From assembly GCA_964016885.1 (NCBI GenBank), contig OZ024745.1:38750001-38814000 (forward strand): DNA of 64,000 nucleotides, read 5' to 3'. Position 1 is the first letter of the stretch; the number at the start of each line of letters is the position of its first letter. Shown piece after piece: positions 1-64,000 of the stretch. The notes under the pieces were generated by a model. It searched no databases. It saw nothing but the letters and a program-made list of their open reading frames with translations, and had not been told where the DNA came from. The position numbers were made by a program, and so were the translations under genes. The stretch is from Eledone cirrhosa. Taxonomy: Eukaryota.

Positions 1-1198
1 AATCTGTATTGGCTATCGGCTGCACCCATTCAGAACAATCAATAAATGATCCTGCATTAACCTATCTACCCACACTTGGACGCTCAAACGATAAGAAAAT
101 AGATCCTATCAAATGGAACATCAGAGACAGGGTAGTAACATAAATGGAAAAAAAACCCTGCTAAATTCTACATTAACGATATTCAAAGAAAAGTGTATAA
201 CCGTCCTCTATCATATAACTGAAGAAATTTCATTTTCTGACGCAGAAACCTTATTTTATCAAGCATTTTAAACACATGCAACGATAACTTAAAACCCAAT
301 TCAGATCTACGCTTTTCTGGCACTCTCGTGAAATACATTTTATAAACAAAGAAAACAATTATATACAAGAATATAATTATACTACTCGCTAAGACAACAA
401 CAATTTACGAGCGGTTTATGATCGAGCCTGCGGCAGCGTAGCCTTACAAGTGTTGGGGTTGCCCGACCGTATCGTTACTCACTACTATTGGACCGAATAT
501 AGCATCCCATAAGAGCAAACGTAGCTGGTTCGGTACATTTCCTTCTACATCCTTCGATGTAACGTTTTCTCTACTCATGTGGCTTGACAACATCCCTCAA
601 CAGCCCCCGCCCCGCAAATAAGTGGGGTATGCTGCACAGGGAACCTATAGTGGTAACCACTGGTTCAGCCATTCCAACTTAAAGAGTTTCTTTAGCGGAA
701 TGTGATATCGTTATCGTTGATTTAGCGTGGTAAAAGGATAGTCCGTGGACTGAGCATTTCAGACGTCCCAAAGACAACCGGCATAAAAAGTAATCGGTCC
801 ATAAAAATATATCAGATTTACTATGGTTGAATGTTTCATAACGAGATGTTCATGAAGTCTGTACGCTTTCATCTATTGGGTTGCTAAAGGAAAGCCAGTT
901 AATTGGTAGATAACAAAAGCAATACATACATAGTGTTAATTAAATTATAACAGCATTAATTTAATAATAAGCGCTATCGTGTATTAGTTCTATTTCTTGC
1001 ATACTAATTAAAAAATCTACACATTCAAATGATTTATTGCGAAAGTTGGCTATGATACCAGTGGGGTAAAATCCAGAATTAAAGGAAACTAGTGGTCTAC
1101 ATTAGCCACAAGCAGTCTATTGTGCAAATACATATATATATATATATATATATCCATCTATCTATTTTGCTATCTCTCTCTCTCTCTATCTCTCTCCC

Positions 1199-1304
<106 letters not shown>

Positions 1305-1699
1305 CTTTATTATTTCCTTACCTTATAAAATTATATGTTTTTTCACAAAAAAGTATTCTGTCTCTTATATATTCCATGTGCCATTACCAACCTCAATTGT
1401 CTCTATATATATTTATATATACATAAACACACGCACAACTATATGTATGTATATGTATATATATGTGTGTGTATATATATATATATATATACATGCATGT
1501 ACAGGTATGACGATATAAATACACACTGATTTATGTTTCCTTTTTGACCATAACTCGCGGTGAAGAAGTGGGAGTGTGGTAATGTAAGAGTGTTTCAGAT
1601 GAATTTCTTTTAATGAACACTCGGGTGTTTCTGACGTCTAAGAAAGCTGTTTCTTTTTTTTATTTTGTTTTGTTTTCAGTTGAAACCCTTAAAATGTAG

Positions 1700-2620
1700 G
1701 CAAATAAATCAACCATGTGGAGATACGTGAGGTGATAATGGAGATCGACACCGAGGAGGGATATACGTATTTGGGAATTATGGAGGCAGATAACATGAAT
1801 GACAACAGACATGAAGGAAATGATAAGATTTGAATACATAACGAGAGTAAGCAACATACTAAACAATCAGCTGAATAGTAGAAATACCATAAGTGCACTA
1901 AATTCTCGGGCTCTGTCTATTACGTACAGTGCTGGATTTCATAATGGAATGTAAGCTAGCAAAAGAGACTGGATATAAAGATGACCACCTAGAGTATGTT
2001 TCATAAGAAGGGTAATGTTGATAGAATGTACTTAAACAAATCTTAAGTTGTAAAATGTCAATTTAGCGTGGAGTATTGGGTTCAGATGGACATGAGCTCT
2101 CTACATAAATACCTCTCTAAGCCTAACGAGCAAATGCTTAAGTCTGTAGTGCGGGAAGTGGCAATATACCAAGTGATGTCCAAGAAAGAAGTAGCAACAA
2201 AGAGGATGAATAAACCTCAATGAAAGGGCATTTCGGAGTCTGTTTAAAGAAACCAGAACTCAGAGATCCGCAGGCATGGAACTGGTTAATGAAAGTGGAC
2301 CTTAAGAAAGCCAGAGAGGGAATGATACTGTCTGCAAAAGAGCAAGCCCTTAGAACGAAGTGGATGAAACACCATATTGATAAGAAGCAGGTTAGCTCAC
2401 TCTGTAGGATTTAGAGAGGAAATGGCGCCTCTCATCGTATCCTAGTATAAACACCTAGCCCATGGATGCATGATATCACAGGAAAAAGTGATTCACAGGC
2501 ATTTATACAAACTGAAGAGGTCACCTCATTCTGAGAAAATGGTATGAGCATAAGGCTGATTTGGTGACAGATAACGAGTGAAGGAGCTGTGCGATTTCAG
2601 GATACAAACGGACAAAGCGC
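1700..2620 (+). mobile_element. Decayed R4/Dong-type (restriction-like endonuclease) non-LTR retrotransposon fragment, RT thumb to zinc-finger region
   Basis: Broken frames give EGYTYLGIMEADN, EYITRVSNIL..LNSRNTISALN, WNWLMKVDLKKAREGMILSAKEQALRTKWMKHHIDK..LCRI and KWYEHK, typical of the C-terminal half of R4/Dong-like elements; many stops and frameshifts. Confidence 0.7.
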
Positions 2621-2769
2621 GGACGCCTGCGTGTATATCGAACGCGGGAGGTTGATGAAACATCCAGCCCAAGATGAAATAAATCTGTTAGTAGTGGTAA
2701 GAATGTTGAAAGCAAGGAAGTAGACAAAAACAAAATAGAAGTTAATGAAGGACATGATGAAGCGCTATT

Positions 2770-3262
2770 CAACAAGAGTTTACATAAACAAGTTGATGAT
2801 GCTAGAGAACATAGATGTGTCTGGCTGAAGAAAGGTGCCCTTAAACAAGAAAATGAGGGCACAATTCTTGCAGTGCAATACCAAACTTGGACCACGTTTT
2901 GAAAGATTAGTCTCATAAATGAACTGGTGTCTCCGTTGGCTCGAGATTGTAATGAATTTCACGAAATCATTGCTCATGTTGTAACAAAATGTTGCAATAT
3001 AAGCAATAATGTGCCAAAACAATTATATGTAGGTGAGGCACGATGAGGTGTCAAAAGTTATACGTTGGAAACTATGTGAAAAGTGGAGGTTAAAGAGAGA
3101 TAAAACATGGAACTACAACAAACCGAAGAAAGTCGGAGACTTACAAAATTCTCTGAGGTTTCCCAATTTACACAGACCAGGTGCTTGAGCACAACGAACC
3201 AAATTTAGTGTTGGTGGATAAAATAAAACATGTGTGTGTTGTAATACATATCACATGCCTTT
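2770..3262 (+). mobile_element. Second decayed R4/Dong-type fragment (RLE endonuclease region)
   Basis: WLKKGALKQENEGTILAVQ, VRHDEVSKVIRWKLCEKW and KIL*GFPIYTDQVLEHNEPNLVLVDK match the RHD/RHN and PD-type RLE motifs. Confidence 0.7.
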
Positions 3263-4127
3263 AATGAATATGTGTAAAACTGAAACGTAGTAGTTATTTG
3301 CTGAATGACTTACACACGTTTACCGTCAAATCGATTTAATTCGTAAGATGATACACATAGAAAGGCAAAGAAAGCCATAAATGCGATCTGAAAATTAATT
3401 TACACATGGATATATAACATGACCTCGAATAATTGTATTATTCTGCAATAAAGAAAATAATGGCATATTAAAATGAATCTAGTTAGTGAATTGGGGCATG
3501 GAGTTGATATTGATGTTCTTGGAGGAGTCACTGTTGATTTTCTAATCACATTGGCACAGATCGACAATAAATATGCTCGAGGAATGTAGATATAAGGGTA
3601 TTTTCTGATATAATGTCCCAAGAACTACATTATCTATTGAGTACTTATTTTAAAATAATTCCTGACCATCATAGATTTCAGCCATTGCATAATTTACAGA
3701 GATATATGAACAGACAGATTGTCGCTCGGTGCGATACCGGAGAAAATATTAAAAGATATATTATTGACATAAGTCCTTTCATCAGTTTTGATAAGAAAGA
3801 GAAAATGTTGTCAATAATTGGATATATAAAGATATATAATTCCGACAAATGAAAGTAAAAATTTCTTTTGACAATACATAATATTATTCAGATTGAAGTA
3901 TTACAGACAACAAAAAACAAAGAAAATTTAGAAAATACGAAAAACACATAGAAAATCTAGAACCTTAACAACTTCTACAGCTACCGCTATAAAAAACAGA
4001 CATATGTGGTATGTCTCAGATATCGATGAATATATATATGTATATATATATATATATAAAGGGAGAGAGAGAGAGAGTGAGAGAGAGATATGTGTGTGTG
4101 TGTTTATATATATATATATATATATAT

Positions 4128-4241
<114 letters not shown>

Positions 4242-4293
4242 TTACATGTTTAGATCTACATATATATATGTGTGAGCGTGCATACATACATGC

Positions 4294-4337
<44 letters not shown>

Positions 4338-5632
4338 GTATATAAACGTATATATATATAACAAAGATTCTTTTCGACTGTTCAAAGTAAATAGTACTGC
4401 AATTGTCATTGAAATCGCAACAAGCTGCTGAAACTTATATGGAGACAAATAAAGATGAGAAAGAATGAATCGCTGAAAGGAACAAAGAAAATATGACGGA
4501 AACAAAGCAATATATAACAGATACATCTCTCAAACTTGAGTAGAATCTACAGTATCGGATGACTCGCAGAAACTGCTATGATGACGGTATTCTATAGTGA
4601 TGTCGAAAAATATAAATAATGTTTTGGGATTGCGAAATCATCCATCATTGCAAATAAAAAGACTTTAGTAAATTTCTCAAAAGAGGGAAAAGAAACACAC
4701 CGACAAAGAGAAAACAACAACAAAGAACACATCAACCTATTTGATGTTTCATTCATATATTCATGTGTAATGATATTGTATTTGATTTTTCTGTATTTTT
4801 GTAGTCATAATATAGTTGTAACGAGAAGGAGTAGCCGACAATCAATAATATTATCTGGACAAAATGTTCAACATCAGTTCAAGTATAAACGGCAGTATTT
4901 ATTACAAATCGTTGGCTGCCAGCTACGAGGTAAATTACCCCATAATGCATCTGAACCAGATGTAGCAATGTGTGACAATAATCGTCGCTTCAATAATAGA
5001 TTACATCCTAACATTACGATGAACACTAAATCTAAGCTGATAAACCTAATATTCCTTCTTACACTCTCATATTAGGGGTATACGTCGACTCCGACTGAAA
5101 TTCTAGTAGGTATGTCATATATGCGGCCTCAGATAGGCAGTCAATAATCCCAGAATATATATAACCAAGAACATAAAATCACAAAACATGTTGAGAACAA
5201 CGGCAATCGTTCACTACCTATACAAACAAAGCATACGATAATTTAGGCATGTCACTAGCATGTCGATCTACAAGCCAGACCATCTTCAATGCTGACATAT
5301 CACAATTCCACAGGCCGATCTAGGAAGAAGTGGAATGACGGCGTTAAGGAAAGCTTTACGAAACATGGCAACATTCCAGAACAGGCTTTCTATCTCACTA
5401 CAAAACGAAAGTTCTTCTTCGAGCGATATGCCCACGAGTACGAGTAGAATGATAAATGAAAAACAAAACAAAAACAAAGAAAGAAAATCAGAAACAGAAT
5501 TTAAAAAAAAAATGTCTTTCTTCGGCTTTTGGTGTACTTATTAAGCGATTACTAATTTTGATTGGAAGTTATCTGAATAAGAACAGCAACAATATAAACA
5601 ACAACAATATAAACAACAACAGCAATAGAAAT

Positions 5633-5806
5633 AATTGTTTCTACTGTAGGCAAAAGTCCAGTAATTACCCAGTGCATTGCTGGTCCTTTTATTTTATCGA
5701 CCCCGAAAGGCAAAGTCAACCTCGGCGGGATTTGAACTCAGATCGTAAAGGGACGTAACTATGCTGGAAAGCATGGCGTCCGACCCTCTACCGATACTGC
5801 CAATCC
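5633..5806 (-). mobile_element. tRNA-derived SINE with Nin/Deu-like core (internally shortened copy)
   Basis: Reverse complement has A-box-like TGGCAGTATCGG, B-box GTTCAAATCC and core GCCGAGGTTGACTTTGCCTTTC..GGGGTCGATAAAAT; same sequence recurs elsewhere in the window. Confidence 0.85.
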
Positions 5807-6603
5807 AAATGATGCCAACGTAGGGATACTACCGTTCTCATGCCTGTTGAGAAGAGTTTCGCAATATTCAACTGCAGCAAACATATAAATATGGTATTCA
5901 AAGTTGCCTAAAGCGGATGCTTATGTAAGCAATCGCCACCGGAACTCTCTTCGGCGGAATTATAGCTTCCATGAGTTCCTGTGAAGCTCAATTATCTAGA
6001 CAAGGATTAATATTATGTTTCATAATTGCATTTTTGAACATATTTGGATTAATATTAGTACAGGTGATGTCTGGCGTATATTATTTTGAAAATGTTTGAT
6101 ATATATAGCGTATCCTTAGCATTAAAATATCTTAGGAAGATGACCATCCAGCCATCCAGGTAAATAACGACACGTAGATGGAGCGACATGGGAGTTAAAT
6201 AATTGACCCGGAGGCATCAGTTAAGTAGTAACAACGAGATTTATTTCCCTTCATATTTAAAAATAGACGAATGTCAATCCTATAAATTTTATTTGGCTAA
6301 ACTTCTCAGTATCAGTCAAGGAAGCAATATTATAAACATCAGTAAATATTGAAAAACTTCAAGTAAGGTAAACTCTATCCGATATATTGCACTAGAGTGC
6401 TGTTAGATTTGCGTTATTCTTTCGCTCTAATGTCGGATTAAAGGTCAGGTCTATTTTCCCTACAACAAAATCACACCTAATTTTGAAACCTCAATATGTA
6501 AATTAAGATTCTTGCCGTACGCTATTGCAATCGAATGAATGTGATGATGATGAAGATTATATCATAATTCCTGTGCAACCGAAGTATATATATATATATA
6601 TAT

Positions 6604-7225
6604 AATCAAGGGAGTGTAAACACAGAAAACATCTTAAAAAATAATAAATACATTCCAAAAAATGTCCTGTATTTACTGTATGTGACCTTACCGCGGTTTC
6701 AGATCCTAAACAAATAGATAATCCAGGCGGATTTCCATTGAGAAAGAGATCATGGTCAGAAGGCTTTTTTCTCTCCGAGAATATCAAATTCCCGAGTTAA
6801 AATTAGAAACAGGTGCCACTGCGAACTGCCCCAAAATGAGAGCAAAGGAATGATGAAACAGTTTTGCTATGGTACAGTGTGCAAAAGCAAAAATCACGGT
6901 GGACAGGTCAATCCAATGCTACTAAAAATAGCAGCTATTCAGACGACCAAAGGTTGCTCTTGGGGAGAATAAAAACTGTTTCATCATTCATTTGCTCTCA
7001 TTCTGGGGAAGTTTGGAGTGGCGCCAGTTCGGAATTTTAACTCGGTAATTTGATATAATATCCGACGCTTATCTCTTTCTCAATGGAAATCCGCTTGGAT
7101 TATCTATTTATTTGGGATCGGAAACCGCGGTAAGGGCACGTAAAGTAAGTACATGACATTTTTTGGAATTTATTTATTTATTTATTATTTTTTAAGATGT
7201 TTTCTGTGTTTACACCCCCTTGATT
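6604..7225. repeat. Long diverged inverted repeat (arms ~6604-6865 and ~6972-7225), probably head-to-head Penelope-type terminal repeat fragments
   Basis: Arms are reverse complements with scattered mismatches (aatcaaggg..tgtaaacacagaaaacatctt / aagatgttttctgtgtttaca..cccttgatt); both carry GAAACCGCGGTA. Confidence 0.85.
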
Positions 7226-7375
7226 TAATATGTTCTGGCTTGTTAATTTATTAACTTGCCATTGAACCACACTGGCATACGGTCGGACTATACTGGTATC
7301 CCTGTGTGTATTAATTACATGCAGGAACACATACTTTTATTATATATATATATATATTTTATTATATATATGTAT

Positions 7376-7718
7376 AAACTTGCGGACGTTCAACAGTCTG
7401 GCATGAAGGTATACGTTGCTGACGATAGCTAACAAGCTTGAAACTAGTACAGTGTTCCTTTGTCTGTGTTGAACAAACGAGCAACGGTGGTTGCTAGACA
7501 CTGCGGCTTTATGCGGGATGTTTGTTTACAAACACACCGAGCATTATAATAAATGTTCGGTGAATCCATACGTACATATATATATATGTGTGCATGTATG
7601 TATATATATATACATACTACTGTACGTCTGTATACATATAAGTATGTACGTATACATACTTATATTTATGTAACAGCCGTACTAAGAATGGGAAATGAAA
7701 TTTCGTTTCATTTTTTCC

Positions 7719-7722
<4 letters not shown>
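7376..7722 (+). repeat. Dispersed repeat carrying the hammerhead (probable Penelope-like pseudo-LTR); related copy at 40899-41352
   Basis: ggttgctagacactg..ttacaaacacac.gagcattataataaatgttcgg.gaatccatacgtac..gtaacagccgtactaaga..gaaatgaaatttcgtttcatttt is shared with 41078-41350; flanked by (TA)n. Confidence 0.7.
7413..7455 (+). ncRNA. Minimal type I hammerhead ribozyme motif
   Basis: ACGTTG-CTGACGA-T-AGC-TAACAA-GCT-T-GAAA-CTAGT-A-CAGTGT: conserved CUGAnGA and GAAA cores, stem I acguug/cagugu, stem II agc/gcu, palindromic stem III ACUAGU, GUA cleavage triplet. Confidence 0.7.
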
Positions 7723-7769
<47 letters not shown>

Positions 7770-7791
7770 CATGTATGTAAGCATGTGCGCG

Positions 7792-7905
<114 letters not shown>

Positions 7906-9048
7906 ATCCGCGCGATGCATATCTTCACCAATTCGGAGAGATTCCGCAAAAAGATGTACCAGTTACTAGATATATTCAGCTTGTATTTCTCTATAATATT
8001 CTATAATAAATTCAAATTTCAGTTAAATTGTTGATGCACCCGTCAATGAACATTAGATATAACAAAACACGGGTCTGCAGTTATTGAAAATAAGGGAAAC
8101 AAAAGATTAGACCCAAATATCTATGGCTAAACATGACTGCAGATGCAGATGATGGGAGACAAAAATCATCTTTTTACGTACCATACAAAATAATTAATTG
8201 TAACTATACTCACTAACAGGAGAAAAGAGACAACACGCCAAAAGCTTTGTACAAAATGGAGATGAATGTCTGTGCGTTCATCTATTCACACGCACACATA
8301 CACATGCACAGATACATACCCACACACATATCCACATACATATACACATACACACACACATAAACACATATATAGATATATATGTATATGTGACTACATA
8401 TACATAAAGATCCTCATGCATTTATACATCTTCGTACATGTATATCTGTGCGCAAGTGTATGTGTGCGAATGTTTTTTATCCTGCTGATATTCATGCCTA
8501 TACTCATACAAATATGAATATATACATACGTGCATACATACATACACATACATACATATATGCATACATACATACAAACATACACACATAGTACATGTGA
8601 AGATAAACTTCAACGTTTATTAGTGTATACATACAGAAAGTGCCGACTGACCATTTGTTTCCAAGCCTCAGGTTTGCAAAGCAAAATTTAACGATACAAT
8701 CCTTAGGGAAATTAAACATAAAGATTTTCGACAGGATTCGGTTTAGTAGCAGAAGTACAGTGATATATTATCTCTTACGTCATTTCACAGAGGTTTGCTG
8801 TCAAATGTCAGTTTGCCTGTAGGTATCCCATATTCGGCTAAACGGTCAAATGAATACATATGTTAAAGTCTCTACAATAGTCACACATACATATACACAT
8901 ACACATACATATACACACACATATACATATACACACATATACATATATCTCTATATCTCTCTCTATATATATATATGCGTGTTTGCACGAATTAATATGG
9001 ATTTATATATATATATATATGTATGTTTACACATATATGAATACACAT

Positions 9049-9176
<128 letters not shown>

Positions 9177-9779
9177 CATATGTGTAAACATATATGTATA
9201 TGTATAAACACACACATATATTTATATATGTGTGTTTGTGTGTGTGTGTATACATATATACACCATCTGTGCATATATAAAACCCAATATATGTTTGTGA
9301 GTTGTAAACTAACAGAAACTTTGTATTATACGAATCATTTTTTATTGCAAGAAGCTGTTATATGTTTTGCTGAAAATATAATAAAATGAGTAGGGAGGCG
9401 AAACATGTCATATGCCATTAGTATAGATATTTAACGTTCCAACCAATAACTAAGGAATTGCAGATATATATTCATTTACTAACAACACACATATATACAA
9501 GCACACACAAATAACATATTTTAAATATTGCATGCATAGTAAATCAGAAATCAAATATATAGCAAGAGTGAAACAGTATATGAAGTAGGATCAGTGGATT
9601 TCTAGGATTATATAATAATGAATAGAATGCGTCAGTACGTCATCTACGTTGCGGCGCAAACAGTGAAGCTTGGCTGTCTATGGTGAGGAAAAAACTATTC
9701 TACACTTTAAAGGTCATGTATAGGTGGAAATTCATTGCCATTTTAGAATAACAATGAATATATCTGTTAAAATCTCTAC

Positions 9780-10260
9780 ACATCCAATTAACGTTGGCGA
9801 TAGGAGGTCATTGCCTTCTCCTCCTTCCCCATCAATACTCCCAATCTGATTATTACGGCCTTCTACACAGCTCACCTAGGTCAATTTTCTAGCAGAAATC
9901 TGTAAATCCAATGGCTTTGGTTTCCCTATCTTCTCCACTCATTTAGAAAAAGAAATGATAGAATTCATCTACCCTTACACACAGCTCCTCTGTCCCACAT
10001 CCCTAATAACACGTGATCCGCCTCATTGCCACTTTCTCCTTTCGTTTTAGCTCTTACGATAAATGGTATGATTTCGAATAAAACTGTGATAGCCTTTAGC
10101 TATGTATATTGGAAGGTAATGGAGTAGTGCCATCTAAGAGATGCCAGCAAAATAAGGGGAGGGTAACAGTCGACGATCGATTTTGACTCTGGTCGTTATT
10201 GCGACAGTACTTCCTTACCCTGCTCTCTGCTGAATATAGGCGAACAGATACACGCTTTCA
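9780..10260 (-). mobile_element. Possible highly decayed RTE-like LINE fragment
   Basis: Non-repetitive, GC-richer island whose minus-strand translation weakly resembles the RTE C-terminal region; no clean motif. Confidence 0.3.
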
Positions 10261-10325
10261 AATGTATATTCTTTAACACACCATATATTTTTGATACACA
10301 AAATACTCACACACGCAGACATATG

Positions 10326-10463
<138 letters not shown>

Positions 10464-12477
10464 ACGAAAACACTTGGTGCGGTGTCAACCAATCATAAGC
10501 TTCTGATGCTGATGGCTTTGTAGCTTATTCTGAAGTATTGGTGGCTGAAGACTATAGAAGATTATTTCACGATGTTATTATGTATTGCCCGTTTAGTAAT
10601 GTATGTAATGTGGCTGATTTGTTCGACGTTTGAAATTCAAACATGTATTGATACTTATAGACTGATAATTGTCTACATGCAATGACACACCATACAGGCT
10701 TCTATATTTTATGAAGTTTATAATTCATCCCTTCGTTCTTCATATTGCCTCATCTCACCATATCTGAAATTACATGTGAGAAGCTGACAAATTTACTTTT
10801 TTCTTTGGTTAATTTTTCGAAACCTCCTTAGTTGGTACATCAGACTGGAACATAAATAATCTATAAATAATTAATTTCACATATGCATACCGAAAAGTAA
10901 ATCACCCTAACGATTGAATTGTTATCATAGTACAAAGTTTTTATTTTGGAACCGCTTTTGTTTTAGACTCATTAGATGTGAGAGTTTGAAATGCAGCATT
11001 AAACACGGTTGACGATTATTCTGGGAACAGAAACATATCAGATTATTCCTATGCTTTCATTCCATCGAGTCCATCGCGTCTCTTATTTTTCTGTCTGCAG
11101 ATGAATATTTGAAAGTGTTTTCACTTTGCAATTATTCATCGTATAGCTAAGGTTTCTAATTTTTAAAAAATGTAGTTAAAACTACATTGCCTATACCTCC
11201 GTGCATTACACTGCATTTTACTGTAACACTAGGATGATATATTTTTGATTCAGTATTGAATTGAAATCACTTACGCATTGAATGCAGACTAAACTTGGCA
11301 TAAAACAAAGAATCAATCTTTCTTCCTATATCTATATTTTTAACAAAATATGTAGTTTCTAATATACTAACAATTCCTCTCTCCGCCTTTGATATAAGAG
11401 AGAAATTTGGCTCGGCCATGTTAAGAAAGAAATTATAATCTAAGTAATGATTGTATACTGAACGTGTGTGCGATTCACGATATTACATATCATGCCCCTT
11501 GTTTATATTTGAGAAACGTCTAACAGATTTCCTTTTGTATACAACTGAGTGAATATTTTCGTCAAATAATAAATTTGAAACTATGATTGAATCTCGGATA
11601 ATTATTGGAAATAACAAATTTAAGAAAATGAGAACCATGAAGAAATTAATGAGGCAAAATTGAGAAACATAAAATGTTTGTGTGTGGATGAAATAAGTAT
11701 ATGAACGATTGAACAGGTAAACTAGGTGAGAGATGGCATTTGTTGGAACATTCAAGACCGAAAGAGATAATGATGGGCTAATGATGTGCGCGAATAACAT
11801 GTAGATATTATGAGATAGCCATGACGACAAGCTGTCATATCCACTGACATGGAGGTCAGCAGTGGCCGATATTGACAAGTCAACTCTGCTACTATCGAAA
11901 TATGTTTTGCTTTGTTGGGTTACTTTGCGCACTGTCCACGGAAATGTTTAATATTAATACGGCGATGCATATAATATATTGGGTAATGTAGGATTTCGCT
12001 ATAAGTTGTTAGTCAGTCGCAGTCAATAAATCGCATTACAACGTCTAAAAGGTTATCTTCCGCTGTCCATAATTCCCCAAATTTGCTTTGATCCATTCTA
12101 AATGATACAAGTAATATCATAATGGATTTGCGGGAATCGATTATAATACAGACATTGATATTAAGTAGATCTTTTCATCATGCCATCAGTCAGTATAAAG
12201 ATTCATTGAGATAAGCTAATATGTTTGTGGTTTGTGTGTTTTATTATGTTTGTAAGCAACTGTCTCTTACTGCCTCCCTTTCGGTACCTCCTCCTCTGTC
12301 TCTACATATATATGAGTGTGTGTGTGTGTACATATGTTGTTTCCGTAATATTATCGTATAGGTACAGAGAGGAAGGCTATATTTTCACATATAATTTACA
12401 TTGAACTTTTAAGCTTTAATGGAACAACGAAATCGATATGATGTTATTTAGATTTATTTATGTATCTGTATGTTTGA

Positions 12478-12545
<68 letters not shown>

Positions 12546-12548
12546 CCC

Positions 12549-12588
<40 letters not shown>

Positions 12589-12799
12589 GTCTCTCACTCG
12601 AGCACTACTGATAACATGTAGGCCAGTACAACCTGGCACATGTTTGTGCCATCGACGACAAGAGCGAGTACCCGACCGAGCTTGGTTGGTGAGAAGGTAT
12701 CTTCAGGACACACTGCCGGATGCAAAACATTACCGCTTTAACGACGGATGAACACATGAAGGTCAACGACCATCCACTAGTACATATATGGTGTACTTA

Positions 12800-13620
12800 T
12801 CTACACATCTTGTGGATGTTTCTAGCCATGCCTTCACCACCTCAAACAAATCATAAGTGAGGGTATTCTAATAAATAACATCAGTTTAGTTCCACACAGC
12901 TTCACCTATTTCAACAAAGTCCTCTATCGTAGAGTGAAAGTGACGGAGAGAGGTAAAGAATATTACTAGAAGTCTCTAGCTGGAGCATTGCACTGTTTCG
13001 ACTAAAGGGGGATGGCTGTACTAGCACAAATCTGGGAACAATTGTGTTGTCCTTGTGCTCCAATAGGCACAAAGCTGGTCAACTTAGATAAAGGACTGCT
13101 TATCCCAGTAAGGAGACGGGGGGGGGGGGGGGTAAATGGAGCGCCATTCAATATAATAGTAAGCTCTTTCTTTTGCGGAACTTCCATAGCCGTGTTGGCA
13201 CAGACTATCATTCCTGGTATGGAGTACTAGTTCATCATGGAGTCGTTCAAATGAAGACGCAGAACACTTTTCTCCGCCTTCTTTTCACCTGTAAATAATT
13301 CAATCAAGCCATAGTTCAAGGATTGGTACCTCATAGACTTTGCTATCACAAAGAAATTAGATTTGAGGGATATTAACATTACACGTTCCTTTTTACGGCA
13401 TGTCCATCTTGCCCACAGGAGAATACAAACGTCATCTGTACCTAGGCGCAATAAAACTGGACCTTTGAGAACCCGTGAGAAAGAAATTGATCTCTGCTAC
13501 AGACTGGACACAGTTATCGATTCTCTTAAGATCACTTAAGATATTATTCAATAATCGTGGAAAACTCTTCAGGATAATGCACATGCCTCGTCCTTAGACA
13601 TTCTAGGACTACCTGCTCAG
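12800..13620 (-). mobile_element. Possible decayed LINE reverse-transcriptase fragment
   Basis: Minus strand near 13425-13480 reads approximately GVLKGPVLLRLGTDDVCI across a frameshift, resembling the PQG..LF..ADD motifs. Confidence 0.3.
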
Positions 13621-13683
13621 ACGCACTAGCATATGTGTATACTGGACTGTGTGTGTCTCTGTGTGCGTGTGTCTGTGTGTGTG

Positions 13684-13720
<37 letters not shown>

Positions 13721-14976
13721 ACGTGTGTGTGTCTATGTGTGTGTGTGGGGGGTGAGGTGGGTGTGTGTGTGTCTGTTTAATGCTAGATAGTTTCAGATGC
13801 TTTGCATTCACATAGCATTTAGTTTATCATTGTAACTTGCCGAATACTTTATCTGTTCGATATTTTAACGAAAGAGATAGAAACCGATGTATAGTACCCG
13901 TTATATGTTTTATTTCGACATCTGTATAGAATAGCATTTTTAAATTTTCACTGTTTTCTTTCTCGGAGAGGTAAGAGAAGCCGGAGATGAAAAGCCGCCC
14001 GTCTTCTTTGAAAGCTTCGCTATGCAGCTATTACGTTTCAGTCTTGAAGCAAAATCCGTTTGGTATATTCATGCGATGAATGAAAGAAAACGTATTTTCT
14101 TTTGATTTTTTTGGTTTCACTGATTCTTTCAGTTTTCGTTTCATACAAATATATGGACATTTTGTTAATGAGTTTGTGGCATAAACTGACACAGTAAACT
14201 CAGTTACAACACATAAAGAATCAGCATATGTCAAATATAAGACAAGTTCTCGTTTGGAGGAAAAAACCTAACGTCATTCGAAGAGCCATTTTATGTATAA
14301 TGCATGACTCGAAATATGATGATGTCAAAGGTCAGATGTTTTTTTCAAAGTTTTTCTATATATTATTGACGTTTTACAGTTGATAGGGGCAACAGTTCTA
14401 CAGATGACAAAGTGAAGAATATTACATATCTATATGATAATATTTTGCAAATATGTTAATACACGTTCAGGTTGATATACAAAAAGTCAAGCAAATAAGC
14501 TCTCACATGTTTTTATTTTAAATTTGGTAAACAGGAAGGCATGAATTTATATCTACAAATATAGAAAACCACATCAGAATAACCATTTAACAGATGCTTA
14601 TTATATCAAAGATGCAATACAATATATGATGAGGTATAATAGATCTTATGTCTATTTACAGGATAAGAGCATTGAAAATAGTAATATATTTATTGGCAAT
14701 TGTTCTAATTTACGAGTCCATATTTATATCTGGAGTGAAAAGGCGACATTAAATATATGATATGCTATATCTTACAACATGGAAACAAATGTGAGTTCCA
14801 AAGTTATCCATGCATAAGTCGAGTGATTTCCATTCTGTTTTAATTGCTAGATCTAGAAATAGATACAAATCTTTTTATTTACACATACATACAAACACAC
14901 ACACGCACACATACACAAACACACACACACATACACACACACACACACACAATTATATATACAACCACACACACAC

Positions 14977-15009
<33 letters not shown>

Positions 15010-15262
15010 AAGAAAGAGAGAGAAATGGGGGATAACGGTTAGAGACAGTGAGAATGTGTCAGAAATTGAGAGGTTGAATGAGACACACAAAAGAAAGAAA
15101 TATATATTTATTATTTTTTTGTGGGAGGCATTTCCCTGTAATAGATGTTTCTGTACTAGTAATGATATTTATATCTATATACTTAAGAATTTGTGGCTTC
15201 CAGAAATATCCCAACGGTAGGAATATAATATATTTATGTTTTATGTGTGTGTGAACGAGAGT

Positions 15263-15362
<100 letters not shown>

Positions 15363-15495
15363 AGAGAGAGGTCTAACTAATGTGTATAGATTTATCTTTT
15401 GGGAATGATAACATTGACCATGTTCCTTCATATAGCAACATATTAATGGCAAATTATTTAAGGGATGAAGAGGAAGATAATAATTAATATAAGGT

Positions 15496-15597
15496 GACGA
15501 AGAAGAGGAAGAAGAAGAAGGAGGAGGAGGTGAAGAAGAAGAAGAAGAAGAAGAAGAAGAAGAAGAAGAAGAAGAAGAAGAAGAAGAAGAAGAAGAA
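15496..15597. repeat. (GAA)n trinucleotide microsatellite with GGA interruptions
   Basis: Direct reading; a second pure (GAA)n lies at 18121-18223. Confidence 0.95.
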
Positions 15598-15693
15598 AGT
15601 AGTATTGTATGAGCTAAATTAAGGAAAATTGGTCATATTTCCAGAACACATACATACATATATATCTGTGAGTGTGTGTGTGTATGGGTTTGT

Positions 15694-15730
<37 letters not shown>

Positions 15731-17242
15731 TGTGCGTGTGTGTGTTTGTGTGTGTGTCTGTTTATATGTATGCATATATATGTAAGCATCGACAGGGATA
15801 GGACGAATGAGAAAATCTAAAAGAAGTGCAGATGATCGAGATTAAACGATATTAAGTAAAATGGAAAACATTAGACACGTGGGCAAAATACATATATATA
15901 TAGAATATGAAAGAGTGTGTGATTCAGCCAAAAGAAATGTAAAGAATACAGGATCCGGTTTTTCGGATTAAAAACATTATGTAAAAAAAACGTATATGAA
16001 TGGTGGTAGAATAAGTTTGATTGGTAAAGAATCATTTGCCCGTCACTTATATATTACTATTATTATGATTACTATCATTATTGCTATTATTATTATTTTA
16101 TTCGTTTGTGAGTTTCATTTCTGAAATTGTGACAATGCTGGTTCAGATTTATAACCAGAGTTTATTTTTCAATATTCGTCCTTATTTACCATTTGCCGAT
16201 ACGCTAAGTTGCGAAGCATATCAACCTCAGGTCACACAAGAAACATACACAAACGCACAGATAGACACATACACACATACGCGCGGATAGCTGAATGGTT
16301 TGAGAATTGGATGCTATGGTTTCCATCTAAAAAAAAAAATAATATAAAACAAACCCTCACAAGACATTGCTCAACCCTAGGCTATTGTAGACGACACTTG
16401 TTCAAATTGTCATACTATTAGACTAAACTAGAAATCATGTGGTTGCTGGGGAATGATTTATCCACACAATCATGCATGCACCTTATTGCATTACCTTCAG
16501 CTAAACAAACTTTGTTTTATTTCATATCTCTTTAGATTTCTAATTTATTAACGAAAACATTAAAGCTAATTTATATTTATATTCATACACACATATATAT
16601 ATATAATATGTCTGCGCACACACATCGCGCACACAAACACACACATAGATACACACATAAGTATATATGCGTGAGTGTGTTTATGTGTGTGCCTATTAGT
16701 GATTATATTTGTAATGATGCAACACGTTACATGATCTGGTGCAGAATGTACTATTTTATTACTAAAACTAACCAAAGTAATTACTACAAAACATATGATT
16801 ACGTACATAGTTGTATAGAAACGTTGTGTAACATCTCAATATATATTCAATTATACATTAGAAAAATAAGAATGCATGGATAGATGATATTTGATTTATG
16901 ATATATCGAGTATTAATGCGGTTATCTGGAATAACAAATATGTACACAGAGAGCAACTGACAGGTTATTGGATCTTTGATAACAAAAGCAACTTCCACTT
17001 ATAACATTTTAACAATAACGTTTAATGAATATTATACGAGTGACTTCCAATTAAATCATGCATTGTATTATCTTTGATAAACATATTAAATGGAAAACTT
17101 AAATTGATCTCTTTTCATTCGTCTAACGGAAATCAAGATCACATTGCATTTCACACACAAAAGCACAACTACATCCCCATACATAAACACACGCACACTT
17201 GTATACGCATGCATACATATAGTTACATAGACACGTACATGC

Positions 17243-17323
<81 letters not shown>

Positions 17324-17411
17324 TAAACATATGTGCTTATATATTTTTAAAGTTTAGGATATATAAAAATTCCCCTTCCTTCGAAATTTTAGAGATTCAT
17401 TCATATTCTAT

Positions 17412-17447
<36 letters not shown>

Positions 17448-18120
17448 ATAATAATAATAATACTACTACTACTACTACTACTATTATTATTACTACTACT
17501 ACTGCTACTACTACTACTTTATCTGTCTAGCAAGTTAGATGAAATGATATTGTATTTACATGAACATCTATCAGTGGGTTGATTTTACCCCTGGTAATTT
17601 TGATGATGTCATTAAAACCTTGATTCACCTCTACTGTTTGATCAAATAATCAATCAATCAATGGTCTCTGATCGGCTAATGGCGTCGTATGGTGAAACTG
17701 GCGCTGTTTAAATCCGCTGTCTTGGGAGCTCATGCCACTACGCGTCTGATCGTTTACTTAGAGAGTGGGAGAGAGAGAGAGAGAGAGAGAAGGAGGAAAG
17801 AGAATGGGAAGAGAGAGGGAGAGATGAGAGATGAGAGCGAGTGAGAGGGAGAGAAAGATGAGAGATATGAGAATCATTACGCTTGGCAATTACGTATCTG
17901 AAGAAAACTCAATCACTTGAACGTTTTTATTCCTGGACTTATGCTTAATGAGTCAATTATTATTGTAATAATTTGAGGGTAGTGACTTGACAACGACGAT
18001 AGTCGCAAAATATTATCTGCAGCATATATGTAAGAATTTCTACAAGTTGATAAATATACCTCATAGCATTCTTTCCCGTTTCTTACATACATTTGACATG
18101 ATATTACACCTTAAGTGGAC

Positions 18121-18223
18121 GAAGAAGAAGAAGAAGAAGAAGAAGAAGAAGAAGAAGAAGAAGAAGAAGAAGAAGAAGAAGAAGAAGAAGAAGAAGAAGA
18201 AGAAGAAGAAGAAGAAGAAGAAG
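18121..18223. repeat. (GAA)n microsatellite
   Basis: Direct reading; source of the poly-K ORF. Confidence 0.95.
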
Positions 18224-18675
18224 ATACTTATTATTATATTTTGTCATAGTCACGTTGCCAATATTGTCAAGAAAATCACACGCACTGTTTACTTTTCATT
18301 TCACCTTGCAAGAAAAATATATATTGTATAATTTATTGCACATACTCACACACACACCGTCTCTCATTTTTCTGGAATTCAATGGGTGTTTAGACATGGA
18401 AAGTGATAGGCTCCACCAGTTTTAAATGCCCAGGACGAATATCATTAATGCAACCATACGATTCAAGGACATGGCATTGTATAGCATGGTCTGGTTGGGC
18501 ATTATGAACAATTCTACAAGAAAGATTGCATTTATACGAACTTGGAACAAACTTACTGATGGAATGCCACTTTATCGTGAGAATGTGTTATTAGTTTACT
18601 GATATACCATTTTCTTGACAGTGTGAAAAACAACATATTGATTCGTCAAAACATGTGAATAAAATGTTATCAATG

Positions 18676-18780
18676 AAGCATGCTAAGAACTACCGAAATC
18701 TCTACCACATTATATCAGATCTCACTTAATGTATGTGTTGGCATTTTAAGAATTGTAGCAGTAGTAGTCAAGCAGTTTCT

Positions 18781-18836
<56 letters not shown>

Positions 18837-18976
18837 AGAAACACAATTACAAACATGGATCTCTAGTCTGATGCTGCTGCTTGACTACTAATGCTACAAT
18901 TCTTAAAATGCCAACACATATATTAAGTGAGATATGATATAATGTGGGAGATATTTCGGTAGTTCTTAGCATGCTT
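18676..18976. repeat. Inverted repeat with ~100-bp arms (18676-18775 / 18877-18976) around a (TA)n-containing spacer
   Basis: aagcatgctaagaactaccgaaat...gtagtcaagcag versus ctgcttgactac...atttcggtagttcttagcatgctt. Confidence 0.9.
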
Positions 18977-20508
18977 GATTATATATATATATATATATAT
19001 ATCATATGGTAGTATAACTGGTTTGCTTACGTCTAACAAACAAACATATATTCCGCTCTATTTGTTTTAATCATGTCACAGATATCTTAGCAGCCGGCTA
19101 TGAATGCCAAACATTAGCGTTTAAGATTTTGATATCGATTTCCAACGAGGTTTAATCATTTGGTACTTCGAAAAAACGTAGCTAGAAAACAGAGTTTTAT
19201 AAAAGCTAGTTTCTCCTACTGGTTGTTGTATGTGCTTACACCAAACTTATATAAATACAGAAAGCTTTCCAATCATGAGATCTGTCTAGTGAAACTATGT
19301 TTCCTTGATATTTCCATTATTGATATTATTTGCTTGGTGCATCTCCTGGAAAGAGTTGAATTCGAACTCAGCATATTCACAGATGACTAACGACTCTCGA
19401 TTAATACTATATTTTTCGACCTCGATAATATGACAATTAACCTCGGCAAGTTTACCTGAGTGTTAAGAAAACATTACCAGCCACTACTTTGATTTCCAAG
19501 AAACCCGCTTACGCTATTTTCTAAAAATATGTGGTCTTATGATAATATAAGAAATCTATATTTCATAAAATACGGGATAATGTTCAATAATAAATATATT
19601 CGGTTGTTAAGATATAACATATAATGATATATTTGTTGATGCCAAAAGAAAACATCTCGTAATGTAAAATATATTGTAAGAAATAGCTACATTTAAAATG
19701 TATAATAAGACCGATATCGAATACAAACATATTTCTTTTGTAGTTAAAATAAATAATCAAAGAAAATAATCAAATCCCATTTAGTTGTAAATGAATGAAA
19801 TATTATCACCAATATAATGAAAAATCAAACTGTAATATAATAAGATATTCCCGAATAAGAGAATAACACGTTGTTCGTTAACATATTTACAAACCAAAAA
19901 ATACATACAATCTAAAATCAATGGAAATATAGAAGAAATAAATGTGAATTAAATGGAAATATAATAAACAAACTTATAAAGATGATAACGAATGCTATAA
20001 GCGTTTCTAGAACTTCCTAATCAACACATTAAATACCTTAAATAAACAATAGGGTTAGGAAATGAAGCTTCTTAGATGTAAACACTACACAAAACCCCGA
20101 CGACTGTATTCAATGCACAATAAATAGTATTGATTGTTATTGTTCGTCCCCATTAACAAAGGAATTTAGAAAAACAAATACAAAATCAAAATAAAAAAGT
20201 ACAAATCAAAAATGAAACATATTTGTGTAAAATATATTTATTTATTTCTAATAATGCAAATGTTTATATTTCATCGACTTAATTAATTGTTCTAATTTTG
20301 TAGATTATAGAATATATAGTGTTTGCTGTAACTCAGTTATCAAATTTTCATTGAACCATTGGTATATTCGTTCATGATTTTTTCATGTATGCAAGTGTAA
20401 ACAAACAGGTTGACTTAAGAAGCATTTGGCAATTTGAAATTTCAGGTATTTACGTCCCAATGGAAATTAGCACGATAATATACGATCATTATAAATAGAG
20501 TGTCAATT

Positions 20509-20695
20509 GGCAGATGAATTGGCAGTATCGGTAGCGGGTCGGACATGCTTTCTTGCATTGAGTTACGTCCCTTTACAATCTGAGTTCAAATCCCGCCGAG
20601 GTTAACTTTACCTTTCCTCCATACGGGGACGATAAAATAAAGTACCAGTAATGTACTGTGTAATAGTTGGCCTTGTGCCAAAAGTAGAAACAATT
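20509..20695 (+). mobile_element. tRNA-derived Nin-core SINE, full length
   Basis: A box, B box, core and tail ttggccttgtgccaaaagtagaaac; a 13-bp direct repeat attataaatagag at 20488-20500 and 20693-20705 may be a target-site duplication. Confidence 0.9.
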
Positions 20696-20726
20696 ATAAA
20701 TAGAGCCTCAGACAGTATAGAATTAT

Positions 20727-20856
20727 GACCCTTTACTTTCTGAGTTCAAACACCGCTGAGGTTAATTTGCCTTTTATCCTAACGTGGTCGGTAAAATACA
20801 GCTCCAGTAATGAACAGGAATAATTGTTGACCTTGTGCCAAAAGTAGAAACGATTA
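20727..20856 (+). mobile_element. 5'-truncated SINE copy in tandem with the previous one
   Basis: ctgagttcaaacaccgctgaggttaatttgcctttt..ccttgtgccaaaagtagaaac. Confidence 0.8.
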
Positions 20857-20939
20857 TAGATATGTATTTGCTAAGTCAGGTGAAGAAGAAACTAATAAAT
20901 TAGACATGGATGCATTGAAAGATACTGTCGAATCAATGC

Positions 20940-21560
20940 CTGATACATCGTGTCGACACTGCCTGACAAGAGGTACGTTTGTTACTGATAACTTCAAAAA
21001 CTAAAATCATGCATTTGAGGACATCCACTCTCAGTCAAGTACTTCTGATAGGACACCTAAAGAACTGGTTGAATAATTTAAATATCTGGAGTGTTACACT
21101 GATCTTGAGCATAATATGACGGCCAGAATTGTTTAAGCATGCAGTGCAATAAATTCACTACAAACAGTCTGGAAAGCGCCAATCCCAAGATCTACGAAGA
21201 GAAAAATCTTCAAACTATGTTTGGAACCATATTAATATATGGTTCAGAATCTAGGAGTCTCAGTGGTGCTCACACGATGGGATATCTAGGCTACACCAAG
21301 ATGTTACATGTGGTGTTTAACATTTCGTGGCTATTTCCCACTAATGACATAGTTCTTTATAATCATATGCCACGAGATTCACAGTAAGTTCGGTCCAGTC
21401 GCCTGGCTCATGCTGGTCGTGTTTCCGCCAAATGAACCTTCAGGGAATCTGCTTCTCTGGTTACGAGGTGCAAAACGTCGACTAGTATTGCCGAATATAA
21501 ATATCAACATTCTGATCGTGAGGTACCCTGGTCTCACTGCTTGGCATCCTCCTGCTGCGA
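20940..21560 (+). mobile_element. Decayed RTE-type LINE 3' fragment
   Basis: FKYL.., ILIYGSES, YTKMLHVVFNISW..PTNDIVLYNHMP and RLAHAG motifs in broken frames. Confidence 0.65.
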
Positions 21561-21918
21561 TGAGAAATTGGAATGTCAGAAACTAGTACTTGTGCTTGCT
21601 TCACCTTAGATGTTGGGATGTATCAAGAGAAGCATTGGAACACAAATATTTCAAATTTCATATTTCAGCAACGCCTTCTTAAGGCAACCGCTCTTCTAAA
21701 AGTACGGTGTTATAGGCTAACGGGTTTTGTAGTGGTATGGTTAAAACATGTGATAGACGCAAGGACATCTCTTCATTTCTTGCATCTCCGCTGGTCTTAG
21801 ATGATGTCATCAATTACTATTTATAACGTTCATTTTGTTTAGAAAAAACAAGCATAATTACAGCGAGAGAGAGAGAGAGGAGGAGGGGAGAGGTTATATA
21901 TATATATGTAAATATATA

Positions 21919-21989
<71 letters not shown>

Positions 21990-22802
21990 TGTACTCGTTT
22001 ATGGATACATTTCTATGTTATTTCATGATATATATTGTTTATGTCTTCACTCATATTTGTATTATCTTATCCTTTTCTCCCCACTTAAGTAATTACCACA
22101 TACGTTTGAGTAAATTTTGGCGTGTCAGCGTTCGACCATACTATGACTGTTACTAAACCTTAAATATATACGCCACCATACTCATTCTCGCCAAATGATA
22201 TTACAAGGCATAAGATTATCTACATGGTTATTTCCAAATCGCTGCTGTGCGACAAAAGATATTCTGCAATTAATTTATTGAACGCACGTTATTATTATAT
22301 ATTTAGATATATAACTAGATGTTAACTGTTTTCATTTAAGGTATTACGTGTCACGAAGTTTAAAATCAATATTAATGTATCAGGGAATTACAATCAAACA
22401 TTATCAGTGCATTAATGTATCGCTGAATTATAAATAAACATATATTTATGCAGTTAGAGAGCAGCAATAAAGAAATACGCCAGTTAGCCTATTACGCTTA
22501 ATGCATTATATTACATACATAATCGTTGTATGATATTCATACAGATATTCACATTATCTTTGAAAGAAGTATATTATAAAATGACGTGTAACCAGCCACA
22601 CGTGCCTTTTCAATTAGATATTTGTTTATATGAACATAGATAATGAAATTAAATGACATGTTTTAAAGTAAGCAATATGTAATATGTTATCATTTATCGT
22701 ACTCGCCTACGAACTCTTAGCAAGTGGATATAAATGGTGTTTCGTATGTATTATGCGGTACCAATCAATATATACACATCTAGAATATGTAACACACATT
22801 TA

Positions 22803-22874
<72 letters not shown>

Positions 22875-23086
22875 TCTCTCCCTCAACCTATCATTCTGGC
22901 CTTCACACACTCGAGCAGATGCAAACATAGATACACACGTGCACTTATGAGAATTCTACATGGGTTCTTAAAACATTTCCAATGACTAGATTGATATATT
23001 GTAAATCTTGTGTTTCAAAAAGCATGCACCTTGTCCATCTGCATGCTTTTATATATATATATACATACATACACAAACACACACAA

Positions 23087-23161
<75 letters not shown>

Positions 23162-25315
23162 CACACACATACACACACACACATATATATATATATGTAT
23201 ATAATAATAATTATTATTATAATATAGTAATAATTATAATATTAATGGGAATAAGTATACTTAGTTACAGGGTTTTTTTTCGATATCCGCAATGAGGGTC
23301 ACGCACAGCGGTTACACATTAATATTGTATACAAATCCTGAGTGTTAAGGCATTTACACACTTACAGTTTTTTACATGTTTTGAGTCGTATATAGTGAGT
23401 TATTTTATTTAATAGCCTACGATTAATGCTTATATCACATGTGTCTTCAGAGTAAATTAAAATGCTACTGTAGTCAACTGAAAATAATACTTAGAACATA
23501 AAAACATGTATGTATATATACATATGAAAGTATGTAGCAATGTATGTATGAATGAAAGTATGTATGAATATGTGTATGCATGTTTATGATATATTCTCAT
23601 TCGTATGATCATTGTGTCGATATGTATGTGTACATGCCAGCTATGAAATTGAATCGCTCACGGTGTTGTGTATGCGAGTATCATCAGCATTTCGGAAATT
23701 AAATGGCGCAAAATTTCATTAAGTTTTCTTCAAATATAAAATAATATTCTTAAGAATATTTTCGAAGTGTGTAATATAATATCGGTGTGATCGAACTGCT
23801 CTAAATCGATATGGTAATTGTTTCGTAACCACCATGTGTCTGGTGATATAGAAGAAACTGTTGTGCAATTGTCTTGGACTGATTATTTTCTCTCTAAACT
23901 TTACTCTATTTCTATTTGATATCAATTATACGGAAAACAGATAACATACGTGTAACGATGGTGTTTTTGTTTTCGTCGTCATTCTTGTTAGCCTCTACTT
24001 TTGTTGCTGTTGTTATTTCTCTTTCTCTTGTTATTGCTTTATTTATTGTGTTATTTTTCTTTCATATCTTTATTCAAGATGTGGTCGGTATTTCGAAGAG
24101 GAAATTCGTTTCGTTTCGGTTTGCGCTTTTTAAATTTGATCATTCGTTTTCGTCTTCATATTTCTATTTTGATGAATGTATTGTTTCCATGATTTTATTG
24201 GTGCTACTGTGTTTATTAATTTATTGGTATTGCTTTTAGGGATGTGTTCGTGTAAAATTTGGTGTTTTGTTTTTATTTATGTTGAAGGGCGTTCAAAAGC
24301 AGTTTACTGAATGCAGATCAATAGATCGATCGCATCAATTAAGACAGAAATTCTATTTTGATATTGTTAGTAGTTTAGAATTAAATTTGTTCTATTGCAT
24401 AATTGTAGAAAGAAACGGAAAATTACTTTCTATGTTTATAACGTGCTTCAGAAATAACGCAAAAAACAACAAACAGCTAGAGTTTATTATCTTAAAAACA
24501 TGCATATCTATCGCATGACTACCGTTAAATGTATATAGTTCACTCACTTCAATTGGTTGTGCATGTGCTAATGTCATGCATTGCTTTCTATTATATTCCT
24601 ATATATCAATTGCACATCAACAATTACCTCGTTATGTTCTTGTAAAGAAGCTCATACATGATTTTCTACGCAGTCGTATACGGGAACACAGTATTCTATC
24701 GGATAAATGGTGAATGAGAAATAAAAAAAAACTATGTTTTGCACGTGTCACTAAGAGGACATAACGTTAATAAATTCCTCCTTAAAAAAAAACATATGTA
24801 AAACAGAAAATGATTCAACGAACCGACGAATCAGTTGCATAAAACACTCAATTAACTTTTACGAAATCGCAGATACTGCAAATAATAAGGAACGCAACTA
24901 TTGTACCCCACTAACTGCTGTCTGTAAAAGTCCAAATACATTTAGTGTTCAGGGAATGACAGATACGACAGGGATAAATTTACAATTATTTTCAGGAAAA
25001 AAGGTCCAAATATAACAGCAATAAAAACAACAGATTAATAACGATTACATTGGATGAACTTATATCTAGTTTGACCTGGGTTTTTAAAACTTTGAATGGG
25101 ATAACATTGCCTATATCGCCAGTCGGAATATACCAAGAGGATTTTTAGAGACGTTCATTCCAAATTCCTTTCCGTCCCCAAAGAAAATGTATCCATATTC
25201 GACTATTTGAAATCTATCATATGATTTATGACAGCCTTTCATATCAAAATAAATTAAATTCATACACAACACAAGCACATCAAACACACACGCACACACA
25301 CACACACACAAACAA

Positions 25316-25346
<31 letters not shown>

Positions 25347-26686
25347 CTTAGTTCTTTCAAAGCATTGTTATAGTCGTATGTTAAACATTAACCACCTCGA
25401 GAATATTTGAAATATATATTTTGTTGATCTGTGTGTATTATCTGAAATTAAATATTTGAACATTAAATTCGTTGAAAATAAACAGTAATGCGAATTAAAA
25501 GGACGGATTCTTTAAGAATATTTGTAAATATATTGTTATCATTTTCTATTGCAACCATTATTTCTTCTATGTAAATTACGATCTTAATGTAATTCATAAG
25601 ATGAAATAAGAATACTATTCAAATTGAAACCGACAAACGCATTAAAGAGTAACAAATCGAAACACATACACATTCACACAATATCATACACCATACACTC
25701 ACATACACACGCAGACACAAAATGTATAAACATATAAGCGTATGTGAGTATATGTATGTGTGTGAGTGTCTATATACAAGCACTTATCATAATATACTTA
25801 ATGAAATTGCTTGGCTTAATAGAGTGAACTATTTTAATGTATTGCATGAAAGTTTATAAATGTCTAAACGTTTAAAATAATAGCCAGTATAGCGAGATCT
25901 GAATTAACAGACACATTATATATAAACATATATACATATAAATATACGTAAAACATATACACGCATATACATGCATTGAAACGCGCACACACTCCCCCTT
26001 ATACACGAACAAACGCACACAAAAATTCTATTACAGGCTTGCATGTAGGTACGAGTGTAAGGGTATCATGTTGTAATTTAACGTATATGTGTGCGTACAC
26101 ACTCGCGTCAATGTATGCATGCGAGAATGTGCGTGTGCGAACATGTGGTGGTTTAATATTTAATTTACATTGTTTTCAAATCATACAGATGAGTAATTCT
26201 CATCAGAGATTGACTTTGTAATAGATATGCCAAGAAAACTTAATGAATTACAATTATTTTCAGACTAAAAGTTTCGCAAAATGTGCAAATTCCATTTGTG
26301 GTCACTACAAGAGCAACACGTATTTAACAATATCATACATACGCCATCATACATACATACACGCACACGCACAAACACACACATACACACTCACACACGT
26401 AAGCACACACACACGAACCCCCACACACACACACACACACTCACACATACACACACACACACACACAAACACACAGATAAATATATACATATATAATACA
26501 AGTGGAAGCTTAGTAAAATCGAAGCCTTGGCTGTGGCCAAGCAAAATTAACCTACAATAAGGAATGACTAGCAAAGCACTCAATAAGGGTAGATGCTTAC
26601 GTTTAAATAGCTTGACGATCTGAAAATGGCCGTAGGCAAAACCGAACAATACAATACCAATACAACAAAAGAACTAATCAGGTTAA

Positions 26687-26738
<52 letters not shown>

Positions 26739-26887
26739 TATAGAGAAAAATACTGCAGGTAGCACATGGATAACATGTAATAAAATAAGTCCCTCATCAG
26801 TGATTTGCCGAAGATCATAGATATTTCATTGCATTGAAAATCATATATCTCACTTCGGTGCAATAATAACCAAAATAAGTTAATATA

Positions 26888-27010
26888 TAAGTTTATTATT
26901 ATTACTATATATATATATATATATAAGTTTATTATTATTACTATATATATATATATATATAAGTTTATTATTATTACTATATATATATATATATATAAGT
27001 TTATTATTAT

Positions 27011-27051
<41 letters not shown>

Positions 27052-27092
27052 TTTATTATTATTACTATATATATATATATATATATATAGTA
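26888..27092. repeat. Compound minisatellite, 5 units of AAGTTTATTATTATTAC(TA)n
   Basis: Direct reading; unit length varies only in the TA tract. Confidence 0.9.
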
Positions 27093-27096
27093 ATAA

Positions 27097-27281
27097 TTTT
27101 TTCTACTTTAGGCACAAGGCCAGCAAATACCCAGTGCATTACTGGTACTTTATTTTATCGACCCCGTAAGGATGAAAGGCAAAGTCAACCTCGGCGGGAT
27201 TTGAACTCAGATCGTAAAGGGACGTAACTATGCTGGAAAGCATGACGTCCGACCCTCTACCGATACTGCCAATCCGCCGCC
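27097..27281 (-). mobile_element. tRNA-derived Nin-core SINE, full length
   Basis: Reverse complement of the SINE family sequence, including A box, B box, core and tail. Confidence 0.9.
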
Positions 27282-27474
27282 CTATATAGTAATAATAATA
27301 ATAAATTTGAAGACTAAAATCCAAAGAGGGCTCGATAAGGATAAACATATATCAAATATATAAGAACCGTAGAGCAAATATTTATTAAAATAACAGATTA
27401 AAGTTTAAAATAACAGATTAAAGTTTAAATAACAGATTAAACTTTAATGTGTTATTTTAATAAATAAATATTCC

Positions 27475-29124
27475 ACTTATTACAATGAAGCTCTTGCTCG
27501 GAGTGGATTTGTCGATAAGGTAGCATATACAGGGTACGAAAATAGACCTAGAAGAAATAGATCCCGTCGCATTTGTTGGTATAACCCACCATATAATATG
27601 GAGGTGGCCACACCATTAACTAAGATCTTTATTTCCCTTATTACGAAGCATTTTCCCCCTACACATAAATATAGTAACATTTTTAATAGAAATACTATTA
27701 ACATTTCTTACTCTACGACTCCTAACCTTGCACATAACATCACAGCTTCAAATTTAGCTAAACTACCTAGCCGTAGGAACACGTGCAACCCTGTAGTTAG
27801 TACTAACTGTAATTGTAGGAATCTGGTTGATTGCCCCCTATCCGGGAAATGCCTCGCTAGTAACATTGTTTACAAATGTAAGGTTGAAACACCCACGTCC
27901 CGTAGGTCCTACATAGGGTTAACCGCCAATAGATTCAAGCAGCGTCTTTACATGCATACCCATTATTTTCCTTACGCTCTAAAAGGAATATGACGTCACT
28001 TTCAGCTTATATCTGGAGTCTAAAGTACAACCACACCCAATATAAGTTACACTGGGAGATCCTAGCTAGGGCTAGATCGTATAACGGAAATAAAAGACCC
28101 CCCCACGTTATACCCTAACGGATAGTACGATCTATACGTGGATATTTTACGTCTTGATGTGGTAGCTAAGTATATGTGTTGTTTATACCATTACTTATTT
28201 GCATAGGTAAGTATATATTACCTGTATGTTTTGTGAAGGTACGTATACCTTCTCGTACCTATATTTGATTGTATATGTTATGGCGTATAATTTTATATTT
28301 CTGGTACATATGGTTTGGTTATGTGTATACGGGAGTTTTGCGTATGTGTGAGTATGCAGGTTCGTACGTATGTAGGGTGTGTGTATATGTGTACTTCATG
28401 TTTTGGTTGTCTTACGTCTCCGAACATTTGTGTATTTACATGTAGGTATGTGTGTGCCCTTGTTATATACGTATTTATTTATTTATATACGTTTATTTAA
28501 TTATTTATTTATTTGTATACACGCATACAAACACACACATATTCATATGTGCGTGGTTTTGTATACCTATGGTAAGTGTTTTCGCGTATGCTTGTGTATG
28601 TACGTATTTGTATGCGTGTATGTATTTATTTAATTTCTATTACTTCTGTATTGTATTTTTTATTTGTTCTTAAATCTGAAGCGGAGATTCATTCGGTCAC
28701 CTAGTTAGAATTTTAGTGTGCGACTTCTACTATACCTTTTACGTGGTTTTGCGTGCAACTGTTCTCCACGGTCCACATATAACGTATTATCTTCGTATTT
28801 TTCGTTCATTGTCAGAGAACGTCTCTATGAACCACCTAAGAGAGCATTAGTCTACACCCTCTTTTATAGCATAGACGTGGTTCTGTCTTTGCGCGTAATT
28901 GTTTTTCACCGCTCCTATTAATGACGTATTATATTCGTTTTTTCCCGTTCTTTGCCAGGGAACGTTTCCACGAACCAAAGTATCGGCTTCCTGTCTTACT
29001 CCGGTTGTAACGTTTTATGAAATATCCACTTCTGCGTTTACAGATTGACTTTGTTAGTTTCAGAAGATCGCGTTAAGGGTGAAAGCAGCGATTCTTTGCT
29101 TAAACTTTAATCTGTTATTTTAAT

Positions 29125-29127
<3 letters not shown>
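27475..29127 (+). mobile_element. 5'-truncated Penelope-like element (Naiad-type): RT-thumb end, GIY-YIG endonuclease and 3' region
   Basis: Frame 27481-27993 reads YNEALARSG..WYNPPYN..KHFPPTHKYSNIFNRNTINISYS..CNCRNLVDCPLSGKC..NIVY..YIGLT..FKQR; after a frameshift SLSAYIWSLK..WEIL. The CxCx5C knuckle is characteristic of Naiad PLEs. Confidence 0.88.
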
Positions 29128-29582
<455 letters not shown>

Positions 29583-30534
29583 CTTATTTGGGGAAGGTCA
29601 TAGTGTTATAATATTGCCAGAAATAATAATAAAACACGCTCACTGTTTAGGTTTTAGTTGGTTTCCGCTTCTGTATATTTCTTATCCCTATAGTTGATTT
29701 ATTTGGCAATCAATGTTTATCATTGATTGACCAACGGTTAAAATACATATATATATTTCTGATTATTTCAAATGAATGGCACAATTCTAGTCCTATATAA
29801 GTGATGTGTATATAATAAAAAATGTATACACTCTACCAATGCATTGTATGTATGTGTTTGAGATATGACCCCTTAGCCTTTATCAAGGCAGAATTCTAGG
29901 AGAAGGAAATCTCTGATATAACACCTGCAACCCTGATGGTATCCAATGATGTTGACTTGTTCTTCTTTTTGGTAAATATCATCTTGGTTAAGAGAGGGGG
30001 ACTGGCTTTGTGCAGTGCTTTTGCTCACTATAAAAGCTTCACGCCACAGGCATTGCTTTATATCTGGTGATCTCTCTGGACTTGTCGTTACATGGTACCA
30101 TGGGGCCAGCACTATGTGTCAATAATTGTCACAAGTGTAGTGTTTGTACCTGAGTTTTCAAGTCGCTGGCTGGACTAAAAAGTCTCCCTCGTTCAGCGCA
30201 ACGGGTTCTACTCCATGAATATAAATTAGTGGCCGTACTCGAAAACGAGTTGGCAGCCACCATGTATGTACGTACGTGATTAGTTTCCATTGTACTGAAG
30301 TCTCATCAGTACTGAAATTATTACGAATCTTTGCAATCAACTATAACTTGTAAAAACCCGTGTTCATTCTTGCATATCGAGCCCCGCATGCTGTTCCGAG
30401 ATACGGACAGATTGCATGAATATATCAAACCCTTTAGATGAGTAATATGAATATACATAAATAGCAATACAGCAAGTCACTATATAATAAGAATTAACTA
30501 ATTTAAATAAACAAAATAAATCACCCACACTCAC

Positions 30535-30630
30535 CTTTACCAGTAGTGAAAGTGCAGCTATTCCATGAGGTGCTCGTATACTGTCCGAAAAATTTGGATA
30601 CAGCTCGGCATTATAAAAGAATATATGTAT
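30535..30630 (-). CDS. Exon of a carbonic anhydrase-related protein (CA10/CA11-like), 32 codons, phase 0/0
   Basis: ttttttccag|IHIFFYNAELYPNFSDSIRAPHGIAALSLLVK|gtgagt; aligns by eye to the CA10 segment [32 protein letters not shown]; not in the ORF track. Confidence 0.9.
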
Positions 30631-30849
30631 CTGGAAAAAATAGAGAAAAATATGAAAGAATTAGAGTCATATTTAGCGGCTTTTTTTTAAAGCCCGAAAC
30701 AGGAAGGAAATTCAATCATGTACAGTCAAGCTTTAGTGGCTATTAACTAAACAACGTTGCATCTTGCCCACCAGTCTTGAAACCTTTAATCTCAAATATA
30801 CAATTTATCCAGAGTATTGGAGTATATAAGAATATTGAACATAATTCGT

Positions 30850-31500
30850 AATATAATCGTCATGTCTACCCACAGCACAGGCTGACAGAATAGAGAAGGT
30901 GTTTCCCCGGAGGACGGCAAGGGAGACGCGATTATATTTGTTTTCTCTAAACATATCCAAATCAATGGATTTCCAAGTGAGACCAACCGAGTTCATGTAT
31001 ATTATCCAGCCATCTACCTCCGGGTCTAGCTATTGTACTCCTGGCGGACATCAGTTCTATCTCGTCTTTCCCTAGCCGATGATGAGTGCTGCGAAAGGCC
31101 GAAAATATCAACCGAAATCCGGGATGCCCTCGTCCCCATCACAAGGCGCATGTCACCCGGTTTAGATGGTCAGCCCTACGAGTTTTATATAGATAAACTA
31201 GACTGGTTGTACAATCATCTCGATGCGGTCTACTACAACAATAAACGAGAGTATTCCAGGTTCTACTAGCCAGGTTGTATTAACGCTGATGAGTAAATAT
31301 GAGAACACGAGGGGTAAGATAGAAAATGTCAGGCTCATATCACTGCTAAATGCAGTGTTAAATATTTCAGCCAAAGTATTAACGAATAGGTTTGCGTTTG
31401 TTGTCGATGGTTTAGTAGTGGAGGCGAAATCACGACCAGATCCAAAGACGACAAAGTCCAACTCATGCTCTACATCATAGACATTGATAGGTGTAAACCT
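30850..31500 (+). mobile_element. Decayed Tx1/L1-clade RT N-terminal fragment
   Basis: SPGLDGQPYEFY and RLISLLNAVLNISAKVLTNRF motifs in two frames. Confidence 0.75.
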
Positions 31501-32030
31501 GGTTTTGGTAGGACTATTCACACGGACCATTTTTGCAACAAATCCCCATCTTTTAGCAAATGTACTGGTGGGCAGCACTACCCATTCGACCCTTTCCTTC
31601 CATTCCAAGTTTTTCTCGCCTATGTGTTTCGCCTATGTGACGAGTTTCAGCGTAGTTTCCTTCTGCGAAATTGTATGACTCTTTTATAAACTGCCATACT
31701 GTTGGATTAATCGCCAAACCAAGTCTCTCATTCGCACGACAAAGTGGGGTCAGCATTCTTAATTTAGCCTTGATTGACAGGATAGTTCATCAAACCAGTT
31801 CATTAATGTTTCCTCATTTTATGGCCTCCGGTAGACTGAAATGCCAAAGCGACTTCGGCTTAAATTGAGATCAGAATGTTAAATGTACTAATTTCCAAAC
31901 ATATGTAATTATCATCTCTCTCTCTCTATCTATTTCTCTGTACATATTTATATATATATCTATATATCTATTTATATATATATATATATAAAGGTACATA
32001 TATATATATATATATATAAAGGTACATATT

Positions 32031-32063
<33 letters not shown>

Positions 32064-32437
32064 ATATATAAAGGTGTTAACCGAACAGGGATGTGTGGAC
32101 CACAATATGGTATGTTGGTTGTGAAGTAGATAACATTAAGCGCTCAACAACCTGTATTAAGGGTTCAAGCCGGAGTATTATATATCAATATAAAATCCGA
32201 GGTCATATTCAGTTGGTTCAGGTTTATTTAAAATGAGTCATACATATTTCGCTGAAGATTCTCAGTTATGATACCCTGAGTTCTTCAGACGGCAAAACAT
32301 AAAACAATGAAAGTTCATAAAAAGCCATATACATTTGCAAAATAATATTTCAAATCTTTACAATAAATCGTTGTTGATATTAGTTCTCTTTCTCTCATTC
32401 CCCCACTCAAGTTATCTATCTATCTATCTATCTATAA

Positions 32438-32533
<96 letters not shown>

Positions 32534-32537
32534 TATT

Positions 32538-32633
<96 letters not shown>

Positions 32634-32656
32634 CATATATACATATATATACATAC

Positions 32657-32707
<51 letters not shown>

Positions 32708-32902
32708 TATATACATATAAATATATATATACATATATATATATATATACATATATATATACATAGGTATAGGATTATCCAAGATGCAGTGATGGTTAAT
32801 TACTACACTGGATATGGTTGACGTACGGTAAGAGGTTACTCTACGAGTTATGGAAGAATTGTTCAAGAAACTTAGTTCCTGATCCTTCAGTATTCCGGAG
32901 TG

Positions 32903-33171
32903 TATATAAAGAATGAATAATAACAGGTAGACATCATAAAAAGGTAGTTTATTCCGTGTGCTTACAAGTGTTTCCACGGTGGTACTGCAGCCTAGTTCCG
33001 CTACGTGCTAATTCACAAGTATTTGCAGAACTCGGATATCCAATGCGAGTTCTGCAAATACTTGTGAATTTGCACGTAGCGGAACTAGGCTGCAGTACCA
33101 CCGTGGAAACACTTGTAAGCACACGGAATAAACTACCTTTTTATGATGTCTACCTGTTATTATTCATTCTT

Positions 33172-33177
<6 letters not shown>
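32903..33177. repeat. Near-perfect palindrome: 132-bp arms (32903-33034 / 33046-33177), 11-nt loop
   Basis: Arms are exact reverse complements apart from one mismatch seen (gctaatt vs gcaaatt); embedded between (TA)n tracts. Confidence 0.95.
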
Positions 33178-33217
<40 letters not shown>

Positions 33218-33332
33218 CATATATATATACATATATATATATATATAACTTTGAATAACTTTGAAATGTTTTGGCCAGTATTGGCCCAGGCCACGTCTAA
33301 CTTAATAGCACCACCTGGCGAAGTCTTTCAAT

Positions 33333-36300
33333 TCAGGATTTGGGCACCATGGCCCATTCGAGAAGAGAATTACTGTTTGCGGAGACATATCCGGGTGTGG
33401 GTGGTTTGTCCGGGATTACTTGGAGGAATTTGTCCAAAGACTTCTTGAATTTTGTGTGGTCAGTTTCTGTTTTGACGTGTCCTGGTGTGATGTTGAAGAG
33501 AGCAGGGCCGATTGAGGTGAAATAATTGTGCCGTATTGTTGTTATGAGTTGCGATTTAGATTTTTGAATGGGACGGATAGCAAGGGGCCCAAGCCTTGGG
33601 TGTATCTTGAAGGCGATGCCAACATCATTTGGGCAGTGATGATGGAACATTTTCCACATCATGCAGATAATATAACGCTCACGGCGACGTTGGAGTGAGT
33701 AAAGTTTCAGGTTTTCTAATCGACCCCAGTAGTCAAGGTCTGACATGCCATCTATCTTTTTCGTGATTGCCCTTTGAGGAGCTTCAAGTTTCATGATACT
33801 TTGTTTCGTGTGGGGAGACCACAGTGGACAACAGTATTCAAGGTGTGGTCGGGCAAAAGTAGAGAAGAGAAGGATAATGGTGCGGGAATCTCTCGACTGG
33901 AAGGTTCTGTGGATCCAGGAACACATTCTGCGGGCCATGTCAACTTTGCTGCTTATATGCGTGGTCCAGCTTATGTTGCTGTCCACGGTTACTCCCAAGT
34001 CTCTGATGTTGTTAGATGCCACAAGAGTTTCCCCGGAGGGAAGGGAGTACGGGAGTTTCAGAGCATCCTCTTTTCCAAAGTGGATCAGTTCGAATTTGTC
34101 TTCGTTCAGTAACATGTTGTTCTTTTCCGCCCATTGGGTAACAGCCAGTAGGTCTGACTGAAGGCTTATCCGGTCATCCACGCCATTGATGACCTTTTGG
34201 AGCTTGGAATCATCAGCGAAAATTTTAATGTTGCTGTGTTTGATGATGTCAGTGATGTCATTAATATAGATGATGAAGAGAAGTGGGCCCAACACAGTGC
34301 CTTGTGGGACCCCACTACTGACTTTGGCTGGGCTGGATTTGACTCCCTCAACTACAACATGTTGGGTTCTGTTTGACAGGAAGCTCTTGATCCACTGCAG
34401 CAGCTTTCCAGTGACACCAATATTGGACAGCTTTCTCAGTAGAATGTTATAATCAACCCTGTCAAAGGCCTTGCTGAAATCAAGGTAGATAACATCAGTG
34501 TTGGAACCCTCTCCCAAGGCTCTCAAAATGTCATCAAAGTGATGCAGTAGCTGCGTTAGGCAATCCCTTCCATTACGGAATCCATGCTGGTTGGAGTTCA
34601 GCATATTGTTACTCTCAAGGAAGTGGGTCATTCGCGATCTCACCACTCGCTCAAATACCTTAATGATATGAGAGGTGAGTGAGATTGGACGGTAATTCAC
34701 GGCAAGGGATTTGTTTCCCTTTTTGAAAACTGGGACAACAGACTGGGATAGAAGGTTTTCTGGCACATATCCAGCATCCAGTGAGTTCCGCCACAGATTG
34801 ACAATAGGAGATGCAAGTTGGTGTTGACACGCCTTCAAGACACAAGCAGGGAACCTATCGGGACCTACTGCTGAATTATGCTTGATTTCCTTTATTGCCG
34901 CCAAGACATCAGGGGCGCCAAACGTTATGTCCGATAAGGTGTAATGGGGAGTAACATCGCCGATACAGCCCAGATCGGCCATATCAGGATTGCTGAAAAC
35001 AGAGCAGTATTGTTTCTGCAGTATCTCACCCATGGTTTTAGCATTGTCTTGAAGAGTGCCATTTTCATCAATTAGAGGGCCAACAGTAGAGCCAGTGATT
35101 TTGTGTTTTTTTGCAAATGAAAAGAACACTTTGGGATTGAGTTTGATCTTCTCAATGGCCCAGGCCTCTTCAGCTCTTCTCTGATTGTTGATGAGGGACA
35201 TTATGTTGTTTTGGAGGTTATGTTTTTTAATCTCTAGTGATGAAATGGCAGTCAAGTTGATGTGTTGCTGCTGACAGTATTTCAGCTTGTTGATTTTTTT
35301 GTTCGTTCTCTTAATTTTTCTGATGAGCGTTTTTCTATTTCTAGGGATTCTGCTCTTAGATTTGTTTATAGTTCTTAATGGGGTGTGTTTAGCACATATG
35401 TTTGTAACAGTGTCCACAAATGTCTGCCAGGACTTTTTGATGTTAGTGGGTGTATGAGTGTGCGTGAAGGACCAGTCGACATGTGCAAGATCATGACTGA
35501 TCGCTTCCCAGTTTGCATTGTGGAAATCCATAGCGTCAAACGGATGGACAGGAGAGATGACATTGGGTTTGTATATTGGACGGTGGAATCTCAGATCACA
35601 GAGAACCATGTCATGATCAGAGAGTAGAGTTTTCTCCACTGCAATATTGTGGATATTGTCAGTGTGATTGCTGAAAATTAAGTCTAGGACGTTTTTGTGG
35701 CACCTCGTTCGTTCGAGCACCAGTTGGGATAGGAAGAAATCATCCATGAAGTCAAGAAGCGATTCCACAGCTTCCCTGTCTGAGGTTGAGGCAGAAGAAC
35801 CTGGTGGCAGGCTGTTTGTGGACCAGTCAACTCCGGGGAGGTTGAAGTCCCCCATCATTAAGATGTTGTCAGGGTGACACTCTTGGATGAAACACTTTAT
35901 GCTGTTGAGGCATTCCTTGAAGCATGGTACAGGCGTTTGGGGTGGCCTATAGAGCCCAACTACTAATAGGTTGTTGGTTTGACTGAATAGAGTGACTGCT
36001 TCACAGTATCCATTAGTGAATATGTTCATAGCCTCTGTTGAGAAAGAATTATGGACATAAATGGCAGTTCCGCCCTTTCTTTTGCCAGCGCGATCAGCAC
36101 GGATGGCTTTGAAATTTTTCACTTTCACCTCGGCTTCCAAGTGGAGGTTACTGAGATGGGTTTCAGTGAGGACGAAGAAAGGGATGTGGTTTGGATGGAC
36201 ATCAATCCAGTCCTCCAGGAATTTGATCTTCCATTTTTGAGTATTGGTGGAAGGGCTGATGCCTTGGGCGTTAAGCAAAAATGTAGAGGCGAGAGTGGAT

Positions 36301-36353
36301 GGTTTTAATTGTTTTGGTGTGTTGCTAATTTGTTTGTTTGTTAATGGCAGCAA
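33333..36353 (-). CDS. LINE ORF2: AP endonuclease + reverse transcriptase (frame is open up to 36470)
   Basis: Uninterrupted. EN motifs NAQG, LTETHL, GLYRPP, MGDFN, LDLIF, SDH; RT motifs NYRPISLTS, QHGFR, YLDFSKAFD, GVPQGTVLGPLLF, FADD; CR1-like SLQRRRER. The annotated start is TTG, not ATG. Confidence 0.97.
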   Translation of the reverse strand: MLPLTNKQISNTPKQLKPSTLASTFLLNAQGISPSTNTQKWKIKFLEDWIDVHPNHIPFFVLTETHLSNLHLEAEVKVKNFKAIRADRAGKRKGGTAIYVHNSFSTEAMNIFTNGYCEAVTLFSQTNNLLVVGLYRPPQTPVPCFKECLNSIKCFIQECHPDNILMMGDFNLPGVDWSTNSLPPGSSASTSDREAVESLLDFMDDFFLSQLVLERTRCHKNVLDLIFSNHTDNIHNIAVEKTLLSDHDMVLCDLRFHRPIYKPNVISPVHPFDAMDFHNANWEAISHDLAHVDWSFTHTHTPTNIKKSWQTFVDTVTNICAKHTPLRTINKSKSRIPRNRKTLIRKIKRTNKKINKLKYCQQQHINLTAISSLEIKKHNLQNNIMSLINNQRRAEEAWAIEKIKLNPKVFFSFAKKHKITGSTVGPLIDENGTLQDNAKTMGEILQKQYCSVFSNPDMADLGCIGDVTPHYTLSDITFGAPDVLAAIKEIKHNSAVGPDRFPACVLKACQHQLASPIVNLWRNSLDAGYVPENLLSQSVVPVFKKGNKSLAVNYRPISLTSHIIKVFERVVRSRMTHFLESNNMLNSNQHGFRNGRDCLTQLLHHFDDILRALGEGSNTDVIYLDFSKAFDRVDYNILLRKLSNIGVTGKLLQWIKSFLSNRTQHVVVEGVKSSPAKVSSGVPQGTVLGPLLFIIYINDITDIIKHSNIKIFADDSKLQKVINGVDDRISLQSDLLAVTQWAEKNNMLLNEDKFELIHFGKEDALKLPYSLPSGETLVASNNIRDLGVTVDSNISWTTHISSKVDMARRMCSWIHRTFQSRDSRTIILLFSTFARPHLEYCCPLWSPHTKQSIMKLEAPQRAITKKIDGMSDLDYWGRLENLKLYSLQRRRERYIICMMWKMFHHHCPNDVGIAFKIHPRLGPLAIRPIQKSKSQLITTIRHNYFTSIGPALFNITPGHVKTETDHTKFKKSLDKFLQVIPDKPPTPGYVSANSNSLLEWAMVPKS

Positions 36354-37498
36354 TGGGAGTTTGTGCAGTGGGGTGATAGTGGAGGGTGGTGCTGGGTGAT
36401 AGCTCGAATGTTTTTTTCCAGTTCTTTTGCCAGATTCATTATGGCTAAAAAAGAGGAAGAATTTTCCTGTTTAGAAGACTGTTGGTGACTGTGGTAGTGG
36501 TTATTTTTATGTAGGCTATGGTTTTTGTTTTTGCTTTTATTTTTAATTTTATTTTCATTTGTCCGACGGGTCCCCGGGAGATGGGTAAAGGGACAATCCC
36601 GGTCAAAACACAATCTGTCTCGCAGGGAAAAACGGCAGATTTGTGGATTCCTTGTTTGAGTTATTGGTGGTTGTGTTGGTGTTAAATTAGAGTATGTATT
36701 ATGGTGGTGGCTGTTTGTGGGGATAGATCGTTTTGTCCTAGGTAAATGGGTGAATTTGCAGCCACTATCCGTACATATTCTATAGCGTAGAGAGTAGCGG
36801 CAAATGATGGGGTTTCGAGTGGGTGGGTATGTGGGTGTGTGTGTTGTGAGAGGTGTAGATGATGGTTTGGGTAGGATTATACGACCTTTGTGGACTGTGG
36901 GAGGGAGAGTTCTTGTACTGGTATTAGAAGGTAAATTCCTTGACATAGCAGTAGACGAAAATGTTGTAGTAGTAGTAGTAGTAGTAGTAGGCAGAGATGT
37001 TGGCAGTGGTGATGATTGGACTGCTGGGCCAGAGAAAGGAAGTGGCGTTTCATGCTGTGAGACAGAGGCTACTGGGGGGTCAATAGTTTCATTTAGTAGA
37101 TCGGCCATTGTTGATGAATCAAGGAGTGGTTCACACTGTTGTTGTCGTTGTTGTTGTTGTTGCTGCTGATGTTGATGTTGTTGTTGTAGCTGTTGTTGTT
37201 GTTGCTGTTGTAGCTGCTGTTGTTGTTGTTGCTGCTGCTGGACAGCATTCGAAGAGAAAACACACCGTAATTTATCCAAATGTTTATTGATTAATTTAAA
37301 AGCAATTTCGATTTGCTTTAATTTATTTTGAATCTGTTGTTCAGATCGAGTTTTCAAAAATTGAACTGTACGTTTAGCAATGTCGTTCAGAGATGAAGCA
37401 TCTATATCTTCTGTTTGGGAAAGGCAATGCCATGTGTTTATTAGAATGTCGATTTCATTATCAGACCAGTTCTGTTTGGATTTTTGCTGGTTAGCCAT
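36341..37498 (-). CDS. LINE ORF1: Myb/SANT-like N-terminus, polyQ, low-complexity linker, two CCCH-type zinc fingers
   Basis: 385-aa ATG-started ORF directly upstream of ORF2; WSDNEIDILINTW..RSEQQIQNKLK; CRYSLRYRICTDSGCKFTH and CRFSLRDRLCFDRDCPFTH (C-x8-C-x4-C-x3-H). Confidence 0.85.
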   Translation of the reverse strand: MANQQKSKQNWSDNEIDILINTWHCLSQTEDIDASSLNDIAKRTVQFLKTRSEQQIQNKLKQIEIAFKLINKHLDKLRCVFSSNAVQQQQQQQQQLQQQQQQQLQQQHQHQQQQQQQRQQQCEPLLDSSTMADLLNETIDPPVASVSQHETPLPFSGPAVQSSPLPTSLPTTTTTTTTTFSSTAMSRNLPSNTSTRTLPPTVHKGRIILPKPSSTPLTTHTPTYPPTRNPIICRYSLRYRICTDSGCKFTHLPRTKRSIPTNSHHHNTYSNLTPTQPPITQTRNPQICRFSLRDRLCFDRDCPFTHLPGTRRTNENKIKNKSKNKNHSLHKNNHYHSHQQSSKQENSSSFLAIMNLAKELEKNIRAITQHHPPLSPHCTNSHCCH

Positions 37499-37759
37499 TC
37501 TAGTTTTGAGTGTGTGTGTGTTTTAGTTAAGTATTTCAATATATATATATTTTTTTTAAAATTTATTTTTGATTTATTTTTGTTTTTTGTTTTTCTTGTG
37601 TGTGAGTGAGAAGAGTATATATATAAATATGAGTATATATATATATATATATGTATATTCTGGTTATTTGAAATTAATTAAGTTAATGAAAAGACGAAAG
37701 TATATAATAATAATTTGTAGTTAAAGGAAAATGTACTCACAAGTTCGAAAACACGTGGT

Positions 37760-37860
37760 TTCAAATATATAATAATATAGATGTATGTAAATGTATTAAC
37801 CGGTCAATTTTCAAATATATAATAATATAGATGTATGTAAATGTATTAACCGGTCAATTT
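37760..37860. repeat. Exact ~50-bp tandem duplication in the LINE 5'UTR
   Basis: ttcaaatatataataatatagatgtatgtaaatgtattaaccggtcaatt occurs twice back to back. Confidence 0.9.
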
Positions 37861-37967
37861 TTGTTTGTTTGGTTTTGTCTTGTGGTTTTGTTTTGTGGCT
37901 GTGTGACTTGCTGCTTACTCGGGGAGAGAAGTAGAAACACGTCCTTATACTTCAACTGCTCAACTGC

Positions 37968-39747
<1,780 letters not shown>

Positions 39748-39827
39748 TGTAAGAGAGTATTCTTTTCCTTTATCATCCACCTAGACATTTCAATACATAC
39801 ATATATATATACACATATACATATTTA

Positions 39828-39955
<128 letters not shown>

Positions 39956-40693
39956 ATTGTGTATGTGTGTGTCCGAGAATCTAATTAGTGGTAACTCAAT
40001 AGAAATACAATTGTACAGGATGTTATGAAGAACATGGCAGTGATATACTGGAAGGAAATTCAATCATATACAAGGGACATGGAGGTCATTAGAAAGATGG
40101 GAAGGAGGGCTTGAGGTGAAATGTTTCTTTTTTATTTTATAAATCCGATATGACGGCCAATTTATGAAACACATTTCTATCATTGATTTAGAAATATGTA
40201 ACATTGGGAAATATGATACCCCAAAAATAATTAAATCGAGAATAAAAACAATAACAGGATATTGTAATTTCTTGATCAATCGATAATTGCAATTTATCGA
40301 TTAAACGTTTTACTGCTGTTCGGATATTGAGGAGAATCGGAAGTGATGCTGGTGTATAAAACACCAAGTAATCTGTGAGGAAGAGATAGTATGAGATATG
40401 AGAATAATATAGGAAGGAAGACATCATGGACAATATTTGGAAAATTATGAAATGTTCTAATTTAGGAATATAGACAGCAATATTATGGGAAGGGATGAGG
40501 CGATGTTGTCGATACAAATGCTGTTCTGTATTTATTTCATCAACGTCCGGAGGGTTGAAAGACACAATTCGCAACAATGTTGCACTCAGAATATAAGGTG
40601 CCATGACTAACTATGGAATTGTATGTCGTAAGATGCACTAGCAATTATGTGTATTCAGTGTACCCATAAAACAAGTAATACATTTAGAAATAT

Positions 40694-40812
40694 AATTGTT
40701 TCTACATTAAGGCAAAAAGCCAGCACTCAACCAGTGTATTACTGGTACTTTATTGTATCGACCCCGTAAGGATGAAAGGCAAAGTTAACCTCGGCGGAAT
40801 TTGAACACAGAA
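40694..40812 (-). mobile_element. 5'-truncated Nin-core SINE
   Basis: Core tactggtactttattgtatcgaccccgtaaggatgaaaggcaaagttaacctcggcggaatttgaac. Confidence 0.85.
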
Positions 40813-40898
40813 TGGCAAGGACCGTTTAGAAATATAATGATAACTTAATACCCAGTAACCACAGTATTTTTAACAGCCTTATGTGACAATATATATAT

Positions 40899-41185
40899 TT
40901 ACATATAAGTGTGTATACGTACATACATATATGTATACAGACGTACAGTAGTATGTATGTATATATACATACATGCACACATATATATATGTACGTATGG
41001 ATTCACCGAACATTTATTATAATGCTCGGTGTGTTTGTAAATAAACATCCCGAATTCAGCCGTACAGTGTATACGATGGTTGCTAGACACTGTACGGCTT
41101 AATTCGGGATGTCGTTTTACAAACACACTGAGCATTATAATAAATGTTCGGCGAATCCATACGTACATATATATATGGGTGCTTG

Positions 41186-41247
<62 letters not shown>

Positions 41248-41297
41248 CTACTGTACTTCTGTATACATATATGTATGTACGTATACATACTTATATT
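40899..41297. repeat. Foldback inverted repeat of the same family as 7490-7722
   Basis: Arms ~40899-41070 and ~41087-41297 (ggattcaccgaacatttattataatgctc / gagcattataataaatgttcggcgaatcc). Confidence 0.9.
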
Positions 41298-41417
41298 TAA
41301 GTAACAGCCGTACTAAGAGTGAGAAATGAAATTTCGTTTCATTTTATCCGTTAATATATTTATGTATATATATATATATATATATATGGGCTCTGCCGTC
41401 GGGGTCTTGAACATTTT

Positions 41418-41461
<44 letters not shown>

Positions 41462-41616
41462 TCCACAACAGTTATTTCACCATACCGAGAACAAATGTTT
41501 TACTGTTGTGGAACTACTTCTACCAAACTCGTCACATGGACTGACTGCTCTACTACTACGGATATAACCTTCCAGTGTTCTACTATATATATATATATAT
41601 GTTATGTGTGTGTTAA

Positions 41617-41648
<32 letters not shown>

Positions 41649-41849
41649 AAATTTGAAGACTAAAATCCAAAGAAGATCCCGTTAAGGGTGAAAGCAGTGA
41701 TTCTTTGCTCAATCTTTAATCTGTTATTTTAATAATTAATATATATATATATATATATTTATATATATGTATTGAAATTTCATAATTAATCAAATAAGAA
41801 GGTCGGAATCCAAGTATTCCTTTATTGTAATAAAACATTTATTCTACTT

Positions 41850-42300
41850 CTTCCCCCACTCAATCCTCTGAGGTTCGTGGGGGCAGTGTCCTCAAGCACA
41901 GCTCGCAACGAGTCGCATCAGAAGCAACCGTATCCTGTTGATCCGGCTGGATCCACAAGGAAGAACAGCCAAGCTCATAAATATTTACCAAATAAATTGC
42001 TTGTGATCTAAACGTTGGTCTCCGACCGGCTTTTTTGGCTCGTAAAATCTGTCTAGCGATTCTTTCCAGAGACATTGTAACCACACGCTGATAGTCTCGA
42101 AGCTGTGATATCTCAATTCGCACGTTAAGCCAATTATGTGATTGAAAATATATATATAGTAAACTTTGTTCGGTTTCTTTAATTGCAGCGTCAGCGCTCC
42201 CCAGTTCACTCAATGGGGAATTCTCACGTATTATTGCCAGGTAGCATGGACGTCCTCTAAGATATCGCCGAGGACAGACCATTAAAGCTAGGCAACTTAC
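41850..42300 (-). mobile_element. Decayed RTE-like LINE 3' fragment
   Basis: ..SLERIARQILRAKKAGRRPTF.. resembles the RTE C-terminal R.P..IL...GRP motif. Confidence 0.45.
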
Positions 42301-42399
42301 CATGGAAGTGCCGTCAATAGGGCATGTCCGATATGCACACAGGGTGATAAAACTCTCATGTACACATCTGTTGAATGTGAAAGGACTGCTTAAATATGG

Positions 42400-43320
42400 G
42401 TTTATCTCGAACAACTTATTACTTATATAGGACGGAACCGACTATCAAATAAGTCCATCTTAAAATTCGCAATTTTCCTCTCAAATGTATTTTTGTTAGT
42501 TCTCTTTTCAAATGTTTTACACAAATACCCACAATGTATCATCTGGTACCTTCATGTAACGCCTTTAATGTTTTCTTAATGTGAGAACTGTTAGTTGTAA
42601 GAAATGTATACCTACGTTGGCTTCACAGTCAGATAGTAGTTTTGTGTGAAACATGATCTGTCTATTCCGTTTGTTACTTTTGTTTTAGTTGTTAAAATTT
42701 GTGTACATGTAATCCTATCTTTGAAGCCACTATCAAATAGTGCTTTATTATATTATGGGGCGGCCTTATCAAATAGTTTATTTAAGGAAGATGAATTTCA
42801 GATCCTATAACTAATTTCAGTGACCAGCTTTTTAAATGCAAAAACGATGTGGCAAAGCTCTCTGTTGATATATTTTATATTTAGGTGGATTTATCGTAGG
42901 TTACATAGGTACCTCTGGCGAAATAAAATTAATGTCTCAGAAAATCGCTTTGGCTCTTTGTGTATACGGTTATATTGAGGGTTAATTAAATTAAGATCTG
43001 TATTTGGTTCTTACATAACTTATCTAAGGAATGGCCATCCGTATTATGGGAGACTGTGGACAATATAAACAGTTTAAAATAGGATCCTTTAAGTAATGTA
43101 AACACCTCATCTAAATTGCTCGCCACCTTAATTATAAAGCAAATGCACGAAATATAATACATATCAATACGTTTACCTCAGATAGGCCTTCAATTACCAG
43201 TCTCGTGTGTATTAAGTCATACATTTGAAGTTTTTTTACAAAAAACCATCAATACTGTTTCATAATCTGCTCATTCTGATAGACCTCATGAGTTTTCATA
43301 AGAAATGTACATATATATTT
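42400..43320 (-). mobile_element. Decayed Penelope-like (Naiad-type) RT/thumb fragment
   Basis: Minus strand near 42720-42900 reads YINRE..FKKLVTEISYRI*NSSS..LFDKAAP*YNKALFDSGF, homologous to the region just upstream of the 27481 fragment. Confidence 0.65.
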
Positions 43321-46103
43321 TATTCATGTCAAAAAATTCCAGTTCATACTGTTTCACTTTTATGTTCCATCTCTGTGTTTAAAACTACTACATGCACGAC
43401 TACCCTCTTTGCTTCATGCAACTCATAATGATGTTAATCACAATGGAAACAATTACTACTTTATTTTCTGTAATTTTACATCTCTCTAACTCGTTTTCAT
43501 TCTTTCATCACTTTGAATTTTTTAAACATCACACAATAGGATGTTGAATCTAGTAACTCTAGTTTGTTTTGGAGAGGCAAGAAGCCAATATTTTCATTGT
43601 ATGATCAAATGAATTGGCCATTATGGCATGGTCCATTAAATTGACTGCAATAATCGTACTATAAAATAAACGAATGCAAAGCGATATCGACCGAAGGTAA
43701 ATTAGAACGCACAGTATTATAATATAATCAGATAGTGTTAAACTTTTCCTCTGGTGCGTTTGTTAGTATTTCATTGTTTCGTCTGAAGACTGGGGTGATG
43801 TGGATGATTGATTTGGTTGAACGTCACCAAGCCTTGTGATATTTAGCAACGTCATGCTACTTTCCGATTTCAAATCCTGCTGGTTCTTTTTTGAAATTTA
43901 TCTATCCGGTTTAACAAAAATGAACACCGGCTCGAATTCCCGTTGCCAGATATCTGATCTGAAATTTAAAGAAATAGACCTACTCAGGTTCCAATAATGC
44001 TTATTCAATAGATTCGTTCCACGTTAGTGCCTGTCTAACATGAGAGACATATAAGAACACAGCTGCACATTTTCTATACTCTTGCCTTGGCCAATTAGAG
44101 AATATAACGGTAATTGCGTTGTAATGAGGAAGGAATAAAAGATTGCTGACTTGCCTTATTCAGAGTTTACTATTTCTAAAAGAACCCACACTTATGCAAA
44201 AGAAAAATGTACTGATATTTGCGATGGAAAATGCTTTATATTGAATAGGTTAAATAATATATATATATATGAGGGGCTATCACAATTATAAGGGAGATAC
44301 GTGATACAATTTTACAACATATGTTCATTAACTGCTTCTTCTTTTATGTCACATTTTTATGCATATCAATTAAATAATTGTAATTCACATATTATAAAAA
44401 GGGCATTAGAACGTTATGATATTCGTAATAGTATTTCTCCATTCAACGTCCATTAAAATAATATACTTTCATTATTAATGAATTGCAATTGAGGTTTCAA
44501 ACATTATCAATCTTATATCGTAAATTTCAAAAGTTATATTTTATGAATAGAAGCAATCAATATAATGAAAAAAAATCATTGATATAAAAGTATATCATTT
44601 TTTATTGTCTCCGGTCCCTAATAATGATGTGCTCGTTAACGAAATCCTTATATTATTTAACGATAAATAATATGAAATTGACGGCGTACTCAATGTTTCA
44701 ACTTTATCAATTAAAAAAAAGCACCAACTAATTCTCCTGTGTATGTTATAGAATGTTATCTATAAAACGAGCGGAGAAAAACAAGCTATTACTTCAATTT
44801 TTATCATAAGCTGTTTGATTTGTAATTCAATGTGGCTATTATATTTATATATCTGTGTCTAGATGAATGAGACAACCTACCTAGCCTTATTTAAACTGTG
44901 GAGAATTTAAGCCGTTGTCCATGAAAATAATGCAAATGGATTTAGATTAAACATTTCTGTGCAGCCGCCTTCTTTCCAACTCATCATAATTATGTTGTAG
45001 CTTGGGAGTTGTTTACTGTTATCGTTTCAGTTTTGTTGTGTGAGCGACATTTGATAGAAGAAACAACGTTCACAGACACCCACTCATGTGATCGATAACA
45101 TAACTAACAGATGTAATATAAATATGTATTGGGTCAATATTATTTTTTAATCAACTTAGGGTGGAGTACCTGCACGATCATATTATAAAAATATAATGGG
45201 TAAAAGGACAAAATAAATGTCTCAAGATGCATCATTGAACACCATTAAATATAATACATTCATAATATCATCGTCGATATATTGTTCTGTTATTTCCTCG
45301 CAAATATAATCTTTCTATTGTCAAGGCGAGTATATTTCTTCGAAACAAAATTACATAGCCACTAAGAAATATTTGAAGTCTGATATACCAAATAATTTGT
45401 GTAGGAATTTGTAATTTGACAGAGGAATATATCAGATGCAGCAATTATTGTATCGTTATATATTATTATGTATGTAATTATCGTTTAATATTCACAACAG
45501 ACTTTGTGTAGCAATTTATTTTCTATATATTTAACGCACACTCTGGGAGTAAAGGGGAACATACATGACACAATCATTTTTCGTAGTCTCTAAAACAACT
45601 GGGATGGTGAAGAATATGAACAACCCAGATGATGGAGCCAAATGCTTGCAACTGTGTGACGATTTCTAAAGGAACCACATGGAGATTTAGTGTTGAACAG
45701 AGTGATGTTTGCATTCTCAAACAAAAAATCTCTCCACATAAACCTCTTATCAGATTCTAAAAATATTCTGCCCTCTACTAATCCTAACTGATTTTACCAA
45801 CATGAAATGCATGAAAAGTACCTTCAAACCAGGCGAGACTTGAACTCCCAAATACAGAGTCAAAGAGCAAATAAAGTAGAGCATCATTCTACGCTCCATC
45901 AACGCAGCCCCTTGACTACACCTCCTCCACATTTTATTCATGTCTATTTAGTCAAAAGTATTATTTAAACAGAGTGGACAGGGTTCCAAACATATTTGCC
46001 ATACTCACAATCATGTCTCCTGCATTGAAAATGGCCATTTTCACACGCACACACGCACACGCGCATACATATAAACAGACATACACACACATACAAGCGC
46101 GCG

Positions 46104-46143
<40 letters not shown>

Positions 46144-46285
46144 GTTATGTAATAAACAGCATAATGAATAATGATAAATTATGTTGTTTATTACATAACT
46201 ATTAAGCTCTGTAACCTACATAGACCACTCTTTTTTCCTGGATCTTTCCAACGGAATTACTTCACACGCACACACACACACACAC

Positions 46286-46376
<91 letters not shown>

Positions 46377-46693
46377 AAGAAGCATTTGTTTATTGTAATT
46401 TATAGTCACTCAGTTATGTGTAAAGTATAATATAAATACATACACCAATGGATGAAACCTTTTTATTCTTCTAACAATATATATTTCTCTGTGGAAAATT
46501 ATTACTTGAATCATATACATTCTGTATAGGTATTCACTTTGATGTTACTATAGATGAATGTATCAAAAACGAGTGAAGAATTTCAAATATTCTCCTCGTC
46601 ACTAACAAATAGGACTCGCTCGTAGAAATTCACCCTACATTAATACCTACCTATCTGTCTAGCTGCGCCTACCCTTGCACTCTCTCTGTCTGT

Positions 46694-46804
<111 letters not shown>

Positions 46805-48936
46805 TTATCCAACCATCGTTCCATGTATCTATCAATTTTGTTATTTACAAATCTGTGTTGCGTCATCTATTTCGATTTCGCGACCTCATGTGGGTAGTTT
46901 AAGGCCAGAGGGAGCATGACAGTTCCAGTACGATGCAATAGGGACGCAATTGATTGGTTTCCATTACATCTCTGTTCTATAGGACGACTATGATGAAGTT
47001 ATACTATTTTTCCACTGGGAATTTTTCGAATCAGTGGTAATCAGATATATTCATTCATACTTAAGCACAAAGGAAATTATTCTACCCTCTAGCAAATCTG
47101 CCACAACATCCATCATGGGGTCTAATTTTGTAGCAACATTAAATTAATATAATCTAACGCCCTATTTCACTGCTTTACTAAACGCACAGCAGCATTGGCA
47201 GTTATTTTTATAAAAATGAATGATGATAAATTATTATATTGCGTAGCATGATTCTACACATATTTCTGTATCTCAATCAATTTCTCATTAGGACATACAC
47301 AATTATTTCATATAATTACTGGACAATGCTGCGTTATTTCAGTATCTGACTTGTTTGTTGAAGAAACTTTTCGGGAATATGCAACAGTAAAAATCTATTG
47401 TAAATCAACGTGAAAACCCGTGTTCTGAAAACTGTTGAAAGTATTAAATATCGTGCAAAATTGTTTAGATAATAAATGGGTGTAAGGAAAAACAGTACAG
47501 GATAAGTAAAAACCAGCGATAAAAGCTATTAAACTATTAGAGGAGGACTAATAATATTTTCACTGCATATATACGAGTAAAATTGGCAAGGAGAAGCATT
47601 TACTCATTATTGAAAGCAATGATTGTCCATGAGCCACAACCACAAAAATTCACCTGATGAATTTTTTGCTAAATTTGAGCTTCTATGTGATTGATTGCTC
47701 TTTTAAATATCTACGGAATCACATCCATGTCACGGTTTATATTTTAAAACCTGGAAACTTTTGAAAATATAATAAGGATGCCGTGAAATGCTAAGTAATT
47801 AATACTTACGTCATGGGGAGAAAAGCAAACCATTACCTCTATAACTAACATTAAGTTACCTTAGACTTGGAATGTATCCGAAAAGAACAAACTCAAAACA
47901 AAACAAACAAAACAAAACAAGGGCAGAGTAATATATATTTAGGAATGACGAAACGACACATTATTGACAGATCTGAAATTAGTTGAGGTATTATATGTTG
48001 GTAGCAAATACATATAGGAAGGCTTTAAGTATTAGGATTAGCTAATGTACGGCACCAACATATTAGTGGGCTTGGTTGTCATTTGTCTTTTTTTAAAAAA
48101 TATGTTCCTTATTTTGTGTTAAATATTATGCCGATTAGAATTCTGTTGATGGCATCTGGAAGTTTCACCTATATATGCTAACATGAGACACTTGTCAAAT
48201 TATATGTATTTCCTGCATTTATTTCTTTTTTGTCAAGGTGGTCAAGCGGTACAACAACTGAAAGTCGCGAACATTGATTACTGTTAAAATTCATTTTAGA
48301 GAGCCTTAATTTCATGTTTAATTTTAGCTTATCGTAAACATAAATTTAGATAATAAAACGTCTTCATATATAGCAATAATATCTACAATGAGTTCAGTGA
48401 AGCAGAATTCATATTCCCGACCTTGTCCTTATTAGCTCGTTGCCGTCACGTATATAAACCACGCAACGATGTAAGCGAGCCTTTCAGTTTTTTTTGTATC
48501 CACATGTACATTTCAAAATATTTGGTTTCGGTCATATTTTCATTTTAAAGCAGTGCCTCAGTTACATTTATGATTCTTGTTGCGATGAACAAATACACCC
48601 ACACCCACACACAGATACACGCTAAAGCATGCACATACAATCACATACCCAAAAACACATGCACTGTGTCATAACGTGTATCATTCAAAGCTGCGTTAAG
48701 TTTACATGTATCAATGGAATACTCAGCCACAGGCACACTAATTCCATCGATTGACTCTTCCATAGGAGGAATAGCTGGTACACGCATTGTTCGTATCTCG
48801 TGGAAGTCCATTATTCAATGTTTAAATGGGCGGCAGATGATACAATGTGTTTCTCGGAAGAATCGACAATATGCCGGAGACACCAGAATTAGAGAACTAT
48901 ATACAACAATAGTAACGGGCAATCATCTTCATTTTG

Positions 48937-48993
<57 letters not shown>

Positions 48994-50170
48994 TGTATGT
49001 GTTTATGTGTGTGTGTGTGTGTGTCTATGTGTGTGTGTGTGTATGTGAGTCGGTGTATCTGGGCATGTGTGTGTGTGTGTGTGTGTGTATGTATATAAGT
49101 ACTCATTTACTCTTTTCAGTCATTAGATATATATACACAGAGTTAGTGAAAAGGAGAGAAATATGGGTGGGGAATAGTGATTGCCGTTCTCAATATAATA
49201 ACAATGCTTGCATTGTGAATTCTAATGAGTGCATCATTCCTACTGTGCTTTATATTTCTTTTCGTTATTCATTATTTGATATGATTTTTTTCATGTTTGA
49301 TATGAGAATATTACAGAAAGAACACTGGAGCAACATTTAATTGTCTGGTTCTGTCTCCGTTTTCCTTTGTGTGTGTGTATATGCTAGTTCTAGCTTTCAT
49401 CACTGAATAGTAGAACTATGTTGTTTTAAACTATCCTGGTTTTGAGAAAATCTGAAATTAATTCTGTGTCTATTGTAAATGCGGTAGTAGTATCGATGAT
49501 GAATGAATAGCTCGGATCACGTAAAATATTATCGGTTGTTGGTTGGAAATAAGGCGACATCATTTTTGAATGCTTCATTATGGATATGTGAATAGAAGGT
49601 GATTTGGTTTTGTATGAAGATGAAAATATGTGTATTTATTGCGGATAGCAGTTCTAGAAAATTCATGCAATATGGAAAAATACAATTGCTTTTCTTTAGA
49701 GATTTGCTGATATTCCATGAAGTAAAGTTTTGTCGCCACACTTGTTTTATACCGTATGTTTTCCGCCAAATGTGTTCCGAAGTCTGTGAAAATATCTTGA
49801 AATAAATCTTTTAAATATGTCTTTTGACTAGAAGTAAAAAAAGAATATGAGAAAATACAGGCTGAATAGCAGCCATCCTAAACTAATTTAGTGTACATAT
49901 TGCCGATCACCAACAATAAAATCGTTGTAGCTAGGTTTATAGGGATTAAACTGACAATAATAAGCAAACATGCATAATACATCTGTAAGCTAGCTTATGA
50001 TATCATTATACGAATATTAATTAATTTTGGTGTAGACAACGTCTGATGGGTTTCATGAAAATTAAATCTTACTGGAGATGTCAACCATAATTTCCAAGAT
50101 TAAGGTAAACTATTGTTAGCTGTAGGGTTACATTTATGACTTCCTCTCCATGGCGTCAGTATTAATTACA

Positions 50171-50341
50171 TTGGCAGTATTGGTAGAGGGTCGGACGCCA
50201 TGCTTTGACGCATAGAGTTACGCCCCTTGCCATTCTGAGTTCAAATTCCGCCGAGGTTAACTTTGCCTTTCATCCTTACGGGGTCGATAAAATAAAGCAC
50301 TGGGTAATTGCTGTCCTTGTGCCAAAAGTAGAAACAATTAT
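50171..50341 (+). mobile_element. tRNA-derived Nin-core SINE
   Basis: A box, B box, core and tail of the same family. Confidence 0.9.
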
Positions 50342-52038
50342 TATGGCATTGATATTTTTACCCATGTTTGAAAATATAGACTTATTTGAGTAGGATTCAG
50401 TAGATAATATCTAAAGGAACAAACAATCACATAGAAATTTAAATTTAGCTCAAATTTTACCATATGTGTTATTGTGCTTGTTGGTGTTGTGCTATCATTG
50501 TTTTCAATATTTTGTAAATCCATTTCCTGGCGGTATTACAAATGCCGTTGAAAAAGCACTGTCAATATAACATTCCTGTTTTTCTATCTCCAAAATCATT
50601 TGGGTTGTGCGTTCGGTTAAACAGCAAGATCCTTGTTTTGTTTAGGATCCCCGTTTTAAATATTGCACCTTTATGTTTATAATCCGTCTGGTTCAACCAC
50701 ATATTAGTTACAAACACAGCAGTGTTGTAATATTGTTTGACTTGAAACACATCTCATGGAATGTGTTGTTATCTGGCTATTTCTTCAAGTAAACTATGGA
50801 AGTAATGTTCCTCAATTATATTAAAATTTTCTCGTTAAGATTCCGTCATAGACTCGGTTTTCTGTAAAACATAAGCGTTATCGTTTCGGGGCATCATTTA
50901 CCAGTGATTTTAGATTACTATAACTTTATATCACTTACGTATTGTCTGCATGTAGGTGAAGAAGAAATTACACAATGATCATTACACATGTAATTATATA
51001 TATATAATCAAGAGGGTCTTATATATAAAGTATTCCTTTAATGTACACTCTTTAGCAAACTAAACAATAGTTATTCAAAGGAAATACTAAATATTATTTA
51101 GAATGTACTCAATTTCAAATCTAAAACGGAATTAACTTGTCATTGTAAATTTGCTTTAATGATAGATATGATATTGTTCATGGTATTGAACTATTGTTTA
51201 ATTGAGATTTCTCATCATATATTCTGGCAATTAATTCCGTTAGGATTAAATTGATAATAATCTTTTCATTTATAGGATTTATTGCGGAGAATACACAAGG
51301 ATAATTGTTAATCTGGTCATTCACCCACCTACGTATAATATCAGATTTTCTTAAAATCATACAGCACCTGTCTGAAAATATGGAACGAAGCATTGAACAA
51401 TACGAACATTTACATAACAATGGCACGACTAATGTGCCTGCAACACCTTTGATCATAGGAATACCGCCCCCACAAAATATAACAACAATAACAACTCATC
51501 TGTTATGACAGTTATACATGATTATCATTGCCATTTTCGTTGTTTCGATATAATGTGGTTCTAATCCAGGGGATCGATGATCGAAGTCATTCTAGCCATG
51601 CCCTTCCATTCCTTTCCAGTTAGTTGACACAGCTAGAATATTCAGTACACCATCAGTGTCCTTCATATTTGACAATAGCATTGTGTGATTCGGAAGATAT
51701 TTCGTGTCCTGACCGTGCAGAAAATACCGCTGCTATACAACGTATATGTTTCTTATAGCTTGTCAGTAACGGTTTTAACAATTGTCAAAAAATCTGTTTC
51801 CTGTAACGTAACTCCTTGGATTATTTGCTCCTATAGTGAATATAAAACGTAGTTAGCATACAAATATAATGAGAAATTTAGGTATAACAGAAAAATGAAA
51901 ATGAAATGATAATTAGTTAGATAATTACTTCTAAATTAGAGCTTGTCTGAATGATTGCAACAACAGGCAGGAAACTCTGCACAAGACCCCCAAGTGGCGG
52001 ATTAAGCGAGTGAAGAAATAAGGATGTCAATAACTTAC

Positions 52039-52230
52039 CTCTGCAACAAATGCTCTGTCTGCTATAGTGTGTTCAGAACCTCGTTCATCTTTACTACCAA
52101 AATGGACTTTTAGATTCGCTGCTCGATATGTATATGATAGCGGACCCATACTAATATTGACTCCCCATCGATTGGTTTGGTCTACTTCAAATGTCAGATC
52201 ATGACCATTGTTAACAAGTGAGCCAACGAC
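52039..52230 (-). CDS. Exon of a carbonic anhydrase-related protein (CA10/CA11-like), 64 codons, phase 0/0
   Basis: ttaatttacag|VVGSLVNNGHDLTFEVDQTNRWGVNISMGPLSYTYRAANLKVHFGSKDERGSEHTIADRAFVAE|gtaagt; alpha-CA NNGH and GSEH motifs, and the CARP-type VNIS.GP.SY..R.....HFGS. Confidence 0.93.
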
Positions 52231-53591
52231 CTGTAAATTAAAGTAAATAAATAGCATTTAAAAAAAGTATAATTTATGATTTGTAAGTTGCCAATAGCTC
52301 TTAACGAAAGATACCGTGCGGTTACCATCAAGTTGAAATTAAAGCTAAGCCGTCTAATATAATCTAATGCATTAACTCGAATACGTATATGACCAGAGTT
52401 TGCGGAAACACATATCAAACATTATATTTATGCTTTTGGATAAATTTGTCTATCGTGAGGTTTAGAAATATGCCCGAAGTTTCAGTATTGTTTGATCTGC
52501 TGAAGAAATATATATCTTTTCAGGTGAGATGTTTAGAATTATTTAAATTTGTATAATACTAGCCTATAACACATTTTAAATCTAAATATATTTGTATAAT
52601 ACCGCGCTTAGTGAAAATATATGGGGGAACAATAGCGAATATAAAAGTATCAGTGTTTCAGTAGAGTCAGCTAACAATGTATGCGTGTAGATGTGATCAT
52701 ATTATCAATCATTGTACGGATGTTTAATTAGCTCTCAATGGACACAGGTGGCGCGACGTAATTTTTTGTATTAAAGTGGAAATAATACTATAAATATTTA
52801 GGTAATTAATTGTGTAATTAAGCAACAAGTCTTAGTATGTGTGTCTTGGTAGATAAATGCTTGGCCATGTACTATCTCTAGGTGCAGTAGAAATACGGAA
52901 TAGAGAACGATACTTTAAATGGTGTTTAGTGTTCTCTATGTTAAATAGATAGCAAAGTTTTTGAAATAAATTTAGCAGAACTTCACATAAAATATTGCGT
53001 TTCTGTGAAGTGAGATGTCCGTGTCGTTATATTTATGGTGTCTGGTACGAGGAGACGGGTATCTTACCTGGGACAAAAGCGTGTGTATTAGGTAACCCTG
53101 GGTGACTGAGAACAAGTGAATATATATATGAGAGGGCGTGAAGTATGTTTCTTCGATTAAGCCAGCTGATATCATTCCAACTCAACTAAGTGATTCTAGA
53201 ATCCACTCCTCAGATCATCCATATTTAGTTGATTTATAAGCACTCCCTTAAAAAACAAATCCCGAAGTCTCATTACATATCATTTGAGTTATTCTGGCTC
53301 AGTCTACTTCGAATTCATCGAAATGTGTGTTGTTTCGTATCATGAATTCAATAATATCCGAACTTCATATGATGTACGTTGTAGTCATTTAACTTATAAC
53401 ATTGTATATCTCCAGTTTTTCCTATTCAGTTTCACTTGATATTAAAATCGAGTGTTTTTTATAGATATGTATAGTCGTTGCACGTCTTAGAATTTCTATA
53501 AAGTTCTCATATATATATAGTTTCCAATATTTTCTAAAGACAAGCATTGACTTTCCCACTGTTTAATTAACTATTATTATTATCCATGTTG

Positions 53592-53775
53592 TGGATTGGC
53601 AGTATCGGTAGAGGGTCGACGCCATGCTTTGCAGCAAAAGTTACGGCCCTTTATGGTCTGAGTTCAAATCCCGCCGAGGTTACCTTTGCCTTTCATCCTT
53701 ATGGGGTCAATAAAATAAAATACCAGTAATACACTGGGATAATTGCTGGCCTTGTGCCAAAAGTAGAAACAATTA
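53592..53775 (+). mobile_element. tRNA-derived Nin-core SINE, full length
   Basis: A box, B box, core and tail of the same family. Confidence 0.9.
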
Positions 53776-54425
53776 TTATTTATGTTGTGATCTTTCACCG
53801 CAATCATTACAGCTATCATTGGTTATTTTTTGTGTGTTTTTATTTCGTCTCTCTCAGGCATTCTTAACGTTTGAAGTTAGAGAAATATTTCACTGGTTTT
53901 GGATAGAAATAGGCTGCGAAAAACCTACAAACACAACCTTGTGAATAAGATATATATATATATATATATATCTTTCATTTTCTATCTTAACATTCTTCAT
54001 CTGTCCCTACTGATTATGCTTTCTAATGTTAAGCAATTTGACCTTATATATGGAAAAAAGTTATTTTCTTTCGCTTTTTTTTTAATTTTTAGATGACATA
54101 GTTTATGTTCCATGTGATACAGTTATTATATTCTAAATGTATATATTTTGTGAAACTAAATATATTTATATAATTATAAATAAAGAGAATCAGTTAAGTG
54201 GGATACTTGTTAGAATGACATGAACAATATTTGACTTACATTTATTACACGAATTTGCATTCTACGTTCAAATCAGACTGGACCTATATTGCTTTTCATT
54301 AGTTCGAAGTCGATAAATGAAACATAGATCAATGAGTGGATAATACTCGTGCATGTAATCCCTCGGTATGGCTACTGATTAAGGGATGACACACGTAAAA
54401 TGTATGTATAAGTGAATCCACGAAC

Positions 54426-54512
<87 letters not shown>

Positions 54513-55149
54513 TTATTTATAACTGTAAATGCAAAACATTAAAGCCGTAATTATGAAAGCGCGCAGTGCAGCAAACAAAGAGAAAGGTATATTCAATAAA
54601 AGAAAGACCATTGATAGATGCTTATTTTCAGTACTTGTTGGTAGGTAAGTGGAATCTTCAACTGCTGTGTTTCGGACACTGGTGATAAGCACCCTGTAGA
54701 AACACATTGCTAGCAAATCGAGTACATATACCAGCATATTAAACACCATGCGATTGTCAATTACAAGGGACGAATATTTTTATATGACAAGACATGATGC
54801 TACAAATGAAACTTCAAAGAAATCCAGAATCCGTACTACGAGAATAAATATTCCTGGTGTGTTTTTTGGGGTGGTTTTTCATATATATCTCCTGATATAT
54901 ATTATTATTTAAATTAATACAAAATATGTATGTTCAGATCGTTAGAGAGTTGGACCACCAGAGAGATCCCTGCGAGCTAGCTTGATTATATCAGACTTCT
55001 TCTTCTTTAGAACAATCACTCTTGTATCTATCTATGAACTTTGGGATTATCAATCCCGATTGCTATTGCTTAGGTGCATCTCAAGAGATTCACGCTACCA
55101 AACATACATGAGTCAGCCAGAGAATACCTTCTCTATTTAAGGTTTTTAA

Positions 55150-55670
55150 TATCTCGGGCCATATTTCATCTTCCCAATTAACCTTGCCAAATTTGAGCTC
55201 TTTAACTGCTCCTGTGCCTCAGCCTCCAATATATTAGTTACCACTCCTTGGTGCACTTCATGTACGTCAGAAATTGTTGTGTTCGAGTTTAAGAGATTAG
55301 AAAAATATTCTCTTCACCTCGTGAGGATGCATCTTTCTGAAAAGAGGAGAACCCCAGATACTTTCCTGGTAGTCTGTGCTGGGGAGGCCTTTTTTGATCA
55401 TGAAGTCAGTGGATGGTCTGCCAGAACAATTTATTTGCTGATCTGAAGTGGGATTTCAGCTTAAACCCAAAGCCCTTCCATATCTTAACTTTGAACGCTT
55501 TTACTGTCTCTGCTGCGATTCCCCGTGCAGGCTTGCACTGTACGTGCAAAAAGGAAGACTTATTTCCAAACCATGTTTTGTAGTCAACCTTCTTTGCTCG
55601 GAGGGCATGTTTGACTTCTTGATTGAACGAATGACTCCTTCTGCTCCCCGGCAACATATCATTCATCGCA
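55150..55670 (-). mobile_element. Decayed RTE-clade LINE fragment (EN-RT linker)
   Basis: EVKHALRAKK..AAETVKAFKVKIWKGFGFKLKSHFRSANKLFWQTI..ILTR*REYFSNLLN. Confidence 0.75.
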
Positions 55671-57599
55671 TTTAAAATTGAATGTAACAGCTTAAAGCGA
55701 TATGTTTATTTCATTATAATATATATATATATATATATATTCTATTAATTATATTATGTTTATATATTTTTACATCGTATGTATCTTTCATCTATTTATT
55801 TAATTAACTGAACGTTGTTTCCTTCTATTTTTGTTTGCATACAACTATCAATGCAGCACAACTACTACTGTTCATACATTGATTTTATGAGCTCAACTAG
55901 AATACATAATGTAAAACCGAAGCCGTTATCTGGGGTAGAGGAAAGGAATAAAACTGTGTTTTCGATATATAACCATGCTTAAGCATATGTTGACGTTGCA
56001 CATTTGATACGTTGTGAGACGGCACAATCAGAATATGTATAGAGACTGTCCTGTATGGTGACGCTAAAACTACTATTAATAAGTATACTTCCAGACAATT
56101 AATCAAGCATTCAGAAAATTATGACACTTACACCTGCATACAGTGCGGCAAATAAAAGTTACACTGTACGCAATAAATATATGAGAACAATATCACTTAT
56201 ACCAAAAGTATTAGCATGATTTAGGCATTAAAAAATGGGTGAGATTTTGATATCACAAACGTTGAGAATTACCCATGCAATTAAAATGGAGTTTCAAGCA
56301 CTCTTGTGTAACATCACTTAACTGGAGCATGCCATACAGAAACGTTGGCTGATAATCAAAACCAACCATTTTTGTGAACCTGTGGAATTTTACACTTGTC
56401 TAGAGGCTCGAGGGCTAATTGACACCAGAAATAATAGGATCATAGTGAAACTTATTGTGTTTCCGTTTGTAATGTAACGTATGTAGTATGTACATCTTTA
56501 AATATTTATCATTATAATATGTATATTTTTATTAAATTATGCAGTTTACTTCATATAACATAATGATGTCGAGGGAGAATGGCGAAGTAATTATAAGAAG
56601 TATGTGTAAGACCCAAAGAATTAAAGTATCTTTATTTCATATAATGAATACTTAGATTAAGCAATCGGTCCGTATATTATCATGGGCCTAAGGTAAGTAT
56701 GTAATACTGCAGTATAGGAAATAGCTTTATAATTTCATTGTGACAGATAATATGAATTATATAATTGTTTCCCATGTCATGTAATTTTGCAGGTTCAAGA
56801 ACATGTAGCGGAGAAAACATAACAAGGTGTAATATACAAACGTGAAACATATGTACTCTTATGGATATATGTAAATTAGGCAAACATAGCATTGCGAAAC
56901 TGTTTGAAATACTTCGATTCGATGCCCCAAAACTCTGTCACAGTTGAGATTACTTATTCCTTTATCAATTTAAAATTAGTTTTATTTCAGGTAATACAGG
57001 TGTCTTCGTATAACCATAAGAAATACATATAAAAGTTATATTAATTAATTATAAATAAAAATATAGTGCCAATAATTCCACGGAGAAACTGTGAAACTGT
57101 AAACAGAGGAAGAAGGATTAATTTGGTTGCTGCATGATGGGAGAATTCCCGATAATATTTTCAGACTGAAGACCTAATCGGAATATTTCTGAAGAAGGGG
57201 ACTCCACTGTATACACCCATATTAAATTAACTGGACATAAGACTGAAAATCAAATAAACCATTGAAATGATTGCTTACAATTATTGTTTTTTATAACCAG
57301 TGTTGTACACATTTTGCATCTTTATAAACTTAGGTTTCAACTAAACAAATACATTGTACAAATATTTAGAAAAACATTGAAATTCATATCGCTCATCTTA
57401 ATATATACAACATCCAAACATATTTAAAGAGCAGATGTATAGAAGGATTCAAAGGTACTTAAATATTTAATAAGATATAAAATTCAAGTATCAGGATAGG
57501 CACATTCAGTGTATATATTCGTCACATATTTGCGTCATGTAAACTATGGGGTGATTAAATATTTAGTGACAGCATATCGCATGTTGACAGTATAGTTAT

Positions 57600-58740
57600 A
57601 TGAAATGTTATCATATAGAATACTCATAACTATAACGACGAAATAATCTAGCTGGCGTATTATTGCACCACCTCCTGCTACTTTTGGACTTAATTCAGCC
57701 CTTTGCATTTCGTCACTCGTGAATACGGTCCAGGGACACTTGAAATACTCCCCCTGCTTCAGTGTAACTCCAGTTTCCTGTAGACGACGAGGGTCTTTCT
57801 TTTCATCGTTGCTTTTCTTTCCTGCCATGTAGCACACGGCAGCAAACATATCGACTGCTTGTCAGATATCACCTTCTGGCGAGTAAATAGCTCCATGTAG
57901 TCCGCAAATTCCAGCCGACGCATCCTACGTTCGAATTCTCGATACCCCTGTTATATCAATATTTTCTACACAGATTATTCACTGGAGAGATGAGAGTAAG
58001 CACTTTTGACGGCGTTGGACATACACATTGAATGGTTTAGACTTAGTACCATTTATACCAGAACGCAAATGCTAGAGACAGAGTAAACAGGATTTGTGCA
58101 TCGATAAAATACTTCTGCAGAACCTTGCACAACCAGTCCCGTGGGATGCAGTCATATGCCTTTTCGGGGTCTGGAAAATAACAACACTTCCATAGTTTGC
58201 CGAGAGGTTACTCATTAATCCAATATACACCTCATGTACATCTGCAGTTATTGTTATGAATGGGTTTAGGATGCCTTCCCGATTGTAGGTGTGCAGGATG
58301 ACCTTATTACGAAGTTGGCTGATGGTCTCCGTGAACACTTTATTTGCTGATCTGAAGTTAGATTCTAGCATAACACGAAAGTCTTCCCATGCGTGTACTT
58401 TGGACACTTTTACTATTTCTACTGCAAAATTGCTCGCCTAGTTATACTGAAAATGCAAGAAGGTTGACGTATTCCCAAACACAGATTTGTAAGCCTTTTG
58501 TATTGCCCATGTAGTAACTTTGACCTCATGGTTAAAGCAATGGGTACTCCTGCCACCTCGCACCAAACCTATCCAGATTCCTCCGTGGCATTTAACAACT
58601 AAATCTAAAACATCTTCTCTACGTTTTTGTCTCTAGATTTGAATGCAATAAAGTCTGCAAACTTGATCTTAACTTTCACATATATCAATCTGAATCCGCA
58701 GGTTTTGTGCCGTTTGGTACATCCCCTCTTTTGAAAAGAG
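57600..58740 (-). mobile_element. Decayed RTE-clade LINE fragment, same family as 55150-55670
   Basis: SKVHAWEDFRVMLESNFRSANKVF.ETI; downstream RT-like pieces (RRLEFAD.., EYFKC..VFTSD). Confidence 0.7.
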
Positions 58741-60382
58741 TACCGAATCAATGAGAACAGATACAATAGCAAAATAAATTATTTATATCTGTACCAGATT
58801 CCATTGTGCATGTATTTTTGCTGGAAGTAATTGTTCACAGTAGAGATCCCATTACTAGAAAATAAGTTTAACAGCCTCTATATTCGCATTTAAATCGAGA
58901 CCGCTGTTCCTTCCAATCACTTCTATCCACGTCAGGTAATCAGTGCCAACATGTATATTGAAGTATCACATGAGTATATATAACCTACATTTAAAGTTTT
59001 ATTTACTCCATGAAGGATGTTCAAACTTGCACAACACAGAGACATTACATTCCGCCTAAATATATTTGTCGTTACAAATGAAAAGCATATACGAAATAGA
59101 TTTGAAAAGGAGTAAACGTATGCATGATGAATATTACTATTTACAAAATCCCTTGCGTCACACATGCCCTAACAGAGCCAGGAATTCTACTGACTATAGT
59201 AGGCTTAACTGTACACTTTTATATCCCTAACGTTATTACTTCACACAGGAAATCAATAATGTCGTTTACATTTACAACATGGTTCGTATATATAGAATGA
59301 ACCATATTTAATAATTCCGATCACATTTTTTTTGCTATTGCATGGTTATATACGTATAATTAAACTAATATTAGACTGACATACCTGCTTACTACCAGAC
59401 ATTGTTAATTATAGCATTACAGACTGGGTAATCTGTGAACACCAAAACATATATGCGTATGTGTGTGTGTTACTTTGTATCTGTGTGTGTGCGTTTCTCA
59501 GACGTAGGTAGTTTCATACAGAAACATTATGTTACTGATAATGTACACCAATTTACATGCATGCGTCAGGAGAATTGAAAAAAAACAACATTAATTGCAC
59601 ACGAACGAATCAAACACGATCACACAGTCTTACACATATACACACGCAGACACACAATTATTTTATCTCACACATAGACACACGGGAAAACACACTAAAT
59701 CACACATCCAGTCGTACACACTTCGTTCCGATTTACTTGCATGGATGCATCGACATTTACATAGAAACATATATATTATTATGCAATGTACGTATACTTA
59801 TTTTGTATATTTGCACTTGGTATTGTCTCACTTCAATAACAGTCTCCCTGCATCTCCTTTGTAATCTCAAATCTGCCAGATTTTATGGACTTCTGCATTG
59901 ATATGTTTTCCATCAGTGAACAGAGGACACGTTTTGTGCACAAACAATTCGTTTTATAAACCGGAAGAAATATGCACTTAACTCCAATGCTAAACTTATA
60001 CGCATGTAGAAATAACGAAAGTTATAAATAGAGAGATGGTGTAAAAAGAGGGTAAATATGTTACATAGTTGTTTAATGTCCATAATTATGTATGCCATAT
60101 GCATATACTGTGGTCATTTTAAATCAAATGACCATAGTTACAATCGTTAACTCCAGAGAGTAGAGGCCTTTTTCGTATAAAGTTCATCAGGCTACAGAAA
60201 AGGTATCGGATAGATAAGCCTGGAATTAATCAACTTGTGCATTCCCCTTATGGCGGGATCACGTGTTACACATTACACTAAGACTTCATTGGTTTCTAAC
60301 TGTGTTTCAGAGAATGCTGAGTGTGCAGCAACGAGTGTAAGCAAATGCTAATTGAGGAAACAATGGAGAATTTAAAAAACTG

Positions 60383-60467
<85 letters not shown>
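60383..60467. repeat. (TATC)n microsatellite
   Basis: Direct reading. Confidence 0.95.
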
Positions 60468-62477
60468 AGTCTATGCCCCTACACTTCCACAAACCACCGC
60501 CCCACCCAGCAACCCATCCCCCACCCTAATGGAAATTGTGCAGCCCGATACCCGGGACGCAGAGAGGTAAGTGCCTTTTCTCTTCACCACCAACATGGCT
60601 GTGCTGAGAGTAGGCTGTTTGAATGCGCGTGGCCTAGGCTCAACTTGGAAGCAGGCAGTGCTTCTAAGTGACCTCGGGTCACAACGTATAGATGTGATGG
60701 TTATTTGCGAGGCCCGGATCAGCAACGTGCGACAGCTGTCCCCCACCTTTGATGACTTTGAGATGCACGCATCTCTCTGTCAGCCCGGATGTGGGGGTGG
60801 GGTTGTCGTTCTGCTGCAAAAACATCTGGGTCTCGCAACACAGATGGTACATTTGGACCCGGTGGGTCGACTAGTGGTTCTGGACCTTGGCAGTGGTAAA
60901 GGCAGAGCGTTTAGGTTGGTAGCCGCCTACGGCCCTTTCGGGTCAATGCGGCCGGACTTCTTCCATCGTCTGGAGACTTTTCTAGGGACGTCCCGCTCCT
61001 TGCTATTAGTGGGGGACTGGAATGGTATCCTAGATGCACTCTGGGACTACGTAGGGGCCTGTCCCGATAGAGAGGCGTGTAATAGCCTCAAACGGTTAAT
61101 CGGTCGATTTTACCTGGCCGATGGATATTGACTAGATTTTCCGACTGCGCCAACCTGGACTTGGGCAAAGCGTAGCGGATCATCTAGGTCGTACCTAGAT
61201 AGGTTATTGGTTGGAATTGAGGATAAGGACTTTTTAAGTTGTCCAACAATGCGCATGGTTGGCTATTCAGACCACAAGTTAGTGACCTGCATGATCAGCC
61301 TTGACAGAACTCATAGACAGGGACCCGGTTACTGGAAGCTCAACTTGTCCTTGCCGGCAAGTGGGGCTTACAGGGACCGGATTAGCACTTTAGTTGAGGA
61401 GCGGTTGACGGGCGCCATCGTCAACAGCAGGTGGTGGGGATCTCTCAAAAGAGAGATTAGAGGAGTCTCTATAGAATTTAGTAAGGAGTTAGCCTCGGAT
61501 AGAAATAGGAAGGAAAGGGAGTTGGTAGATAGTGTAGAAGAGGCAATTAAAATCAGCGACGTGGTCAGAGTGCTAGCGTCGAGATCAGCCCTGAGCCAGT
61601 TCTTCAACGCGAGACACGAAGGCTGCATCGTCCGAGGCGGGGTGCCTGCTCTGGGTGACGAGGGGACCAGAGCTGTTGGCTGGGCCCGTGTGACAGAAGC
61701 CAAAAGAGGGAGTAGATCCACTATCCGGTCTTTTCGAGAAAGGCTCTACAGATACGGGCGCCTGGGTAGGGACCCCTAGAAAAAGATCTGTCCCAGATGC
61801 GTGTGCGACGAGGAAACCTTGCACACGCATTGGTACACTGCTCGGGCATTGCCGATCTGTGGGGCTATGTCGAACGGCTGCTGTCAAGGGTGGGACCGAT
61901 CCGGCTGACCACCGAGTCTATTGTAACGATCAAGCCCCCTCCCCTCTTCAAAAACGAAGGAGAGGCGGTGTTTCTGTGCGTAATAGCCATGGCGAAAGAG
62001 GTTGTATGGTGGACGCGTCTAAAAGGACTGAGGTCTGACACCTTTCTCTCTGGCCAACAACTGGTCCGTTTCTTTCGATATCATTTCGGAAGAAGGATCA
62101 GGATGGAGAGAGAGGTGCTGCACCCCAGCCGTTTTTATGAAAGATGGGTGAAAGTGGCGAGAATGGCCCGTGTGAATGGGCCTTCACTCTACATCAGACT
62201 ATAGGTGAGGAAGATGAAAGACCAAGGGAGCACCCCTTCTCTGTGCTCCTGAGGAGAAGGGTTGCACACTTTTTTTCGGGGGTGTGTGCGACCCCCAAGG
62301 CGCCTCCTCTCTATTGAGGACTTTGTTATTAATTTTATTTTTTGTTATATTTTATTTTATTTTTAAATATTGTTATTGCCTCTTCCTTATTGAGGACGCC
62401 TTGTTTTGTAAACTCCCCCCCCCCCCCCATTGTACTTGTCCCACTTTTGATGCCCTGGTTGCAAATAAAAGAAACAT
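60468..62477 (+). mobile_element. Tx1/L1-clade element with internal deletion: AP endonuclease joined to the C-terminal zinc-finger region, RT absent
   Basis: ATG 60595: GCLNARGL, ICEAR, AAYGP, VGDWN, (stop 61129) TWTW..RSYLDR, YSDH, GPGYWKLN; from ~61735 RERLYRY..CPRC..EET..HALVHC; 3'UTR with AATAAA. Confidence 0.88.
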
Positions 62478-62679
62478 ATCTATCTCTGGGATGGACACAC
62501 GCGTGTAACTTGCTGAGTAAGTTCTGTAAACTTTAATTTTTGTACCATTTTGTAGAGGGACTGCCAAGTCAAATTTTGATCTGATCAGTCTCTCAAAATA
62601 TTCTACGCCTTTAGACGAAATAGTTAACAAAAGTTTTTTTTTATTTTGAAAAGCTAACATTTTTTTTAAATGGCTGAAG

Positions 62680-64000
62680 CTTCTTCACCAAAATTCGAAG
62701 GAGGAAAGGGGAAGATAAGCTTCCCCCTGCCATTGTCATAGTAGCAGATGTCAAAGACAAAAGTCAGCCAGAGGAAGGATTTTCTCCACCTGCTGACCGA
62801 CAACTTGACGTTACCATGGCAACAAAACCAAACAACCAGCCGCACCAGCAACAACAACAACAACAACAATGCTACGGACGAAAACAACACCAATAACATT
62901 AACAATAACAACAACAACAAGACCAATAACTGTGATAACAACAACAATGATAACAACAACACCACTAACTACAACAGCAACACAAATAAGGAAAAGTACT
63001 CCTTCGCCCAGACAGCAAGGAAAACCCTCGACTATCTGCCAGTAGATATAACCAAAGCGAACGAGATACTGGCAGATGCCAACAAATACATAACGTACGG
63101 GGAAAATGGATCATTTTCGATCCACCCCTCCCCGGAACTAAAAATCAGAAACTCCTAAACACTGTCATGTTTAGGACAATCTCAAACAAAAGCAAAAAAC
63201 CAGCTCAACCATCACAGAGTGAGATAGATCTGGTTTTAAAAGACGTCATGAAAGACATAACATTCATTCAGAAGGATAGACTCTACGGGAGTCTATCTAT
63301 TCTCATGAAGGACAGGGACACGGCAGCGAAACTGTCCATAAAACCAATGGGTAGAAGGACACAACAAATAAACAATCCACACCATCCTGCCGATTATGGA
63401 CATATGGTGGGTTTTGACAGGTTTCCTGAACCTGGATGATGACATGCTGGTGTCCATGGGAAAGGCATCGGGTGACTTTCAGTGTAACGAGCCTCGAACT
63501 TGTAGTTCAAATGAGGCCCGAAAAGATCGCCCATAGGCCTGAACGCGTCATACTGGATGATCAAACTTTTATCAACATTACCGTTGAGGGTAGGCGGCCC
63601 TCGTGTTACCTCTGTGGAACCAGAGGTCACCTGAGGACTGTCTGTCCTCAACTTAATAAGAAAACCCCAATCCTCCCTACACCACCAACAACTGCACAAC
63701 CAACACAATCACAACAATCACCACTACAAAAACAACAACCACAGCTCAAACCAAAACAAAACAATGTCCAACCCATCCCCCCGACAAAAAAAAAACAATT
63801 TCCAAAACACCCGCACCGCAAATACAACCCGGAAATATACCCCTCCCCTCCAACGCGGAAGATGACCGTCATTCGTCGTCAGACGAGGAGGAGCACTTCC
63901 ACACAATCAACAGAAAAAAAGAAAAACACCTCAGGCACACAAATGAAAACAACCCTCCCCAAAACATAACACTGACACCAACACAAAAGAGCACACAACA
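62680..64000 (+). mobile_element. Frameshifted L1/Tx1-type ORF1 (gag-like) remnant, runs off the window end
   Basis: INITVEGRRPSCYLCGTRGHLRTVCP (CX2CX4HX4C knuckle), poly-Asn N-terminal tract, several frameshifts. Confidence 0.75.

Follow-up and report, generated by a model that had tools for sequence, protein, structure and literature searches.

The ORF2 of a young LINE in the genome of Eledone cirrhosa is very probably translated by −1 ribosomal frameshifting. Sequence comparison points to a shift at the slippery heptamer U_UUU_UUA (36452-36446), which would yield an ORF1-ORF2 fusion protein of ~1,388 aa. How ORF2 is translated from the two-gene RNA of a LINE is a long-open question. A reading of this DNA made from the letters alone (the sequence-only reading) had proposed a retrovirus-style ORF1-ORF2 fusion for the element, and the −1 overlap, the missing AUG and the deep conservation of the heptamer argue for such a fusion. 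The element lies in a 64,000-nt stretch of contig OZ024745.1 (the window). Coordinates are positions in the window, and all features of the element are on its minus strand.

Structure of the element

The LINE is full-length and young, and occupies positions 33247-37967 (ends approximate) with a (TA)n microsatellite at both ends. It has the features of an APE-type LINE: ORF2 encodes an APE endonuclease and a reverse transcriptase (RT), ORF1 lies upstream, and the dispersed copies have a fixed 3' end and variable 5' ends. The 5' UTR (37499-37967) contains a ~50-bp tandem duplication, which is absent from the copies L013 and L027. The short 3' UTR (33247-33332) terminates in two copies of a 10-nt unit and has no poly(A). 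In all eight other copies compared (L247-L254) the shared 3' end is directly followed by (TA)n, which suggests that the family has a target preference for (TA)n microsatellites. The label CR1-type, used here throughout, refers to the 3' end and to RT motifs that look CR1-like, and not to a position in a tree with named reference elements. An identity with Zenon was rejected: as a passage of PMC13343379 describes it, Zenon has no ORF1 and carries a poly(A) tail, whereas the window LINE has an ORF1 of 385 aa and a 3' end of tandem units. A search of representative proteins recovered 77 proteins at E<=1e-30, and no relatives were found among viral contigs.

ORF1 (385 aa, 36341-37498) extends from the ATG at 37498 to the TAA at 36343-36341. 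It encodes, in this order, a weak Myb/SANT-like N-terminus (Pfam Myb_DNA-bind_4, E 0.0036, below the cut-off), poly-Gln, two CCCH-type fingers recognised by pattern match (36746-36802 and 36581-36637), a Phe-Leu pair and a short, likely helical tail. The poly-Gln and poly-Thr tracts (37240-37140 and 36990-36960) vary in length among young copies, mostly by threes. When Pfam was applied to the ORF1 of three relatives, the sole match was a weak PHD in L142.

The ORF2 frame has 1045 codons and ends with a TGA at 33335-33333; 1037 of these codons (33333-36446) follow from the first post-shift codon. The endonuclease domain (35613-36272), which begins with a conserved Asn (36272-36270), was identified by alignment and by matches above the cut-off to Pfam Exo_endo_phos and Exo_endo_phos_2. 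The Glu of its ETH motif is at 36164. The RT domain (33987-34718) matches Pfam RVT_1 with E 5e-30, and Pfam detects no protease or integrase domain in the window LINE. A single gene model, that of the predicted protein P0005, combines a CCCH-containing ORF1 with the endonuclease and has Asn-Phe-Leu at the corresponding place; it is probably the product of a gene caller bridging the same ORF1/ORF2 junction.

The ORF1/ORF2 junction

The ORF2 frame is −1 relative to ORF1 and opens after a TAA (36473-36471), as the sequence-only reading had stated; every coordinate of that reading holds. This last ORF2-frame stop, which is TAA or TGA in older copies, lies 18 nt before the heptamer that encodes Phe350-Leu351 of ORF1. 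A second heptamer, A_AAA_AAC, is found further downstream (36416-36410). Both had been described as correctly phased, and both T TTT TTA and A AAA AAC are indeed in the phase of ORF1, so that they follow the X_XXY_YYZ pattern in the zero frame of the upstream ORF. In the window LINE and in all 20 scored relatives (see below), the −1 frame is closed just before the site and free of stops from there into the downstream protein. In the third (+1) frame, the window LINE and its clade relatives reach a stop within a few codons of the heptamer (36445 onward), so a ribosome slipping the other way would terminate immediately. As there are 26 matches to X_XXY_YYZ in 4.66 kb, about 0.24 are expected in phase per 130 nt. 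The heptamers of the window alone thus exceed chance modestly, and the decisive excess comes from the distant relatives.

We confirmed that ORF2 has no usable AUG. The first ATG in its frame (36029-36027) is located 81 codons after the first endonuclease Asn, beyond both the Asn of the NAQG motif (36272) and the Glu of ETH. Creation of an AUG by A-to-I editing was considered and rejected, since none of the ORF2-frame codons ahead of the Asn is ATA. The context of the ORF1 stop contains no ATG either, and an overlap of the UAAUG type, as in the stop-start coupling of SART1, is therefore not present. Just before the ORF1 stop, the ORF2 frame contains TTG CTG (36353-36348), two candidate near-cognate starts.

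Conservation of the heptamer in distant relatives

An alignment of the endonuclease gave 108 loci, 80 from metagenomes and 28 from genome contigs. We examined 87 of them, leaving out 21 that were short or weak, and scored the 20 best loci covering both the endonuclease start and the junction. Dropped before this selection were L148 (broken, with the heptamer present), L151 and L152 (contig ends before the junction), L160 (no ORF1 seen) and L219 (outside the clade). The median pairwise identity of the endonuclease among the relatives is 34%, and fourfold-degenerate sites are 31% identical, indicating that neutral sequence is saturated. L143 and L144 show about 50% identity to a protein that NCBI assigns to the ctenophore Mnemiopsis leidyi, which makes the clade a deep one. 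In a FastTree tree built from unnamed loci only, 15 short rows included, the window LINE and its relatives form one clade of 23 rows with an SH-like value of 100, and 19 of the 23 have the heptamer.

ORF2 is in the −1 frame relative to a long ORF1 in 20/20 relatives, and all of them have a Phe-Leu pair 0-42 nt past the last stop of the ORF2 frame. This pair is written T TTT TTA in 17 of the 20, compared with 0.44 expected from the codon usage of each locus (computed P 4e-28, with loci treated as independent), and in none of 58 other Phe-Leu pairs. The site is thus conserved beyond the constraint on the protein. The sequence-only reading had named loss of the heptamers through synonymous variation as evidence against frameshifting; the first heptamer is intact in these 17 relatives even at saturation. 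No stop interrupts the −1 frame over the 111-609 nt between the site and the end of ORF1 in 20/20 relatives, as against 1.55 expected under synonymous shuffling of ORF1.

Three relatives, the closest one among them, do not have the exact heptamer. L139 has T_TTT_CTG at the site and an in-phase G_GAA_AAC 48 nt further (90 nt after the ORF2-frame stop), L140 has G_TTT_TTA, and L164 has T_TTT_TTG, the heptamer being present in its sister L154. Between the heptamer and the Asn, 13 of the 20 relatives have no ORF2-frame ATG; in three more it precedes the Asn by just 1-2 codons, and in the remaining four (L149, L156, L157 and L164) it lies well upstream. The clade member L160, in which no ORF1 was seen, also has ATGs.

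Copies in the Eledone cirrhosa genome

A search of the 3.0-Gb host genome with 501 nt spanning the junction gave 1,193 candidates. The 40 that we scored are all about 99% identical and show no length change. No junction indel is present in any of 29 other copies, chosen as best matches, and the heptamer with its exact spacing to the endonuclease is found in 53 of 58 rows (four copies counted twice). Among 150 matches the commonest open frame is 1045 aa long. An exact 32-mer including the heptamer occurs 595 times, and an overlapping 30-mer downstream of it 606 times. These 29 indel-free copies, the 53 rows and the 595 exact occurrences rule out a one-base indel private to the window copy. A family consensus with a single fused ORF or an upstream AUG had been put forward as what would expose the window copy as such a mutant; the family has neither.

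We also compared 46 further in-genome copies, of which 44 belong to older subfamilies at roughly 66-83% identity and two to the young family. T TTT TTA is kept in 36/46. At the second heptamer, 17 of the 46 have A AAA AAC and 13 have G AAA AAC, and the distant members of the clade have no second A_AAA_AAC site. Of the two heptamers proposed as shift sites, only U_UUU_UUA is conserved; we rejected A_AAA_AAC as the main shift site and regard it as auxiliary at most. Taken singly, the 46 decayed copies keep the ORF1/ORF2 phase in 19 cases and have the other two phases in 15 and 12, and they are thus uninformative on phase. A net shortening by 30 nt is common to six copies of one subfamily. Most older copies retain the TTG CTG next to the stop of ORF1.

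Downstream RNA structure

The sequence-only reading saw no strong stem downstream of the heptamer in the window LINE, and our folding, limited to local stems without pseudoknots, agrees with it (z 0.16 and −0.26; 0.22 in the scoring scheme used for the relatives). A weak hairpin is predicted at 36416-36458 (z −1.64) with the heptamer in its 5' arm; among five copies, one of its 11 pairs is changed on both sides. As this best hairpin contains the heptamer, it is not placed as a stimulator and cannot act as a classical one. In the relatives, 60-nt segments starting 5 nt after the site have a mean z of −1.10, with 17/20 negative and seven below −1.5, compared with means of −0.06 to 0.48 in four control windows. 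In L150, L154, L158, L159 and L161 a clear stem starts 4-9 nt past the site, and there is little downstream structure in L141, L142, L147, L153 and L157. None of nine loci submitted to Rfam matched a family.

Alternative explanations

Translation of ORF2 could begin independently of an AUG, after termination at the ORF1 TAA, with a restart at the TTG or CTG of 36353-36348 and a separate ORF2 protein as the product. The position of these codons 5-10 nt before the stop and their retention in most older in-genome copies fit such a route, and so do precedents: it is the route described for SART1 in PMC10275272, and AUG-independent initiation is favoured for mammalian LINEs in PMC5009743. We nevertheless consider it improbable. 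It leaves unexplained why a heptamer 108-609 nt before the stop is fixed at synonymous positions and why the −1 frame stays open from there to the stop, and the letters TTG CTG also encode the conserved His-Cys-Cys-His end of ORF1. Moreover, the ORF1 stop is inside the first strand of the endonuclease in 10/20 relatives, where it falls on the Leu-Asn codons; a restart at the stop would consequently give no intact enzyme without backward movement. The chance that the heptamer merely reflects a conserved Phe-Leu pair in ORF1, with ORF2 made by some other route, appears negligible to us. Phe-Leu is kept in 20/20 relatives, including the three without the exact heptamer, as this explanation would have it, but the codon choice is fixed at three synonymous positions (17/20 against 0.44, and 0/58 in the controls). 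The codon-choice test thus largely refutes it.

Two further explanations place the event in the synthesis or processing of RNA, and we give both little credence. Slippage of RNA polymerase on T6, adding an extra U and fusing the frames in a minority of RNAs, is very improbable in our estimate. The same fusion, open frame and conserved T run are expected under it, and no RNA structure is required, which suits the window LINE. However, 17 of the 18 scored relatives with T6 have an A directly behind it, and the fixed phase and the enriched downstream stems matter to ribosomes and not to a polymerase. Cis-preference would also reinsert the slipped RNAs, yet exact T6A copies number 595 against 606 downstream 30-mers. 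Even less probable is that the U run and the following AG form a splice acceptor, a spliced RNA joining an upstream AUG to the ORF2 frame. In the window a pyrimidine stretch does end in TAG at the site, and a G directly after the heptamer spells the acceptor AG in 15/17 relatives, but this G also fits the Glu codon that usually follows Phe-Leu in ORF1. Three loci have no AG (L142 with T, L145 with C and L148 with A), pyrimidines make up no more than 50% of the preceding 20 nt in 17/20 relatives, and the same counts of 595 and 606 leave no pool of spliced, reinserted copies. Four sequencing runs showed no joints over 35900-37100; none of them is on record as RNA, and on RNA they are uninformative.

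Proposed mechanism of frameshifting

Under −1 frameshifting, most ribosomes would finish ORF1 and release its protein of 385 aa, and a few percent or less would slip one base back with the Phe and Leu tRNAs on the heptamer. The slipped ribosomes would pass through a low-complexity linker into the endonuclease, giving a fusion of approximately 351 + 1037 = 1,388 aa in which the CCCH fingers are retained. In many relatives, the predicted stem starting about 4-9 nt downstream would stimulate the slip. The window LINE seems to use the slippery site alone, or something that folding does not detect; with no predicted stimulator, its frameshift rate is probably low.

Comparison with known systems

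According to a passage of PMC3542737, a eukaryotic −1 signal consists of an X_XXY_YYZ heptamer and a structure 5-9 nt downstream. The attribution of U_UUU_UUA to HIV in the sequence-only reading is borne out by PMC5009743. The two papers show for HIV-1 gag-pol the same heptamer in the same phase, a structural ORF upstream and a polymerase ORF in the −1 frame, and many of the LINE relatives have a predicted downstream stem as well. Unlike HIV-1, the window LINE is a non-LTR element with an APE endonuclease, with no protease or integrase by Pfam and no predicted stimulator, and its frameshift is predicted from sequence. The second heptamer, A_AAA_AAC, corresponds to the MMTV gag-pro shift site.

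Among non-LTR elements, TRE5-A and TRE3-A of Dictyostelium are said to require a −1 frameshift for ORF2, in a figure legend of the review PMC5911963 that gives neither a slippery site nor a test. They resemble the window LINE in the APE-type non-LTR organisation and in the −1 frameshift proposed for it, and differ in being amoebozoan, targeted to tRNA genes and equipped with a C-terminal zinc finger. SART1 and mammalian L1 likewise have a bicistronic RNA and an unconventional expression of ORF2 (PMC10275272 and PMC5009743); there, reinitiation near the ORF1 stop gives a separate ORF2 protein, whereas for the window LINE the evidence favours a shift a long way before the stop. For mammalian LINEs, a 2016 review of frameshifting speaks of an unknown type of initiation and favours an AUG-independent one (PMC5009743). 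The Drosophila element HeT-A provides a proposed case of recoding in a non-LTR element, but the shift occurs within gag and there is no RT (same review), and the junctions of Paramecium LINEs, with +1 shifting, reinitiation or readthrough, are inferred from consensus sequences only (PMC5405496).

The CR1 group (CR1, L2, Zenon, Crack, Daphne and Rex1) has in common with the window LINE an ORF2 with APE and RT and a 3' end of short tandem repeats without poly(A), as given in PMC13343379, PMC4120745 and PMC10294476. The word 'frameshift' occurs 0 times in the main texts of these three surveys, and 'CCCH', the type of the ORF1 fingers of the window LINE, 0 times in the main texts of PMC13343379 and PMC4120745. 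We found no report of −1 frameshifting in CR1-type LINEs in the literature outside subscription journals, Repbase Reports and supplements; PMC4700185 likewise offered nothing on the subject. Frameshifting in the window LINE would be a familiar mechanism in a setting for which it has yet to be established, and its comparative support is strong. The site, defined to 7 nt and fixed throughout a deep clade, allows a synonymous test with a change of one codon. If the proposal is true, a LINE can produce ORF2 as retroviruses produce their polymerase, in a fusion of fixed proportion, which would provide a simple basis for cis-preference and would change the annotation of ORF2 starts in these families. 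Animal-type genomes would also supply many natural −1 frameshift cassettes, one of them in a recently very active family and working without an obvious stimulator.

Recoding-like junctions in other CR1-type loci

We looked for similar junctions in 66 further loci at about 25-35% identity, counting heptamers without a codon-usage expectation. Many of these loci have no ORF1, start ORF2 with an ATG, or are broken. A −1 overlap with A_AAA_AAC in the phase of ORF1 is present in 11/66 (L174, L186, L194, L196, L200, L202, L205, L208, L211, L214 and L219), and L196, L200, L202 and L205 have strong stems just downstream of it, of −22 to −38 kcal/mol over 70 nt. Four more of the 66 (L187, L189, L209 and L218) combine a −1 overlap with an in-phase G_GAA_AAC, located 6-18 nt after the ORF2-frame stop. 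In seven others (L188, L193, L220, L222, L231, L232 and L233), ORF1 and ORF2 share one frame, interrupted by a single UGA with C as the next base (CUN or CAR), a readthrough-like arrangement.

It is reasonably likely that recoding, and not reinitiation, is the route to ORF2 in a large and ancient part of CR1-type LINEs. The deep clade would shift at U_UUU_UUA, sister groups would use A_AAA_AAC or G_GAA_AAC with strong stems, and other loci would read through UGA-C. The product would be a Gag-Pol-like fusion of an RNA-binding CCCH module with the enzyme, and without a protease.

The 28 loci L219-L246 are eukaryotic LINE fragments inside prokaryotic genome assemblies, and probably represent host contamination of the bins. 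The window itself contains further LINE pieces on the plus strand: a second endonuclease ORF of LINE type, broken and interrupted by a stop (60571-61779), and an ORF1-like frame with a CCHC knuckle (63430-63969), both of which are presumably L1/Tx1-like, judging by their motifs.

Follow-up and report, generated by a model that had tools for sequence, protein, structure and literature searches.

The window, as we call the whole 64,000-nucleotide stretch of Eledone cirrhosa DNA that was analysed, holds on its minus strand a full-length retrotransposon lying between two TA-type arrays (Table 1). LINEs of the CR1 type have two open reading frames, and their 3' tail consists of short repeats with no poly(A). 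The same layout was found here, with ORF1 directly 5' of an ORF2 that encodes an endonuclease (APE; Pfam Exo_endo_phos_2, 1e-13) followed by a reverse transcriptase (RT; Pfam RVT_1, 5e-30), and with a tail of short repeats that lacks poly(A). The placement as CR1-type (Jockey superfamily) is made from domains and layout, the ORF2 trees containing no named clade references (CR1, CR1-Zenon, L2, Crack, Daphne). Because the tail overlaps the adjoining TA array, the 3' boundary is uncertain by 2 nt.

Table 1. Positions in the window of the family A element, its parts and its flanks
Feature	Position	Strand	Basis or remark
Full-length CR1-type LINE, family A (about 4.7 kb)	33246..37968	-	each end from 30 loci
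5' UTR, 470 bp	37499..37968	-	homologous to family B 5' UTR
50-bp tandem pair in 5' UTR	37759-37861	-	
Internal TA run in 5' UTR	37616-37658	-	
ORF1, 385 aa	36341..37498	-	
Myb/SANT-like domain, aa 9-84, three predicted helices	37247..37474	-	profiles, dN/dS
Gln-rich tract, 35 aa, CAA/CAG	37136..37240	-	
Thr/Pro/Ser-rich linker, aa 123-227	36818..37132	-	low pLDDT
CCCH finger 1, C-x8-C-x4-C-x3-H	36728..36817	-	third-finger type of the clade
CCCH finger 2	36563..36652	-	duplicate of finger 1
Lys/Asn-rich basic patch	36506..36550	-	sequence
ORF1 C-terminal helix (347-369 in model)	36383..36460	-	overlaps ORF2 frame start; motif common to relatives
U_UUU_UUA heptamer in ORF1 register (Phe-Leu motif)	36446..36452	-	candidate -1 ribosomal frameshift site
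ORF2 frame (-1 to ORF1), APE then RT	33333..36470	-	
APE endonuclease in ORF2	about 35586-36293	-	
RT in ORF2	33987-34718	-	Pfam
3' tail, two 10-nt repeats, without poly(A)	33246..33265	-	
TA-type array adjoining 5' end	37969..39954	.	
TA-type array adjoining 3' end	33172..33247	.	

The family to which this copy belongs, here called family A, is young, abundant and intact. The 3.0-Gb genome of E. cirrhosa gave 2140 candidate DNA matches, and the 40 that were scored are 96-100% identical. The N-terminal domain of ORF1 is 98-100% identical in all 150 scored copies, and of the 30 genomic copies with the best scores, 21 have an unbroken ORF1 (382-389 aa). Public sequencing runs that contain at least half of the element's words come from DNA or are of unstated kind; in RNA runs only small shares were present.

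Other features were seen in passing. Some family A copies (L003, L021-L023, L026, L027) have a tandem duplication of about 240 bp in the 5' UTR. A perfect inverted repeat with 106-bp arms (window 32903-33177) lies next to the 3' TA flank, and by eye similar fold-backs stand beside TA arrays at three other loci (L028, L030, L289). Also by eye, a roughly 390-bp imperfect inverted repeat at about 40900-41290 is MITE-like, and broken endonuclease-type LINE fragments at 60571-62204 on the plus strand are Tx1/L1-like.

Composition of the ORF1 protein

The original prediction, made from the window sequence, described ORF1 as an unusual architecture that joins a Myb/SANT-like domain, a glutamine-rich tract, a Thr/Pro-rich linker and tandem CCCH fingers. 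Its description of the sequence was accurate. The N-terminal W-S-x-x-E...W...RSxxQIxNKL pattern is present in full as W11-S-D-N-E15, W23 and RSEQQIQNKL (51-60); the tract of about 30 glutamines has 30 Q among its 35 aa (87-121); the 105 aa of the linker (123-227) include 24 T, 18 P and 15 S; and the two duplicated C-x8-C-x4-C-x3-H units, at 228-257 and 283-312, are identical at 20/31 residues.

The assignment of the head to the Myb/SANT-like group drew support from sequence profiles and none from fold searches. The window domain matches PF13837 (Myb_DNA-bind_4) with 23.1 bits (E=1e-4), below the Pfam cut-off of 27 bits, while two scanned copies of family B, an older sister family with the same ORF1 layout and about 56% identity to family A in this domain, score 31.3 and 32.7 bits, above it. 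A search of the genome with PF13837 returned 38 matches; the 30 of them that were retrieved include a small number of host genes and many family B copies. The head of a third family, D, is homologous to that of family A, though the match is weaker (30% identity, E=0.013); the ORF2 of family D is 40% identical to that of A, and its ORF1 has a Glu/Lys tract and one finger. Aligned profile to profile, the A, B and D heads together match seven host Myb/SANT-like domains with 88% probability (E=2.9e-6; reversed control E=0.17). The similarity of the window head to PF13837 proteins extends over three helices, but the helix-3 Trp that most host Myb/SANT-like proteins have is replaced in the alignment by Leu in A and B and by Arg in D, and the window head is carried by a retrotransposon. 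The domain is charge-neutral (10 K/R, 10 D/E).

The AlphaFold model of the head has helices at 13-27, 34-50 and 53-83 (pLDDT 71, pTM 0.44). Neither Foldseek nor VIA-align, run with this model, turned up a Myb or trihelix structure, the best match having a Z of 5.0 to generic helices; given the pTM of 0.44, this blank is compatible with a Myb fold. PDB sequence searches with the head gave nothing significant, and word-based homologue searches of low sensitivity, with whole ORF1 and with aa 1-85, gave no matches. In the ESM Atlas, aa 1-86 led to Myb/SANT-like clusters at 0.77-0.83, which we treat as leads only, and the whole protein had no usable match; a single-sequence AlphaFold model of whole ORF1 was poor (pLDDT 45). 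Between families A and B, dN/dS in the Myb-like region is 0.14-0.23 (about 0.17; dS 1.0-2.3, 10 copies), compared with 0.12-0.24 in the finger region and 0.15-0.17 in the endonuclease. Both the Myb-like and the finger regions are under selection. Within family A the counts are too few to read, the finger ratio of 4.3 resting on one synonymous variant. We consider it very probable that the head is a true Myb/SANT homologue.

The glutamine tract behaves differently. It varies from 33 to 40 codons across family A copies, with 28/31 indels in frame, is shorter and variable in family B, and is absent from family D, where the Glu/Lys tract takes its place. We reject it as a conserved functional module, and nothing in this distribution supports the specific role in condensate formation that had been proposed for it. 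The tract may instead be a flexible linker produced by slippage.

The ligands of the fingers and their spacing, C-x(6-10)-C-x(4-5)-C-x3-H, are conserved in the window ORF1, which scores 15.6 bits against Pfam zf-C3H1, below the cut-off of 20.9. Among the nearest relatives of ORF2 in metagenomes that have a readable ORF1, three (L091, L095, L096; 37-41% identity) encode three CCCH fingers, preceded in two of them by PHD-like modules. A finger profile run against 1.84 billion proteins gave 38 matches, mostly to this same ORF1 type with a PHD-like module and three CCCH fingers. A Myb Pfam match was present in none of the 38, many of which, the three closest (P0005, P0006, P0023) among them, are however fragments; that the clade commonly has the Myb layout is thus not supported. 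Both window fingers match the third finger of the three-finger array, and family D retains the first. We conclude that the fingers were inherited from a widespread array and that the Myb head was acquired. The description of the architecture as unusual therefore holds for the Myb head, which is its novel part and sets the protein apart from its relatives; the CCCH fingers are not new.

We compared the window ORF1 with examples of the PHD-like three-finger type (L091, L095, L096, P0012, P0018, P0031, P0041, and family C of E. cirrhosa). Shared with the window element are the third CCCH finger, the Phe-Leu motif and C-terminal helix, an ORF2 of 37-41% identity and, in relatives whose DNA was compared, the same heptamer (see below). 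The type differs in having three fingers, as opposed to a duplicated third (A, B) or the first alone (D), and in beginning with a helical module and a PHD-like finger where families A, B and D have the Myb/SANT-like head. Homology between that head and the helical module was considered and rejected (E=0.54 and 0.75, the latter for the A, B and D heads). Two three-finger ORF1s (P0015, P0034) have weak Tudor-knot/MBT matches at the N-terminus, a pattern that suggests further exchange of chromatin-reader modules. A short motif containing Cys is often found at the end of CCCH-type ORF1s (window 36344-36370; family D; many of P0010-P0042).

The ORF1-ORF2 junction

The first AUG of ORF2 lies at 36029, inside the APE domain, and in 7/8 CCCH-type families the first Met falls after the first APE motif. 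The overlap of the two frames contains a T_TTT_TTA heptamer in register with ORF1, and as U_UUU_UUA this is the shift site of HIV (PMC5009743). It is present in register in 8/8 CCCH-type families tested (11/12 sequences, the motif pattern having missed one B copy), compared with 4/32 other Phe-Leu pairs. In all eight families the -1 frame opens 2-42 codons upstream of the heptamer and runs into the endonuclease, so that an in-register X_XXY_YYZ heptamer coincides in each with an ORF2 open in the -1 frame. Among genomic copies the heptamer is kept in 28/30 of family A, 25/28 of B, 19/19 of C and 19/19 of D. Pseudoknot-free folding of the RNA 3' of the heptamer revealed no strong stimulatory structure, with a z below -2 in only 1/8 families (z=-1.61 in the window).

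Translation of ORF2 as a frameshift fusion with ORF1 is probable on this evidence. The predicted product of slippage would have about 350+1038 aa (~1,390) in the order Myb-CCCH-APE-RT. In the original prediction the ORF1 protein could bridge element RNA and target DNA; since the slip site would put the Myb head on the same chain as the APE and RT, such bridging may be unnecessary.

Outside these families, ORF2 is in the -1 frame in 15/20 further CR1-like elements from metagenomes that have an ORF1 (L099-L157), and the overlap of 12 of these 15 contains an in-register slippery heptamer, a count taken with no chance control.

Insertion into TA arrays

A 3' end was scored as TA-associated if it lay in a TA-type array of 20 bp or more. 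By this rule, 30/30 family A ends are in TA arrays, as are 20/20 in family D (one of 21 loci was without the end) and, under a slightly looser offset that gives 5/29 for family C, 11/12 in family B (12 of 20 fetched regions had the 3' end). The PHD-type family C has 4/29, one duplicate flank having been dropped, and a further CR1 family, E, has 3/32, with ORF1 not recovered from two copies; the background rate is 4.6-7.0%. For the Myb families against family C a Fisher test gives p=4e-17, although copies are not independent events. An earlier TA metric at a 0.8 threshold had given 15/30 and 13/30, missing interrupted arrays. At the 5' ends of family A, 20/30 meet the same TA rule.

The three CR1-CCCH families with a Myb head, all found in TA arrays, lie on two separate ORF2 branches. 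In the ORF2 tree family D groups with C and L096, and A and B group with L091. A single clade of A, B and D was rejected for whole ORF2 (AU p=8.6e-15), for the APE alone (p=0.021) and for RT plus C-terminus (p=2e-4). Tree and TA counts together indicate that the TA preference follows the ORF1 head and not ORF2 ancestry, a comparison in which Myb is represented by only two lineages and PHD by one.

The same genome also contains an RTE family (L306-L335) that has one ORF and a TAGA-type tail. Of its ends, 23/31 lie in TA arrays when scored with the looser offset; 20 stretches of this family were scanned and gave no Myb match. TA preference in this genome therefore does not require a Myb domain. 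Of the proposal that the Myb domain possibly tethers insertion to TA microsatellites, the association with TA arrays is upheld and follows Myb among the CR1-CCCH families tested, but an element that lacks the domain has the preference as well. That the Myb/SANT-like domain, as a putative DNA-binding module, contributes to TA preference is a tentative reading, one that we would stop somewhat short of calling probable.

The RTE result is also what would be expected if the endonuclease set the preference. Target choice in LINEs with an APE is mainly set by that enzyme (PMC4494074), and the TA preference could have evolved separately in A/B and in D, with the Myb-like domain acting as a tether to chromatin or protein that replaced the PHD without reading TA. 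The N-terminal slot that takes PHD and weak Tudor-knot/MBT matches, which are chromatin readers, fits such a tether, and so does a Myb-like domain that is not net basic. The cost is that TA specificity must then arise twice, both times in lineages bearing Myb, in APE domains that are not sisters (33% identity between A and D, and the AU result above), while family C, a nearer relative of D, is not TA-bound. We regard this as a serious possibility, if a somewhat doubtful one.

An explanation that involves no protein domain is improbable. TA arrays could be fragile or nick-prone sites used through short pairing with the 3' tail, or could grow after insertion; the arrays are long and variable, and the RTE family with its TAGA-type tail would fit. 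The tails of families C and E, however, could also pair with TA over 2-3 nt, and these families are near background. Moreover, rare variant units are shared by both flanks, and informative duplications of 38 and 29 bp were found in 2/13 pairs, which indicates that the arrays were present before insertion. Myb/SANT-like proteins are commonly transcription regulators, and the 5' UTRs of A and B hold internal TA runs and repeats, but it is highly improbable that the domain instead binds the element's own 5' UTR to regulate transcription, since the examined stretch of the family D 5' UTR is CT-rich, unlike that of A, and D keeps both the domain and the TA preference.

The reading that we prefer joins the Myb head to the frameshift. 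The window element would be a young, TA-array CR1 LINE in which a Myb head replaces the PHD-like module and a frameshift connects it to the enzyme, helping to hold that enzyme on (TA)n; as a whole this scheme falls just short of being probable. Most ribosomes would stop at the ORF1 stop codon and release free ORF1 protein, which would probably coat the element RNA by means of its CCCH fingers and basic patch. A minority would slip by -1 at U_UUU_UUA and produce the Myb-linker-CCCH-APE-RT chain, whose Myb head would help to hold the enzyme on the array while it nicks the array and primes reverse transcription. A broader version, in which the Myb/SANT-like cassette is a portable (TA)n-targeting module that moves between distant CR1 backbones, the frameshift assembling an R2-like, DNA-reading enzyme from ORF1 parts and family C, left with only a non-coding Myb remnant, representing the untargeted state, seems to us rather unlikely.

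The function of ORF1 in CR1-type LINEs and the making of an ORF2 that lacks an AUG are both poorly resolved. One genome here offers young families with and without the Myb head, on separate ORF2 branches, with near 100% and 14% of ends in TA arrays, and these opposite target habits make possible a direct swap test of targeting by an ORF1 domain. Such targeting would contrast with the usual credit given to the endonuclease. Thanks to the conserved slip site, a simple reporter can test the ORF1-ORF2 fusion. Should targeting and fusion both prove true, an ORF1 domain would give LINE insertion its address among simple repeats, and that address label could be swapped.

Relation to described retrotransposons

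The ORF1s of CR1/L2-lineage LINEs have been sorted into types I-V, with domain shuffling and transfer of ORF1 between lineages (Metcalfe and Casane 2014, PMC4120745). These elements resemble the window element in having two ORFs, an APE-RT enzyme and a modular, exchangeable ORF1. The domain table of that paper contains only PHD, RRM, CCHC, Tnp22, esterase and zf/lz, and a term search of its whole text found "CCCH", "Myb" and "SANT" 0 times. The window ORF1 has no Pfam match to RRM+CCHC, Tnp22, PHD or esterase at E up to 1, which places it outside types I-IV, and in this scheme it would be type V (unclassified).

The closest parallels in domain order and target lie outside CR1. R2 carries a zinc finger and a Myb at the N-terminus of the RT chain (PMC5678591), and R2 and other LINEs with a restriction-like endonuclease are described as target-specific, with an order of Myb and zinc fingers similar to that in the predicted window fusion. 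R2 has, however, one ORF and a C-terminal restriction-like endonuclease, whereas the window element has two ORFs, an APE and CCCH fingers and so is not of the R2 type. TRAS, like the window element, is an APE LINE on a simple repeat with a Myb domain (PMC5537684, PMC4700185), which has been suggested to aid targeting (PMC5537684); its Myb is in Pol (ORF2) and its target is the telomeric repeat. For HeT-A, the ORF1 protein is reported to direct localisation, and TRAS/SART and HeT-A/TART, which we compared with the window ORF1, are not CR1 (PMC5537684, PMC4700185). Kibi and Koshi are also APE LINEs that insert in microsatellites, but they belong to the Tx1 clade, their targets are (TC)n and (TTC)n, and their specificity is ascribed to the endonuclease (PMC4494074). 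The Myb protein of Harbinger differs in its partner, a DDE transposase where the window element has an APE-RT.

In the literature searched, which leaves Repbase, Dfam and subscription journals aside, we came across neither a CR1 whose ORF1 is of Myb or CCCH type nor one that targets TA, and no frameshift in CR1. Repeat libraries probably contain these Myb/CCCH CR1 families under unnamed entries. As far as we have checked, the contrast in TA targeting between Myb and PHD families is new.

Two further observations concern the ends of related elements. At the 3' end, a tail containing CAAAGT is common to families A and B and to the distant relatives L091 and L093, and in L091 a different tandem repeat follows it. 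At the 5' end, family C (L215, L219, L222) contains a non-coding Myb-like remnant that precedes the ORF1 match by about 860 bp, within the 5' UTR. This remnant is close to the A/B domain, has no start codon, reaches a stop before helix 3 and is followed by a Pro/Ser-rich stretch; it lies upstream of an intact PHD-type ORF1 in 3/15 loci, a fourth having a shorter piece, and suggests that Myb and PHD families have recombined.
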